64,000 bases of DNA, taken from NCBI GenBank assembly GCA_965112155.1, contig OZ218098.1. One strand, 5' to 3'. Below are positions 1 to 64,000 of this stretch, in pieces. Position numbers and translations under genes: made by a program. The stretch comes from Podarcis liolepis (Eukaryota). Position 1 is the first letter of the stretch, and each line of letters opens with the position of its first letter. The notes under the pieces were generated by a model. It saw nothing but the letters and a program-made list of their open reading frames with translations, had not been told where the DNA came from and did not search any database.

Positions 1-196
1 TGTATCCCTCTGCAGCGACACTGCCCTGTTCTTCTGCAGTAGTAAAGCCCTCAGGAACAATCTGTTTCCCCTGAAGCAGGTGTGCAAGGCAAGGGCAGCC
101 TGCTTCCTAGGGTGAAGGCTGCAACAGAATCTGTGAGGTGCATTTTGAATCAGAACCAGAACAAGAAATCTGCAAGTGGGGCCAGATTTCCAAATG

Positions 197-440
197 CAGT
201 GGTATCTGGGGTTAGAGACGCTTCAGGTTACAGACACTTCAGGTTACAGACTCCACTAACCTGAAGAAATAGTACCTCAAGTTAAGAACTTTGCTTCATG
301 ATGAGAACAGAAATTGTGCGGTGGCAGCACGGTGGCAGCAGGAGGCCCCATTAGCTAAGGTGGTACCTCAGGTTAAGAACAGTTTCAGGTTAAGAACGGA
401 CCTGCAGAACGAATTAAGTTCTTAACCCGAGGTACCACTG
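197..440. mobile_element. Tc1/mariner (Tigger-like) MITE
   Basis: Termini CAGTGGTATCTGGGGTTA / TAACCCGAGGTACCACTG are imperfect inverted repeats; TA follows the right end; internal repeats of (C)AGGTTA(A/C); same TIR family at 25148, 28524, 29023 and 45284. Confidence 0.85.
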
Positions 441-621
441 TACACACAAGCACACACCCCAGCGAGAAACCAGCTGCATCAATTGTCTGGGTTGGTTTTC
501 GTTTTGTTTTGTTTTTGTGTGTTTTTCACAGCCACCTCTTGTAGGCATTTTCTTCACACACAAGAAAGCTTTTTGTGTGTTAATTCTGAAGATATAACTA
601 CATGGCTGTAGCTAACCATGC

Positions 622-930
622 ACTTCTTAGTGCAGTGCATAGTTAAACGATGGAAGTTGCTCCCGCAAGAGGCAGTGATGGCCGCCAACTCAGATGGCTT
701 TAGAAGAGGATGGGATAAATTCATGAAGGAGAAGGCTATCAAAGGCCAGTAGCCATCATAGCTAGGTTCTGCCGCCACAGTTGGATGCAGTAATGCTTCT
801 GAAGACCAATTGCTGGAAACCGCAGGAGGACAGAGTGTTCTTGGGCTTGCATCCTGCCTGCACATTTCCCAGAGACATCTGGTTGGCCAGTGTGAGAGCA
901 GGATGCTAGACTAGATGGGCCAATGGCCTG
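622..930 (+). mobile_element. CR1 LINE 3' end (decayed)
   Basis: GAGGCAGTGATGGCC...GATAAATTCATGAAGGAGAAGGCTATC...GGCCAGTGTGAGAGCAGGATGCTAGACTAGATGGGCC resembles the squamate CR1 3' terminus; a reverse-strand relative lies at 58560. Confidence 0.7.
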
Positions 931-2463
931 GTTATGTTGTTAACCCACTTCTAAATTCTGGCAAAAGGTTAAAGGAAGTCCTGTTTGGGAGTTGCCTGGC
1001 ATCTTTCCATGCCCATTCTTCTTCCCACCTCACTTCCAAGGCACGATGCCTCGTGGCTCCAAAGCACATCTGCATCTTCTCTCCAACCCTCTCCACACAC
1101 ACAAACACACTCATTTCACACCCCTCTTTTCATTTCTCACACAAACATGCCTGATATCTTGCTGCTCTTGCAGAAAGACACAGTGGGTGAGCGAGTTTCT
1201 GTGGTGGCACGGTAGCCACCAAATAACCACCTCCCTGTGGTCAATTCATAGGTTGGTTTCGTAAGATATGAAAAATCTGCAGTTGCATCATTCTCGAGTC
1301 ATTAGGTGGGGGTGAATGCACTGGTAGAGGAAGGAACAGCATGATGGGGGGGGGGGGATTCCCCATATGACTGAAGCTTCCATATATTACCTAAGAAGAA
1401 TGTGGGGCATTTTGCTTATGTACTTATGATCTGGCTTTTTTAAAGTGCTTTTCTGCACTGCTCCCCTTTAATTATTATGCATTATTTTTTATTGATGCTT
1501 TTAGGAATTTGGGCATGTTGCACAATTGAAAAGCGGTATGAAACAGATAGATGGGCTTTGGAGGGCGAGAAGTGAATATCTTGTGCTCTGGTAGAAGGCA
1601 ACATCCCTGGGTGCAAAGACTTCTCTCTCATCAAACCCTTGTGTATTTAGCACAAAGGTCTGAAGAGGGTTTCTAAGTGAAATGGCACTATAACTGGGAA
1701 CGCTGATTGGACATGTTAAGGTTGAAAGAGAAACCTGCATGCCCCATAGGTGGGGGTTGTGTGCATGCACCTGCCCCATCTACAGATAAATTGAAGTGTG
1801 TTTTTGGGTGAAGTACGGCTGATGAATGGTGTTCAATGTTGCTATCAGGGCAGTGGTTGGTGGGGATGTGGTTATGTAAGAGCAGGTAGCATTCAGTACT
1901 TTGGTTCAGGAATTCCTCCACACAAACACAAAAAAACTAGCCTGCTGGGTCATCAAGTCAAGGGCCCATCAACTCTATCATCCTGTTTTCACAGTGGTTA
2001 ACCAGATGACTCCAAGGCAAACCCTTAAGAAGGACAAGAGTATTCTCTCCCCTCTCCCTTGGTTTCCAGAAGCTGGTATTGAGAAACATTACTTCCTCTG
2101 ACTGTGGAGACACAGTCATTGATAAGCTTTATCTTCCTTCCAAATATCTTCAATGTCCTTCCACTGGTGAGATCCCCTGTAAATATATGGAATACTTCCT
2201 TGTTTGGTGTTTTGAGTTTCTTCCATTGCCAGTGACAAAAAAGGAAATGGAAACCACTCAAACCCAATAGCTAAGCTATGACAGAAAAGCGAAGCAAGGT
2301 AGGCGAGACGGTAGAGGAGGCTACGTCTTGGAGCTCTGGGAGATGTTTCATTTGCCTCAAGCTTACTTCTTACAATTCTCATCTGTCTGCTCACAAGGCT
2401 GCTTACCACAGGTATGTGACAGTAAATGAGCCAAAGAGCACTTCGTCTCTTAGAACAACAACC

Positions 2464-2481
2464 AGCACCACCTACTGGCGA
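2464..2481 (-). promoter_or_regulatory. Candidate CTCF binding site
   Basis: Minus strand reads TCGCCAGTAGGTGGTGCT, matching the CTCF core CCASYAGRKGGCRS at all but one position; lies in non-repeat sequence. Confidence 0.5.
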
Positions 2482-2567
2482 CCGCTTGCAGCCAGGGCTG
2501 TATGAATTCTGCACTTGTTCGAGAACAGAAAAGAGCAGAAATGTGGCACAGAATTCAGCTTCCCAAG

Positions 2568-2745
2568 GGAGGAAGGGCCTTAGCCCAGTGGCGCAGCACA
2601 TAAATGCAGAAGATCCCAGGTTCACTCCTTGATATGTAGGGTCAGGTAGCAAGTGATGGGAAGAATCTCTGGTGGCCATCCTGGGAGCCACCAGAGCAGA
2701 CAATTCGAGGTGTACTTACACTCTGACTGGTATAATGCAGTTTCT
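2568..2745 (+). mobile_element. tRNA-derived SINE (Squam2-like), decayed
   Basis: A/B-box-like head GGGCCTTAGCCCAGTGG...GCAGAAGATCCCAGGTTCA; same family as 17460, 35925, 47680 and 55878. Confidence 0.55.
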
Positions 2746-5334
2746 GGCATTATACCAAAACCCACAAAGCCAGCAATCATAAAAGACTGAATGAAACCAG
2801 GATAAATACACTATACCAGCACCCCACCTCTTCCTTTTCCCTCTTGCAACTTTCTGTTCATTTGGTCTCTCCCATTAGACCGAATCTGCTCCACTGCTCT
2901 GAGGAAGAAAGCAATACTAATTGTTAGCTACTGTTACTGGGATTGCACCATGTGCCTGACCTCCAGCTGACTGACTCATGGCAAGATAAAGAGGTGGGAC
3001 GGGGCACAGTGATGGCGAGGTTGGCGCACTGCTGGTGGAGCCAGTCTGGCACGCCTGCTGGTGTATTTGCACCAGTGCCTTGAATCTCCCCCTCCCCTTT
3101 CTGACACAGTGCAGCAACTCAACTGGGCGGAGGTCCGGTGAACATCATAGCCCCACGACACCGTCAGCAAAATATGTACATTGGAATGGGCTGGGTCGAT
3201 GTTGTTTCAGTGCTAGCAAGACTGACACGATATGGCATTGGCTGCTCAGCTTAGCCTTAGCAACAGCAAGGAGAGAGTGTAGCGACAAGGCCATGGATCT
3301 CTGGGTGTTGGCAGCCAGCCCCACCCTGGTGCTGATGCTACAGTGATAACAGAACAGCCATGGTGTATTGACTTCCAGGAAATGCTCCTTCCCACTCCAC
3401 AATGGTGCACATTACCAGCAACGATAACAGCTCCTCCTTCCAGATTTACCTCGTAATCACAGAATTATCAGTTGCCCTCAGATGCCCATGATATATACAT
3501 TTGTATATACACTGCATTTTTGTCGCCTCTCCTTACAAATCAGCGGGTTCTGTGTTTTCAGTTAAGCCCTTGTTTCTCTGTCCAGGACTTTGTAAAACAG
3601 GCACAGGCATTCAGCCCAGTGTTTGTGCAGGAGGGTCGATTTTTAATCCGCGTATACAGGTAAGGAAGCTTCTCAGCAACAGGCCACCTAGGGATGTTGT
3701 GGGAGCTACTTTCCGAGAGATTATTTTCAAGAAATACGCAGAACGAATTCACTGGGGATGCTAAAAGATACTGGGTAAGTAGCTTTATGGCAGAGGGTTG
3801 AATTGATGACTTGTTAGCTCCCTTCGCCTGCCTCTGTTCTCTTTGTCTGCCTCTATTCTCTTTGTCTCTCCACCCCCTCTGTGTGCAGACCAAGGAGCTC
3901 TTGTGGCAGGAAGGGGGTTTATGGCCATGCTTCCTAAAATCGTAAAATAACAGGGCCCACATTCAAAGTCCCTGTGTGATCAATGAAATCTTTCCCAGAT
4001 GTGCCCAGGCGACATGCGCTTTCAATATATGTCCAGGTAGGTTGGAAACACAATGCACCCACTGCTCACATCATAAGCTTTGTAACCAATCCCTGTGACG
4101 CCAGCGGGCATGCATAAACTCCCAGTATGTGCAGAATAGGAACAGAATCGCTTGGGGAATATCAGAGGCAGAAACCCCACCAAGCAACTGCGTCGTCTGC
4201 CCACCGCCTGTAATATGCAGAAAACAACTCTCAATCAATAGTATATAACACTATCTTTTTTAAGATATTGGACCCTTGGAGAGCAGATTTATATGGACAA
4301 ATATGAATCCCAGTCCACAACATAGACTAAGTTAGGTATCAGGGGGCAACTGCGGGATGTGATAGTACACAGCCTTCCGTACTGGGTCCTATTATTCATG
4401 CGCGCCTTCGAGAATTATTGGACTAGTACATATTGATTTTATTTTTATTTTTACTTAGGAACTTTTTTCTTTTTTCTTTTGCAGTCAGCAGGACACTCTG
4501 AGAAAAATTCCAAAGTATCAGTAAAAAAAGCAAAGCCTAGCCTAGCTTTTTCATGAGACTGTAAGTTTGTTTAAAGCTTTGTGTTGGGGGGAGGTGGTGA
4601 GTGCCCTTATTCAGCTAGTGTCGAAACAGCGAATGACACAGTGAGCAAATGTAGGTAATGGTCTCCCGACCCACAAGTTCATTTCAAATGCTGGAATAGG
4701 GCTCATTTTTTCAAATATTGTGCATGTTTGTGGGTGCAGGGAAGGGGGAGGGGGAAGAGAGAGAATACAAATTCTGGTGTGATTATGGGACATTCAGAAC
4801 AAACAACAAATATTAAAACCTATTCTGTCCAAGCAGGTAAATCAAAGCTACCTAATGATGCAAAACCTGGAAGTGGTTGCTGATGATGCCAAATCAGGGG
4901 TGAGAAACCTGTCAGGAGCTCGTCCTACACTCGAGTAGGACCCTGGTAGTGACACATGCCCGACTGGCATGTTCTCTCCCTCCTGGTCATTCGTTTGGGA
5001 GCTTCACAAGCTTCCTTCTGCCCGAACATCACAGCGACTGATGCCAACAGACACCGGCACACTTAGGGATCTGCAGAGCCTTCGCAGTTTGCGTAACAGA
5101 CCTCAACAACTCAGCATTTTGGCTAATCTACTTTATTTGCATATAAACACACACAGAGCACTGCAAGATGGCTCCCTCTTTCTCTAGCATCAAACAGCAA
5201 AGAGAAAAAGAACAAAGGACAATAGTCCCACTACACAGAACACAGTAACACAAACATCCTATCTCTGTCACTTCCCACTCTGTGGAGTCAGAACATATAC
5301 CATCATGTGATAGACAACAATCCCATGACTGCAA

Positions 5335-5483
5335 CCATGGAGCAGGAATTCTAACAAAACCTGCCGTCCTCCCAGTGTTGTTGGACTGTTAATTCCCATC
5401 ATCCCTGACCACTGGCCATCAGGCTGTGGCTGATGAGAGTTGGAGTCCGATAACACCTGTAGGGCCATAGGTCCCCACACCTG
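5335..5483. mobile_element. hAT (Charlie/URR1-like) palindromic MITE
   Basis: Hallmark GGACT..AATTCCCATCATCCCTGACCACTGG...GATGAGAGTTGGAGTCC internal inverted repeat, shared with the 35979 copy. Confidence 0.7.
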
Positions 5484-8058
5484 CACTAAATCATAGGGTG
5501 ATATGAATGGGAAGAAACACACTGCAGTGAGACTCAAGCTTGCACACTCCTTACTCCTGTCTCTTCCTCCTGCACAGTTGGGAGGAGTTTGGAAGCTTTG
5601 GCATCTGATTAACCACAGTGTGCTGAGCAGTCTGAACCCAGAATTGTGGATAATCTTAAACAAGGGGCACTTTAGACAAGCCAGCTTTGTAAACCACTGT
5701 TTGAAGTTGTCTGGTTGGCCAAATGAAGCTGATCACAGTTTGTCCATACAACACAACAAACCATGGTTGAGTAAAAGTGGAAGCAGCTGTTCAGGAGTTG
5801 GAGGAGAAGGGAGCGTGTGAATCCAAATTTTGCTGCTGTTCATTCCTGCTTACTCATGCTGTGCCAATCCAGATAACACAATGTGTGAATGCTGTCCATG
5901 TTTCTTTCCCTAAGATATTTCCGATTTTCCATCTATTTCTGGCACCACACACACTGTACACTTATCTGCAAAATCTGATGCAAGGCCTGAATTGCTGGAT
6001 GGGGGTATTGTTTTGGGGTGTTCTGTTTGGGAAGATTATTGCTCTTATTATTATTATTTTGATTTCTGTGGAAATTGTTTGATTTGGTTGAGTATGTTTC
6101 ATGTTTTATTTATTGTTTATTACTACTTTTGTTGTGATTATGTATTTATTTTTTTCTTCATGTTGTATGGTGCCTTGAGCATGGTTTGAACTATGGAAAG
6201 GCGGCAATCAAATAAACTTATGCATACATGTATGCATAATTATCTGCAGTATTGTTGTGCGCAGTTGGCTGAATTGTACATCATGTTCCCTATCTGAATG
6301 CCCACCAGGCGTATCTCACAGCAGTACCATGCAGATCTGAATGCTAGTTGTACACCACATTCATATAATGCCCACCCTGCAAAACCCATCATCTGTATTT
6401 CATTGCAGTGCACATCCAATTACCTGCTTTTCTTCCTACAGAGCCAAAGATAATTTTCTACCTCTTTGCACCACACATCCTTACCAAAGTAATGGGCCAT
6501 TTGTGCATCAGAAGTGGGAAAGTATATCACATAATATTACACCACCCTACAGCTAGCCACTTTAGGTGGAATTATATAGGTGTGGAATTTGGCATATCTT
6601 CAAAGGAACCAGAGTCCCACAAGTGTGGGGCAACCACTGAAGCTGTTATGTTTTACACACCCTCAATATTGCAACACATTTCACAGACAACATTGTTATG
6701 AAGGCACCCTAATTTGATCTCAAAGATAACCATGAAACACAAAGCCAGAGACATCCCCTTAGGTATTCCAGACCCAGTTAGATATAGGTCCACTCCCAGT
6801 GCCAACAAAATACTTTCCACCACCTTGTTATTTGCATCGTGGGTTTAGGGTGAGAAAACAATGGGTTGGGTGGAGAATAGAGTTTGCACAGTCTAACAAA
6901 TCCACTTAAAGTTCTTAATAATCCCGAATGATTTACACTGAAACATTATTCACATAGGCCAACTCTGCTGATAAGATATATTTAATAGCAGTCATCTCAC
7001 TGAAACCACTAATCAGTAGAACAGTACAAACCATGATCAACAGTAGCTATATTAGAACCCAAGAGCTATACTTAGAACCCAAATCAATAAGATAAAATAG
7101 CATCAATGCATTTTAAAAGTTTCAGCAAATAAAAAAGGCCCTTACCTGGCACTGAAAAGATCAGCAGCAGTACTGGGAGAGCTTGTCTACTGATGGAATT
7201 CCAGAGAAGGGGTGCCACCACTGGAAAGGCCCTGAGCTACCAACGAGAAATAAGAGGCCTGCTTCCAGGCACAGTGGTTTGCCACCGTGAGAAGAGGACG
7301 CTAGACTAGAAGGGCTTTTCGCCTGATCCAGCAAGGCTCTTATGCACACATGCAAAAAAATCCTCAGAATTATTTCATATTATTCACTTGTGTTCATGTG
7401 AGTGTAATGTAATTCTAGCTTGTCAATCCTCCACACTCAAATGATAATGTAAGAAAAGCTCTTTTGAAGGCCCATCTCTGTTCAGTATCCTGCTTTCTGC
7501 AGGGACCAGCTAGATGCCTCCAGGAAGCCCACCAGCATGGCTTGAAGGCAGCAGGGTTCTCCTGCTGTGGTGGATATTCAAAGACATTCTGCCTCTGGAC
7601 TTGGAGGGTTCATAAATCCATCATGGCAAGCGTCCATGGACTGATCGCTCCTCCCCAACGAATTTGTCGAATCCCCTTTTAAAGCCATCCAAATGATGCC
7701 ATCAAAGGGGTGGAAGGACCAACTCCCTGCCCTATGGCTGGTTCCTCAATGCATCAGCCCTGACCTGCTAAAACCATCGCGTCTCCGCGTGGGCTGGCAC
7801 CATAACAAAGAGGCCAGCAAAACAGATCACTTCACCAGGTGATTCAAGCACATTGGCAGATCAATGTTAGCCTGAGGCTCAGCGCCTGAACCCTGGAGTG
7901 CCAAGTATTCAGAGGGATTTGTGGGTGGGGGAATCCTAAACTGTGCTTTCCTTCCCTGAGAGAAAGCCTTTGGGAAAGTGGGGCAATGTTCCTTAAATGC
8001 AGGTGTTGGAAACAGGCACTCCTTAAGATGATCAGGAAGAAATTCCTTCCTTATTGGT

Positions 8059-8215
8059 NNNNNNNNNNNNNNNNNNNNNNNNNNNNNNNNNNNNNNNNNN
8101 NNNNNNNNNNNNNNNNNNNNNNNNNNNNNNNNNNNNNNNNNNNNNNNNNNNNNNNNNNNNNNNNNNNNNNNNNNNNNNNNNNNNNNNNNNNNNNNNNNNN
8201 NNNNNNNNNNNNNNN
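8059..8215. other. Assembly gap (157 N)
   Basis: Run of N characters. Confidence 1.
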
Positions 8216-11186
8216 TTGGCATTGTATCTTATGAAATGAAGGTATTAATCAAAATCAGATAAACAAAGCAAGGAGGAGAGAGGAGGAGTAGGCAGAGGAG
8301 GCGGAGGAGGCAAAGAGCCTCAACCCTACCCTTCTGCCTCAGTAATTATTGTCAGCGGCTTCTGGTCTGTTCACCCCTGTGCCAAGTTAGTAATGTATCC
8401 CCGTTTGGCCGATTCCAGATCTCCAGCAACACCTGTGGGAAAGGCTTTAATTAATCCTCTGTTACTGTTGTAATTGCACTATCCTAAGGGGAAAGTCCTA
8501 CTAGCCAGGAATATTATTTTAAACATATACTGTAAACAACATTTGTCCTCGGGAGGGTTCTGTTAATACTATGGCTTTGACCCTTTCATTGCTGCGTGCT
8601 TAAAGGAGCTCGGTTTTCTAAATTACTGATAAAACAAAAACAAAAAGAGGATCTCCCCCTTATCAATGGAAACATCTCTCAGCTGCCTCCATGTGAGTGG
8701 GTGGAACATCAGAACCAGCCCACTGAGCCCAGATGTATCCATGTTTATTTGGAACAAACCCCCCACTGATTCCAAAGCCATAGGGGTGAGGAACTGGATC
8801 CTGAGTGCTGGCCAGATCCTTATCTCATTCGCACACATACTGTGGCCAACTTTGACAGGTGGGAGGGGCTGCTCACCTGTCGGTTGCCTGCTGTCGTGAT
8901 GACATCCAGGGAGGGTGACATTAGGTGACCCTACTTTGTGCCAGCAATCAGCTGATTGTTGGCCCTTGCAATGTGTTCTTTGCTTTTCAACCACAATGAT
9001 CAGCTGATCATCAGTTCTTGCAAGCCTGGTGCCTGCCAACATCTGGCATGGTGAGCTTGGCTTGACCAAAGCAGCTGGGTGGGCTGAATGGGGGAGCCTG
9101 GAGGTTCTCCACTGCTGCCACAGAGCATGTCAGTCATTAAGTCAGTGAGCATTGGACTGAAGCTTGAGCTGTCTTGTGCTCATGGGCAACGTGACATTAT
9201 TAAATGCCCACACACAAACGGGAAAGCCTGTGTGGATTCCAACCCTTTCCTTTCTTGTTGGACTGAGTTAAAAATAAGAGCATTGCTTCATTTATCTAAT
9301 CGGCTCACTGGATACTGAGAATCTCTAGAAGATTCAGATCCCACCACAGTAATCTAGATTCATGACTGAATAGGAGGAGCAGGGGGTTCATCCGAATGAA
9401 AGACAGTGAAATGGGAAAGGCTGAGAAAATTTGGGAGGGTGGGAAGAGTGATATCATTTTAATATGTCTGTGGTGGACCACAAGTTGTGTAATGCAAAAT
9501 TCAGCCAGAGGACCTGATATGCTTTAAATGTGCCTATTCCAAGTAAATTGCAAGCATCAACACGGACTATTCCATTCTTATTATCGTCAGTGCATTTATT
9601 TGCTTATATGTTCTCTGGATTCCAATATACTCTAGCTTACGCAGGCACACTTCTTTTCTTTTTTTTAAAGTGAATTGTGTTTGCAGGTAAACACAATGAA
9701 CCAGATCTACTTATCGGTCCACCTTGATTAAATTGTAGCTTGCAAATAAACTCTATAAATGTATATACACAGCATGACACCAACTCATTTTCTGCAATGA
9801 GAGGATTTGAGGTTTTTAGAGACTAGGCCTACGCTTTTTTACAAACTTAGAATGCTATCCAAAGATAGTCATACTTAGCACATTTGAGGAGCGTTTGCAG
9901 GGGGTATGGGGGAAAGAGAAAGGGAAGTCTTGCTACCCTAGCAAAACTTATTACACTTGCTTCTGCTCATGCAAAAAAGTTATGTGAATCTGGCCCTTTA
10001 CATTTTGGCACAGTTTATAAATAAGTTCAGGCCTGTCCTGAAGCAGCAACTCCTTTACTGTTCCCAAAATTTACCTCCCAGAAGCAGGAAAGTGCACGCA
10101 GAAAGGGAAAGGTTGTCCTTCAGGTCTTCTTTAGGCTCTTAAGCCTCGCCAGCAGGAACTTTTCTGTTCAAAAATCCCTGGGAGTTACTGGCATTTGTGT
10201 GGATTTGGAATACCTGTCAAGCTCCTGGGATCTTTATAATGGCAAGTTCTGTCAGGAGGGCTTTGGGGGTCTAACAGAGAAGCAGCCTTCTCTTTTGTCC
10301 ACCTTGTTGCTGCTGCTGGAACATAGTTTTGGCCTCATGGTATTCTCAATGACCTCATCTGTAGCACAACTGGTTACAAAATTTAAAATTTTGACCTGAT
10401 TGAAAAATGTGAACCTGGTTTGTGTGTGTGTGTGTTTGGTTTTTTGTGGGTTTTTTTAAGGAGAACATGTTTCAAACTTTTGTATCTGAAATCCGTAGGG
10501 TTGCTTTCTATCCAAAGAAACACTGAAAAATCTTTGGCTTTCAATCCGCTGTAAATGTACCCTGATTTTCTTGACTTGTTCAGGTGCAACTGATTTGTAA
10601 AAGGAAAGAGCTAGAAAACCATTGCTGAAACCAAAAAGTTGGGAGAAGATCAGGGCTTTGTTTCTCTTCTAGAAAAAGATATGAAGCTTTAAGAGAGGGA
10701 GGGGGTGAGGGAATGGCCAAATTGATCCCCTCTGTAGCTGCTGTTGCTCTGTCTGTGGTGAATTATCTCAAACTTCATAAGTGTAAGTAAAATGGGGATC
10801 CTTGAAGTCTGAGTCACTTTATTTCCACAGAATGTAACCATATTTCAATTTGCACTTGAATTAATGGGTGACTACAAAGCTTTGAAAGCCTTAAAGAGCA
10901 TGTCTCACCTATTATAACACATTTTATTAATCAGCATCTTGCATTAAGAGAGACCATCCAGCTAAGCATCGCTATCTTTACCAGAGGGAAAGGGTGCGGT
11001 GAGCGGTGGGGGAGAAGAAGGAACTTTGCATACAGTGATCACAGACCAAATTGGTTAAGGCAGACACATTTGGAAATTCGTCAGTGCAGCTTAGAAAATC
11101 TGCTTTCAGTTTGAACCATTTCTGATAGCTAAAATTAGGGGTAGATGTACTTTTCTTTATATGGAACAGTATATATATTTTTTTAA

Positions 11187-11550
11187 GGGATGCGGGTGGT
11201 GCTGTGGGTAAAACCTCAGTGCCTAGGACACGCTGATCGTAAGGTCGGCGGTTAAAATCCCCACGGCGGGGTGAGCTCCCGTCGTTCGGTCCCAGCTCCT
11301 GCCCACCTAGCAGTTCGAAAGCACCCCTAAGTGCAAGTAGATAAATAGGTACCGCTTTATAGCGGGAAGGTAAATGGTGTTTCCGTGTGCGGCGCTGGTG
11401 CTGGCTCGCCAGCCGCAGCTTCGTCACGCTGGCCACGTGACCCGGAAGTGTCTTCGGACAGCGCTGGCTCCCGGCCTCTTGAGCGAGATGAGCGCGCAAC
11501 CCTAGAGTTGGTCACGATTGGCCCGTATGAGCAGGGGTACCTTTACCTTT
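11187..11550 (+). mobile_element. Sauria SINE (subfamily A)
   Basis: GGGATGCGGGTGGTGCTGTGGG head, CCTAGCAGTTCGAAAGCA / GTGCAAGTAGATAAATAGGTACC core, (ACCTTT)n tail. Confidence 0.92.
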
Positions 11551-11704
11551 TAATTATTTTTAATCAAATATTTGTTTCCTCTGGTTTATTCCCCCCACCC
11601 CACCCAATGTCTAGCAACACCAGAGTAAAGAGATGGTGCAATATATCCCAGAATCAACATGTTACCATCCTGGTCATTTGGTCATCCTGATGAACCATCT
11701 ACAC

Positions 11705-11889
11705 CAGGGGTGGGGAACTGTTCACAGTCAGTGTTTTTGGTGCAAATGAGGAGCAGCCTTCTTCAAACTGGTTTCCTCCAGATGGCTTGGACTGTAACTC
11801 CCATCACCCCTTATAATTGGCCATGCTGAGTGCAGTTGGTGCAAGTTGTAGTCTAAGAATCTGGAGAGCACCAGATTGGGAAAGTCTGG
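11705..11889. mobile_element. hAT MITE (Charlie/URR1-like), decayed
   Basis: CAGGGGTGGGGAAC start and a GGACTGTAACTCCCATCA...AGTTGTAGTC internal palindrome. Confidence 0.55.
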
Positions 11890-12007
11890 CTAAGATATTT
11901 TCATCTTTCTATGTAACCAGAAGTGTAACTGGACTCGGTATACTAAACATTGGATCAAACTGGGCAAGTTTGGCCAGCATGGTGTGTTTTGGGCTACGAC
12001 TCTGTAT

Positions 12008-12212
12008 GATGACCTATGTCAGGAGAGAGTCAAGGTAAATGTGTCCTTGTTAATTCTCATTGACCTCTCAGGAGCTTTTGATATCATCAACCATCGTATC
12101 CTTCTGGAGTGGCTGTCCTAGGGGTGGGTGGTACCACTTGGTGGTGGTTCTGGTCCTACTTGGATTATCGTTTCCAGAGGGTGATGCTTGGGCAGTGCTT
12201 TTCAGCCCCATG
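12008..12212 (+). mobile_element. L2 LINE reverse-transcriptase fragment (pseudogenised)
   Basis: Translates to VSLLILIDLSGAFDIINHRILLEWL, matching the L2/CR1-group RT motif LLDLSAAFDTIDH. Confidence 0.8.
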
Positions 12213-12674
12213 AAGCTCCTTTACATCTGCAGGTGTGGCAGTGGACATCCTGGGCTGTTGTTTTATGGGACTGTTGCTTTTTGACCAATGTGCTGGCATG
12301 CCATACCAGAGGTGCCAGTGGGTATGGTGTGGCACAACACATGCACATGTGCACTTCTGTTTCCCCATAATAGCAGCAAGAAAGAACTGTAATCTGGTAT
12401 GCCACCTCAAGTTTCGCTGTTTTACTCCTGCAAATGTCTGGGTTAAGGGGGTTGCAAACAGATTTTCCCTATAATCAAAGAGCATGTAAATCAGCAGTAA
12501 ACATGCATTACATCCCATTACCTTTCTGGAAGTGTTTTTTTTACGCAATGCGAAAGCTCAAATATAAAGTGAAAATTAACTCTTGGGGAAATGGGATAAA
12601 CTGCCACGTTCAAACCCACTAAGGAGCAGCACAACCATGGGAGAGAGGTGCAGGATCTCATGCCAAGAATATTT

Positions 12675-13051
12675 CATACCCTCCAACATTTCTCCAATGA
12701 AAATTGAGATGTCCTGTTCAGCAGCAATAATAAAATTTATACCCTGTCCATCTGACTGGATTGTGCCAGCCACTCTGGGTGGCTTCCAACATATATAAAA
12801 ACATGATAAAACATTAAACATTAAAAAAAAACTTCCCTATGCATGGCTGCCTTCAGATGTCTTCTAAAGGTTGTATAGTTACTTATCTCCTTGGTTCCTG
12901 AATCACATAACTCCATACCCTCCAGAATTTCTCAGATGAAAATAGAAACGTCCAAATTAAAAGTGGGACATTTCAGGATTAAATCAGAAACTGGGATGGC
13001 TTCTGTAAATCCGGGACTGTTCCTGGAAAATAGGGATTCTTTAAGGGTCTC
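12675..13051. mobile_element. Composite hAT-type MITE carrying an antisense L2 3' end (copy 1)
   Basis: CATACCCTCCAACATTT terminus at 12675 and again at 12914; L2 tail on minus strand ~12726-12893; GGGAC-rich body ending AAGGGTCT; same architecture at 27062. Confidence 0.8.
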
Positions 13052-15121
13052 ATATTTTAAGATCAGAAACAGAGGCTGTGTGTGCAGAGACTTGTGGGGT
13101 GGCACAATGGACACCACAACTATGAGGTGGGGAAGTGCCAAATATTTGTATCACAGAGGACACCGCTGAATTTTTTGACCCCAAAGTCCACCACTGTCAG
13201 AAAAGAAGGCTGGAGTTTGAATGCTCATTTGAAGCCCTCCCCGTTCCTTCTCACTGCATTTTGGGTCAGTGCCATTTTCTCTCAAATGGACTACACAATT
13301 TGTCCGTGATGGTGTGTTGAGGCCCATGTGTGAGGCCCAGGACAATTTCCCCTGTTGCTCCCCGCCTAGGTCTGGCTGAAGGAGAGGGAAATTGACTCAC
13401 TCACACCACCCAGGGAGGCTATAGCTGAGCTGGGATGTGACCCCAGGGGAACCCAACTGTAGTTGGAGAACCAAACTCTTTAAAGGCAACCTTACTGAAT
13501 CCCCCAACCCCCCCCCCCATCTTTCTGAACACAGAATATAAGGCGAACAAGAACAATCGAATTTAGTGGCAGTATTTGTTTTACATTTTATTTTTTTCAT
13601 TTTTTTTCATTCGGGGAACCTTCAAATATAATCTGTGTTCAGGGTTTCAAATTAAATTACATCCCTTAAGCTTTCCAGATACCCCATCAGAAGCATATCA
13701 CTAGACAGTATAACTTTTCTGCAGCATCTTCAACTGAAGCACAGAGAGACGGGGGGAAGGAGGGAGGGAGGGAGGGAGAGAGAGTATTGTCAACCATCGA
13801 CTAGTAGTTGAAGCCTCTTCTGTCGGGCAAATGGACTTCATTAGATGAGCAGTCCATCAGCGCAAACCTTTTGGGATGACAAAAATTCCCACTGAATTCC
13901 CAATTTAGCTTTCCACCAACGTTGCCAACTCTCGCTCGCATGGTTTTGGCAGGCTTACTGACAAAATTTGTGTTGGTAGAGACAGAAAATTGAAACCCAA
14001 GTCCGGCCCCTGCCAATCCAACACACCCGCAAAACAGTTCGGCTTCCAACATCTGATCAGTGTTTTGAAGGGACAGCTAAAAGGCTACATGTGAAAGGGA
14101 TCCATGCTGTTGTTTTCTGCCAAACTGCAGTCCACCCTGGAACGGGGAGGGCAATATCAGTTAGATATACTTTGCACATTTATTTTGGAATGGATTGTGT
14201 TAGTTAGGACAAAAAAAAAGCAAATGCAACAATTCCCATTGATAAATGCCCTTGAGAAGTTTGAATGTCCTTGAAACTTCTATGTTCAGAATCGGCAGAC
14301 TGTGTGCATGAGTGTGTTCTGTATGTATATTAAGCTTTCCACATAAGATGTTGGATCAGGTGATTAAACATCCTTAGGATCTCCCACCACCACCTTTAGG
14401 ATTGCATCCTTAGGGTCCCTCCAGATATCTACCTTATGGTGCATTCATGATTATTTTTGCTCATGATTATGATTATTTTTGCTCTAACCATAGCACTAGG
14501 ATTCCAACTCAGATGCACAGAAATATTTTCATTATTTTCGCCTGTGATGGTATCTTGGTGGTTAGTGATCAATTTTTATTCTTTCTAAGCAAAATGTTTC
14601 AGACAAAATGTAATGGACACAAGATTAGCAATGTCCACTTTTTTTTTGTAATGTATAGTTTCTATCAGAAGAAGCTACTTTTTTGTTGTTGTTGTTTTGC
14701 TACCATGTTTAGGGAATGCACTGGTCTTTTTAAAACAAAAATTAAAAACAGGAAGGTATATTCCTCACAGGATTGCAAAAGAAGAAGGCTCTCCCAGACC
14801 CTCCAGTCTGCCCTGATGCCACCACGAGTACCCAGGTGGGCACAGCTGGATGAGACCAACTTTACCCTGCTCACCCATCCAGGTCTCAGTGGTACAGATC
14901 TGCCTCCTCATACACAGTCAGATCATGGATGCATGAGGTCTTACTCTGAGCCAACCTGGCATTCAGCAAAAGCAGCCACAGAACCATGGTGACTTTCTGA
15001 TTTGAGGGGTAATAGCTCAAAGTAAAACCAATTAGTAAGCCCACACTAGGTTGAGAGTTCGTTTCACAATGTATTCAGCAGGTTGCACCACAATAAGTAC
15101 CTGAGAAGAACCTGGAAATCT

Positions 15122-15453
15122 CCTGAAGGAACGTCTCCACCCCCATCGTTCAGCCTGGACACTGAGGTCTAGCTCTGAGCGCCTTCTGGCGGTTCCCTCA
15201 CTGCGAGAAGTGAAGCTAAAGAGAACCAGGCAGAGGGCCTTCTCGGTAGTGGCACCCACCCTGTGGAACGCCCTCCCACCAGATGTCAAGGAAATAACTA
15301 TCTGACTTTTAGAAGACATCTGAAGGCAGCCCTGTTTAGGGAAGTTTTTAATGTTTGATATTTTATCGCTTTATTATTAATAATAATAATATTCTGTTGG
15401 GAGCCGCCCAGAGTGGCTGGGGAAATCTAGCCAGATGGGCGTGGTATAAATAA

Positions 15454-15509
<56 letters not shown>
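15122..15509 (+). mobile_element. L2 LINE 3' end with (TTA)n tail
   Basis: Encodes RAFSVVAPTLWNALP; 3' stem GCCGCCCAGAGTGGCTGGGG...CCAGATGGGC; (TTA)n tail. Confidence 0.88.
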
Positions 15510-15510
<1 letters not shown>

Positions 15511-16451
15511 TGGAATGCATATAATGAATCAAAGTGGATCATTTTTCGTTAGGGCATACAACTTTCCCATTGACCGAAAAGGAAAAAGAAAAGCAGAAGA
15601 GATGAGATGAGATGGTAATATCTCTCTTAAGATGACAAGAGGGGTAGCTCAAGTAAAGCTAGGATTCCTCACCTCTCCACCTTTGAAGGCTCTGTTCTCT
15701 GGGCTCAGCCTCCCATTCTCCTTTGTCCTCCAGCCTTTAAACTCATGGCAGCTAGTTAACCAGTGAAAAGGGGCGGTAGGGAGAGACAGAGGGCATTAGA
15801 AGCTTGGAAGGTGAAAGCAGCAAAGAACAGTAAACAGAAGGAGAGACCAGTGTATCAAGTTTGCCCCTAAAATCTGTTTGCCTCCAGATGAGAGGTAAGG
15901 CTTGCTTCACATTGTTTACAGCTCAAGTGAACAGAGAGCTGCAGGTAACTCTTGCCATCTATCTGGTTGATAGATCACAGGGGCTCAGTTGACTCAGATG
16001 TTTGGTTTGCAGGGGGTGGGAGAAGGATTAATGTATTTTTCAATCTTCATAATATGTTGGAAGGTGTGCTGGAGTCTTACTGATCTGAGATAGTGTAAAA
16101 AATAAGTAAAAATCGCTTTCTTTTTAGCTATCCATAGGGGAGGGAGGGGGCACGAGGAAAAATAGGACACACATAAAATCTCAGGTTTTCGACTTTTTAA
16201 AGTACTTTCTATCTAAATGCAGATTTCTGGAAAACGTCCTAGAAAAATTTACACCCAGCATGCAAATCAGGACTGCATGGAGAATTTCCACTAGGAGCTC
16301 CCTTTAAGGCAGTGGGAGGAAGATGGAGGCAGGCATTAGGTTTTGATTTTCAGTTCTTAGAGAAATATCCAAATATCTCGGGTTACCCAGATCTCGGTTT
16401 TCTGCTTCCCTTCCCATAATAAATTGCTCTGTCTTTCAGCTCATGTATAAA

Positions 16452-16880
16452 CAGGAGTTGTGGGACAGAAACTGGATTCAGTTCACATTTATAGGTGGAC
16501 CTACCTAGCTCTCATTTTTCCAAACAATGTTCAGTGGTGGGAGGTGGGGGATTGCGGCCAGCCTTCAAAATTTGCGCTTTTCCGAATTTTGCAATGCAGT
16601 TCAAGCAATGTGTACAAAAATGCATATACCATGGTAAAGTGTGCACAGAACATAGCATAAAAAACATGCAGTACAGAAGGGAAATTTTCTTTCCAAAATA
16701 TATGTATATTGGGTGAAATGGCAAACAAAGAATTATACTTTATCTTACAAGGAATTTGCACTGAACTCCTGGCGAATTTGAATGAGAGCTTGCATTAAAA
16801 AATAATAATCACAAACTGATCTGAAAATGTGGAGAACTGGAGAACAATGGAGAGAAACCGAAATTGACAGTTTCACCTAA
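16452..16880 (+). mobile_element. AT-rich non-autonomous DNA transposon (hAT-like family)
   Basis: GATTCAGTTCACATTTA...CCGAATTTTGCAATGCAG...AAAAATGCATAT...GAGAAACCGAAATTGACAG; related copies at 21565 (+), 30915 (-) and 52580 (-). Confidence 0.65.
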
Positions 16881-17459
16881 TAGACAGTGCTGCCTCCTTT
16901 AGAGAAGCCAAATTTTAAATCTCTCCGCCAAATTAAAATGGATGTTTTCCACAGCATTTGCTGAATTGACAATAATCCTATTTTAATTTTTTTTCCTAAA
17001 TCCACAACCTATTAAGGACGAAACTGCATTCTTAGCATAATTCATGAATGCGCTGTCAAAATTAACCACAGGGCTGCATGGATGACCCTAAATTGGCTAA
17101 AATCCACCTTAACTAGTCTGCCAAAATGGTCAACCACAAATATTTCCAGAAAACCAGCATGGCCATTGTTCCACTTAAGAGAGCTGATCTAAGCCCTTTC
17201 AGAAGTGTGGGTGTGGCTCCTTTTGTTCAAAGAACATGTGCTGCACAGGGTGCTCTGGCTGCAGTGCCAGGCTCTGACCCTGCCCAACTCTAAATACGCA
17301 TATCACAACAATATCTGCAATGTTCCAACATGGAGGCAGCTCTCCCTCTGATCAGGGACTCTTTACTTGAGTATTGGCTCAAAACACACAGAGTGCGGTC
17401 AGAGCTCATCCCTGTGAGGCTGTTCCTCACCCTAAAAGCATTCCATGGCTGGAACACTG

Positions 17460-17646
17460 GAACATAAGAAACTGCCTTATGCTGAATGAAACCATTGGTC
17501 CATCTGATTGGTATTGTCTACCTTGACCAGCAGTAGGGTTTCAGACTGGGCATGTGTCCCAGTCCTCCATGAATATGGCAGGGGTTGAACCTGACACCTT
17601 CTGCAAGCAAAGCAGCTGCTTCCCCACTGACCTACAGTCCTTTCTA
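17460..17646 (-). mobile_element. tRNA-derived SINE (Squam2-like), host of a Sauria SINE insertion
   Basis: Minus strand GGACTGTAGGTCAGTGGGGAAGCAGCTGCTTTGC...GGTTCAACCCCTGCCA head and CTTATGTT tail. Confidence 0.6.
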
Positions 17647-18030
17647 GGGACGCGGGTGGCGCTGTGGTCTAAACCACTGAGCCTCTTGGGCTTGCCGATG
17701 GGAAGGTTGGTGGTTTGAATCCCCATGACGGGGTGAGCTCCCATTGCTCTGTCCCAGCTCCTGCCAACCTAGCAGTTCGAAAGCACACCAGTGCAAGTAG
17801 ATAAATAGGTACCACTGTGGCGGGAAGGTAAATGGCATTTCCATGCGCTCTGGTTTCCATCACATTGTCCCGTTGTGTCAGAAGTGGTTTAGTCATGCTG
17901 GCTGCACGACCCGGAAAGCTGTCTGTGGACACACGCCAGCTCCCTCGGCCTGAAAAGCGAGATGAGTGCTGCAACCCCATAGTCACCTTTGACTGGACTT
18001 AACCCTCCGGGGTTCTTTTATCTTTACCTT
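17647..18030 (+). mobile_element. Sauria SINE (subfamily B)
   Basis: Full-length head to ACCTTT tail; 14-bp TSD TACAGTCCTTTCTA (17633) / TACAGTCCTTCCTT (18031), 2 mismatches. Confidence 0.93.
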
Positions 18031-19436
18031 TACAGTCCTTCCTTCATTGCACGGAGGCCCTGTGCGCTAGTGAAAGGGGCTGCAATGGGGCGGTGAAGAG
18101 GATGAGTTACTACTGAGCCAGATATATCTCATTCAAGCTAGCAGTGTTAGCAAAGGTAATCATTAGTTGATTCCGAGTGCCGATTTACCCAGCTCATAAC
18201 GGCTGGCTAAATTCAGATTCAAATCAAATGTCATTTCCCCGAGAAATTCTTTTCTATCTCAAAATGTAATGAAAGATCCCAAGCTTCTGCAATCTGCATT
18301 CAGCAGGCTAGGCACTCAAAGCTAGCTTCTGTTAGGTGCCTGCATAGAGGCTCTCCAATCTTAATTCTGCTTACATTTCAAGAATCCTTATTCCTTTTGA
18401 AACTCTTGCTCAGGGAAAAAAAGATACCTCTAAATTCTTCTGCCCCCAAATGGCATCAAAATCCTTCTGGTGCAGCCACCGAAACCCTTAAAACAAGAAC
18501 ACAGACATGTATGAACATAAATACATACCTAAGTCTCGGAAATAGTATGGCAAGGTTTTCTTCCCCATGCAAAGAATCCTCTCTCTCTGTCACGACTGTC
18601 ACCAAAGTTATATAATTGGAGGGAAACAATAAAATGACAGATTGCTTGTTCTAAATAATTGAATATACAGGACAGCAAACAGTGGGTTATGAAAAATATT
18701 CCTCAAAGGACATCAAACTTCAATAAGTTGTGCAAAACAAAGACACTGATCTCTCTCCTCCTGTCAGAGTGGAATGTTTTTAAAAGTCCAGTTATAATTT
18801 TCTGCATCAATTTTTAAACATTTTTTTTTTAAAAAAGAGGAAGAACAGGCGATATAGCTGAATCTTTTGGTGTCAAGTAGAACAAAGGTACGCGCTACCT
18901 CTCCCCGCCTATGTGCCAGATGACACATATAGGCCTCTCTGCAGCTTTAGGATGAATTATTGTAATTAATTATGATTATTAAATATTTATCATCATTATT
19001 ATTACTAGATAAAGGTCCATCACATTTGGCAGGCAGGGAAGAGGAGAAAAGGAGAGCTTCATCTTCTCACCCTTGTAAGTTTTAGGGGTTTTTTTGTTCT
19101 CTTTCTCTCTCGGTTCTTCCAGATGACTTATTCACTGAGCATTCCTCCTGATTTCCTTACACAGAGGTTAGATGCTATCAAGCCTTTGTTGAGCATTTGT
19201 TCCGAGTTGTGTGTGGGGAGGTTAGACAACAATGAACATTCATCCTGATTTGCTTATGGGGTGTTTGCACACCTTCCTGTTATTCATTCATTCATTATTC
19301 TCATTTTCCCATCACTTGTCTAACTAGAAGAGTCAGTTTCTTGTATAAGGCACATTTGTTGTATTAGGGTGACACTTTTATGGTGGAAAGCTACATTTCC
19401 AGGTATGCATGAGAAGTTCTCCGACAAAATACAGAA

Positions 19437-19656
19437 GGGGGAATTCAATGTAGCACTATGGAAATTGTTCCGTTACCATCAGTTTTTCAGCTTCCTGGAC
19501 AGAATCATCCCCCTACTCCCCCGGACACTATTCTGGGGGTTCTTCTGACCCACCAAACCAATTTGGGGGGCAGTGAGTGGAGGGGGGGAAGCCCCATTGT
19601 GCTGGCTAAAGTCCTTCTGTGCGCTTTCAGCAGCAGGACTAGCAAGCTGAATCCCA
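19437..19656. mobile_element. MITE with GG(G)AATTCA...TGAATC termini
   Basis: Imperfect inverted termini; similar elements at ~26490-26825 and ~32130-32308. Confidence 0.45.
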
Positions 19657-19851
19657 CGTTGATTGTATAAAGGTGCTCCCCCTCTCTCAAACCCACACCC
19701 CACTACTGCAGATACTTCTCTTAAAACAGTATTCCTGATTCTAGGATTGGATCTCCACTTATGCTTTTAAAAAAGCCTACAGAACAGGAAGGAATCTGGG
19801 AGTCTCATGTAGTGTAAATATTTTCACTGGGGCAAGCAGGCTGACCGTTCA

Positions 19852-20228
19852 GATGCAGGTGGCGCTGTGGTCTAAACCACTCAGCCTCTTGGGCTTGCTG
19901 ATCAGAAGGTTGGCGGTTTGAATCCCTGTGACGGGGTTGAGCTCCCGTTGCTCTGTTCCAGCTCCTGCCAGCCTAGCAGTTCCAAAGCACGCCAGCACAA
20001 GTAGATAAATAGGTACCGCTGCAGCGGGAAGGTAAATGGCATTTCTGTGTGCTCTGGTTCCGTCATAGTATTCTGTTGCTCCAGAAGCGGTTTAGTCGTG
20101 CTGGCCACGTGACCTGGAAAGCTGTCTGTGGACAAACGCTGGCTCCCTCGGCCTGAAAGTGAGATGAGCAACACAACCCCATAGTCACATTTGACTGGAC
20201 TTAACCATCCAAGGGGTTCTTTGCCTTT
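19852..20228 (+). mobile_element. Sauria SINE (subfamily B)
   Basis: Same diagnostic segments as the 17647 copy; 11-bp TSD ACCGTTCAGAT (19844) / ACCATTCAGAT (20229). Confidence 0.93.
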
Positions 20229-20680
20229 ACCATTCAGATCCTTCCATGGTGCTAAGAGTTTACGAAGACAAGGCAGGGTCAAGCATTGGGGCCAGAAAGT
20301 CCAAGCAGAACCTGATGCTATTTATGTATTTAATTCAACAATTGGCTTAACACTGTAGTCTCTAAGCAGTCAGGTGAGAACCAGAAGCTTCAGTAGATGG
20401 GCCATTGACCTGATTCAACAGTCACCTCTTACGTTCTTAAAAGATGTAACAAGGATAAAAGTGAAAATTAACCGTGAAACCAGGAAACTTTTCTGTGCCA
20501 GCTGAAATAAAATGGTTGTTGCCAAGCACTCAAGCTCCAAAAAGGAGAGGACTTGTTAAGTGACCCCCCTCCCCTCCCAGAACTGTCTTTCTGAACAGCT
20601 CTCAGCACCCTTAACAAACCACAGCTCCCAGAATTCTTTGGGGGGAGCCATGACTGTTGAAAGTGGTATCACAGTGCTTT

Positions 20681-20994
20681 ACCTGAAGGAATGTCTCCAC
20701 CCCCATTGCTCAGCCCAGACACTGAGGACCAGCTCTGAGGGCCTTCTGGCGGTTCCCTCACTGCGAGAAGCAAAGTTACAGGGAACCAGGCAGAGGGCCT
20801 TCTCGGTAGTGGCTCCCGCCTTGTGGAATGCGCTCCCACCAGATGTCAAAGAAATAAACAACTACCTGACTTTTAGAAGGCATCTGAAGGCAGCCCTGTT
20901 TAGGGAAGCCTTTAATATTTGATGAATTATTGAATTTTAATATTTTGCTGGAAGCCGCCCAGGGTGGCTGAGGAAACCCAGCCAGATGGGCAGG

Positions 20995-21057
<63 letters not shown>
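20681..21057 (+). mobile_element. L2 LINE 3' end with (TTA)n tail
   Basis: ORF 20560-20922 C-terminus QRAFSVVAPALWNALPPDVKEINNYLTFRRHLKAALFREAF; tail stem and (TTA)n. Confidence 0.9.
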
Positions 21058-21058
<1 letters not shown>

Positions 21059-21564
21059 TACATGTGTGGTGTGAATGTGGCCTTTGTCTCTACCTTACAC
21101 ACCAGACAGTTCCTACCCTTAGAAGTTCATGTGGCAATAAGGAAGCAACATAATACAGATTGCCTCTGCACTGCCCTCGCCCCCCCCCCGTCTTTACTAG
21201 GTAATCAAATCAAATTTATTTATTTGCTTATATCTTTCTTTATAAGATTTATATCCCCCACTTCAATCTCAGCTTACAACATAATATAAAACAATATCGC
21301 ACAGTAAAGGCAGGTTGCAAGTTCAGTGTCTGAGGTTCACCCCCTCATTCTCAGGGGCAGAAAATTTGGAGCTGTGTTCTGGTGATTTCTCTGTGGGGAA
21401 GAGATAATTCTAAGTAACTTTTAGGAGACAGAGGCTTACCTGAAGGACAGTGTGTGAGGGGGGGATGAGTTCTTCTGCTTTGTGTTTTCGCTTTTGTTTT
21501 GCCATTATTGCAAGCAACTAAAGCAGCCCCCACCCCATGCACAATAATATGCCATCGGCAGGAT

Positions 21565-21790
21565 TACAGCTGGGGGGGGGGGAGAGAGAAAATGCAAACC
21601 ACCATCTTTTCAAATTCGCTCTTCTCCGAATTTTGCAACACAGTTCGCTAGCCGGTGTGCATACAAAAGTATGCGCTAAGGTAAAGTTTGCCAAAACAAT
21701 GCACACATTAGTGAAGAAAATGTACAGAAATGAATTTCATTACAAGTAACTGTTTTGCAAAAATGTGTATGTTATGGGGAAACACATAAT
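21565..21790 (+). mobile_element. AT-rich hAT-like element fragment
   Basis: Similar to 16452-16880 (AAATTCGCTCTTCTCCGAATTTTGCAA...GCAAAAATGTGTAT). Confidence 0.55.
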
Positions 21791-21796
21791 GGCCAA

Positions 21797-21990
21797 GAAC
21801 AAGACTTTGGGGTTGCAGTAGGTAGCTTGATAAAGATGTCAACCTGGTCTGTGGTGGCAGCAAAAAAGGCAAATTCCATGCTAGGGAATCCCTAGCTAGG
21901 AAAAGAATTGAAAACAAAAGTGCTAATATCATAATGCCATTATAGCAATCTGCATTTGGAATACATGGACCGAACTTGGTTATCTTCATC
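21797..21990 (+). mobile_element. CR1 ORF2 fragment, decayed
   Basis: AAAAAAGGCAAATTCCATGCTAGGGA...GAATTGAAAACAAAAGTGCTAATATCATAATGCCATTATA resembles the CR1 KANSMLG..IENK..NIIMPLY region. Confidence 0.6.
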
Positions 21991-22439
21991 CATTTCAATG
22001 GGTTCAATGCTCTGAGTAAAACTTAGTTGAATGCCACCCTTTATATTTAGCATGCATGCTTTAACAAACAAACCTGCAAATAGCATGTGCTGGAGGCTCT
22101 GCTAATTATCTGATTCACAGCAGGTGGAGAGAGAGGTTAACCCTTTCCCTTCTTGCGGTGTTCATGATGAAAACTGGTCCTCTGGTGCAGGAACATAATC
22201 CATTGCTGTCAAATGATTATAAATGATGATGCATAAATAAACAATTTGGCAGACTACTTCCAGAATGAAACACAGCAGATCCATCCATGCCTACTGCTAA
22301 CAATCCTGCCCTACCTGGATCTCACCAAGAAGTGATCAAAAAGATAGTTCCACTCTTTGTCCAAAATGATAATGTGATTCCAGAATCAAGATAAATCATC
22401 AACTTCTCTCTACGCAAATAATTCCAGGATGGAATTCCG

Positions 22440-22770
22440 GGGTTGCACAGGGCGCTTCCCTGCTCCACTTGCAGACTCTGCAGAGAGGTGCGCAGGCACC
22501 AACGCAGTCAGAGAGGGGCAGGAGAGACACCCCCACCCCCAATTGCACCCGCCAAGCGCCCAGGCAGCCCAGGAGGGGATGCAAAGGGGCTTCCCTGAGC
22601 CAGACGCAGCATACTCCGATGGGCGGCTGAGAGGCGAGGAGCAGGCTGCCCCAGAGCGGGGAAGGGAGCGTGCCGTGACCCTCCTTTCCGGACACTCAGC
22701 CTGTGGCGCCCTCCAAAATCTGGTGCCCTGGCACCCCGCGCCACTGACGTCTATGGGTAAGATGCCCCTG
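22440..22770. mobile_element. GC-rich non-autonomous hAT-like element (partial)
   Basis: GC/CpG-rich block ending TGGCGCCCTCC...GGTGCCCTGG...GATGCCCCTG, like the TSD-bounded elements at 29597 and 34061; left TIR not found. Confidence 0.5.
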
Positions 22771-24954
22771 ACTGTCTGAATCATTCATAGATCACCAAAT
22801 TTCTTTTAAGGAACAGTGACCACTCACCAGAGATTGTAACCTTGTTCACAAAGAGACCCCCATCTTTTTTTTACTTCATTTCCATTCACTTTAATTAATT
22901 TGTGTCCCTTGGGAGTGTTTGACATGAACTCTCTGTAGGCTTCTGGACTTGTTGCAGACAGTCCTGCTATCTGCAACCTATTCATCTGGTGTGCCATAGT
23001 CTAACAGAGATCTCCAACTTATACTCAACACACCATCTCTCTATAAAAATTTCAGAATAATAAAAAATTAAAGGGAGACAATATTCCAATTGAGCCATCT
23101 ACGAAGTGTAGCTTTTCTTTTCATGTAAGTGCGTGATGTGGACTAGTGACCCATCAGGCTTACTTATTCATCATCAAGTATTTACCAAGCTATCATAGCA
23201 GGGTTGATCCCCCCCCCCCAAAAAAAAGTTCTTTCCCATAGGTCACAATAACTTTATGTGCCATGGATGCATTTGTGCGGCACTGCGTAATACTGTGTTA
23301 TGAAAAGTGCATCTTCAATGTGTACTGTTGCTATGTGCCCACATGGCACCCCACTTGGGGCATATGGTTAGAAGGACTGCATTCAGAAGGTAGGAATCGG
23401 ACTAATTAGGCTGTGCCTTTAATAGGTATTGCATCTGAAAATCTTTCATGGCATTTGCATATACATTTGGTTCAGCAGAGGAGCAAATGCATTTTTTTCA
23501 TACTCACACGAGGAAATTTCGTGAATCTGACCATGCGTTTGGGTAAGTTTCTTGGAAAAATTAGGTGTTAATTTTTAGAAACAATTATCATCCTGACCTT
23601 GATGATTAAGTATGATAATTAAAAGACGTTGTGAGTAATATGTTTTATATCATAAACATTCCTTTCTGATCTAGTCACTGAAAAAAAAAGCCATTTTAGA
23701 ACAGCAAGGAGTAGTTTTTTCCCAATATGATTAGCAAGCCATCTGTTGACATTTTAGTGCAATCTCTTCTGAAAGTCCCCCAGCTTACTGCTTCAGCTTC
23801 AGCACAGAAAGAACCTAAAATAGTAATGCCTTTTGCAGCTCCATCAGAAGAAGGTGATTTAGAAAGGGCAGATGTTTGAGAACAATTAAGAGGATATTTA
23901 GGGGATGTGGAAAACTTTCATAATGAAAGCAGAAGGTGAGGAGAATTCACCTGGGCTTGTGTCTTTCTTCTTGACTTGACCCCCTCGGGATGGTTAAAGA
24001 GGCCTCTTCAATGTGTCCCAGAGATTGTTGGCAGACTTGAGTGGGGCTGGCTGCTGCTAAAGTAAAATGGAAAGTTTGTTTGGGGATTATTACTCAGGTG
24101 AAATAGTTTGGGGGTTTTTAAAGACAAAATGGAGAGGAACAATCTCCAACAGCTAAGAAATGACTGAGCATGCTCAGTCACCACAGAATGGTGACTGCCT
24201 ATGGCAAGAGGGGATGGAAATATGAAGTGGAATGGAATGGAATATCCTAGGAAGGTCTATGGAGGACTGAGCCCCTGGATGGGAGCAGTCCTCACAGCTA
24301 CCATTTTCTTGTGGGTCCAACTTCACTGCATCTGTGCATTTTAACAATTCATTTGCTAATCTTAAATGTTCCTCCCAGGTACCTGATAGAAGTTTTGCAA
24401 AGGCGTTACTGATGTCTGATACTGTCTCAGAGATGTATGGAAATAAAGAATTGCTTCAGGGCTACTCTCCCAACCTCAAACCACCCGTTTTTAGCATTCT
24501 CACACATTGTGAGGAGAATTGTCCTTTTGAGTTTTCAGCACATCTGCTGGACCTGGAGCCATCTGTGCTGTAACTGAACGCTTGCTTATACTTGCCTGAA
24601 TAAGTGGACGGCAGTATACAATCAGCAATTTGGAGTTGGTAATTTCTCAGCTAAATGCTGCCTCCCCTCTCTAAGCATCAAAGGCCCCTTCCCTCTGTCA
24701 CCCCACTTCCTCATTCTTTCTGAGTGGCGGCTACAGTTGAGGGGGAACCGTGCTTCAGATGCCACAGCCTCGCTCAATTGAAGTGGGCTGACGGCAGCAT
24801 CCTTTTCATTCTCTTACGTTTACAAACCAGAACGGCTGAGCCCAGCATCAAAGAGCAGCTCCTTCTACCATTTATGCAGAAGGCAGCCAGAAGCGAGCAC
24901 TCGAGACGCCCACACACCTCTGCTCAGCAGGCAGAGCTGTGCCACCTTGCTTTT

Positions 24955-25138
24955 CATAGAATCATAGAATCATAGAGTTGGAAGAGACCACAAGGGCCAT
25001 CAAGTCCAACCCCCTGCCAAGCAGGAAACACCATCAGAGCACTCCTGACATATGGTTGTGAAGCCTCTGCTTAAAGACCTCCAAAGAAGGAGACTCCACC
25101 ACACTCCTTGGCAGCAAATTCCACTGTCGAACAGCTCT
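24955..25138 (-). mobile_element. CR1 LINE 3' end
   Basis: (CATAGAAT)n octamer tail, i.e. ATTCTATG repeats on the minus strand, followed by GAGTTGGAAG...GTCCAACCCCCTGC. Confidence 0.88.
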
Positions 25139-25147
25139 GGTACGATG

Positions 25148-25407
25148 CAGTCATACCCATCTGACCAAATTAATGAAAGCCTCATACCTCATGTTACGTT
25201 TGCTTCATGTTATGTTTTTTCAGGTTGCATCCCGCGGCAACCCGGAAGTACTGGAAAGGGTTACTTCCGGGTTCCGCTGCTCGTGCATGCGCACAAGTGC
25301 CAAATCATGCCGTGCACCTGCACAGATACGGCACTTCAGGTTGAGGGCTTTTCCTGTTGCAAACGGGCCTCCGGAACGGATCCCGTTCGCAACCAGAGGT
25401 ACCACTG
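25148..25407. mobile_element. Tigger-like MITE
   Basis: Right TIR CCAGAGGTACCACTG+TA; left CAGTCATACC; internal CCGGAAGTA...TACTTCCGG palindrome; related to 45284. Confidence 0.75.
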
Positions 25408-27061
25408 TATTGTCTTTGACTAAATTCATGTTCATTTGTTCTTGATCACTTTTGTAATTGAATGCGCCTGGGCGAAATGGGATTGAATCAAATCTTAGAC
25501 TGGCCTTAACCAACAAGGTAAATGGTTTTGGAGCGGTGTGTCATTGCATCCAAGTTGCCGCTATAACTCTTGGGAACAAAATTCTCTATAACCAGTTTCT
25601 TGTCTCCTTCTCTCCAACCCCCCCCCCCCCAAAAAAAATAATTAAAAAATTGGGTGGGTGTGTTGGAGGATTGAGTGGGGACAGTGGGATTCTTCAGTTC
25701 CAGGCCCATTTTTCTGAGCTTTGAGAGAACACATAGGAAAAGACCACCTTTCTTCTTCTTCTTCTTCTTCTTCTTCTTCTTCTTCTCAGAAATTTCCTAG
25801 GGAAAGCTTGGGAAGCCCATTCAAAATGTTGACCCCAAAATCTGACTGCCTGATGCCGCAGGCATTTTGAGGAGAACTCAAAAATATTGTGATAATTCTG
25901 GCTTTCAAAATAATAATAATCTGTATTGTATATTTTGAGAACCATGTATGCATCTGTTTGTTTTGCAAAATCTGAGCTCTGATAATTGGCATCTTCGGGA
26001 GATCTATGGACTTTTCAACCCTGTTTCAAAGACATTGTCCATCTGTGATCATATTCCACGTGCTCACCAAAGCTTGAGAACTAAGGATTTTAAGAGAGCA
26101 AACCTCATTGAATTCTTTTTATTGTGGTCTTTCAGCAGAGGTCAAAAGTAATGCACTCCTGCTAGAAAACCACTTTAAATGCTTTTCATATTTGTTGTGG
26201 GGGAACAGTGTCCTCTGATTAAAAGAGCCGTTTCAAAGCTTGAAGGGGTGATTTGTACTGCTGTCTCGAAATTAGATATGAAATTATATTGAGAAGGACA
26301 GACAAAGGAACTGTCTTTCCCCAAACGTTTCTGTCTGATCATTTTTGAATTCTTCCCCAAGACTGTGCATTGTTTGCAGTGAAATAGCCCAGGCTTTTAG
26401 ACGAAGATACAATACTTACTAATTTGTATTATTATTTCACAGTATTTACAGCCAGATTCCACAGAAGCTGGTCAGAGGAAAGACAACTAGGGTGGAATTC
26501 ACAGCAATGCTAAAAAGGTCATTCCATCAGCACTAGTATTTCTGCTTGCTTGATGGAACACTCTCCCCTTCCCCCTACTCTTCTGGAGGTTCTCCTGATC
26601 CCCCCATAGATGGTTGGGGGAACAGGATGATTCAAGGGGAGAGACAAGTGGGGAGAAGTCCCATGTGCTTAGCGGGATTCATTCCGCTGACTCCCATTAG
26701 CAGATCTATTTAGTTCCCATCAGCCCTGATCACTGATTTTGCTAGATAGGGATGATGGGAGTTGTAGTCCAAAAACAGCTGGGGACCCAAGTTTGAAAAA
26801 CATTGATTTAGTTGAATCTAGCCCACTGAGTTTAACTGGAATTAGGAAGGAGAAACAACACTGAATTTGGAAATAGGAATTTAGAATTTGTAGTAGAAAC
26901 ATTCTGTAGGTTCTGCTAAGAGACCAGCTCCATTCAACACTCTTCCTCTCTGTAATATTTCCATTCCAACAGGTGATCATTCTAAAAACTACTATGTAAC
27001 ATTAAGAATGGTAGCTGAGGTTTCTTCTTTTCCTCTTCCTTTCCATCCCTTTCCCCTTCCG

Positions 27062-27376
27062 AATACCAAGCAACATTTGTCCGATGAAAATAGGGATGTC
27101 CTATTCCATAATAATAATAATAACAATAATAATAAGCTACCCATTAAACATTAAATAACTTCCCTATTTAGGGATATGTTCAGATGTCTTTTAAGGGTTT
27201 TAGTTACTTATTTCCTTGGCTCAGGAGTTGCCTAACTCCATACCCTCCAACATTTGTCCGATTAAAACAGGGACATCCTAAGTAAAAGTGGGACATTTCA
27301 GGATGAAATCAAAAACCGGGATGGCTTCTGTAAAACTGGGACTGTCCCTGGAAAATAGGGACACTTAGAAGGTCTG
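27062..27376. mobile_element. Composite hAT-type MITE carrying an antisense L2 3' end (copy 2)
   Basis: Decayed left terminus, (TAA)n plus L2 fragment, internal CATACCCTCCAACATTT at 27239, right end GGGACACTTAGAAGGTCTG. Confidence 0.8.
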
Positions 27377-28469
27377 CTTTTGTGTTGTACCTTCTAAATA
27401 GAAAGCTTGCAGGCAGGGAATTAAAAAATTGATCTTATGGAAACCACTCTGGGAGTCCCCCCCCCCCAACTGAACAGCAGGGTGAAAATAATTTAAATTA
27501 CTTAATATATGACCAACAGACATAATGTGTATGTTGCCTCTTGGCTTGAAGTGGATGGAATGTTCCCTCAGGCCTCTTTAAAGGGACTTGGATTTTTTAA
27601 TCCATGGAAATAAGCTACCAATGAGCTTTTCGAAGCAAAATATCATTTCTAATCTTCACCTCCCAGGGCACTGCTGATATGTGTCACTGCTTTGGACCAT
27701 AACCACAAAGATGAAAATTGTAGATTCTTTAGAAAGAAAGTGGATTTTTTATTATTTTTTTAAAGGAGAGCAGTGATTCAACCATGAACTGCTTCGTGAG
27801 AGAGCTTCCCTGGAATGAGAGAAAGAAATGTGGACAGACGTAATGATGAAATATTTCAGAGCAGGCCAAGCCTGGCCCTCCCATCAGGTTCACAAAAGTC
27901 TTCCCTTCGCATCACCTTCCCTCCCATTCGGGCCACATCATTTCATGGATGTCGACATTAAGGCTAATTCAGAGAGCCACAAAGATGATAAGTGGCTTGG
28001 AAAGCACTTGGCTCTCCCGAGTGTGACGCTGGCCTCTCCTGGGAGGCATGGAAAGTTGGTGCAGGGCTGTTGCCACCCATTTATAATTTTTATGGACTGC
28101 TCCTATTTAGGGAGGGCTCTGTCCATAATATGTAAACACTTGTTACTGAGAGTGTCAGCCCCTTATTCTGCATTGCCATAGATTCTGCATGAATGATGGA
28201 TTGTGGAGGAGGCATTTGTCACCATGATAGATTAAAGCTGGAGCCTGGCTAAACTTTACTTTCATCTTGTCAAAAGCAACCAGATTCTGAGCTCCAAAGG
28301 CTCTGTCCTGAGGTACTCACCTTAAATTTCTGTAACTTGTTTTTATTATATTTATTTAGTTAACGGGGGGGGGGAGGGATTAATTGCTTCTTTTAATCTC
28401 TAAACCAGCCCATCATCACACAGATCCAAGGGAGGTTTGCCAGCACCTGTGCAATGGTCTCACTCAGGA

Positions 28470-28924
28470 GACTGTGAAAGTTTTAATGCAGAGGTTGGAT
28501 GGCCACCTGTCAAGGATGCTTTACAGTGGTGCCTCGCAAGACGAAAAGAATCTGTTCTGTGATTCTCTTCGTCTAGCGATTTTTTCGTCTTGCGAAGCAA
28601 GCCCATTGAAGGATTAGCGCTATTAGCGCTATTAGCGGCTTTTAGCGGCTTATCTGCTGATCGGATCAGCTGATAAGCGGCTTAGTGGCTTAGAAAAAAG
28701 GGGGGAAGGAAAAAAAACCCGCAGGAACTCACAAGACATTGTCGTCTTGCGAAGCAAGCCCATAGGAAATTTGTTATGCGAAGCACCTCCAAAACGGAAA
28801 ACTCTTTCGTCTAGCGAGTTTTCCGTCTTGCGAGGCATTCGTCTTGCGGGGCACCACTGTATTTGAGTTTCTTTCATTGCAGGGGTTTGGACTAGATGTC
28901 CCTAAATGACGGTTCTATGATTCT
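28470..28924 (+). mobile_element. CR1 3' end split by a Tigger-like MITE
   Basis: GCAGAGGTTGGATGGCCACCTGTC..GGATGCTTTA | MITE | TTGAG...CATTGCAGGGGTTTGGACTAGATG...TTCTATGATTCT. Confidence 0.75.
28524..28859. mobile_element. Tigger-like MITE with TA TSD
   Basis: 22-bp TIR CAGTGGTGCCTCGCAAGACGAA / TTCGTCTTGCGGGGCACCACTG (1 mismatch), TA on both sides, internal ATTAGCG(G)CT repeats. Confidence 0.92.
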
Positions 28925-29022
28925 TTTATTCTAACACCCATCATGTCCAACCAATTGCCATGAAGCAATCATATTCATAAAACAAACCTTTCCCCCTCCG
29001 TTTAGTTCAACCAATCCAAATA

Positions 29023-29259
29023 CAGTGATACCTCGGTTTTCTTACGTAGTCCATTCCGGAAGACCGTTTGGGTTCTGAAATGTTCAAAAACCGAAAACTC
29101 AGTACAGAAGCCTCAAAACGGAAAACTCAGTATGGAAGCTGCATTCCATGTTCGACTTCCAAGGCGTGCTCAAAAACCGAAGCATTTACTTCTGGGTTGA
29201 TGGCGTTAGAAAACCAAGATGTTCGTCAACGGAGACGTTCAAAAACCGAGGTACCACTG
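29023..29259. mobile_element. Tigger-like MITE with TA TSD
   Basis: TIR CAGTGATACCTCGGTTTT / AAAACCGAGGTACCACTG, TA flanks. Confidence 0.9.
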
Positions 29260-29596
29260 TACCTGCTTATAGTATAACGGGTGAAACACACAGCCTTCAA
29301 ATGACCACCATTCCTCACCTTATCCAATGGCCTGAGTAAAGTCAGCACCCAACACACTGCTTCTTGGGTGCCGCCCCCCCATAGTTTTGCCCTATTATTT
29401 TAATGGGGTTTCTTGGTTGCGTTATTTAGCAACCCTCTGCCTCCAGATTGGAGAAAGAACAACTCAGAGATTCTATTTGCAAGCAAGCAGCAGATATATT
29501 ATGTTGAACAAACAGATAAAAATATGAGCAGGATAGAAAAGTACAAAAAAAACATGATTATTCTCTCTCTTGTGTAGCAGGGGTGGCATTCCAGAG

Positions 29597-29773
29597 CAGG
29601 GGCAGAATTTGGTCTTTTTAATTTCAGCGGCACTCTGGGTGAGCCCAAAATTTGGCGCCCCCTGCCTCTTGCCTTCCGTTCTGCTCAATTCACTCCATCA
29701 ACGTCTTGTGGGGCCTCCTAGGCTCAGCACCCAGTGCGGTGGAACTGGTCTCACTGCCCTAAATCCACCTCTG
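29597..29773. mobile_element. hAT (Tip100-like) MITE
   Basis: CAGGGGCAGAATTT / AAATCCACCTCTG termini; 8-bp TSD TTCCAGAG / TTCCAGAA. Confidence 0.75.
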
Positions 29774-30914
29774 TTCCAGAAGTGGCGCGGGGGGGGGGGG
29801 GCAACGCATAGAAGGCCCTTTTCTCACACTTCCTCTGTAATTTGCAGTGCACCATAAGGATCCTGAAATATAGGGCAGTTCATAGCAGGCTAACAAACTA
29901 ATGAATATGGCACAAAAGGATGAAAAAATAGAAAGGGAAGAAGAAAACAAGAATTCCCAGCTACTCCTTCAGTGGCCAATGAATGAGGCTAGCTTGGTTT
30001 CCTTCTTGCCATGACTTCTTCCTGGGAGGCAAGGAATGTAACCTCCCAGTGGCCTCTTGGGACCTGGCAGTGGCAGACCTCAAATTTCAACAGAATTCTG
30101 TATGACACGAAAATTCACACACACACCCCTTCTCACCTTTCATTCCACATCTTAGTTGTAGTGCCCTCTGCAGTGTCCCTGAGGCTCTGCACCCAGTGCA
30201 ACTGAACCAGTCACAAACCCCAAAATCTGCCCCTGGCCCATGGCAAAGACCCATGTGTGCCTTCCTTCAGCTCTGTAGTCCCTGGTAATGTGTAAACTTA
30301 TTTTTTCTGTGCAGGTTTTTAAATAAATCCACAGATTAATGAGGGAATGGAATGGAATGTATTGATGCATGAATCCATGAAAAATTGGCCGGGTCTGGAA
30401 AAAAGACTTCTCTGCCCATCTTTAGTCATGAGTCTTATGTAATCAGTGCCAGCCCTAGACACTGTGTCTATATCAGAGCTCAGCAGGACAACACTACTTC
30501 TTTTTCCTGAGTTGTCACTTGGAATCCACCTCGGCGACCTCTGTGGGCCTCTGGTGCCCTGCTTCTTTCCATTTTCTTTGGTCTGGCTGATCCCTGGACC
30601 GTAGATATAAGTGAGCACTGCCAGGGGAACCATCTGTCTTCATTTTGTTACGCTTAATTCTCATGGATGTGTCACTGACTGCTTGTCCGATTTTCCTCCC
30701 ACATGAAAACAGTGGTATGCTGATATTAGATTTTCTAACGTGCAGTTTCGCTAGCATTTTTCTAGAGTGATCTCAGTTCCTTAAATATAAAACACCGACA
30801 GATGGACACACACAAACATGCAAATTACTAGATGCCTGACCATCCCTCAATTCCTAGTTTTAGCAGTACAGAGCAGATACTGGCTGCAACCCAAAATATA
30901 CTTTCCAGGAACAA

Positions 30915-31300
30915 GGAATGGGAGAACCTGTGAGTTTTGATTCTCTCAGTTTCTCATTCTTCCAGTCTTACCTTCAGTTCTGTACATCAGTTAGTTTGTT
31001 GTTTGTTCTAAAAGCCCTCATGAAAATCCATTAGCATTTCAAACAAACTTTTCCAAATATACATATTTGCATGCAATTTTGCTCAATAAACACATTTTTG
31101 CAAGCAGTTTCTGCTAATGTTATTTTCACTAATATCGAAATTTTTATGCAGGCTTTACCCTAGTGTACACATTTATTGTCTGCCGAACTGAATTTCAAAT
31201 TGTGAATGATGACTATATTTCGGTTCACGGATTGTTTCAGAAAGGGCCAATTGGGTAGTTTCACCTTTAAATGTGAACTGAATTGAATTTTCCCCCCACC
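30915..31300 (-). mobile_element. AT-rich hAT-like element
   Basis: Reverse complement of the 16452 family (ends CCTTTAAATGTGAACTGAATTGAATTTTCCCCC). Confidence 0.65.
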
Positions 31301-31400
31301 CCGCCCTCAATATGTACTAGGAACTTCATGCCAGTTTTCTCCCCCCAGTAAACAGGTCTAGGATTAGGCTAAACTTGGAGAGAAGACTTTCTTATATTGC

Positions 31401-31812
31401 TGTTGTTGGAATCTGTCCGTCTCGAGAAACAATGGCGTTTGCCTGCAGGGGTGAAGTCAGACCGCTGTGTTAGCAGCACCTAGGTGACCTCCCCGGGTCA
31501 CAATCCTGGGCAGTGTGTAGGGAGGTCTTGGGCTGTCCAGACAACAGGACTCCTCTCTCGGTCTCATTGATGTAGCCTATAGGAAAGCAGACCAATATGT
31601 TTGGCACCAGCATGGCTGCAGGAGTTGCTAGAAGGAGGCATACAAGATGCCATCCAGCTGCCTTAGGGACTCCACTCTGGGTTTGTGTGAGGTTTACTCC
31701 TTAGCCCTTTCTTCTCCCAAAGATATCCCAGAAGGCAGCAGAGGTTTAGGATCTGAGCTTTCCTTCTCCTAGATGGGCTAACTTCCCAGGCTGATGAGCC
31801 CCATCTGGCTCC
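31401..31812 (-). mobile_element. Non-autonomous RTE-derived bipartite retroelement
   Basis: Minus strand starts CAGATGGGGCTCATCAGCCTGGGAAG..CCCATCTAGGAGAAGGAAA (RTE 5'UTR-like) and ends CTCGAGACGGACAGATTC(CAA)n; no ORF; possible decayed TSD CTTTCTTATATTGC / CTTTCTCATTTGGC (11/14). Confidence 0.55.
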
Positions 31813-31827
31813 CTTTCTCATTTGGCG

Positions 31828-32063
31828 TCAAGTTACAAGGAAGGAGATTTTGACTAAACATCAGGAAGACCTTTCTGATAGTAAGAGCTGTTTGACATGG
31901 AACGGATTCCCTGAGATGGTGGTGGACTCACTTTCATCTGAGGTTTTTAAGCAGAAGTTGGATGGTCAACTGTCATGGATGCTTTGGTTGAGATTCCTGC
32001 ACTGCAACAGGTTGGACTGCATGACCCTCAATATACCTTCCAAGTCTACAGTTCTACGATTCT
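31828..32063 (+). mobile_element. CR1 LINE 3' end
   Basis: Aligns by eye to 54220-54459 (AACATCAGGAAGA...GAGGTTTTTAAGCAGA...TTCTACGATTCT). Confidence 0.85.
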
Positions 32064-32628
32064 CATCACTCCTCACCTTCTTGTGAAACTGTTCACTTAG
32101 GGAGGAAATCAATGTTATGCCAAGATGAGCATTTCAACTTGTCCAAATAGCAATCTCCCTTCTTCTCCCCAGTGCTTGTTCCAGGGGTTCTTCTGATACC
32201 CACAGCCCATTTTGGGGGCACCGAGGAAGGGAAGGAAATCCCCCCTGTCCAAGCAAAACCTCCACCCCAGGGCTTCCACTGGGAGGACTCATTAGTTGAA
32301 TCTCACCCTTAATCTCCTTTATGATAACCCTGTTCACCCCTTGACTCTTTATTCTTTCCCTTGCTCTGCTGCTACATTATTCTTGCATGTCCTTTCCATT
32401 TCCCTTCCTGCCCCCAACTTACTTGTCTTCAAGAGCATGGTAAATGTCTTGAAGTTAAATAGAGTGCTGGTAGCACTCTACTTAAAGCACATTGTCTGCA
32501 ATAAAAAAATGGCAAAACTTTTTGAACTTGAAATAATAATAATGGCAACCTTATCCAGGCACCATTAGGTATAGCTTTATTTCCATTTTCAGCAGGTGAG
32601 GGGAGAGTACCCCTTCTTTCTCACATAC

Positions 32629-32958
32629 CTTCCAAACATCCAGTTTAATGCCAGCTGCTTTAGCAATTGAGTGCAGAGAGCTCCCTTACATTCCCAGCCC
32701 CCGATTCTGTTTACTATGCTGAAGAGGCCCTTGTAAATTTGGGTAGAGTCTTCATTGTCATCTTTTGCCTTTGAATCTTTGGAGGAGTGTGGAGGAGATT
32801 GCACAAAGCCTGCTACGTTGACAGGGTTATTGGACTCTGGCAAGACAATAGATGGGAACCTTGTGCACCGTGGCCTGTGCTGGGATCTTGAAGATGCAAT
32901 TATGCATTCCATCTGCCTGAAATGAAAGCGACAGGATCTGTGAGTCTGACTGTAGACT
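32629..32958 (-). other. Candidate spliced exon (330 nt, open, phase 2-2), product unknown
   Basis: Acceptor TTTTAATTTTTCTTTTCAG, donor AAG|GTATGT, stop-free in the frame of ORF 32589-33032; peptide not recognised. Confidence 0.25.
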
Positions 32959-33289
32959 CTGAAAAGAAAAATTAAAATAATAAAATGGGGTTTAAAAAAT
33001 GTTCCCCAAGAAAATGCCACTGATAGATCCATTGTTGTTGTTTTAGATGTTGTTGTTTAAAAAATTGCTTTGGAATTATTTATGTTTTATGTTTGTCAGT
33101 TTGGTTTCTTTTGTTTTTGCTTTCCTGCATTTCCATAAAACTCCCTGATGTCCACCTTTGTTTAGAATCCCAGATTTTCAAAAGGGGGGGGGAGGTTGCA
33201 CGGGGAGGGGGCAAAGAGAGAGAATAGATGACATTGCAGGTTATTGCCATTTGATGCATTTGGAGTTGGCGTTTTAAAATATTCATTTC

Positions 33290-33560
33290 AGATCAGAAGT
33301 GATGTATTTTCTGGAGACGTGAGTGGTTTATAACTGCCAGCATTGACTTTAAATTTAATGACACAAAGAATGTCACGTACATGTGACACAGCCATCACTC
33401 CCTTCATTGTAATGCAACTTTGTGACACAGGCGACACAATTTGTATGCGCGCTCCCATGCAAATAATGTCATTTGAATCCTTTTAACAGGAGATAATGAC
33501 ACAAAATTCCAGGAGTACAGGGAACAAGCCATGAAATAAGGACTTTCAAGTGACAAATGG
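33290..33560. promoter_or_regulatory. Candidate conserved enhancer (Sox-Oct composite, octamer, TGACA cluster)
   Basis: CATTGTAATGCAACT (33405-33419), ATGCAAAT (33457-33464), seven TGACA/TGTCA sites, palindrome 33371-33388; repeat-free. Confidence 0.5.
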
Positions 33561-34060
33561 CAAGTTTCCTTCCTTATTTACATTTCTCTAATTTCCCCCC
33601 TTCTTCTTATTGCTGGAGGCCAGGGATACCCACAGGAATGGTCAGGGGGGGAATGGGGACTGCAGACACCTTCATGTCCCCCACAATACAGGATCTGGAT
33701 GGAGGGACTGTCTCGCTGGGCCACACTCCAAAGTTGCATTGATATTCCCCCCCCCCCATTTCATCCTAAGTATGAACACACACACATAAAAGAAAATGAA
33801 AACTTTTCAGCTGGTTGCTGCAAAAGGTGGCTCCCATTGGAACATTAAAAAGCTGCCTTCCGCTGTATCAGAGACTGTCCATCCGTCAAGCCCAGTATTG
33901 GTAGTATGACTGGCCGCATCTCTCTGTGGTCCCAGGTAGGACGTCATCCTTCTCAGGTCTGTTTAAGGTCCTTTAAGTGGAGATGCCAGAGATGGAGCCC
34001 AGGATGTCCATTCTCAAGATGCCAAGGTGTGGCCTGAAGGCATATGAGGCTGCCACTTTG

Positions 34061-34463
34061 CAGGGGCGGAGGAAGGGGTGTGTGGTAGGGGCGGACCAGC
34101 CCGGGTGTCTTCTCTGAGGGGGGTGACATTTGGCGCGCCGCCTGCCTGCAACTCCCAAGCCTACCCGAGCCGCCGGGGGAAGGGGGGAGCTGAGCTGCTT
34201 TGCCAGCAGCATTCCTCCCCTTCCCCCTTCATTTTGACAGCTCAGGGGAGGCTTGGGAGTGGCGGGCGGGCGGTGTGCCAAATGTCCGCCATCGACAATT
34301 CGCTCTGTCCCCCAGGGCAGCTCACTCCACCCCTGGCTGCAGGGCTCGCACGCTGCTCCGTGCACCCGAGTGGCTATCCCGCGCCTGGGAGGGCACCGTC
34401 CGTGCCCCGACCCTCTTGGGAGTGTGCCCTTCCTGGGCAGTGCGGGCATATGCTGCGCCGCTA
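34061..34463. mobile_element. GC/CpG-rich hAT (Tip100-like) non-autonomous element
   Basis: Termini CAGGGGCGGAG / CTGCGCCGCTA; perfect 8-bp TSD CCACTTTG (34053-34060, 34464-34471). Confidence 0.85.
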
Positions 34464-35924
34464 CCACTTTGTTGCAACTAAGCGGATCTAGGTCTGGCTA
34501 GGGTGTGGATGAGTGACTTCCTGGGAGCCAAACGTAGGCCACCTTCAGTTTCATGACCAAAGAAAGGTAGAGTGCAAATACAGGAAAAGCAAATAAAGAA
34601 ACAACTTGCTTTTAAAGCAGTTTACAAAAGGCAGTTATTTAAAGCATGGCTCTTTAGGAGGGCTCTCTGGGAGAGCATTTGGCTAAGTATCCTCTTCTCT
34701 TATTATGTTGATGCTGTTTGCTTTAAGATCACTGCATTGTGAATTGTTGCTGTTTTCCTTTACTGGTTAATTTGTGCTTGGCTTGCTGTTTGCTATTGTG
34801 GATTTTCAGCATTTTATAGCTTGCATGATATTTTAATTTGTGGGCTGCCCAGAATTCCGTTTTTTGCTTTGTTTTTTAACAGACATGGATTTGTGTGTGT
34901 GTGTATGTCTGCCATATGGATAGTGGCATACTCTCAGGTGATATGTTGTAAGCTACGGGTTGGCTGTGATAGCCTGCGGCTTTTGGTGGGTAACACCAAA
35001 CTGCTGGTGTGATTTTCAATTTATTTAAGACAGGGGCGCGTAATTTATGGCCGTCCCAATGTCACTGGACCACACTTCCCAGCATTCCTTACTGTTGGCT
35101 ATGCTGGTTGGAACTAGTCAAAGTTGCAGTGCAGGCAACAACCGATTCACGTGTGTCCAACTGACGTGCAACCGTGCATATGTGCATCACAGCAACCCGG
35201 AAGTGACTAGAAAAAGGGGTGGAACAGGGCGGAATGGGCTTACACACACTCCACTGTTGCATGTGATGATCTGGAACCATAGGAGCCAACTCCTAGGGGC
35301 TGAGGTCCCTTCGGGTCCCCAATGGACCAGCTTACACTGTTTCTTGCTGATTGTAACAAATAGGTTGACTGGTAATGGGGAAGCGTCTCCCTCAGATACT
35401 TGGCTCCCCAGCCATTTAAATCTTTATATGCTAATAGCTTAGCCATGAATTGGTCTCGGAAGCTTGCTGGCAGCCTGTCACTTTTCTATATTTACATGTC
35501 CTTTTCTCCATTCTCCTTTTCCAGCCATTCCATTCCTTTCCGTTCTCTCATCCCTCAACAGTCAGGTACACATATGGCGTGCCTATATTAAATTTGCATT
35601 TTTGTCAGGATCGATGGAATACTTTGATTGCTAATGTCAGCAGATGATGGTGGTGTTTTTCTTCTTCTTGTTATGCTTTGACAAATAAAATTTAAATAAA
35701 ACAAACTACCAGTTTACCTTCTGTGGGCACTGAGTTGGTCTTTTTTTCAGGGTGTGGGGCTCAGTTGTTTTGTTTTTTTAAAGATTATTGTTGTTCTACA
35801 AATCTCAAGGTTACCTTGAATCTGCTGGTACCTTCCTCTTGTTGCCGTTCTCAGTACATAAGCGATAAAACTTGACTAACTGAATCAGAATCAGTGAGGA
35901 TGGTTTCTTTACTTTTCTTCCATT

Positions 35925-36240
35925 TTAGGAACATAGGAACCTGCCTTATATGGAATTGGACCATGAGTCCATCTTGATCAGGGTTTCCCAAACTTGGTCC
36001 TTTTGGATTACAATTCCCATCATCCCTGACCACTGGTCCTGCTAGCTAGGGATCATGGTAGTTGTAGTCCAACAGCAGCTGGAGACCCAAGTTTAGGAAA
36101 CTCTTATTTAGATAAATATTGTCTACACTGAGTGGCAGTGACTCACCAGGGTTTCAGACAGGATAATTCCCAGCCCTGCCTAGAGATGTTGGTGATTGAA
36201 TCTGGGATGTTCTGCATGCAAAGAAGACGCTTCCCCACTA
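35925..36240 (-). mobile_element. tRNA-derived SINE (Squam2-like) split by a hAT MITE
   Basis: TAGGAACATAGGAAC tail, ATATTGTCTACACTGA core, TTCTGCATGCAAAG head on the minus strand. Confidence 0.7.
35979..36105. mobile_element. hAT-Charlie-like palindromic MITE
   Basis: CAGGGTTTCCCAAACTTGG / CCAAGTTTAGGAAACTCTT termini; 8-bp flanks ATCTTGAT / ATTTAGAT, each one change from the Charlie-type target NTCTAGAN. Confidence 0.85.
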
Positions 36241-36359
36241 AATAAAACAACTTAGAGGATTTATGAATGCTGTGTTGCTTAGGACACACAGTTGGTTTCT
36301 TTTATTTGCCTACTTGAGCGACCATAATGCCCACAAATAAATAAATAGCAGTATCCAAG

Positions 36360-36362
<3 letters not shown>

Positions 36363-36412
<50 letters not shown>
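36363..36412. repeat. (AG)25 microsatellite
   Basis: Direct reading. Confidence 0.98.
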
Positions 36413-36414
<2 letters not shown>

Positions 36415-38199
36415 GTTTTTCTTCTTCTTCCTGCTGCAGCAGAGATATCATGTTTAGGCTAGAGATGCTCAGATAGTGCCTTTTGGATAGACTCTGTTCT
36501 GTTAGTCCTTGTTTATTGACTCAAGCGTGTCTCTTTATTTCCGAGTGAACTGAAATGCATCATTAAGTGAATGGAAAAATAACACATAATAGCTCCACTT
36601 CTTTTTCCCTGTGTAATTTTACTAGCTTTAAGTAGGATAGTTTGCAAAAGAGGGGGGGGCACAATTGCACAGAAAACACATTTCCCCTCTTCGTTTATGT
36701 ATGCACATCTTTCTTTTTCCTCAGAAGGAATGTTGGCTGTCTCCTACTCTATAATCAAAAATGGGATTTGCCATATACTGAATGAGACCACTCACCTATT
36801 AAGTGCAACACCTTCCATCATCTGCATTTGGTCTATATAATTGTGCAGCAAACGTGATATACACAGTTAAAAACTGCCTCGGATTCTGCTGCAGCTTGGA
36901 AATTCAAGGAGATCACAGAGATTCAAAAAGTCTCAGCCATCCAGTCTCAGCCATCCCCTTTGCAATGATTTTGAAGGCCCACAGTACACCTTGCAATTTG
37001 TATGTCTTGAGTTGTGCTAGAGGGCTTTGACACTTGCATCTTGAGGAAATGATGGCTATTCATTTAGTCTGGGGGTTCCAATATGGTATGTTCTAGAGGT
37101 TTGTACTACAACTCCAATCATTTCCGACCATTGCCCATGCTGGCTGGGGCTGATAAGCATTGTGGTCAACAACATCCGAAGGGCTCCACATTGGTTACCC
37201 TTGGTTTAGTCAAATAAATGACATGAATAAAATTGTATTTCTAGATCTGGCAAGAAGCCTTTTTCAGGCATGTACTATAGAAAACTCCTATGAGTTACAT
37301 GACATTGTGAATATCATTTCTTAGTATATAATAAAATTGCAAGGATGTTGTCATGCAGCAGTCTATGTGGCTGCCTGTTGGTGACCATGCAAACTACAGT
37401 GTAATGACAAAACAGCAGGCGAGTAGGAGAGGGAGGCAGGCAGAGAGAGAGAGTGAGCAAGTAAGTGGGTGACTCAGATGGACAGGCTGGTGGAGAGAAC
37501 TGGCAGGCGAGTGGGCAGGCAAGAGATTGGTGTGGGTGGAGCAAGTGAGCAGTGTTGGTATTGGCTGGCCCAGGCAAGCCACAGAGGAACATGTAGGAAG
37601 GTTGGGGCAGCCCCTCAGCATCAATCCTACTCTGCTGCCAACCTCACACCTTTCTCTTCTACATTCCTCTCCCCACACCAGTGGAATAGGGAAGGTATAA
37701 GCCACCCCACACTGATCCTAGCCATGGGGTGGCTTAGCCTTAGACCTTCCTCTTTCCATTTCATGCTGCTACTGCCACTTTCAGGGAAGAGGGGAATAAA
37801 GGAGAGAAAGTATTTCCCCCTCTTCCACTCCACTTGCTGTTGCTGTTGAAGGCAAAAGATGAAAACCAAGCGCTTAAAATATGTCGAATTTGATAATACT
37901 GTGGTCACTATTCCTATATGGTTGATCAACACTTTCTTCTTACACCAGGTTCTGAGTAAGTCTTTGGTCACCTCTCCACTGGTCAGTTCTATGTTCAAAT
38001 GTTCTAGAGCATAGTCATTCAGAAATTTATGGAAATATACTGCATATTTGATGAGATTGGGGGTAAATGAAGTCACCCAGGACTCCTTTAGATGTTTCCT
38101 ATGGTTTGCCTGGGATTTTTTTTGACATGGGGTGGGCACATGGATTTATATCGACACAAAATGTATCAAATTATTTTCCATTCCAAAGCCATGGTCATT

Positions 38200-38281
38200 C
38201 CTCCTCCTCCTCCTCCTCCTCCTCCTCCTCCTCCTCCTCCTCTTCTTCTTCTTCTTCTTCTTCTTCTTCTTCTTCTTCTTT
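38200..38281. repeat. Compound (CCT)n(CTT)n microsatellite
   Basis: Direct reading; source of the poly-S and poly-P/L ORFs. Confidence 0.97.
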
Positions 38282-39132
38282 CGAAAAAAGGAATATGGAT
38301 TGCCTCTCTAGATTTTCTAAATGTTCATTTTAGTTCTCCTTATACAGTTCACAAATCACATTACATTTTACATTTCTCTTATAGAAATTATCCTGTGTGT
38401 ACGAAGCCAAAGACAGCCAAATGAATATGTGTGCTTGTGCTTTCTAAATAAATGCAATCCATAAATAAAAGAAACACAGTTAATAAAGACCGAAAACAAA
38501 AATATATATAAAGAACAAAGGGGGCACCTAAAGCTTATGGCAGTGTCAATTTGGCCCTAATGACCCTCTTCTAAAACGTATTTATCTGGAAGTAACACAC
38601 ACATTTCAATGACACTTATTTGCCTCTTATTTCCAAGGATGTGTGATTATAATTGGTTTGTTTAAGCTATAACTACACTACACATAAGAGTGCATTCTCA
38701 ATTTCATTGTGATGTTTCAAGGTTAAGGGAGATATCCTAGAGGTAAAACTATGAGAGAGCTACAAACATCACAGTCCTGATTCAGGTCTAAAACTGAACT
38801 AATTTTTCACTCTAACTTCGAGTACAAGGTTGATTGTGGAAGGGGATTTGCCATAAAGGTGCCAAAGGATAGAGAGGCACCTATCTGCATCCGTAAGGAA
38901 TCATAGCCAATGAAGGATTTTCATTTTTATTGGAGGTTTGGGCTGTGCGTTGCTATTTTTTCCTTGTCCATGTGGGAAGTGGCACATTGAAACATGTTCA
39001 CCACCTTTTCTGGCCACCTTGAAAATGAGTGTGAGCACTGGCCGGGTGTTCAGATTTCAAACAGAGAATTTTATCAACAATGAACTACGTTCCAAATTTC
39101 ATTCCTATACTTCCATATCTCTGAGGCAGATA

Positions 39133-39569
39133 CAGGGCCGGATTTAGGTTTGATGAGGCCCTAAGCTACTGAAGGTAATGGGGCCCTTTATATGTCCAGC
39201 TGTCCTTTGTCAACAACAAATTTTAGTGTATTTTTGGTCTTTGTTAGAAGCCGCCCAGAGTGGTTGAGGAAACCCAGCCAGATGGGCAGGGTACAAATAA
39301 TTAATAATAATAATAATAATTATTATTATTATTATTATTATTGCTGTTTTTTGTGTTGAATATATGCTATATGGTAATTTCTGGACCTAATAGGTATCTA
39401 AAGCCATTTGCCACTGTTGCTGTATGTAGGTTTTATTTTATTTGTTTTTTATCTTTTATTTTGGGAATGTACATCCAGGGTTTTCCCCTTTAAATTTTTT
39501 GGGGGCCTCCAAGAGAGTGGCGCCCTAAGCTATAGCTTTTTTTAGCTTATACGTAAATCTGTTACACGG
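39133..39569. mobile_element. hAT (Tip100-like) element with nested L2 tail (~39228-39341)
   Basis: CAGGGCCGGATTTAG left TIR; decayed right end GTAAATCTGTTACAC; flanks GGCAGATA / GGCAGATC. Confidence 0.75.
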
Positions 39570-40304
39570 CAGATCCTACATTGCGCTCCATGTTAAATGA
39601 GGAGCCCAAGCTTCAAAGCAAGAATTATGTTGCAAATGCAGGAGATCTGAGGAGGACAAAGGCCAGAGGGGGAGTTCCATCACACAAGCAGAAATCCTTG
39701 CACTGATGGAACTCCTTGCTGACTGAGATCAGACGGGCCTCTCCCCTGCTGAACCTCAGATGCTTGGTGAATAATTGTTTTCTTTAGGAATTTCCTGATT
39801 TTATGGTTACTTTCAACTGGTTTCGTCATTTACATCTTTTTTGGCAACCCCGCTTTTCAACATGGTGTTAAGCATTATATGTTAAACATTAGACAAATCA
39901 AATAAATATAACCTCCCCACAGGAAAATCATGGCAAATGTTCAATAAAATATTGATGGGAAGACATCATGTAACCTCCATGCAAAATTTGAGCAAGCAAA
40001 TCAGGACGGATGCTCAATAAACAGGTCATCTGAATGAGCCCTTCGTTGCAGATCCTTAAATCTTATGAACCAACATAATAATCTCTCTGCAACGGGAGAA
40101 GTCACAGCTGCATGAATACTCTGAAATGCGGGCAGGCAAGTTTTTCAACGGATCCTGAAGAATCTACAGGATTTCATCTGCTCCGCCAGCTGTCGCCCAC
40201 ACTAGCTTTGAGTATGGGTTTCTCACCGAAATGTGATTAAAAATGCCCTTTTGGAGGTCCCTGTGATACAGATATACAGAGTACCTCTCAATTCTTTCCA
40301 GACT

Positions 40305-40458
40305 TTGAGGTCAGACAGTGACCAGACACGCAAATAACAGTCAAATTATGCAGGAAGTTGTCAAAGGAGTCCTAGCGCAGGCAGGGCTGACCTTTGAACT
40401 CTCTCCATGTCAAAGGGCCGGTTCAAGTTACTTTATAGTAATCTGTCACCATGGCAAC
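40305..40458. promoter_or_regulatory. Candidate enhancer: nuclear-receptor DR1 plus RFX X-box
   Basis: TGACCTTTGAACT (40388-40400) is AGTTCA-A-AGGTCA on the minus strand; GTCACCATGGCAAC (40445-40458) fits the X-box consensus GTNRCC(N0-3)RGYAAC. Confidence 0.45.
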
Positions 40459-40524
40459 CCTTCTGAGTGAATCAATTTGTAGACTTTGCTTCTAAAGCTT
40501 GCCTCCTACCTTTGCATGAAGAGA

Positions 40525-40527
<3 letters not shown>

Positions 40528-40575
<48 letters not shown>
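40528..40575. repeat. (AT)24 microsatellite followed by (GT)/(AC)/(AG)/(GAAT) runs
   Basis: Direct reading. Confidence 0.97.
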
Positions 40576-40580
<5 letters not shown>

Positions 40581-43089
40581 GTGAGAGAGTGTGTACACAC
40601 ACAGAGAGAGAGAATAAAAACAACAACCAGAATGAATGAATGAATGAACGAACGAATGAACAAATGAATGAATGGACAGAGGAAAGGACATGATCCAGTA
40701 GTCAGTAGTACACAATATTGGTTGCCTGGCTTATCGCTATTCATTGCAGTGGGATTGCACAGGAGAAATTTGCAATGAATTGTGCCTCATGACAATTTAA
40801 CTTTCAGAATGATTGTGCAGCGTGTGAAAACACCCCCACCACTTTCTTATTCCTGCTAGCATATATAAAAATATAGGACTGTGTTGTGTTGCTGGTTTAC
40901 GAGGGTGGGGGCTTGGTTCCCTTCTTACCATCTGGAAAGGCAACTACCTGGATTCACCCTGGAATAAAATTTTACAAATACGGGAAATCACACCTCCCTC
41001 AGACACTTTTAGATCTTGATTCTAATTATTTTTTCCTGTTTTTAAAAAAATAATTATTGATAATAATTATAATGTACTCTTAACAGCTTGGCTGGTCGTA
41101 TGTAAAACAAAACATTGCCACAACAAACAAATCAAAAACACAACATGATCAAACTCTCTAGGTAAATCAATCCTTAATGTATTGCATACTAATACAAATT
41201 CAGAAATACCCTATGCCTCAGTCATTAAAATCTAAAAACATTTAGCAGAGCAATCCAACCCACCCACCGCCATCCACCATGGTGGAAGGGGTATGCCTGT
41301 TGTGGCATAGGTCCCTGCATTCTGACTGTGGCAGGGAGAAGTAACTGGGCCAGCTAAGGATCCACAGGACCCTAAGGTGGTCCAGCTCCTGGCAATGGAC
41401 CCAATCCTGGCCTCTCAATTGTACCAGCCTGGAAGAGGTGTGGTGAGCAAACTGGATTTTCCTGTCCCCCACCTTCCACCCTGGCCAGTATGAGTGGGAG
41501 GGTTCTGCATGCAGTGGTGGCTGAGAGAGACCAAAAAATAAATTTGAAAAATCATCTCACTCAATAGTCGTCTGAGCAACAAGAGAAGCCAGAAGATGGT
41601 TGGAAGAAGGAAGGAGTTCTTCTCTGGCTTGAATTAAAATCTGAGTCAGAGAAGAACTCAGGACTGAGAATGCTCCCCTCATTCTTAAAAGTGAGCACTA
41701 CAAGCCACCAAAGAACATATTTAAAGAAAAGAATATGAGGATGGATTTAAGAAGTTTTATACAAATATTGAGTATTCTTAATTATGTTCAAAACATATCA
41801 TTTCCCCCTAGAAATCGGCCAGTACTTTAATAGAGAGAACAGTGCATTGGCGTAATGAGGGAGAATACTTAACGATCAGTTTTTATTGCTATTTTTGTGG
41901 GGTTTTTATTATGGTGCATTTTCATAAACCAATATTTAAGCATTAGGGGCAGAATAGTTGTAATTTTACAGATGAGCAATTTTTAGAGTATCCAACTCTG
42001 ATTCTAAAGGTCTCAGTCAATGAGGCAATTCCAACTTTTATTTGAGCTGGTATAAATTCAAGACCACCCAGTGAAATCAGGGGAAGTTACTTTAGATTGT
42101 TATCAGCTGCTTAACTCAATGCATGATGAGTCCTCGTGTTCTTCCGTCCTTCGACAATCTGGCTTTGCTGTGTTCTGTACTGGCTTCTTATTTGCAAAAA
42201 CAGCTTTCTAGTGTACCCATTTATATGAATAGCCATATGCTGAGGCTGGTACTATACGTTTAGGAAAGCGGTCGGGATTGTGCCACACAACTCTGCCTCC
42301 TTGGGACAATGGCCTGTTTCTTTTAGATGACGTGTCTATCTCCTCATTGCTATCATCACAACTTCCTCCTCCTCCAAAAGAAGTTCCTTTAACATCCCTA
42401 GCCCAGCTGAATGTATGTTGATTGGTGGGAGAATGTGGAATGCATGTTATTGGTCTCTGTGTGGAGTGAGAGCTATGGTAATAGTGGTTGTAAGAGTGGG
42501 AATGTCTGTAGTACCACAGATGAGAGGTGGGGTCAAGGTACCTGGATGCATGAAGATTGAATCTTGCGTCTGAGCTATTGGAAATGGACCCTTCTGGAGC
42601 AGTTGAATCTTTCGCATACTAATTTTTATTTCTAGGTTAGACAATATTATTTCCTGGTTGGTTTTAAGTTGTTAAATTAGGCTTGTTTATTTGTATTATT
42701 TTATACAAACAGGTGTGGGTTGATATTTTTATATTGATTGATTGATAATATTTCTAACTGCTGATATTATTTCTAATTGTTTCTACATATACATACACAC
42801 AGAAAAAAGGAGAATTGTTCTCTTGATATGTTGTGAGCCACTTTTGTATTATTATTATCTTTATTGCAAAACATACCACACAAATAGACAAAAACAATAC
42901 CACAATGACAACTAAACTTTAACTGACTACACATCATCTAACGTTACACATATTTTTTTACTTCCGAGTCACCTCGTTGTGCTTTCTAAATATTCTTAAC
43001 CTATACGCACTTCCTGTTATATCAATTACATATCAAGATTTTTTCCCCACATTTATAATTTTCTTTAATATTTAAGACTCAATCTCAAT

Positions 43090-43204
43090 GTTCAGGGAAG
43101 TTTTTAATCTGTGATATTTTACTGTATTTTTTGTTTCTATGGAAGCTGCCCAGAGTGGCTGGGGAAACCCAGCCAGATGGGCGGGGTACAAATAATAAAT
43201 TATT

Positions 43205-43240
<36 letters not shown>
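43090..43240 (+). mobile_element. L2 3' tail ending in (TTA)->(TTG)n
   Basis: AGGGAAGTTTTTAAT...GCTGCCCAGAGTGGCTGGGGAAACCCAGCCAGATGGGCGGGG. Confidence 0.85.
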
Positions 43241-43729
43241 ATCTATACCTGTCAGGAGATTTGCATTTTCACAATATGGTTTTAAATATTATTTAAGTAT
43301 TGTCCATTCTTTGCTCACTTTCTGATTTGAGTTTCCTTCCTCTTATTTTCCCAGTCATTTTCGCAAGTTCCAGGTATGCTATCATCTTCACCTGCCAGTC
43401 AAGCTTGTGTTGTGAGCCACTTTGGGCACAATTTTGCCGGAAAGCGGTATACAAATAAACTGATAATTATGACGATTGCAGTCACCACCTGCCAACGAGC
43501 AAGCAAGTAACAACATCTCCAGCTGCTCACTGCTGTTACCTGTGTCAGAGCAAATGACAGATGGACTTGCAAGCATGTCACCATGGTGAAGAGAAGCAAA
43601 AGTCCTGGCAAATGTGGCCATTGAAATGTGGGACCTCGGCACATGACTGGCCATGCTGGCCCTGACATCAACCCTGTGTGCAGCGGGAGCTCTCTGAAAA
43701 TACCTACATGCAGCCAATCATTGAACAGG

Positions 43730-44140
43730 AGGCCCTTCTCTTGGTCCCGCCACCCTCACAGGCATGCCTGGTGGGGACCCTGTAAAAGGGTCTTCTTGGT
43801 GGCTGCCCCCAGGTTCTGGAACTCCTTTCCTGGAGACGCTAGACAGGCTCCCTCCTTGTTGTCCTTCCACCAGCAGGTGAAGACCTTCTTGTTCCAAGAG
43901 GCTTTGGGAACTGACTGTTTTTAATGCCCGGGCTGGTGCCAGGCAGTTTTTATTGTAATTATTTGTATGTTTTAAACAGATTTTAATATATGTATGCAGT
44001 TTAAATTCTATTGATGTTTAATGGTTCACAATGATTGTTTTTCCTCCCTTTTGTTTGTAGAGATTCTTGTTTTAATCTGTAAGCTGCCTTGAGTCCTGTC
44101 AGGAAAAAAGGTGTGTTGTAAATAAATAAATAACAACAAC
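43730..44140 (+). mobile_element. L2 3' end (second subfamily)
   Basis: Encodes RVFLVAAPRFWNSFP...FHQQVKTFLFQEA; tail TGTAAGCTGCCTTGAG...AATAAATAAA. Confidence 0.75.
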
Positions 44141-44160
44141 AGAATGGGCAAGTTGCTATT

Positions 44161-44198
44161 GAGTGGCTGGGGAAACCCAGCCAGATGGGCAGGATAGA

Positions 44199-44249
<51 letters not shown>

Positions 44250-44370
44250 GTGGGGAAGCTTTTAATGTTTAATAGGTTATTGTATTTTAGTGTTCTGTTG
44301 GAAGCCGCCCAGAGTGGCCACCCAGCCAGGTGGGCGGGGTATAAATAATAAATTATTATTATTATTAATT
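44161..44370 (+). mobile_element. Two tandem L2 3' tails, each with (TTA)n
   Basis: GAGTGGCTGGGGAAACCCAGCCAGATGGGC+(TTA)n at 44161-44249, then a second tail at 44252-44370. Confidence 0.85.
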
Positions 44371-45283
44371 TCATTTAAAGCCAGCTTGCTTTCCTGTTCA
44401 GCCAAGTGATTGGCTGCAGGGCAGGGGTGAAATCACACACACAATTGGCTGCATGCATGCTTCTTTCCCTGTACCTCCAGCCATTCTATGTATATTTAGG
44501 ATATTTGGGATATTTAAATAGGCCTCTTAATAACTGGAAGCAGGCCTGTCTTACAGTTCTCTTATCTCCTCAGCTGTTGCCTGAGCAAATGCTGGCTAAT
44601 CTTTTTCCCCCTCCCGATTTCCTCTTCCAGGAACACTCTGAAGTTTCTCTTGCGTCTGCCAAGGTTTTGCTCTTTCCCTCTTAGTGGGACTGCTGTGCTA
44701 ACACCGGTGTGAAATAAGTAGAAAAGAAGTGCTTGTTTATGCACAGTGGTTGATTGCCGTTTTGGCAAGCTGCGTGCGATGGGACGGGCCTTGTTTAACG
44801 CGTTCAGAAAAGTTTTCCTTGAGACAGCCAGAAACTTTTTTTTCTTTTTCTTTTTTGCAAGTGCTCTTTTTCTCTAAAATCAGACCTCAAGCGGCGCAGT
44901 GCGCCAAAAGTATTAAGCATCTTCAAGTATTTTAAAGATTCTTTGAAATCGGGCACTATCAGGAGTGGGGCATGTGGGAAAATAATCTTCACCATGGGGA
45001 CTGGGCACAGGACATGGTGAGATGGGCTGAAGGTTGCTGTATCTCAAAAATGAATTTCTTATGTATTCAAAGCGGAAGTAGTTATGCTTTCAACAATTCC
45101 AACAACAACAACAACATTGCATCTTTTGAATATTCATTCACCAGTGATTTTCTGAATATTTATAGCAAGAGGGAAGGGATTTGAAATAATTTATTTATTG
45201 TACTCTACCACTGTGGGCAGCGTCCAACAGTATATGAAAGAACAAAACAAAACAAAACATCACATATTCAAAGCTTCCCAATA

Positions 45284-45480
45284 CAGTTGTACCTCTGCTT
45301 ACATATCCCTCTGGATATGTAAACTTTGGGTTGCGAATGTGGCGGGTTTTGCTGTGCGCGCATGTGCAGAAGCGCTCTGTGCACCACACGCGTGCGCAGA
45401 AGGACACCTCCAGTTACGAAGTTTTCAGGATGCAGCCGGGCCTCCGGAACGAATCCCGTTCGTAACCGTAGGTACCACTG
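45284..45480. mobile_element. Tigger-like MITE with TA TSD
   Basis: CAGTTGTACCT / AGGTACCACTG termini, TA flanks; body shared with 25148 (GGGCCTCCGGAACG.ATCCCGTTCG). Confidence 0.85.
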
Positions 45481-45942
45481 TATATTGTTGTTGTTGTTAA
45501 TTTTGTATATCACCCTTCATCCAAAGATCACAGGGTGGTTAAAAAAAACATAAAAATGAAAAATGAAAACACAAAATACATAGAAAAATGAAAGCAAAAC
45601 AAACCAATAACCCCTCTCCCGCAGACACATTTCAAAGGCCATAGACTGTTAATCAGCCAAACGACTGGTTGAAGAGAAACGTTTTCACCAGGTGCCTAAA
45701 GATATGTAATGAAGATGCCCGGTGAGCTGCTCTGGGGAGAGCATTCGACAAATGGGGAGCAACTGCAGAACAGGCTCACTCCAGGGTTGCCACCCTCTAG
45801 AAGTCTCATGGGGGAGACATATGAAGAAGGGCTTCATCAGGCATTGACATTTCCACCTGCCTTGCCCCCCCCCCCAGCCTTTCCCACACTATGACTTTGA
45901 GAACAATAGCAGCAACGGCGAAGAGGAGTTCAGGGGTGTTTT

Positions 45943-45987
<45 letters not shown>

Positions 45988-46692
45988 TTATAAATTGTGC
46001 ATCTTTGTTTCTCAATTTGATCCTTTTACATGGTTGTGTATGTTTTGTGGTATTTTATGCATTGTGATTTGCTATTACTTCTCTTGGTCATAGATTGGTA
46101 ATTCTTTATTGTGGTTGATAAGTGTGAGTTGTTTCATTAATATTATTATTTGTTGATGTTTAATTTTACTGTTCGATTTTGACATATTAATATTGCTTTA
46201 TTTGATACAGCTTGTTTGTGTTAAAGTTATTGTGACTTTTATATTGGATCAGATTGTTGCTATTAATGTTTGGTGTATTATTGTGTTTCTATGTGTTGTC
46301 CAGTGTGAGGTTGCTGGACTCGATGGACCTCTGATCTGATCTAGTAGTTGGTCTCTGTGTGTGTGTCTATAGCTCTATAATGTTAAAGAGAAAGTGAGCT
46401 GTTTGGTACATGGAATTTTTTTAATATCTTTTTTGTGACCGGGGAAAATTGTCAAGTGCAACTTATTATGTGACACCTGCAAGAATCATCTTTTTTTGTG
46501 AAAATCTGGTTGACTTGAAACCATCTCCATGCTGATTAAAGTCAGGCAAAAAGCCCAAATCCCCAAGTACTAATTTAACAGCTTGAAAAATGGAAGCAGG
46601 GCAGAACTGAAGGGGGAGTGGTGGGCTGAGATTTCAAAATGAAACTAAATGTAGCACCAAAGTTAAAAAGTATGCCTAACTTCCTTTTGTAG

Positions 46693-47011
46693 GTCTTTTT
46701 AGTGAAGATCTTTAACATACATCAAGGAAGGAGAGTTGCGTTTGCAGATTCCATTGCCTTCACATGTGCAAGGCTATGATAAAGAGGCACTTGTTCCTAA
46801 TCCGTCACACCCTGTCTCATGGTCACCTCAGGCTACGGAGAATTTTATCTGTGCCACCAGCTTTGCTTGAATAAAAAGATGTATCTAGCCCTCATGGTTG
46901 TGAAGGAAACGCTCAAAAGATGACTGCTGTTTTGTTTCGCTGAGCAAAACATTCCCATTTGGAGCCACTCTTGCTACACACAACTTATTGGGATCACACT
47001 CACTGAAACAG
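46693..47011 (+). other. Candidate non-coding exon (319 nt)
   Basis: CCTAAC-TTCCTTTTGTAG acceptor and CAG|GTATGT donor; all three frames contain stops. Confidence 0.2.
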
Positions 47012-48281
47012 GTATGTTATTTTTTTGCTGTCGTTGCTGCAGTTGCGATGGGGGAAAGGCACCCCTGCTATACGCATTCGCCTCACAAAGATGCTTAAAG
47101 TTCAGAAGCCCCATCTACCTTGGCAGATGTCGACCGCAGAGTAGAGCCCCCTGTAAAGGCAGGGAAAGTCCTAGCCTGGTTTATTAACATAGCTTCATTA
47201 GAATGCACTGAGTAGCCTTCCATTTCCTCTTCTTCCTTTTCCCAAGCAAGAAAACATCACAGACGACTTTCCACCACATGTTTGTTAATATAAAAATTAC
47301 CATATCAATAACATGCCATTACCAGAGGAAGGTTGTCCGTCTCTGAAGGTTTCACATCATTGTCAGGCCAGATCAGAAGCACGTCTTGGTCCAGGGTGGT
47401 TTCCCCTTCTTCCTCTCTTCTTTTCTGCCCCCCTCCCCATCTTCAGTTTGCCACAGCACGGTTTTTCTTTTTTTCTTTTCTCCTTGGCATTAAGTGCAGC
47501 ATCGAGGCACTCAAGCCATGTTGAACCCACAGATTGGGTGGGGAGAACTCCCAGCTAAACCTCCTGGTGGAAAATGAAGAGCTTCCAAGCTCTGAACTAG
47601 AGACTGTGGGACACTCCAACCTTTCTGGTGGGGGAATCTGAATTGTCCCACCAAATGTCCAACTTTACTAAACTATTGTAATAGGAAGCTGAGTGGCTTT
47701 GTGTGCAGAAGTGTCCAGGTTCAATTATGCAGGTAGGGGTTGGATAGAACTCTGGCTACAGAGCTACGGCAAGTCAGTGTAGACAATACTGAACCAGGTG
47801 GGCCAATGGGCCAACTCAATCTAAGACAGTTTCCAAGTAGGGCTATCTTTGAAGATGGTTGAGAAGCTTCTGATGGTTTAAATTTGAGCTGTCAGAATGT
47901 TTGGGAGAGCCAAGTGGCAGTAGCTAATGGTGGGGCGGGGTAGTGGTGCTCACCTAATCACCTCCTAATCTCCTAATCACTGGGTTTCTGCTGCCTGCCA
48001 GGAAGGAGAGGAGGAAGAGAGAGGTGGTGGGGGATGTGGCACAGTGCAAATGCACCAAGGGAGCCAATCTGTTCTTTTGATTTGCACCATGTTGACCTTC
48101 CTCTTGTCCCACCCCTTCCCCTCTCCTTCCCAGTAAGCAACAACAACACTGCTGTTGGGAGGCCAGGTGAGCACTGTTGCCCTACCACTGCTACTGCTAG
48201 GCAGTGTTGATGATATTGCATGAGTTTTGCATCAGTTACCAAACTCAGATAGCAGTTTAAGATGCTACTACTTTCCTTTAA

Positions 48282-48630
48282 GGGATGCGGGTGGCGCTGT
48301 GGGCTAAACCACAGAGCCTACGACTTGCCAATCAGAAGGTCGGTGGTCTGAATCCCTGCAACGGGGTGAGCTCCCGTTGTTTGGTCTCACCTCCTGCCCA
48401 CCTAGCAGTTCTAAAGCACATCAAGTGCAAGTAGATAAATAGGTACCACTCTGGCGGGAAGGTAAACGGCGTTTCCATGCACTGCTCTGGTTCGCCAGAA
48501 GCGGCTTAGTCATGCCGGCCACATGACCCGGAAGCTGTACGCCGGCTCCCTCGGCCAATAAAGCGAGATGAGCGCCGCAACCCCAGAGTCGGTCATGACT
48601 GGGCCTAATGGTCAGGGGTCCCTTTACCTT
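48282..48630 (+). mobile_element. Sauria SINE (subfamily C, POM-like) inserted in an old L2 fragment
   Basis: Full length; perfect 13-bp TSD TACTTTCCTTTAA (48269-48281, 48631-48643). Confidence 0.95.
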
Positions 48631-50372
48631 TACTTTCCTTTAAATTCCTGAAGGCTTTGGGTTCAGGTCATTTGAAGGAAACGACCTTAAGATCTGTTAC
48701 AAACCAGGAGCAAGGGCACTTTCAGGTGCCAAAACTCTCAGCTATTTGCTGAGTGTTGTAGTGCTGCGCCAAAAAATCTCTCCTGTGCTTTCACCACCAC
48801 CATGATTCCTGGTCAAAATCGTCAAAGGAGCAGGGATCTGGGTGAGATTCTTATGAGTGGGATGTGGAGGTTTTGTTGCAATTACAGAGAGGTGTTTGTG
48901 AGTGTCCTTCCTTACATTCAACAAATCATCTACTCACACTCTGCAACAGTATCAGGTGCCTGGTCTTACAGAAGAGGTCGGCCAATAGTTTTCAGGGGTT
49001 TGGAAGAAGCATAGGCTGGGAATGTTGCAGCCAGCCAATAGCTGATTGGAGGGGGACAGAGGCCAGCTGCTCATATGCTTAAGATAACTTGTCCAAAATG
49101 AAAATATGAAAGGCAACTTAGAAAGACCCAGGATTAAAAAGCAAAACGAAACAGCAGCCTGTTTTGCAGGGCCAAAGAAACCCTGGGTTATTTATTTATT
49201 TTACATATTTATGAATTGCCTATAACCATAGATCTCTAAGCGATTTATAGCAGAGTAAACTACAGAATAACATACGTCATAAATAAGAGAGTAGAGTACT
49301 AAAACTGACCAGATAAAATTAATGTTCCGGAAATGCTTGCTGAAATAAAAAAATATTTTCATGGCACGTCGAAATCCATGCATCTGTTGGCATCTGCCTC
49401 ACCTCACAGGGAGGGTATTCTGTAATGCAGGAAACTACTATGCTTAATACTTCCTTTTGCATAGTGGTTTGATTTCTATTTAGAAAATGGAGGGCAAGAT
49501 TCAGCACAGCGCTACCAACCCCACAACTTGTGGTGTTCTCTCTCATAAGAACTCTACTTCACAAACCCCTCTTGTAAAATCATTTCATCAGTGGCTTCCT
49601 GTTATTAATGTTATTAATCTGGTGTCATTTCCCATGCATTACCCTTGTTTCATTGCTTTTTTCCATTTTATTGTAAGCCTTATTGTGAGGGATTCTCTTA
49701 AAGGCAGGGTAGAAATATGTGAAAGAAGTAAATGTGGTCTTTCTGAAGTCTGCTTCCGTGCCTTGGAGCTGCTGTTGGAGATGGCAAAATTTACAAACCA
49801 AAGCCAGTCAGTGATGCAGGAATGGGGATCCTCTGACCAACAGCCAAGGGGGTCCAATTTGGCCCATGGGGTAATTTCCCACCAACCATGCTCATCTGTC
49901 AACAGCTGATGTCTCCAGGTGATGTGAGCTAATGGGAGGGGGAGGGTTCAATGCTGCTGGGTGCTGAATGCACTGGCAAGCAGAGCCCCTCAAAGAGCAG
50001 GACTGAGTCTTCTAGAAACTTTTTCAGTAGTGTGTTCCCATCATGGTGTTGGACAATTGACAGGAAGGTGGCTTTACTCAGCTGTCACACATGTCCCACA
50101 GGATGTGGGGAGATAAACATCTGGCCTACTTGGACAAAAAAGATGTCCATCGCTAGACTATAGATCCCATTCATCCTTACTATTGGCCTCACAGACTGAA
50201 GCTAGGGATGGATGGACTCTTCAAATCTCCTGCATTCCAGTTTGCAATGAAGACAGGACTAAATCCATCCTGTCCTATCTGTAGGTGGATTTTTAATGGC
50301 TAATTCTTAAAAAAATAAAATAAATAAAAACCAAACAAACAGGAATACACATTAAGCAAACATTTCATGCAT

Positions 50373-50719
50373 AAACGGCCTCGGTCTAGTATACTTGAAG
50401 GAGCGTCTCCACCTCCATCGTTCTGCCCGGACACTGAGGTCCAGCGCCGAGGGCCTTCTGGTGGTTCCCTCACTGTGAGAAGCCAAGTTACAGGGAACCA
50501 GGCAAAGGGCCTTTTCGGTAGTGGCACCTGCCCTGTGGAACGCCCTCCCACCAGATGTCAAAGAGAAAAACAACTACCAAATTTTTAGAAGACATCTGAA
50601 GGCAGCCCTGTTTAGGAAAGCTTTAAAGGTTTAATAGGTTATTGTATTTTAGTGTTTTATTGGAAGCCGCCCAGAGTGGCTGGGGAAACCCAGCCAGATG
50701 GGCGGGGTATAAATAATAA

Positions 50720-50770
<51 letters not shown>
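50373..50770 (+). mobile_element. L2 LINE 3' end with (TTA)n tail
   Basis: Highly similar to the 15122 and 20681 copies. Confidence 0.9.
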
Positions 50771-50771
<1 letters not shown>

Positions 50772-51539
50772 CAACATCCAATGTGGTTCAAGAGTTGCAG
50801 CCATGTTTCTCCCCATACAATTCCTCCCAGGGAAAAAGGAATATCATCAAGTCCCACTATTCTCAGACGGACTTGCTCTTGTTATAGTAAGGAGCCTCAT
50901 GTAGCTGCTCAGGCTGTGTGCAGCTTAGCACACAGTTTGAAAGCAAAAAATCTGGGGCAGGAATGGAGGCAGAACAACACTCGCACCCCCTTCATAATGG
51001 AATCCACTGGACTGTGGATTCTGAAGTGGACCAGTAATCTCACATGAGTCATGAGCAAGAGTCTCTAGCAGCGTAGCATGTTTGTGTAGGACTTTTCATT
51101 TTATTAACGAAAACGAATCTCTGTGGGTTTCCAAAAATAATTATGAATTACTGGAAGCAATAACGACATTACTGAAAGTTGAGCCAAATTTCTCATTTTG
51201 TCTGAATCTTTAAAAATAAATAAATAAATCTAAGCCTAAAAGCTAGACCTGCACAAAGAGGGAGATGGCATATTCTGGGAAACATGCAGTTTGCAGAAAG
51301 GATCCCCGTAGTAAAACTTAAGTGTGTGCTCTGTATTATTCTTAAGAGAGAGAGAGAGAAAGGGAAAGAAGAAAACTCTTAACACTGCATGACCTCCGGA
51401 ACTAGACATGCTGAGGCTGGACAATATTGAAGCCAGGAACAGAGAGGTTTGGGATAAAAGGCTTTGTGATAGCAATCTCTGCCTCCCATGCCCTCTGCAC
51501 GACGGCTTAAATATCTCCTCCTTGGACAAACAGATCAAT

Positions 51540-51800
51540 ATAAGCTTTTAAACATCCTCAATGAGAGCTCATTAATGCTCTCCTAGTGTCCTCTTTTGCG
51601 CCCTAATGACCTGGTGGGAGCAGGAGAAGTGTGACAATTATCACAGGCATAACACATCAGATCATTTCTCAACACAATGTGAATTGTTTTCGCAATTATT
51701 CGGGGCAGCAGCAAGCGAAAGTGATAACAAATTGAGAATAATAATGATATACGTTGCGATGTTTTGGGGGCATGTGAAATAGGGACAAATATGCTGGGTT
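51540..51800. promoter_or_regulatory. Candidate conserved non-coding element
   Basis: Repeat-free and CpG-retaining, with CATTAATG, TGACAATTATCA, ACAATG and AATTGT motifs; conservation not verifiable here. Confidence 0.3.
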
Positions 51801-51980
51801 AAATGTTAACTTAGCAGGACATGGGGCTTTGGCATTCCACGCACCATGCTGATTACCATTCTGCTGCTTCCTCTCCTCCTCATTACATAATCTGCAACCG
51901 CAAAGTCATCTGATACTGTAGGTGGTGAGGATAACACAACCAAGGAAAAACGCACACTAGTCTTCGCCATGGGCCGGGGC

Positions 51981-52306
51981 CAGTGGCATAGTGGTGATGG
52001 GGGCACAGGGGTGGTTGTCCTGGGTGCAAAATTGTTAGGGGGCACAACATTTGAACTGTTGGTGCTGCCTCAATATAGCTGCACGCTTCTGTCTCTGGGC
52101 TTCATTGAAAACGTCTTCTCCATGCAAACTTTGAAGTGACTACTCCTGACAACAGAGTGACTCTTCTTTTCTTATCTCTGTGGCTGCAATCTCTGGGGTG
52201 ATGCAGATGCCATTAGGCAGTTGAATGTGCATGTGTACTTTTTCTGTTTCCCTCCCTCCCCACAGCCATGTGGCCCTGGGCACTGGCAACCTATGCTATG
52301 CCTCTG
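51981..52306. mobile_element. hAT-like non-autonomous element, decayed
   Basis: TIR CAGTGGCATAG / CTATGCCTCTG; flanks only partly similar. Confidence 0.55.
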
Positions 52307-52579
52307 GCTGGGCACAGGAGGCCGTACCCCCTTCTTCCCAGGAAGATCACCATATCAATCAGGAGACCAACCCGTCCACATCCATCACCTAGGAAAAGAG
52401 AGTTTGCTTGCCTACTTCCTGCAAGAAAGAACTCGGAAAAAACAGTTGGAGGCAGCTCCAACTGTTTCTTAATACCAATGCTCCAATGCTTCTTAATACC
52501 AGTTGCTGGAAACCACAGGAAACCACAGGCGGGGAGAGTGCTTTCATGCTCAGGTCCTTCTCACAGGTTTCCCACAGCA

Positions 52580-52893
52580 TTTAAGTGCAATTTTCTCCTA
52601 ATATGCACATTTTTATGTGCAATTTTGAATAATATGCGCATTTTTGCAATGCAAAGTTTCCTGATATAACACATTTTTGCTTGAAAGTGACATGAATATA
52701 TGCATTTATATGTATTCCTGACCTTAGCATATGGATATTTTTAGGCGTTGCCTGGCTGAAGAAAGTCCTTGCAAATTTCAGAGAAATGCGAATGCTGAAA
52801 GGTCACTGTGTTTGTTTGCAACTAGCTTTGTAGAGTGCAAATGAGGTAGTTTAGCCTTTAAATGCACATTGAATTGAATTCCTCCCCCAACTC
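52580..52893 (-). mobile_element. AT-rich hAT-like element
   Basis: Reverse-strand member of the 16452/30915 family. Confidence 0.6.
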
Positions 52894-53026
52894 TACTGGC
52901 ACTACCTCTCATTGAATAGAACACCACTTTTCTCATCCAAGTAAAGACGTCTAGTATTAGACTGACTTGCAAGGGGGGGGGGATTAGTAGACCACTTTCT
53001 TATATGCAGTTTGAATAATGTTTCCA

Positions 53027-53410
53027 AGCACAATTCAAAGCGTTGGTGCTGACCTTTAAAGCCCTAAATGACCTCGGCCCAGTATATCTGAAGGAGTGTC
53101 TCCACCCTTAGCGTTCAGCCCAAACACCGAGGTCCACCTCCAAGGGTCTTCTGGAAGTTTCCTTCACTGAGAGAAATGAAGTTACAGGGAACCAGGCAGA
53201 GGACCTTTTTGGTAGTGGCACCCACCCTGTGGAACACCCCCCATCAGATGTCAAGGAGTTAAAGAACTACACAATTTTTAAAGGACATCTGAAGGCAGCC
53301 CTGTATCAGGCAGTTTTTAATGTTTGACATTTTATTATGTTTTTATATTTACTGGAAGCCCAGCCAGATGAGTGGGATATAAGTAATAAAATTATGATTA
53401 TGATTATGCT
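53027..53410 (+). mobile_element. L2 LINE 3' end
   Basis: CAATTCAAAGCGTTGGTGCTGACCTTTAAAGCCCTA (QFKALVLTFKAL) then the same body as the other L2 copies. Confidence 0.85.
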
Positions 53411-53504
53411 TTGTGAATTATTCACCTTTGCTACTTTATTTAAAAAATGGACACTTCAGTCGGTTTAAGTCATTTCTCAAACATGCATTTTACTTACAGA
53501 CCTG

Positions 53505-54459
53505 GGTGTGTAGGCGTGTCCTGGGCCAATTTCCGTTCAGTGTCTTAACAAGTGACTTGAATAAAGGTGTTGAACGATGCTCATCCAATTTGCAGATGAC
53601 ACCAAACTGGAAGGGGTAGCTAATGCAGTAGAAGACAGAATCAGAATTCTATATGTCCTTAACAGATTGGAGAACTGGGCCCAAAGTAAAAAAATAAATG
53701 TCAGTAGGGACAAATGTCAGGTCCTGCATTTAGGCAGGAAGAACCAGATGCACAAATATACGATGGGGGACACCTGGTTTGCCAGTATTACATGTGAAAT
53801 GGATCTAGGGGTCTTAATAGACCACAAGCTTCACATGAGTCAACAGTGTGATACAGCAACAAAAAAAGCAATGTTTTTCTAGGCTGAATCAACAGTATTA
53901 TAGTGTCTAGCAAGGGAAGTAATAGTACCACTCTATTCTGCCTTGGTCAGACCACACCTGTGCAGTTCTGGGCTCCACAGTTTAAGAAGGATATTGACAA
54001 GCTGGAACATGTGCAGAGGAGGGTGACCAAAATGATCAAGGGTTTGGAAACTGAGCCTTATGAAAAACGGTTGAGAGAGTTGGGTGTGTTTTGCCTGGAA
54101 AAGAGGATACTAAGATGAGATATGATAGCCAACTTCAAATATCTAAAGCGTTGCCATGTGGGAAATGGAACAAGCTTGTTTTCTCCTGCTCTGGAGGGTA
54201 GGACACGAACAAATGACTTGAAGTTGCAATAAAGGAGTTTCCAACATCAGGAAGAGCTTCCTGACTGTAAGAGCTGTTTGACACTAGAGCAGACTCCCTT
54301 AGGAGGTGGTGGATTCTCCTTCATTGGAGGTTTTTAAGCAGAGGTTGGGTGTCCATCTGCGATGGATGCTTCAGCTGAGATTCCTTCATTGGATGGGGTT
54401 GGATTAGATGACTAGATGACTCTGGGGGTTCCTTCCAACTCTACAATTCTATGATTCTA
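53505..54459 (+). mobile_element. CR1 LINE, 5'-truncated (RT C-terminal half plus 3'UTR), frameshifted
   Basis: ORFs give QFADDTKLEG (RT catalytic FADD), KCQVLHLGRKN and [26 protein letters not shown]; ends ATTCTATGATTCTA. Confidence 0.95.
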
Positions 54460-54486
54460 ATGCAAAACTATGCCTACTACAGGAAC

Positions 54487-54740
54487 CATAGGTGCTGGGT
54501 CCAGGGGCCCTGGGTGTTCTAGCCCCCCCCCCAAATCCCCCCTGAGGGGGCTGAGCACCCACAAAATTTGGTGGCATGTGTGCTGGGCACATGTGTCTGA
54601 TGTCAGCTTGCCCAGTGCTGCATGTGTCCGATGTCAGCACGCCCAGCCGTGTGCTAGGGGTGTCGCTCACAAATGCTGCCAGGAGTGCTAACATCGGTGT
54701 GCACACCCAATAGCATGCGTGTCCCAAGCCGGCGCCACTG
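54487..54740. mobile_element. GC-rich hAT-like element
   Basis: CATAGGTGC / GCGCCACTG termini; 8-bp TSD ACAGGAAC / GCAGGAAC. Confidence 0.7.
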
Positions 54741-55877
54741 GCAGGAACAAAGAATGGGCTAGGAGTATGAACTGATAGCCCCTTCTTCTCATTACATTAC
54801 CTTTCAGTGCAAACAAAACTATTCCCCCCATTCCAACCACCTGGCCACACAATAAAACCGTGGCTGCCACAAACTAGCTGGGCTTGGGATGTGGCCATAG
54901 AACTTCATCACCACCCTCTCCCTCCCTTCCCCACTCAGGATTACTCTTCTCATCTTGTTTCTTTATCACCTTCTTTGAGCAGTTCCTCATTATTGCCACG
55001 GTCCGCATTGGTCGGCTGCCGACACCCCACCCTCTCCCTAATTCGAAATGGAAACGATGCAGGAAACTGAAAGTTTTGCAGGCTCTCTAATCTCGACACA
55101 GAGCCTCTGGGGTTTTTTTTGGGAAGGCCCAACCTGTCAGCTCTCCTCACTGGCAATTCATTACAGAGCAGCACCAAGCGAGGTGTTGGAACGGGGAGAT
55201 GACACTTTCTTTTAAGGAACGAAAAAGAAGCAGTGTTCTATTTTAGCAACTTTTTTAATTCTTGTTTTTAGTGCAAGAATTTAATTATACATATTTCCCC
55301 CCCATTTCTTATATTCTGACATATTAATTAAGGGTGCTCCGATTCATTTCCTGTGGCACTATTGGCCTATTCTGTAAAAACATGTGACTGTTTTTGTACA
55401 AATATATATATATATATATCAGCAGGTAGGTAAAGGCAACGCCTCACTTTTCTGCCTACAGGCTGCCATTCCTTCTTGTCATTGAAACAGAAGGCTAATT
55501 ATTTTCTAAATAACCTGATAGTTTCCTCTACCGGCATGGGATCTTACTGAATATCATACACAGGGTATTGCATCTCAGAAACCAGCCAAATTGCTATAAC
55601 TTCAGCTAATGGAGACCACAGGCCATGTTGCAAGGTGCCTGCCTGGTGTTCTAGAGGATAAACCAGGGTACCAAGGGAATAACTAAATAATGGGAAGAGG
55701 AAATAAATGCCACTTGGGCACCCTATTAGAACCTTATTAAACTAGATTTGTCTAAAAGAGTGCCTGTTAGGTCTACACCTAAGTTCATTTAGATCAGGAA
55801 TGGGTATCCTATCCTGATGCTGTTGGACTCCAGCTCTCATCTACTAGGTTGGTTCATTTTTCAGGATATTGTTACAA

Positions 55878-56047
55878 GAAAGTGCCATAGCTCAGTGGTA
55901 GAGTATCTGCTTTGCATGCTGAAGGTCCTAAGTTCAATCCCTGGCATCTCCAGGTAGGGATGGGAAGAACTCTCTGTCTTGTAATTGTGGAGAGCCACAA
56001 CCATCCTGTCCTGAAATTGTGGACAGTCACTGTGCAAACAGTACTGT
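55878..56047 (+). mobile_element. tRNA-derived SINE (Squam2-like) 5' part; 3' part resumes at ~56767-56800
   Basis: ATAGCTCAGTGGTAGAG A-box and AGTTCAATCCC B-box; tail GATCTGATTCAGTCTAAGGCAG..CCTATGTT found after the RTE insert. Confidence 0.75.
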
Positions 56048-56655
56048 ATGCTTGTGAAACACTGACCACTTATAAACGCCTTCTCCAACTCCTCGAAAGA
56101 TTCCATCAATGGTGTCTCCGAAAAATTTTACACATCACTTGGGAAGACAGGCAAACTAATATCAGTGTACTGGAAGAAGCAAAGATCACCAGTGTTGAAG
56201 CAATGATTCCTCAACATCACATCGTTGGACTGGTCATGTTGTGCAGATGCCTGATGATCGTCTTCCAAAGCAACTACTCTATTCCGAACTTAAAAATGGA
56301 AAGTGTAATGCTGGTGGTCAACAAAAGAGGTTTAAAGACTGTCTCAAGGCAAATCTAAAAAAAAAAAAGTAGTTTAAACACTGACAACTGGGAAACACTG
56401 GCCTGCAAGTGCTCCAATTGGAGAACAGCCTTTACCAAAGGTGTCATGGTCTTTGAACTCAGGACGAAAAGAGAGAAATATGCTAAGAGGAAGGCATGCT
56501 TGGCAAACCCTCACTGTGATCAACTCCCACCCACAAACCTATGTTCCCACTGTGGAAGGAATTGGCCTCCACAGTCACTTACAGATTCACTGTTAAAACT
56601 GTGTTTATGAAAGGCGATCTTACTCGGCTATGAGTGATTGCCAAAGAGAAGAAAG
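56043..56655 (+). mobile_element. RTE-clade LINE 3' part (non-BovB lineage)
   Basis: LYACET..LERFHQWCLRKILHITWEDRQTNISVL, then WTGHVVQMPDDRLPKQLLYSEL in a shifted frame, and a C-terminal CSHCGR..IGLHSHL zinc-finger remnant; purine-rich tail. Confidence 0.9.
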
Positions 56656-56720
56656 AGAAAGAGATATAGTTGTTAGCCACTCTGAGCCCAGCTTTGGCTG
56701 GGGAGGGTGGGATATAAATA

Positions 56721-56766
<46 letters not shown>

Positions 56767-56909
56767 GATCTGATTCAGTCTAAGGCAGTGTTCCTATGTT
56801 TCATTTGTTCACTGAATCAGTTTCCTCATTTTGCCCAATGGTAGGGCCGACTCTGACAGGTTGTTGAAGTTACCTTTGAGGTTTTGAGATTGAACAATAG
56901 ACGGTGGCA

Positions 56910-57070
56910 GTATATACATCATACATTTAAAGCACACTCCCCACCCCCAAAGAATCCTGGGAACTGTAGATTGTTAAGGGTGCTGTAGCTCTGCAAGGGG
57001 TAAACTAGAGTTCCCAGGATTCTTGGAAGGCATTTGTGCTTCAAATAGGCTTTTCATGTATGGTGTGTAC
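56910..57070. mobile_element. Palindromic MITE (Harbinger/Chompy-like)
   Basis: AAGAATCCTGGGAACT / AGTTCCCAGGATTCTT inverted repeat plus outer ACATCATACAT / ATGTATGGTGT. Confidence 0.65.
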
Positions 57071-57074
57071 ATAG

Positions 57075-57215
57075 TTTCGACGCATGGAATTGTAGTTAGA
57101 AGGGACCACAAGGCCTGTATAGTCCAAACCCCTGAAGTGCAGTACAATTTTGCCCAAAATGGAGCTTGAACCCACAACCCTGAGATGGAATGTCTCCTGC
57201 TCTACTGGCTGACCT
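57075..57215 (-). mobile_element. tRNA(Lys)-like head plus CR1-tail SINE, decayed
   Basis: Minus strand GTAGAGCAGGAGAC...TCTCAGGGTTGTGGGTTCAAGCTCCA..TTGGGC followed by a CR1-like GGGGTTTGGACTA...GGTCCCTTCTAACT tail. Confidence 0.65.
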
Positions 57216-57514
57216 TAACATGTGTCAGGAAGATCCTTTTTTGGTGAAGTGTTAAACATTCTTTCATGCCAACTGGATGTTACATAAGCTGGTCAAAAAT
57301 GGATAATATCCCACATATTTTCCCTTTCCTCCACAACTGAACACATGTACAAATAGAAAAGCTGAAGAATTTGAAAATGGACACAATTTGAGCAATGGTT
57401 TAATGGGGGGAAATGCATAGATCCCTAGCTGTAGTTGCTTCTTGGTAATTTAAGGTGAAACCCTTAACTCAGTGGCTTATTATATTCTTGGTTGAAAGGG
57501 GGGGAAAGTGATGC

Positions 57515-57700
57515 TTAATTAATCTTTACAAAGTACTGCCAGACCTTTAATTAAAGGTCAGTCTAATAGTGCAAAACCACTCATAATGATTATGATTTTA
57601 TTCTTGGCGTCCACCTTGGGTTGGAAATGATGAGAATGGAATATTTGAATAATGTTATTGTGGATCATCTGCTGACCAAGTTAAAGGTCATGAACTTCAG
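57515..57700. promoter_or_regulatory. Candidate enhancer with NBRE/homeobox palindrome
   Basis: Perfect palindrome GACCTTTAATTAAAGGTC (57542-57559); AAAGGTCA twice; AGGTCATGAACT IR0 (57685-57696); TTAATTAA twice. Confidence 0.4.
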
Positions 57701-58708
57701 CCTTCTTCAACCTGGTGCCCTCAGATGTTTTGGATTCTAATTCCCACCAGACCCCAATAACATGGCTTGGGAAAGCCTAGCTTACAGTTTCTAACGGCTA
57801 GAAGAACATCTAGCATATCAAGGGTATGTGATGGTGTGTGCATGCGTGTATATCTATATATTTATCTATATTCCATAAGAACCCTAGGAACTCCCTAGGG
57901 CCAGTATGCAAACAACAAAATAATAATGAGCCAGATTCAATTTTATTGCACCTTTTAAAATGGCTTTTCCAGTTGGCTTTCCCGAAAAGCTGGGTTTAAT
58001 TCTCACGGCTCTGCTTGTGCCAGTCTTATTCCGGCAATAGTAGTGCAATATCCCCTCAACATATAATGCACTAGAAACAGGTTGTCCATGAGATGGATCC
58101 AATAAGGAGATAGAAGCCCCCAGTCAGAGGGGGGGGGGAGGAAATCACACCAAGGTAGCAGCAGAACATGAAACAATCACACTCAGCAGAACTGAGGAAA
58201 GGTGAATATTCACACACAAATTCCCATGCAGATTTTGACACATTTCCCTAGTATTTATACCCTACTGCATGGGAAGCCAGCAGGGTGCCCTTCAAATTTT
58301 GTTGGGTTCCAACTCCCGCCAGCCCCAGGCAGGGTGGTCAATAGCCAGAGAACATGAGAGCTGTAGTCCAATAACATATTGAGGGCACTACGCCCTACTT
58401 TATCTGAGTATATCCTAATTCAGGGATTCTTACTCGCATGGTTAGTATCACATGAGGGAGGAGACTGGCGACACACCTGCTGGGCCTGGCCTTCCTGTCA
58501 TTTTCTGTTGCCCAGCCTAGTCTTCTTCCACATTTTGGAGGGGCAGGGGGAGATCTGGATAACATAAGAACATAAAAAGAGCCGGCTGGATCAGGCCAAT
58601 GGTTCACCGGCCTGTCCTCATCGTAGCCAGCCAGATGCCTGTGGGAAACCTGCAAGCAGGACTCAAACTCAAGAGTCCTCTCCCCCCCTGTAGCTTCCAG
58701 CAACTGGT

Positions 58709-58947
58709 AGAAGAAGAGTTTGGATTTGATATCCCGCCTTTCACTCTCTTTAAGGAGTCTCAAAGCGGCTAACATTCTCCTTTCCCTTCCTCCCCCACAA
58801 CAAACACTCTGTGAGGTGAGTGGGGCTGAGAGACTTCAGAGAAGTGTGACTGGCCCAAGGTCACCCAGCAGCTGCATGTGGAGGAGCGGAGACGCGAACC
58901 CGGTCCCCCAGATTACGAGACTACCGCTCTTAACCACTACACCACAC
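58709..58947 (-). mobile_element. Squam3-like (MIR/Ther1-derived) CORE SINE
   Basis: Minus strand GTGTGGTGTAGTGGTTAAGAGCGG head, GGGTTCGCGTCTCC B-box, GGGTGACCTTGGGCCAGTCAC core, (CTT)n tail; CpGs retained. Confidence 0.85.
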
Positions 58948-59203
58948 TTCTGACTCTGACTATGGAGGCAGAACATAGCCAACATGCCTCGTCGACATCC
59001 TCCTCCATGAATTTTTAGAATTCTTTTCTAAAGTCATTCGAGTTGGTGGCCATCACTGTCTGCTGTGGGATTGAGTCCCTTAGGGTATGCACCTGTGTGA
59101 AGAAGGACTTTCTGTTCTGAATCATCCAATGGTCAGCTTCAGCCCACAGGTTGCAGAGTTTGAAAGAGGGAGGAAAGAAATAACATTTGCCTATCCCCTT
59201 TCT

Positions 59204-59494
59204 GTTGTCTTTGTCCATGGAGTTTTCTTGGCAGGGATACTGGAGTGGCTTGCCGGTTCCTGCTCCAGGTGGATCACGTTTGGTCAAAACTCTCCACTAT
59301 GACTTGTCTATCTTGGGTGCCCTGCTCGGCATAGTTCACAGCTTCTCTGAGTTATTCAAGCCCCTTCGCCACAGCAAGGCAGTGAGTTTGACCAAACTGC
59401 AGGAGGCAGAGGAAGACAGGAGTGCCTGGCGTGCTCTGGTCCATGGGGTCACGAAGAGTCGTACATGACTAAACGACTAAACAACAATAACAAC
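59204..59494. mobile_element. BovB insertion with inverted 5'UTR fused to sense 3' tail
   Basis: 59204-59385 is a BovB 5' region on the minus strand (GAGTGKPLQYPCQENSM, cf. BovB GEGNGKPLQYSCLENPM); 59383-59494 matches 61711-61822; 11-bp TSD ATCCCCTTTCT. Confidence 0.85.
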
Positions 59495-60224
59495 ATCCCC
59501 TTTCTCCATCATATGCATAGTTTTGCTAACTTCTGCTGCAGAACATGGACAGTGGTAGGGCCTACCCAGCTGACTTGAAGGCAATGGGGAGGGTCAGCAA
59601 GACAAGCTTTTCCTATCATACAAGCAAGAAAGAACGCCTGAACAGAAGTTGTGCATAAATGAAATGACTGCAGAACTCCCACCTTTTTTTTATTCTTACC
59701 ACTGCCTCCATTTCTGTGTTGTTTCATGTGTTTTTATATCTAGATTGCAATCCCCTTGGGTCTGGGGCCTGTCCTCTGGGTCATTGTAAAGCACCAACTG
59801 CATGGATGGAGAGCCACATTAAATCTTCATCATCTGTTGTTGTTTTTTTGGAGGGAAAATAAGATTCAGAAATGGAAACTGAAGAAAATTCTCAACAGAA
59901 AGTTTGCATCTTCAGTCTGATTTATTTGTTTATGTTCCTCCCCGCTCCTCCAAATGGATAAGTCCTCAGGCACTCCTGATTCCACCACAGAATTCTAAAC
60001 AGAGTATTTGTGCCCAAAAAGCAACACAAACAAGATCCAGGCACTTAGCTTTTACCTCTTGCGGCTGAAACGCTGTGAACCACTTATGAATTATTCCCAC
60101 GAGTAATTTTTGTAATCTTCACCCCTCCTTCCACTCTCCCCCCCCTTTTTTTTGCAATTTCCTTAGCATACCTTGACTATCTATCTGTCTGTCCATCTAT
60201 CTATCTATTTATCTATCTATCTCT

Positions 60225-60640
60225 CCTAAATTAGGCATAAGCCAGCAATAGTATGTGTTGGACTCCCGTTTGTGAATAAATGAGATGTGCCGATGCCAAA
60301 ATGTTGGTAAAAGGGGATTAAAGAGGCGAGGGCTGCTTTTTCCACCTCAGTGGTTTTGAGTCGCTATTAAGAGGGATGGATTAATATCAGATTCCTGGTA
60401 TCTGCCTCCTTGCTGATATTGCTTAATTATCCAGATAAGTGATCAGAATCCAAGCATGAGCAGCATAAATACGAAGGACATCATCGCTTTATATGTATAA
60501 AATGTGTTTATTAGTTTAAGCATCATAAAAAAGCAGTGGCAAAGTGCTCGTTAAAGGTTACATTTAGAGCACTTTTTAGATGCTCGTTTTGGGTTAGTTA
60601 CCCTCTGGAAAGAAAACTGTTGTTCATTTATTTTCTGAAA
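60225..60640. promoter_or_regulatory. Candidate conserved non-coding element
   Basis: Repeat-free ~400 bp with GGATTA twice, TTAATTA, AGATAA, TGTTTA and retained CpGs. Confidence 0.3.
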
Positions 60641-61291
60641 GGCACAGCCGTGTGCTTAAGAGGCTCGTGTTGGCACTGGACTTCATGCTCTGGTTTTTGC
60701 AGAGGGGGCTTTCCCTCAGCCCCCGATCCAATTATTTCACCTCTCTTCCATTTTCATTCTTGAAGCCCCCCTCCCCACCTCAGACCCTTACCCTCAGATT
60801 AAGAGGGTGGGCCTCTCAGCTTCCCTCGGGTTACATCAGAGGCTGCAAACATCTGGCATCCCAGCTCAAGCTGTGGAGGGAAGGGCCAGGTATTCCCAGA
60901 CTGCTCCGCTAGGCCCAAAAGCTACTGTGTGGCAGCGTTTGCTCTGATTACTGGTAATTATCAGACAGTGACCCACTCTGAGCGTTCTTGCCTGAGGTCC
61001 TCAGAGGTTTGGCTTCATTTGCGACAGAGACAGAATCCTGAATTGAGGCTCAAGTTGAGTTGGTGAAATGCTCTCCGGATTCTCACTCTTTGCTGCTTCA
61101 ATTTCAAAAGTCCCTGCTTTTGAAAACCCCACAGATAACATCATTTCAAGGAATTTTGAGGGAGGCCAAAAGCTAGCAAATAATAATGATAATCACCTGG
61201 TGGCGAAAAGTGGGACATACATGTCACAGACATTGGCAGATTTCACCTTAAGTAGTTTCCCCACACTTTGCAGAAGGGTAGTACAGAAGTA

Positions 61292-61822
61292 GGGTAGAAA
61301 AGCAATGACAAACCTAGACAGCATCTTAAAAAGTAGAGACATCACCCTGCCAACAAAGGTCCGTATAGTAAAAGCTATGGTTTTCCCAGTAGTGATGTAT
61401 GGAAGTGAGAGCTGGACCATAAAGAAGGCTGACCGCCGAAGAATTGATGCTTTTGAATTATGGTGCTAGAGGAGACTCTTGAGAGTCCCATGGACTGCAA
61501 GAAGATCAAACCTCTCCATTCTGAAGGAAATCAGCCCTGAGTGCTCACTGGAAGGACAGATCGTGAAGCTGAGGCTCCAATACTTTGGCCACCTCATGAG
61601 AAGAGAAGACTGCCTGGGAAAGACCCTGATGTTGGGAAAGATGGAGGGCACAAGGAGAAGGGGACGACAGAGGACGGGATGGCTGGACATTGTTCTCGAA
61701 GCTACCAGCATGAGTTTGACCAAACTGCGGGAGGCAGTGGAAGACAGAAGTGCCTGCCGTGCTCTGGTCCATGGGGTCACGAAGAGTTGGACACGACTAA
61801 ACGACTAAACAACAACAACAAC
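61292..61822 (+). mobile_element. RTE-BovB LINE, 5'-truncated
   Basis: KAMTNLDSILKSRDITLPTKVRIVKAMVFPVVMYGSESWTIKK...RVPWTARRSNLSILKEISPECSLEG..LQYFGHLMRR; TGG>TAG stop near 61467; (CAA)n tail. Confidence 0.96.
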
Positions 61823-62098
61823 TACATCTTCTTTGCAGGTAAATGGCTGCTGGTTCAGTCCACTGGGTCTCCAAAAAGACCCTCCTGGTCTGAAATCCTG
61901 GATATCTGTTGCCAGTCAGTGTGGACAACATTGAGCAGGATGGCCCAATGGTCTGACTCCACATAAAAACTATGTTCCTGTGTCTCCACAGCCGCTATTA
62001 AGATTCCAGGGAGAAATTGGGCAAAGTGAAATGCAACTCATATCTCAGTGGCCATAGTTCAGCCTTGGAACAAGGCCCAGAGGCACTGGACACTGATA

Positions 62099-62670
62099 AT
62101 AGAATCATAGTATTATAGAGTTGGAAGGGATCCCGAGGGTCATTTAGTCGAAGTCCCTGCAATGCAAGAATCTCCACTAAATCATCCATGAAAGATGGCC
62201 ATCCACCCTCTGCTTAAAAACCTCCAATGAATGCAAGTCCACCAACTTCCAAGATAGCCCATTCCACTGTTGAACAACTCTTACTGTTAGAAAGTTCTTC
62301 CTGATGTTAAGTCTGAATCTCCTTTCTTGTTACATGAAGCCATTGGTATAGGACATAGTCTCCAGAGCAGGAGAAAACAAGCTTGCTCCAATTTCCACAT
62401 GACAGCCCTTTATATATTTGAAGGTGGCAATCATATCTCCTCTTGGTGCTCCTTTTTTGGTCACTGTGAACATACCCAACTTCCTCAAGCATTCCTCATA
62501 AGGCTTGGTTTGCAGACCATTGATCATCTTGGTTGCCCTCATTCCAGCTTGTCAATATCCTTCTTAAAATGGGGTGCCCAGAACTGGACACAGTACTCCA
62601 GTTATGGTCTGCACAAGGCAGGAAAAAAATGGTCCTATTATTTCCCTTGATCGGGACACTATACTTCTGT
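62099..62670 (-). mobile_element. CR1 LINE 3' part
   Basis: Minus ORFs RATKMINGLQTKPYEECLRKLGMF..RGDMIATFKYIKGCH; AGAATCATAG tail. Confidence 0.92.
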
Positions 62671-63334
62671 TGATAAAGTGATGTCTTCTGTCAACTTGAA
62701 GGTTAACAGGAAGGGCCATAGCTCATTGACAGAGCATCTGTTGCACTCAGGTCCTGCTTTCGGGCTTTCCATAGGAATCTGGTAAGCTCCTGTGAGAATA
62801 GGATGATGGACAAGATGAGCCATTGGCCTAATCCACTGGCAGGCTTCCCTCATGTTCTCCTTTGCCAAGAAGGGAACAGTTTCAGCTTAAGATTATGGAA
62901 ATACAGCACGACTCATCCTCTGTCAATGAGAGATGATCACAACTTCATCCTTCATCCTACAATGAAGAGGAAGACACACTTTGAAGATAGAAGTTGTCCT
63001 GTGTACACGGAGGGAAGGTTAGCACTTCTTGTAGACTGGAAGACAAGCACCGCAAGTTTCTAAGAAAGAACTGTTATTTGTTTATCTTTTAAAATTGTTC
63101 AGTGTCATCCTTCAATTAAAAAAATAAGAATGCTGAAAGCAGTTTACAACAAAATCTAAAAGAGGTGTTCATTCTAAAATCAGAAGAATCTGGCTCTATC
63201 AGTGTGTTTGCACTGTTCCAAGCTGCTGTCTACCTTCACAGCATGAAGCAGTGACCCTCCTGCCAGGAAACCAGTTTAGCAGATCCACCCCACCTGGCAG
63301 AGGTGCTGAGTTCTGCGCAACTCAACCACAAAGT

Positions 63335-63450
63335 TCACTGGGCCTCTCAACCTTACCTACCTCACAGGGTTGTTGTGAGGATAAACAGAAAAGAGGGAGG
63401 ACCATGTCTGCCACTTTGAGGTCTTTGGATGAAACGTTGGATTGAAATGC
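63335..63450 (+). mobile_element. MIR/CORE-type SINE fragment
   Basis: CCTACCTCACAGGGTTGTTGTGAGGATAAA core motif. Confidence 0.6.
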
Positions 63451-64000
63451 TGTCATATTACATTATATGTATATATATATATGACTGAATTAAAATAAAC
63501 CAGCAAAAGCTGTACCATGTGTCTCCTTGACTGTATATTTTGTCACTAAGCTACAGATCCACCTATCGAAATGGATGCACATGTTTAATTGCTAAGGTAA
63601 AACATCTCCCAACCACAGTAATTACTCTGCTCGGCAAGACCGAAATTTTTGCACTTCTCAAAGCAAATACTACCACCTGGGGCTGAGATCATGCCAGAAT
63701 CCATGACCTAACGAAGGTCGGTTGGCGCCCTCCTTGCATTGAAAACATGCTCCAGAAACCTTGAGGTTGCAGCTGTATCTAATTAGTTTAATTTTCTCCT
63801 TGGCTTCAGTGTCAGTCCAGCAGAACAGGAAGGGCACATTGTACAACAAGAGTCCTTTGACTGCCGGTGACCATCTTCTATTAAAAAAAACACAAAACAT
63901 TCAAACACACATCTTAAGAAAGTTAAATGCAGAGTTAAAACAAAGGGATATCAAATGCTAAGAAGCAAGGACATGCAAAGTGTCTTGAGTGCCAGCAGAT

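What the first reader, a model, noticed from the sequence alone, without database searches (positions are those of the whole stretch)
59193..59505. Bov-B copy with a twin-priming-like 5' inversion: antisense 5'UTR joined to the sense 3' tail inside one perfect TSD
Seen: an exact 11-bp TSD ATCCCCTTTCT (59193-59203, 59495-59505) brackets ~290 bp, and removing the insert restores the host CR1. The right ~110 bp match the BovB tail at 61711-61822 in sense orientation. From recall: the left ~180 bp are the extreme BovB 5' region (the part that contributed to ruminant Bov-A) in antisense orientation. The halves appear to meet at a TGA microhomology (59383-59385), and the TSD end CT overlaps the inverted segment. 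Established: inversion plus TSD plus junction microhomology is the twin-priming signature known mainly from mammalian L1. Inference: an RTE-clade element did this, and either ~3 kb was skipped or the template was an internally deleted, Bov-A-like non-autonomous RNA.
Basis: partly seen in the sequence, partly recalled or inferred. Interest (0 to 1): 0.7.

Follow-up and report, generated by a model that had tools for sequence, protein, structure and literature searches.

The report
Fixed-site twin priming in BovB
This small insertion is one of at least 89 (likely hundreds) in this genome in which the first ~200 bases of the BovB jumping gene sit backwards on its tail and begin at nearly the same spot, likely because the second cut DNA strand starts copying at one fixed place on the RNA, which may explain why this family spawns so many short two-part derivatives.

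Summary
Observation confirmed: an exact 11-bp target-site duplication (TSD) brackets BovB nt 196→13 in antisense, joined by a TGA microhomology to the last ~110 nt in sense. It is not a one-off. Of 90 loci picked by a 5'UTR 21-mer, 41 have this inverted build; in 37 of the 41 the inverted piece starts at nt 180-210, while tails vary (62-805 nt). Further samples repeat this (89 distinct junctions). TSDs flank 29 of 41 (control 7 of 205). TSD ends match the RNA at the start point (22 of 28 by ≥2 nt; null 18%). Sense-fused two-part copies break in the same window (16 of 33). Raw reads of two further organisms show a ~2.2-fold depth drop after nt ~214. Best reading: twin priming, but at a fixed window between two in-frame AUGs, skipping 2-3 kb, unlike L1. 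A Bov-A-like template is not supported. Ten literature searches found no description; two key papers were not held. The scan noted one twin-primed BovB copy with foreign DNA in another genome, not this window effect.

The parts
59193..59203 (+). 5' copy of the 11-bp target-site duplication; its last 2 nt (CT) are shared with the inverted piece (primer microhomology)
59202..59385 (-). BovB nt 196→13 (5'UTR plus first codons) in antisense; inferred product of top-strand priming
   Evidence: 96.7% to full-length copy L066; 97% to L067
59216..59218 (-). ATG at element nt 180-182, in frame with the reading frame that runs into the endonuclease-like N terminus; lower edge of the priming window
   Evidence: ATG positions and frame; use as start codon is inferred, endonuclease motif label recalled
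59383..59385 (.). TGA microhomology at the inversion junction; the same 19-mer junction recurs independently at L002
59383..59494 (+). 5'-truncated sense BovB tail, last ~110 nt ending in (CAA)n-like repeats
59495..59505 (+). 3' copy of the target-site duplication
58950..59192 (.). old dispersed host repeat, left flank (CR1-like by recall), continuing weakly past 59505
   Evidence: 93.6% to L066 nt 2665-3196

Best explanation
The insert is a single BovB (RTE-clade LINE) insertion whose tail and backwards 5' piece were likely copied from the two cut target strands (twin priming), the second strand likely annealing by a few bases inside a fixed ~30-nt window (nt 180-210) of the element RNA. [quoted passage not shown] (2) The top-strand 3' end pairs over 1-7 nt with the RNA at nt 180-210 (window and pairing shown statistically; priming inferred) and is extended towards nt 1 (shown: 69 of 90 listed pieces end at nt ≤9). 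(3) The two cDNA ends join through short microhomology or short added sequence (shown) and are filled in (inferred). Why that window: most likely the 5'UTR is held in the ribonucleoprotein, so that the A-rich, poorly paired stretch just behind it, between the in-frame AUGs at nt 180 and 210, lies next to a reverse transcriptase (inferred, untested). The same entry point, taken by the stalled first cDNA instead, would give the sense two-part (Bov-A-like) copies.
For: 41 of 90 5'-anchored loci are inverted, 37 of 41 start at nt 180-210 (p~1e-69 against uniform). Junction-anchored search: of 10 hits one is the window itself and one a chance match; the other 8 all start at nt 184-206. Subfamily-anchored sample: 39 of 90 classed inverted, 38 ending at nt 187-212 (one of these, L295, is complex; 7 shared with the first sample). 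TSDs 29 of 41 vs 7 of 205 mismatched pairs, 10-16 bp; 23 of 29 begin with A, as reported for reptile Bov-B (PMC13295347, passages). TSD/RNA overlap mean 2.9 nt, 22 of 28 ≥2 nt vs two-sided null 0.77 nt and 18% (p 6e-12); replicate 22 of 27. Sense and full-length copies join at nt 1 with no offset in 15 of 24. Sense fusions break at nt 180-210 in 16 of 33. Exact 21-mer counts drop from 1565 (nt 166-186) to 548 (nt 217-237). Raw reads of two organisms drop 2.3- and 2.1-fold after nt ~214. 5' piece and tail carry concordant subfamily marks in inverted copies (12 of 15 vs 1 of 9 at one tail site, p 0.002).
Against: Subfamily concordance would also arise if a separate RNA of the same, then-active subfamily were used, so cis is not proven. 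One site pair first looked discordant and stayed suggestive (3 of 19 vs 5 of 10, p 0.08, a CpG site). The 5'UTR shows no folding signal above shuffles (z 0.43 for nt 1-250, -0.40 for nt 1-190) and no Rfam match, so protein binding there rests on analogy to R2. 12 of 41 inverted copies had no callable TSD. In the subfamily sample only 6 of 25 sense fusions break at nt 183-203 (7 with the one at 210), a weaker concentration. No listed contig bridges this locus's own inversion junction.
Confidence: 0.7

Rival explanations
1. Same top-strand priming, but on a separate short RNA (nt 1 to ~205-210: a prematurely ended or partly degraded transcript protected by protein or an initiating ribosome) recruited in trans, as U5 snRNA is in antisense U5/L1 chimeras.
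For: Sharp upper edge near nt 208-212. One of 90 loci (L106) is a stand-alone nt 1-206 piece with a possible 9-bp TSD. The window coincides with the start-codon region. Precedent in PMC4476161 (passages).
Against: No poly(A)-derived T run at the start of inverted pieces, so not a polyadenylated short RNA. Start points are spread over ~30 nt and chosen by microhomology. Subfamily marks of both parts agree. Stand-alone pieces are rare in the samples.
Confidence: 0.2
2. Template switch of the first cDNA onto an antisense transcript that starts near nt 200, followed by an ordinary microhomology 5' join.
For: Gives the same orientation and would fix one end; a TATA-like A/T run lies at nt ~198-206 (sequence).
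Against: Pieces end at or next to nt 1 (69 of 90 at nt ≤9, 87 at ≤30) with no donor flank beyond it (junction inserts ≤39 nt), as expected when copying runs off the 5' end of a sense RNA. It does not explain sense fusions in the same window.
Confidence: 0.05
3. The template was an internally deleted Bov-A-like RNA, or an inverted master copy was amplified.
For: Sense two-part copies exist, including a small amplified family (L100, L101, L114) and recurring joints nt ~200-207→~3147 in raw reads. L002 shares the exact junction 19-mer.
Against: 41 distinct junction triples in 41 copies; tail lengths like ordinary truncations. L002 has its own TSD and start point and none of this copy's distinguishing substitutions. 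Seven short sense fusions found by pattern all have different joints.
Confidence: 0.04
4. Two independent insertions side by side, a later DNA inversion, or an assembly error.
For: No read or contig listed bridges the internal junction; the orthologous empty site was not seen.
Against: One exact TSD encloses both halves. Unique-flank contigs from runs of three organisms reach 24-28 nt into the inverted piece (below the tool's 31-nt bridging standard). The same build recurs at 89 distinct junctions with TSDs.
Confidence: 0.01

Closest known systems
[quoted passage not shown]
   Same: Inverted 5' plus sense 3' segment within one TSD of 10-20 bp; microhomology between target end and RNA (2-5 nt in ~70% of L1 cases per PMC2912911); microhomology at the inversion junction.
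   Different: RTE clade, not L1. The second priming site is confined to nt 180-210 and the piece runs to the RNA 5' end, leaving out over 2 kb (median 2.66 kb). From recall, L1 inversions start at variable sites close to the end of the first cDNA. No such adjacent inversion among 90 tail-anchored copies, though a few occur in the 5'-anchored sets (L119, L103, L295).
Antisense U5, 5S and tRNA-half / L1 chimeras (PMC4476161, PMC13174262; passages)
   Same: A 3'-truncated RNA 5' part, primed internally at a recurrent single-stranded region, inserted antisense to a truncated LINE tail.
   Different: Here the captured piece is the element's own 5'UTR and is far more frequent (3 of 90 tails). PMC4476161 states that L2 and RTE form U6 chimeras only by template switching.
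Bipartite non-autonomous RTE elements and SINEs (Bov-A, RTESINE, AfroSINE, Mar1; PMC5786205, main text read)
   Same: 5'UTR piece of about 200 nt fused to the 3' end (e.g. RTE-N2_Lch: 5' 214 bp + 3' 70 bp); sense fusions here have the same build.
   Different: Those are same-orientation consensus families. That study removed opposite-strand hits and calls the reason for internal deletions unknown. Here both orientations arise anew, copy by copy, from one window.
R2 two-subunit model with a 5' protein-binding RNA motif (PMC6895275, passages)
   Same: A 5' RNA segment is tied to the second-strand step; twin priming is suggested there as an aberrant relative of second-strand synthesis.
   Different: R2 has a restriction-like endonuclease and biochemical proof; no binding of BovB protein to its 5'UTR was tested here.
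Inverted pLTR of Penelope-like elements (PMC3846280, passages)
   Same: A recurrent, TSD-flanked inverted terminal piece of fairly fixed length.
   Different: Unrelated element class; there the inverted piece copies a terminal repeat and gives head-to-head palindromes, here it is unique 5'UTR sequence.

Membership tests
BovB / RTE-clade LINE copy | Both halves derive from a ~3.2-kb single-ORF element with reverse transcriptase | tested here: met
   L066 and L067 are ~3.2 kb and TSD-flanked; RVT_1 E 3e-39 in L067. The name BovB rests on recall plus features in PMC13295347; no Repbase or Dfam consensus was available.
BovB / RTE-clade LINE copy | (CAA)n 3' end; TSD of 10-12 bp starting with A after T | tested here: met
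   Tail and 11-bp TSD starting T|A; 23 of 29 TSDs start with A; compared with PMC13295347 and PMC4245944 passages. The T run lies 5-7 nt upstream here, not ~10.
Twin priming (L1-type 5' inversion) | Inverted 5' and sense 3' segments inside one TSD | tested here: met
   (29 of 41; control 7 of 205)
Twin priming (L1-type 5' inversion) | Target 3' end complementary to RNA at the internal priming site | tested here: met
   2 nt at this locus; 22 of 28 and 22 of 27 copies ≥2 nt vs 18% null
Twin priming (L1-type 5' inversion) | Microhomology at the inversion junction | tested here: inconclusive
   3 nt here; 18 of 41 overlap by 1-7 nt, 3 blunt, 20 with 1-39 added nt (BLAST-defined ends, no null computed)
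Twin priming (L1-type 5' inversion) | Inverted segment adjoins the start of the sense segment on the RNA, at variable sites (feature recalled) | tested here: not met
   Fixed window, median gap 2.66 kb: works like twin priming but is not the L1 pattern
Twin priming (L1-type 5' inversion) | Both cDNAs copied from the same RNA molecule | tested here: inconclusive
   Subfamily marks concordant; same-time trans use cannot be excluded
Bov-A-like amplified bipartite element | Same orientation and one shared junction in many copies | tested here: not met
   Antisense 5' part; 41 distinct junctions in 41 copies; exact junction 19-mer only twice in the genome
HDV-like 5' ribozyme of RTE elements | Match to a ribozyme family or nested double pseudoknot | tested here: inconclusive
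   No Rfam hit; folding not above shuffles; pseudoknots not modelled

The most novel reading that the evidence does not exclude
RTE-clade RNPs carry a built-in second priming site: the protein holds the 5'UTR and presents the start-codon region to a reverse transcriptase, so any free 3' end (top target strand, stalled cDNA, rarely the first nick) can enter there. One mechanism would then make inverted copies, Bov-A-like deletions and the raw material of the many bipartite RTE-derived SINEs, and would expose the normal second-strand step of APE-type LINEs.
Probability: 0.35. Interest if true: 0.85.

Novelty: new variant of a known kind. Interest (0 to 1): 0.68.

Why it matters
5' inversions are described as mostly an L1 trait (PMC4245944), and why only a few LINE clades throw off 5'+3' derivatives is stated as unknown (PMC5786205). 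A ~30-nt priming window shared by inverted and sense-fused copies gives a concrete, mutable target for both questions and for how the second strand is started in APE-type LINEs. RTE elements with their native UTRs are being developed as gene-insertion tools (PMC13708176, passages), so a UTR-linked inversion or deletion by-product would be worth screening for. For annotation, such copies are split into two opposite-strand hits and easily miscounted.

Tried and rejected
Rfam scan of the insert: nothing. Folding of the 5' region: not above shuffles; the window is among the more open stretches (5% of 25-nt windows more accessible), but 21 regions of the element are as A-rich, so composition alone does not explain it. 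Genome search with the right flank found only the locus itself. Right-flank alignment to three host paralogs was not significant. Contigs of four runs showed no empty-site joint among the rows listed and none bridging the inversion junction (tables were cut, so absence says nothing). An apparent loss of 5'-tail linkage, which would favour trans, weakened in a larger sample. L238 was a chance pattern match and was dropped; the window's own locus was left out of the first sample. A polyadenylated short RNA was rejected for lack of T runs. An amplified inverted master was rejected. Literature searches returned no paper describing inverted 5'UTR capture by BovB or RTE. Ichiyanagi and Okada 2008 and Ostertag and Kazazian 2001 are not held; Gogolevsky 2008 and Okada and Hamada 1997 were not read; no supplements were opened (those of PMC5786205 and PMC13295347 could show such copies).

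Full report
OBSERVATION. The 11-mer ATCCCCTTTCT stands at 59193-59203 and 59495-59505 and nowhere else in the window. The insert is nt 196→13 of the element on the minus strand (96.7%), then the last ~110 nt on the plus strand; TGA is shared at the junction and CT with the TSD. The flanks belong to an old dispersed repeat; one paralog aligns across a single TSD copy into the right flank (24 of 29 nt, E 0.014), but the right flank alone was not significant. Unique-flank contigs from runs of three organisms reach 24-28 nt into the inverted piece, short of the tool's 31-nt standard; none listed spans the internal junction. The names BovB and CR1 are recalled; the (CAA)n end and A-starting TSD fit reptile Bov-B in PMC13295347 (passages).

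NOT A ONE-OFF. The exact junction 19-mer occurs twice in the genome. The second copy (L002) has its own TSD, starts at nt 186, is 90% identical to the reference and lacks this copy's distinguishing changes. A 21-mer at nt 31-51 has 1000 exact hits. I examined 90 of the first 100 listed (own locus and the last nine left out; 30 with only 1.5 kb flanks): 41 inverted, 33 sense fusions, 4 full length, 8 with 5' part only, 3 other, 1 running off. In 37 of 41 inverted copies the 5' piece reaches to nt 180-210, although the pattern allowed anything above nt 52; tails are 62-805 nt (one 3166). A junction pattern blind to the start point gave 10 hits: self, one chance match, and 8 copies on six contigs, all starting at nt 184-206. 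A third sample, anchored on a subfamily mark at nt 136 (90 of 322 hits), gave 39 classed inverted, 38 ending at nt 187-212 (L295 is complex, L272 a fold-back, 7 shared with the first sample). Over all loci, 90 junctions list a start at nt 180-212; without L295 that is 89, this locus included. Scaling 41 of 90 to the 1000 exact hits gives about 450, and more given divergence (estimate).

HOW COMMON. Of 90 tail-anchored loci (first 90 of 17,308 hits, all in 8 Mb of one contig; three shared with the first sample), 79 are simple truncations, 4 sense deletions within the 3' part, 3 sense 5' fusions, 3 inverted 5' pieces starting at nt 182-199, 1 head-to-head tail, and none a classical adjacent inversion; 3 of 90 has a 95% interval of 0.7-9.4%. 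Exact 21-mer counts fall from 1565 just before the window to 548 just after it. In raw whole-genome reads of two further organisms, depth falls from 2835 to 1250 and from 2804 to 1332 after nt ~214, against a tail peak of ~42,000, so the step is not a feature of one assembly; these reads show the step, not the orientation.

MECHANISM SIGNS. TSDs of 10-16 bp enclose 29 of 41 inverted copies against 7 of 205 mismatched flank pairs. The TSD end overlaps the antisense element by a mean 2.9 nt, ≥2 nt in 22 of 28 (one more copy dropped for a poor anchor), against 0.77 nt and 18% under a two-sided null; replicate 22 of 27. Sense and full-length copies join at nt 1 without offset in 15 of 24. This mirrors the L1 contrast between inverted and full-length copies in PMC2912911 (passages). 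Inverted pieces run to the RNA 5' end (69 of 90 at nt ≤9). All 41 junction triples differ and tail lengths equal those of ordinary truncations (p 0.30), so the tail is an ordinary early-stopped cDNA and no deleted master is needed. Sense fusions break in the same window in 16 of 33, less so in the subfamily sample (7 of 25). The window lies between in-frame ATGs at nt 180 and 210 and is A-rich and predicted open, but 21 regions are as A-rich, and the 5'UTR does not fold better than shuffles. Subfamily marks of 5' piece and tail agree in inverted copies (12 of 15 vs 1 of 9, p 0.002), which fits one RNA but also a same-time second RNA; one site pair leans the other way (p 0.08).

READING. Shown: build, fixed window, TSDs, primer-site pairing, independence, frequency. 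Inferred: priming by the top strand; same RNA; a protein-held 5'UTR presenting the window (analogy to the R2 5' binding motif, PMC6895275, passages). The main rival is a separate short 5' RNA used in trans, like antisense U5/L1 chimeras (PMC4476161, passages; PMC13174262, passages); L106 supports it weakly.

COMPARISON AND NOVELTY. It works like L1 twin priming and meets its TSD and primer-pairing features, but fails the adjacent, variable inversion point (feature recalled), so I file it as a variant. PMC4245944 (passages) found inversions almost only with L1 in human cells. PMC5786205 (parts 1-4 of 5, all main text) lists bipartite RTE derivatives, removed opposite-strand hits and calls the cause unknown. 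PMC13295347 has no occurrence of 'invert', 'inversion' or 'twin'. PMC6007223, PMC5389967 and PMC6765202 (passages) added nothing on this; PMC3846280 and PMC13708176 were seen as passages. Ten searches found no description, but subscription papers, notably Ichiyanagi and Okada 2008 on RTE junctions, were not available and no supplements were read. Earlier scan notes hold one twin-primed BovB copy with foreign DNA in another genome and several fixed-point Penelope cases; these are unchecked leads and gave me the Penelope comparison.

VERDICT. Real; one ordinary member of an apparently undescribed, frequent insertion class. New variant of a known kind; interest 0.68.

Noticed in passing
L100:3462-3750, L101:3449-3735, L114 (minus strand): Three copies with the same build: BovB nt 1-186, a ~41-nt spacer unlike the reference, then the last 60 nt; a small amplified Bov-A-like family, more diverged (81-90%).
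   Followed up: partly
L067:491-498 joined to L067:3438-3439: Recurring sense joints nt ~200-207→~3147 in raw reads of two organisms, and in L108 and L131; a preferred fusion point or a second small family.
   Followed up: partly
L106 (G000:C1:69698411-69698617): Stand-alone BovB nt 1-206 with a possible 9-bp TSD and no tail.
   Followed up: partly
L062, L041, L107, L128, L022 junctions: 20-39 added nt made of re-copied bits of the element's 5' end or of the tail start, suggesting repeated restarts of the enzyme at the junction.
   Followed up: no
L067:2967-3073 in raw-read depth; Tail copy number halves at about 430-530 nt from the 3' end, and many truncations cluster there; resembles the ~500-nt ruminant BovB fragment (recalled).
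   Followed up: no
L119, L103, L295, L120, L094, L272, L232: Rarer builds: near-classical twin priming (L119 at nt 52, L295 near nt 337), an internal inversion plus a sense 5' piece (L103), fold-backs and nested copies.
   Followed up: no
window 58709-58948: A short repeat with an AAG-rich end is nested in the same host repeat just upstream of the BovB insert (SINE-like by recall); a similar one interrupts L272.
   Followed up: no
window 15120-15507, 20680-21060, 50392-50771, 53085-53407 and others: Several copies of another LINE 3' end with (ATT)n tails; further repeat copies at 11182, 17644-18030, 19934-20232 and 48277-48636, Sauria-SINE-like by recall.
   Followed up: no
window 8059-8215: 157 N.
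   Followed up: no
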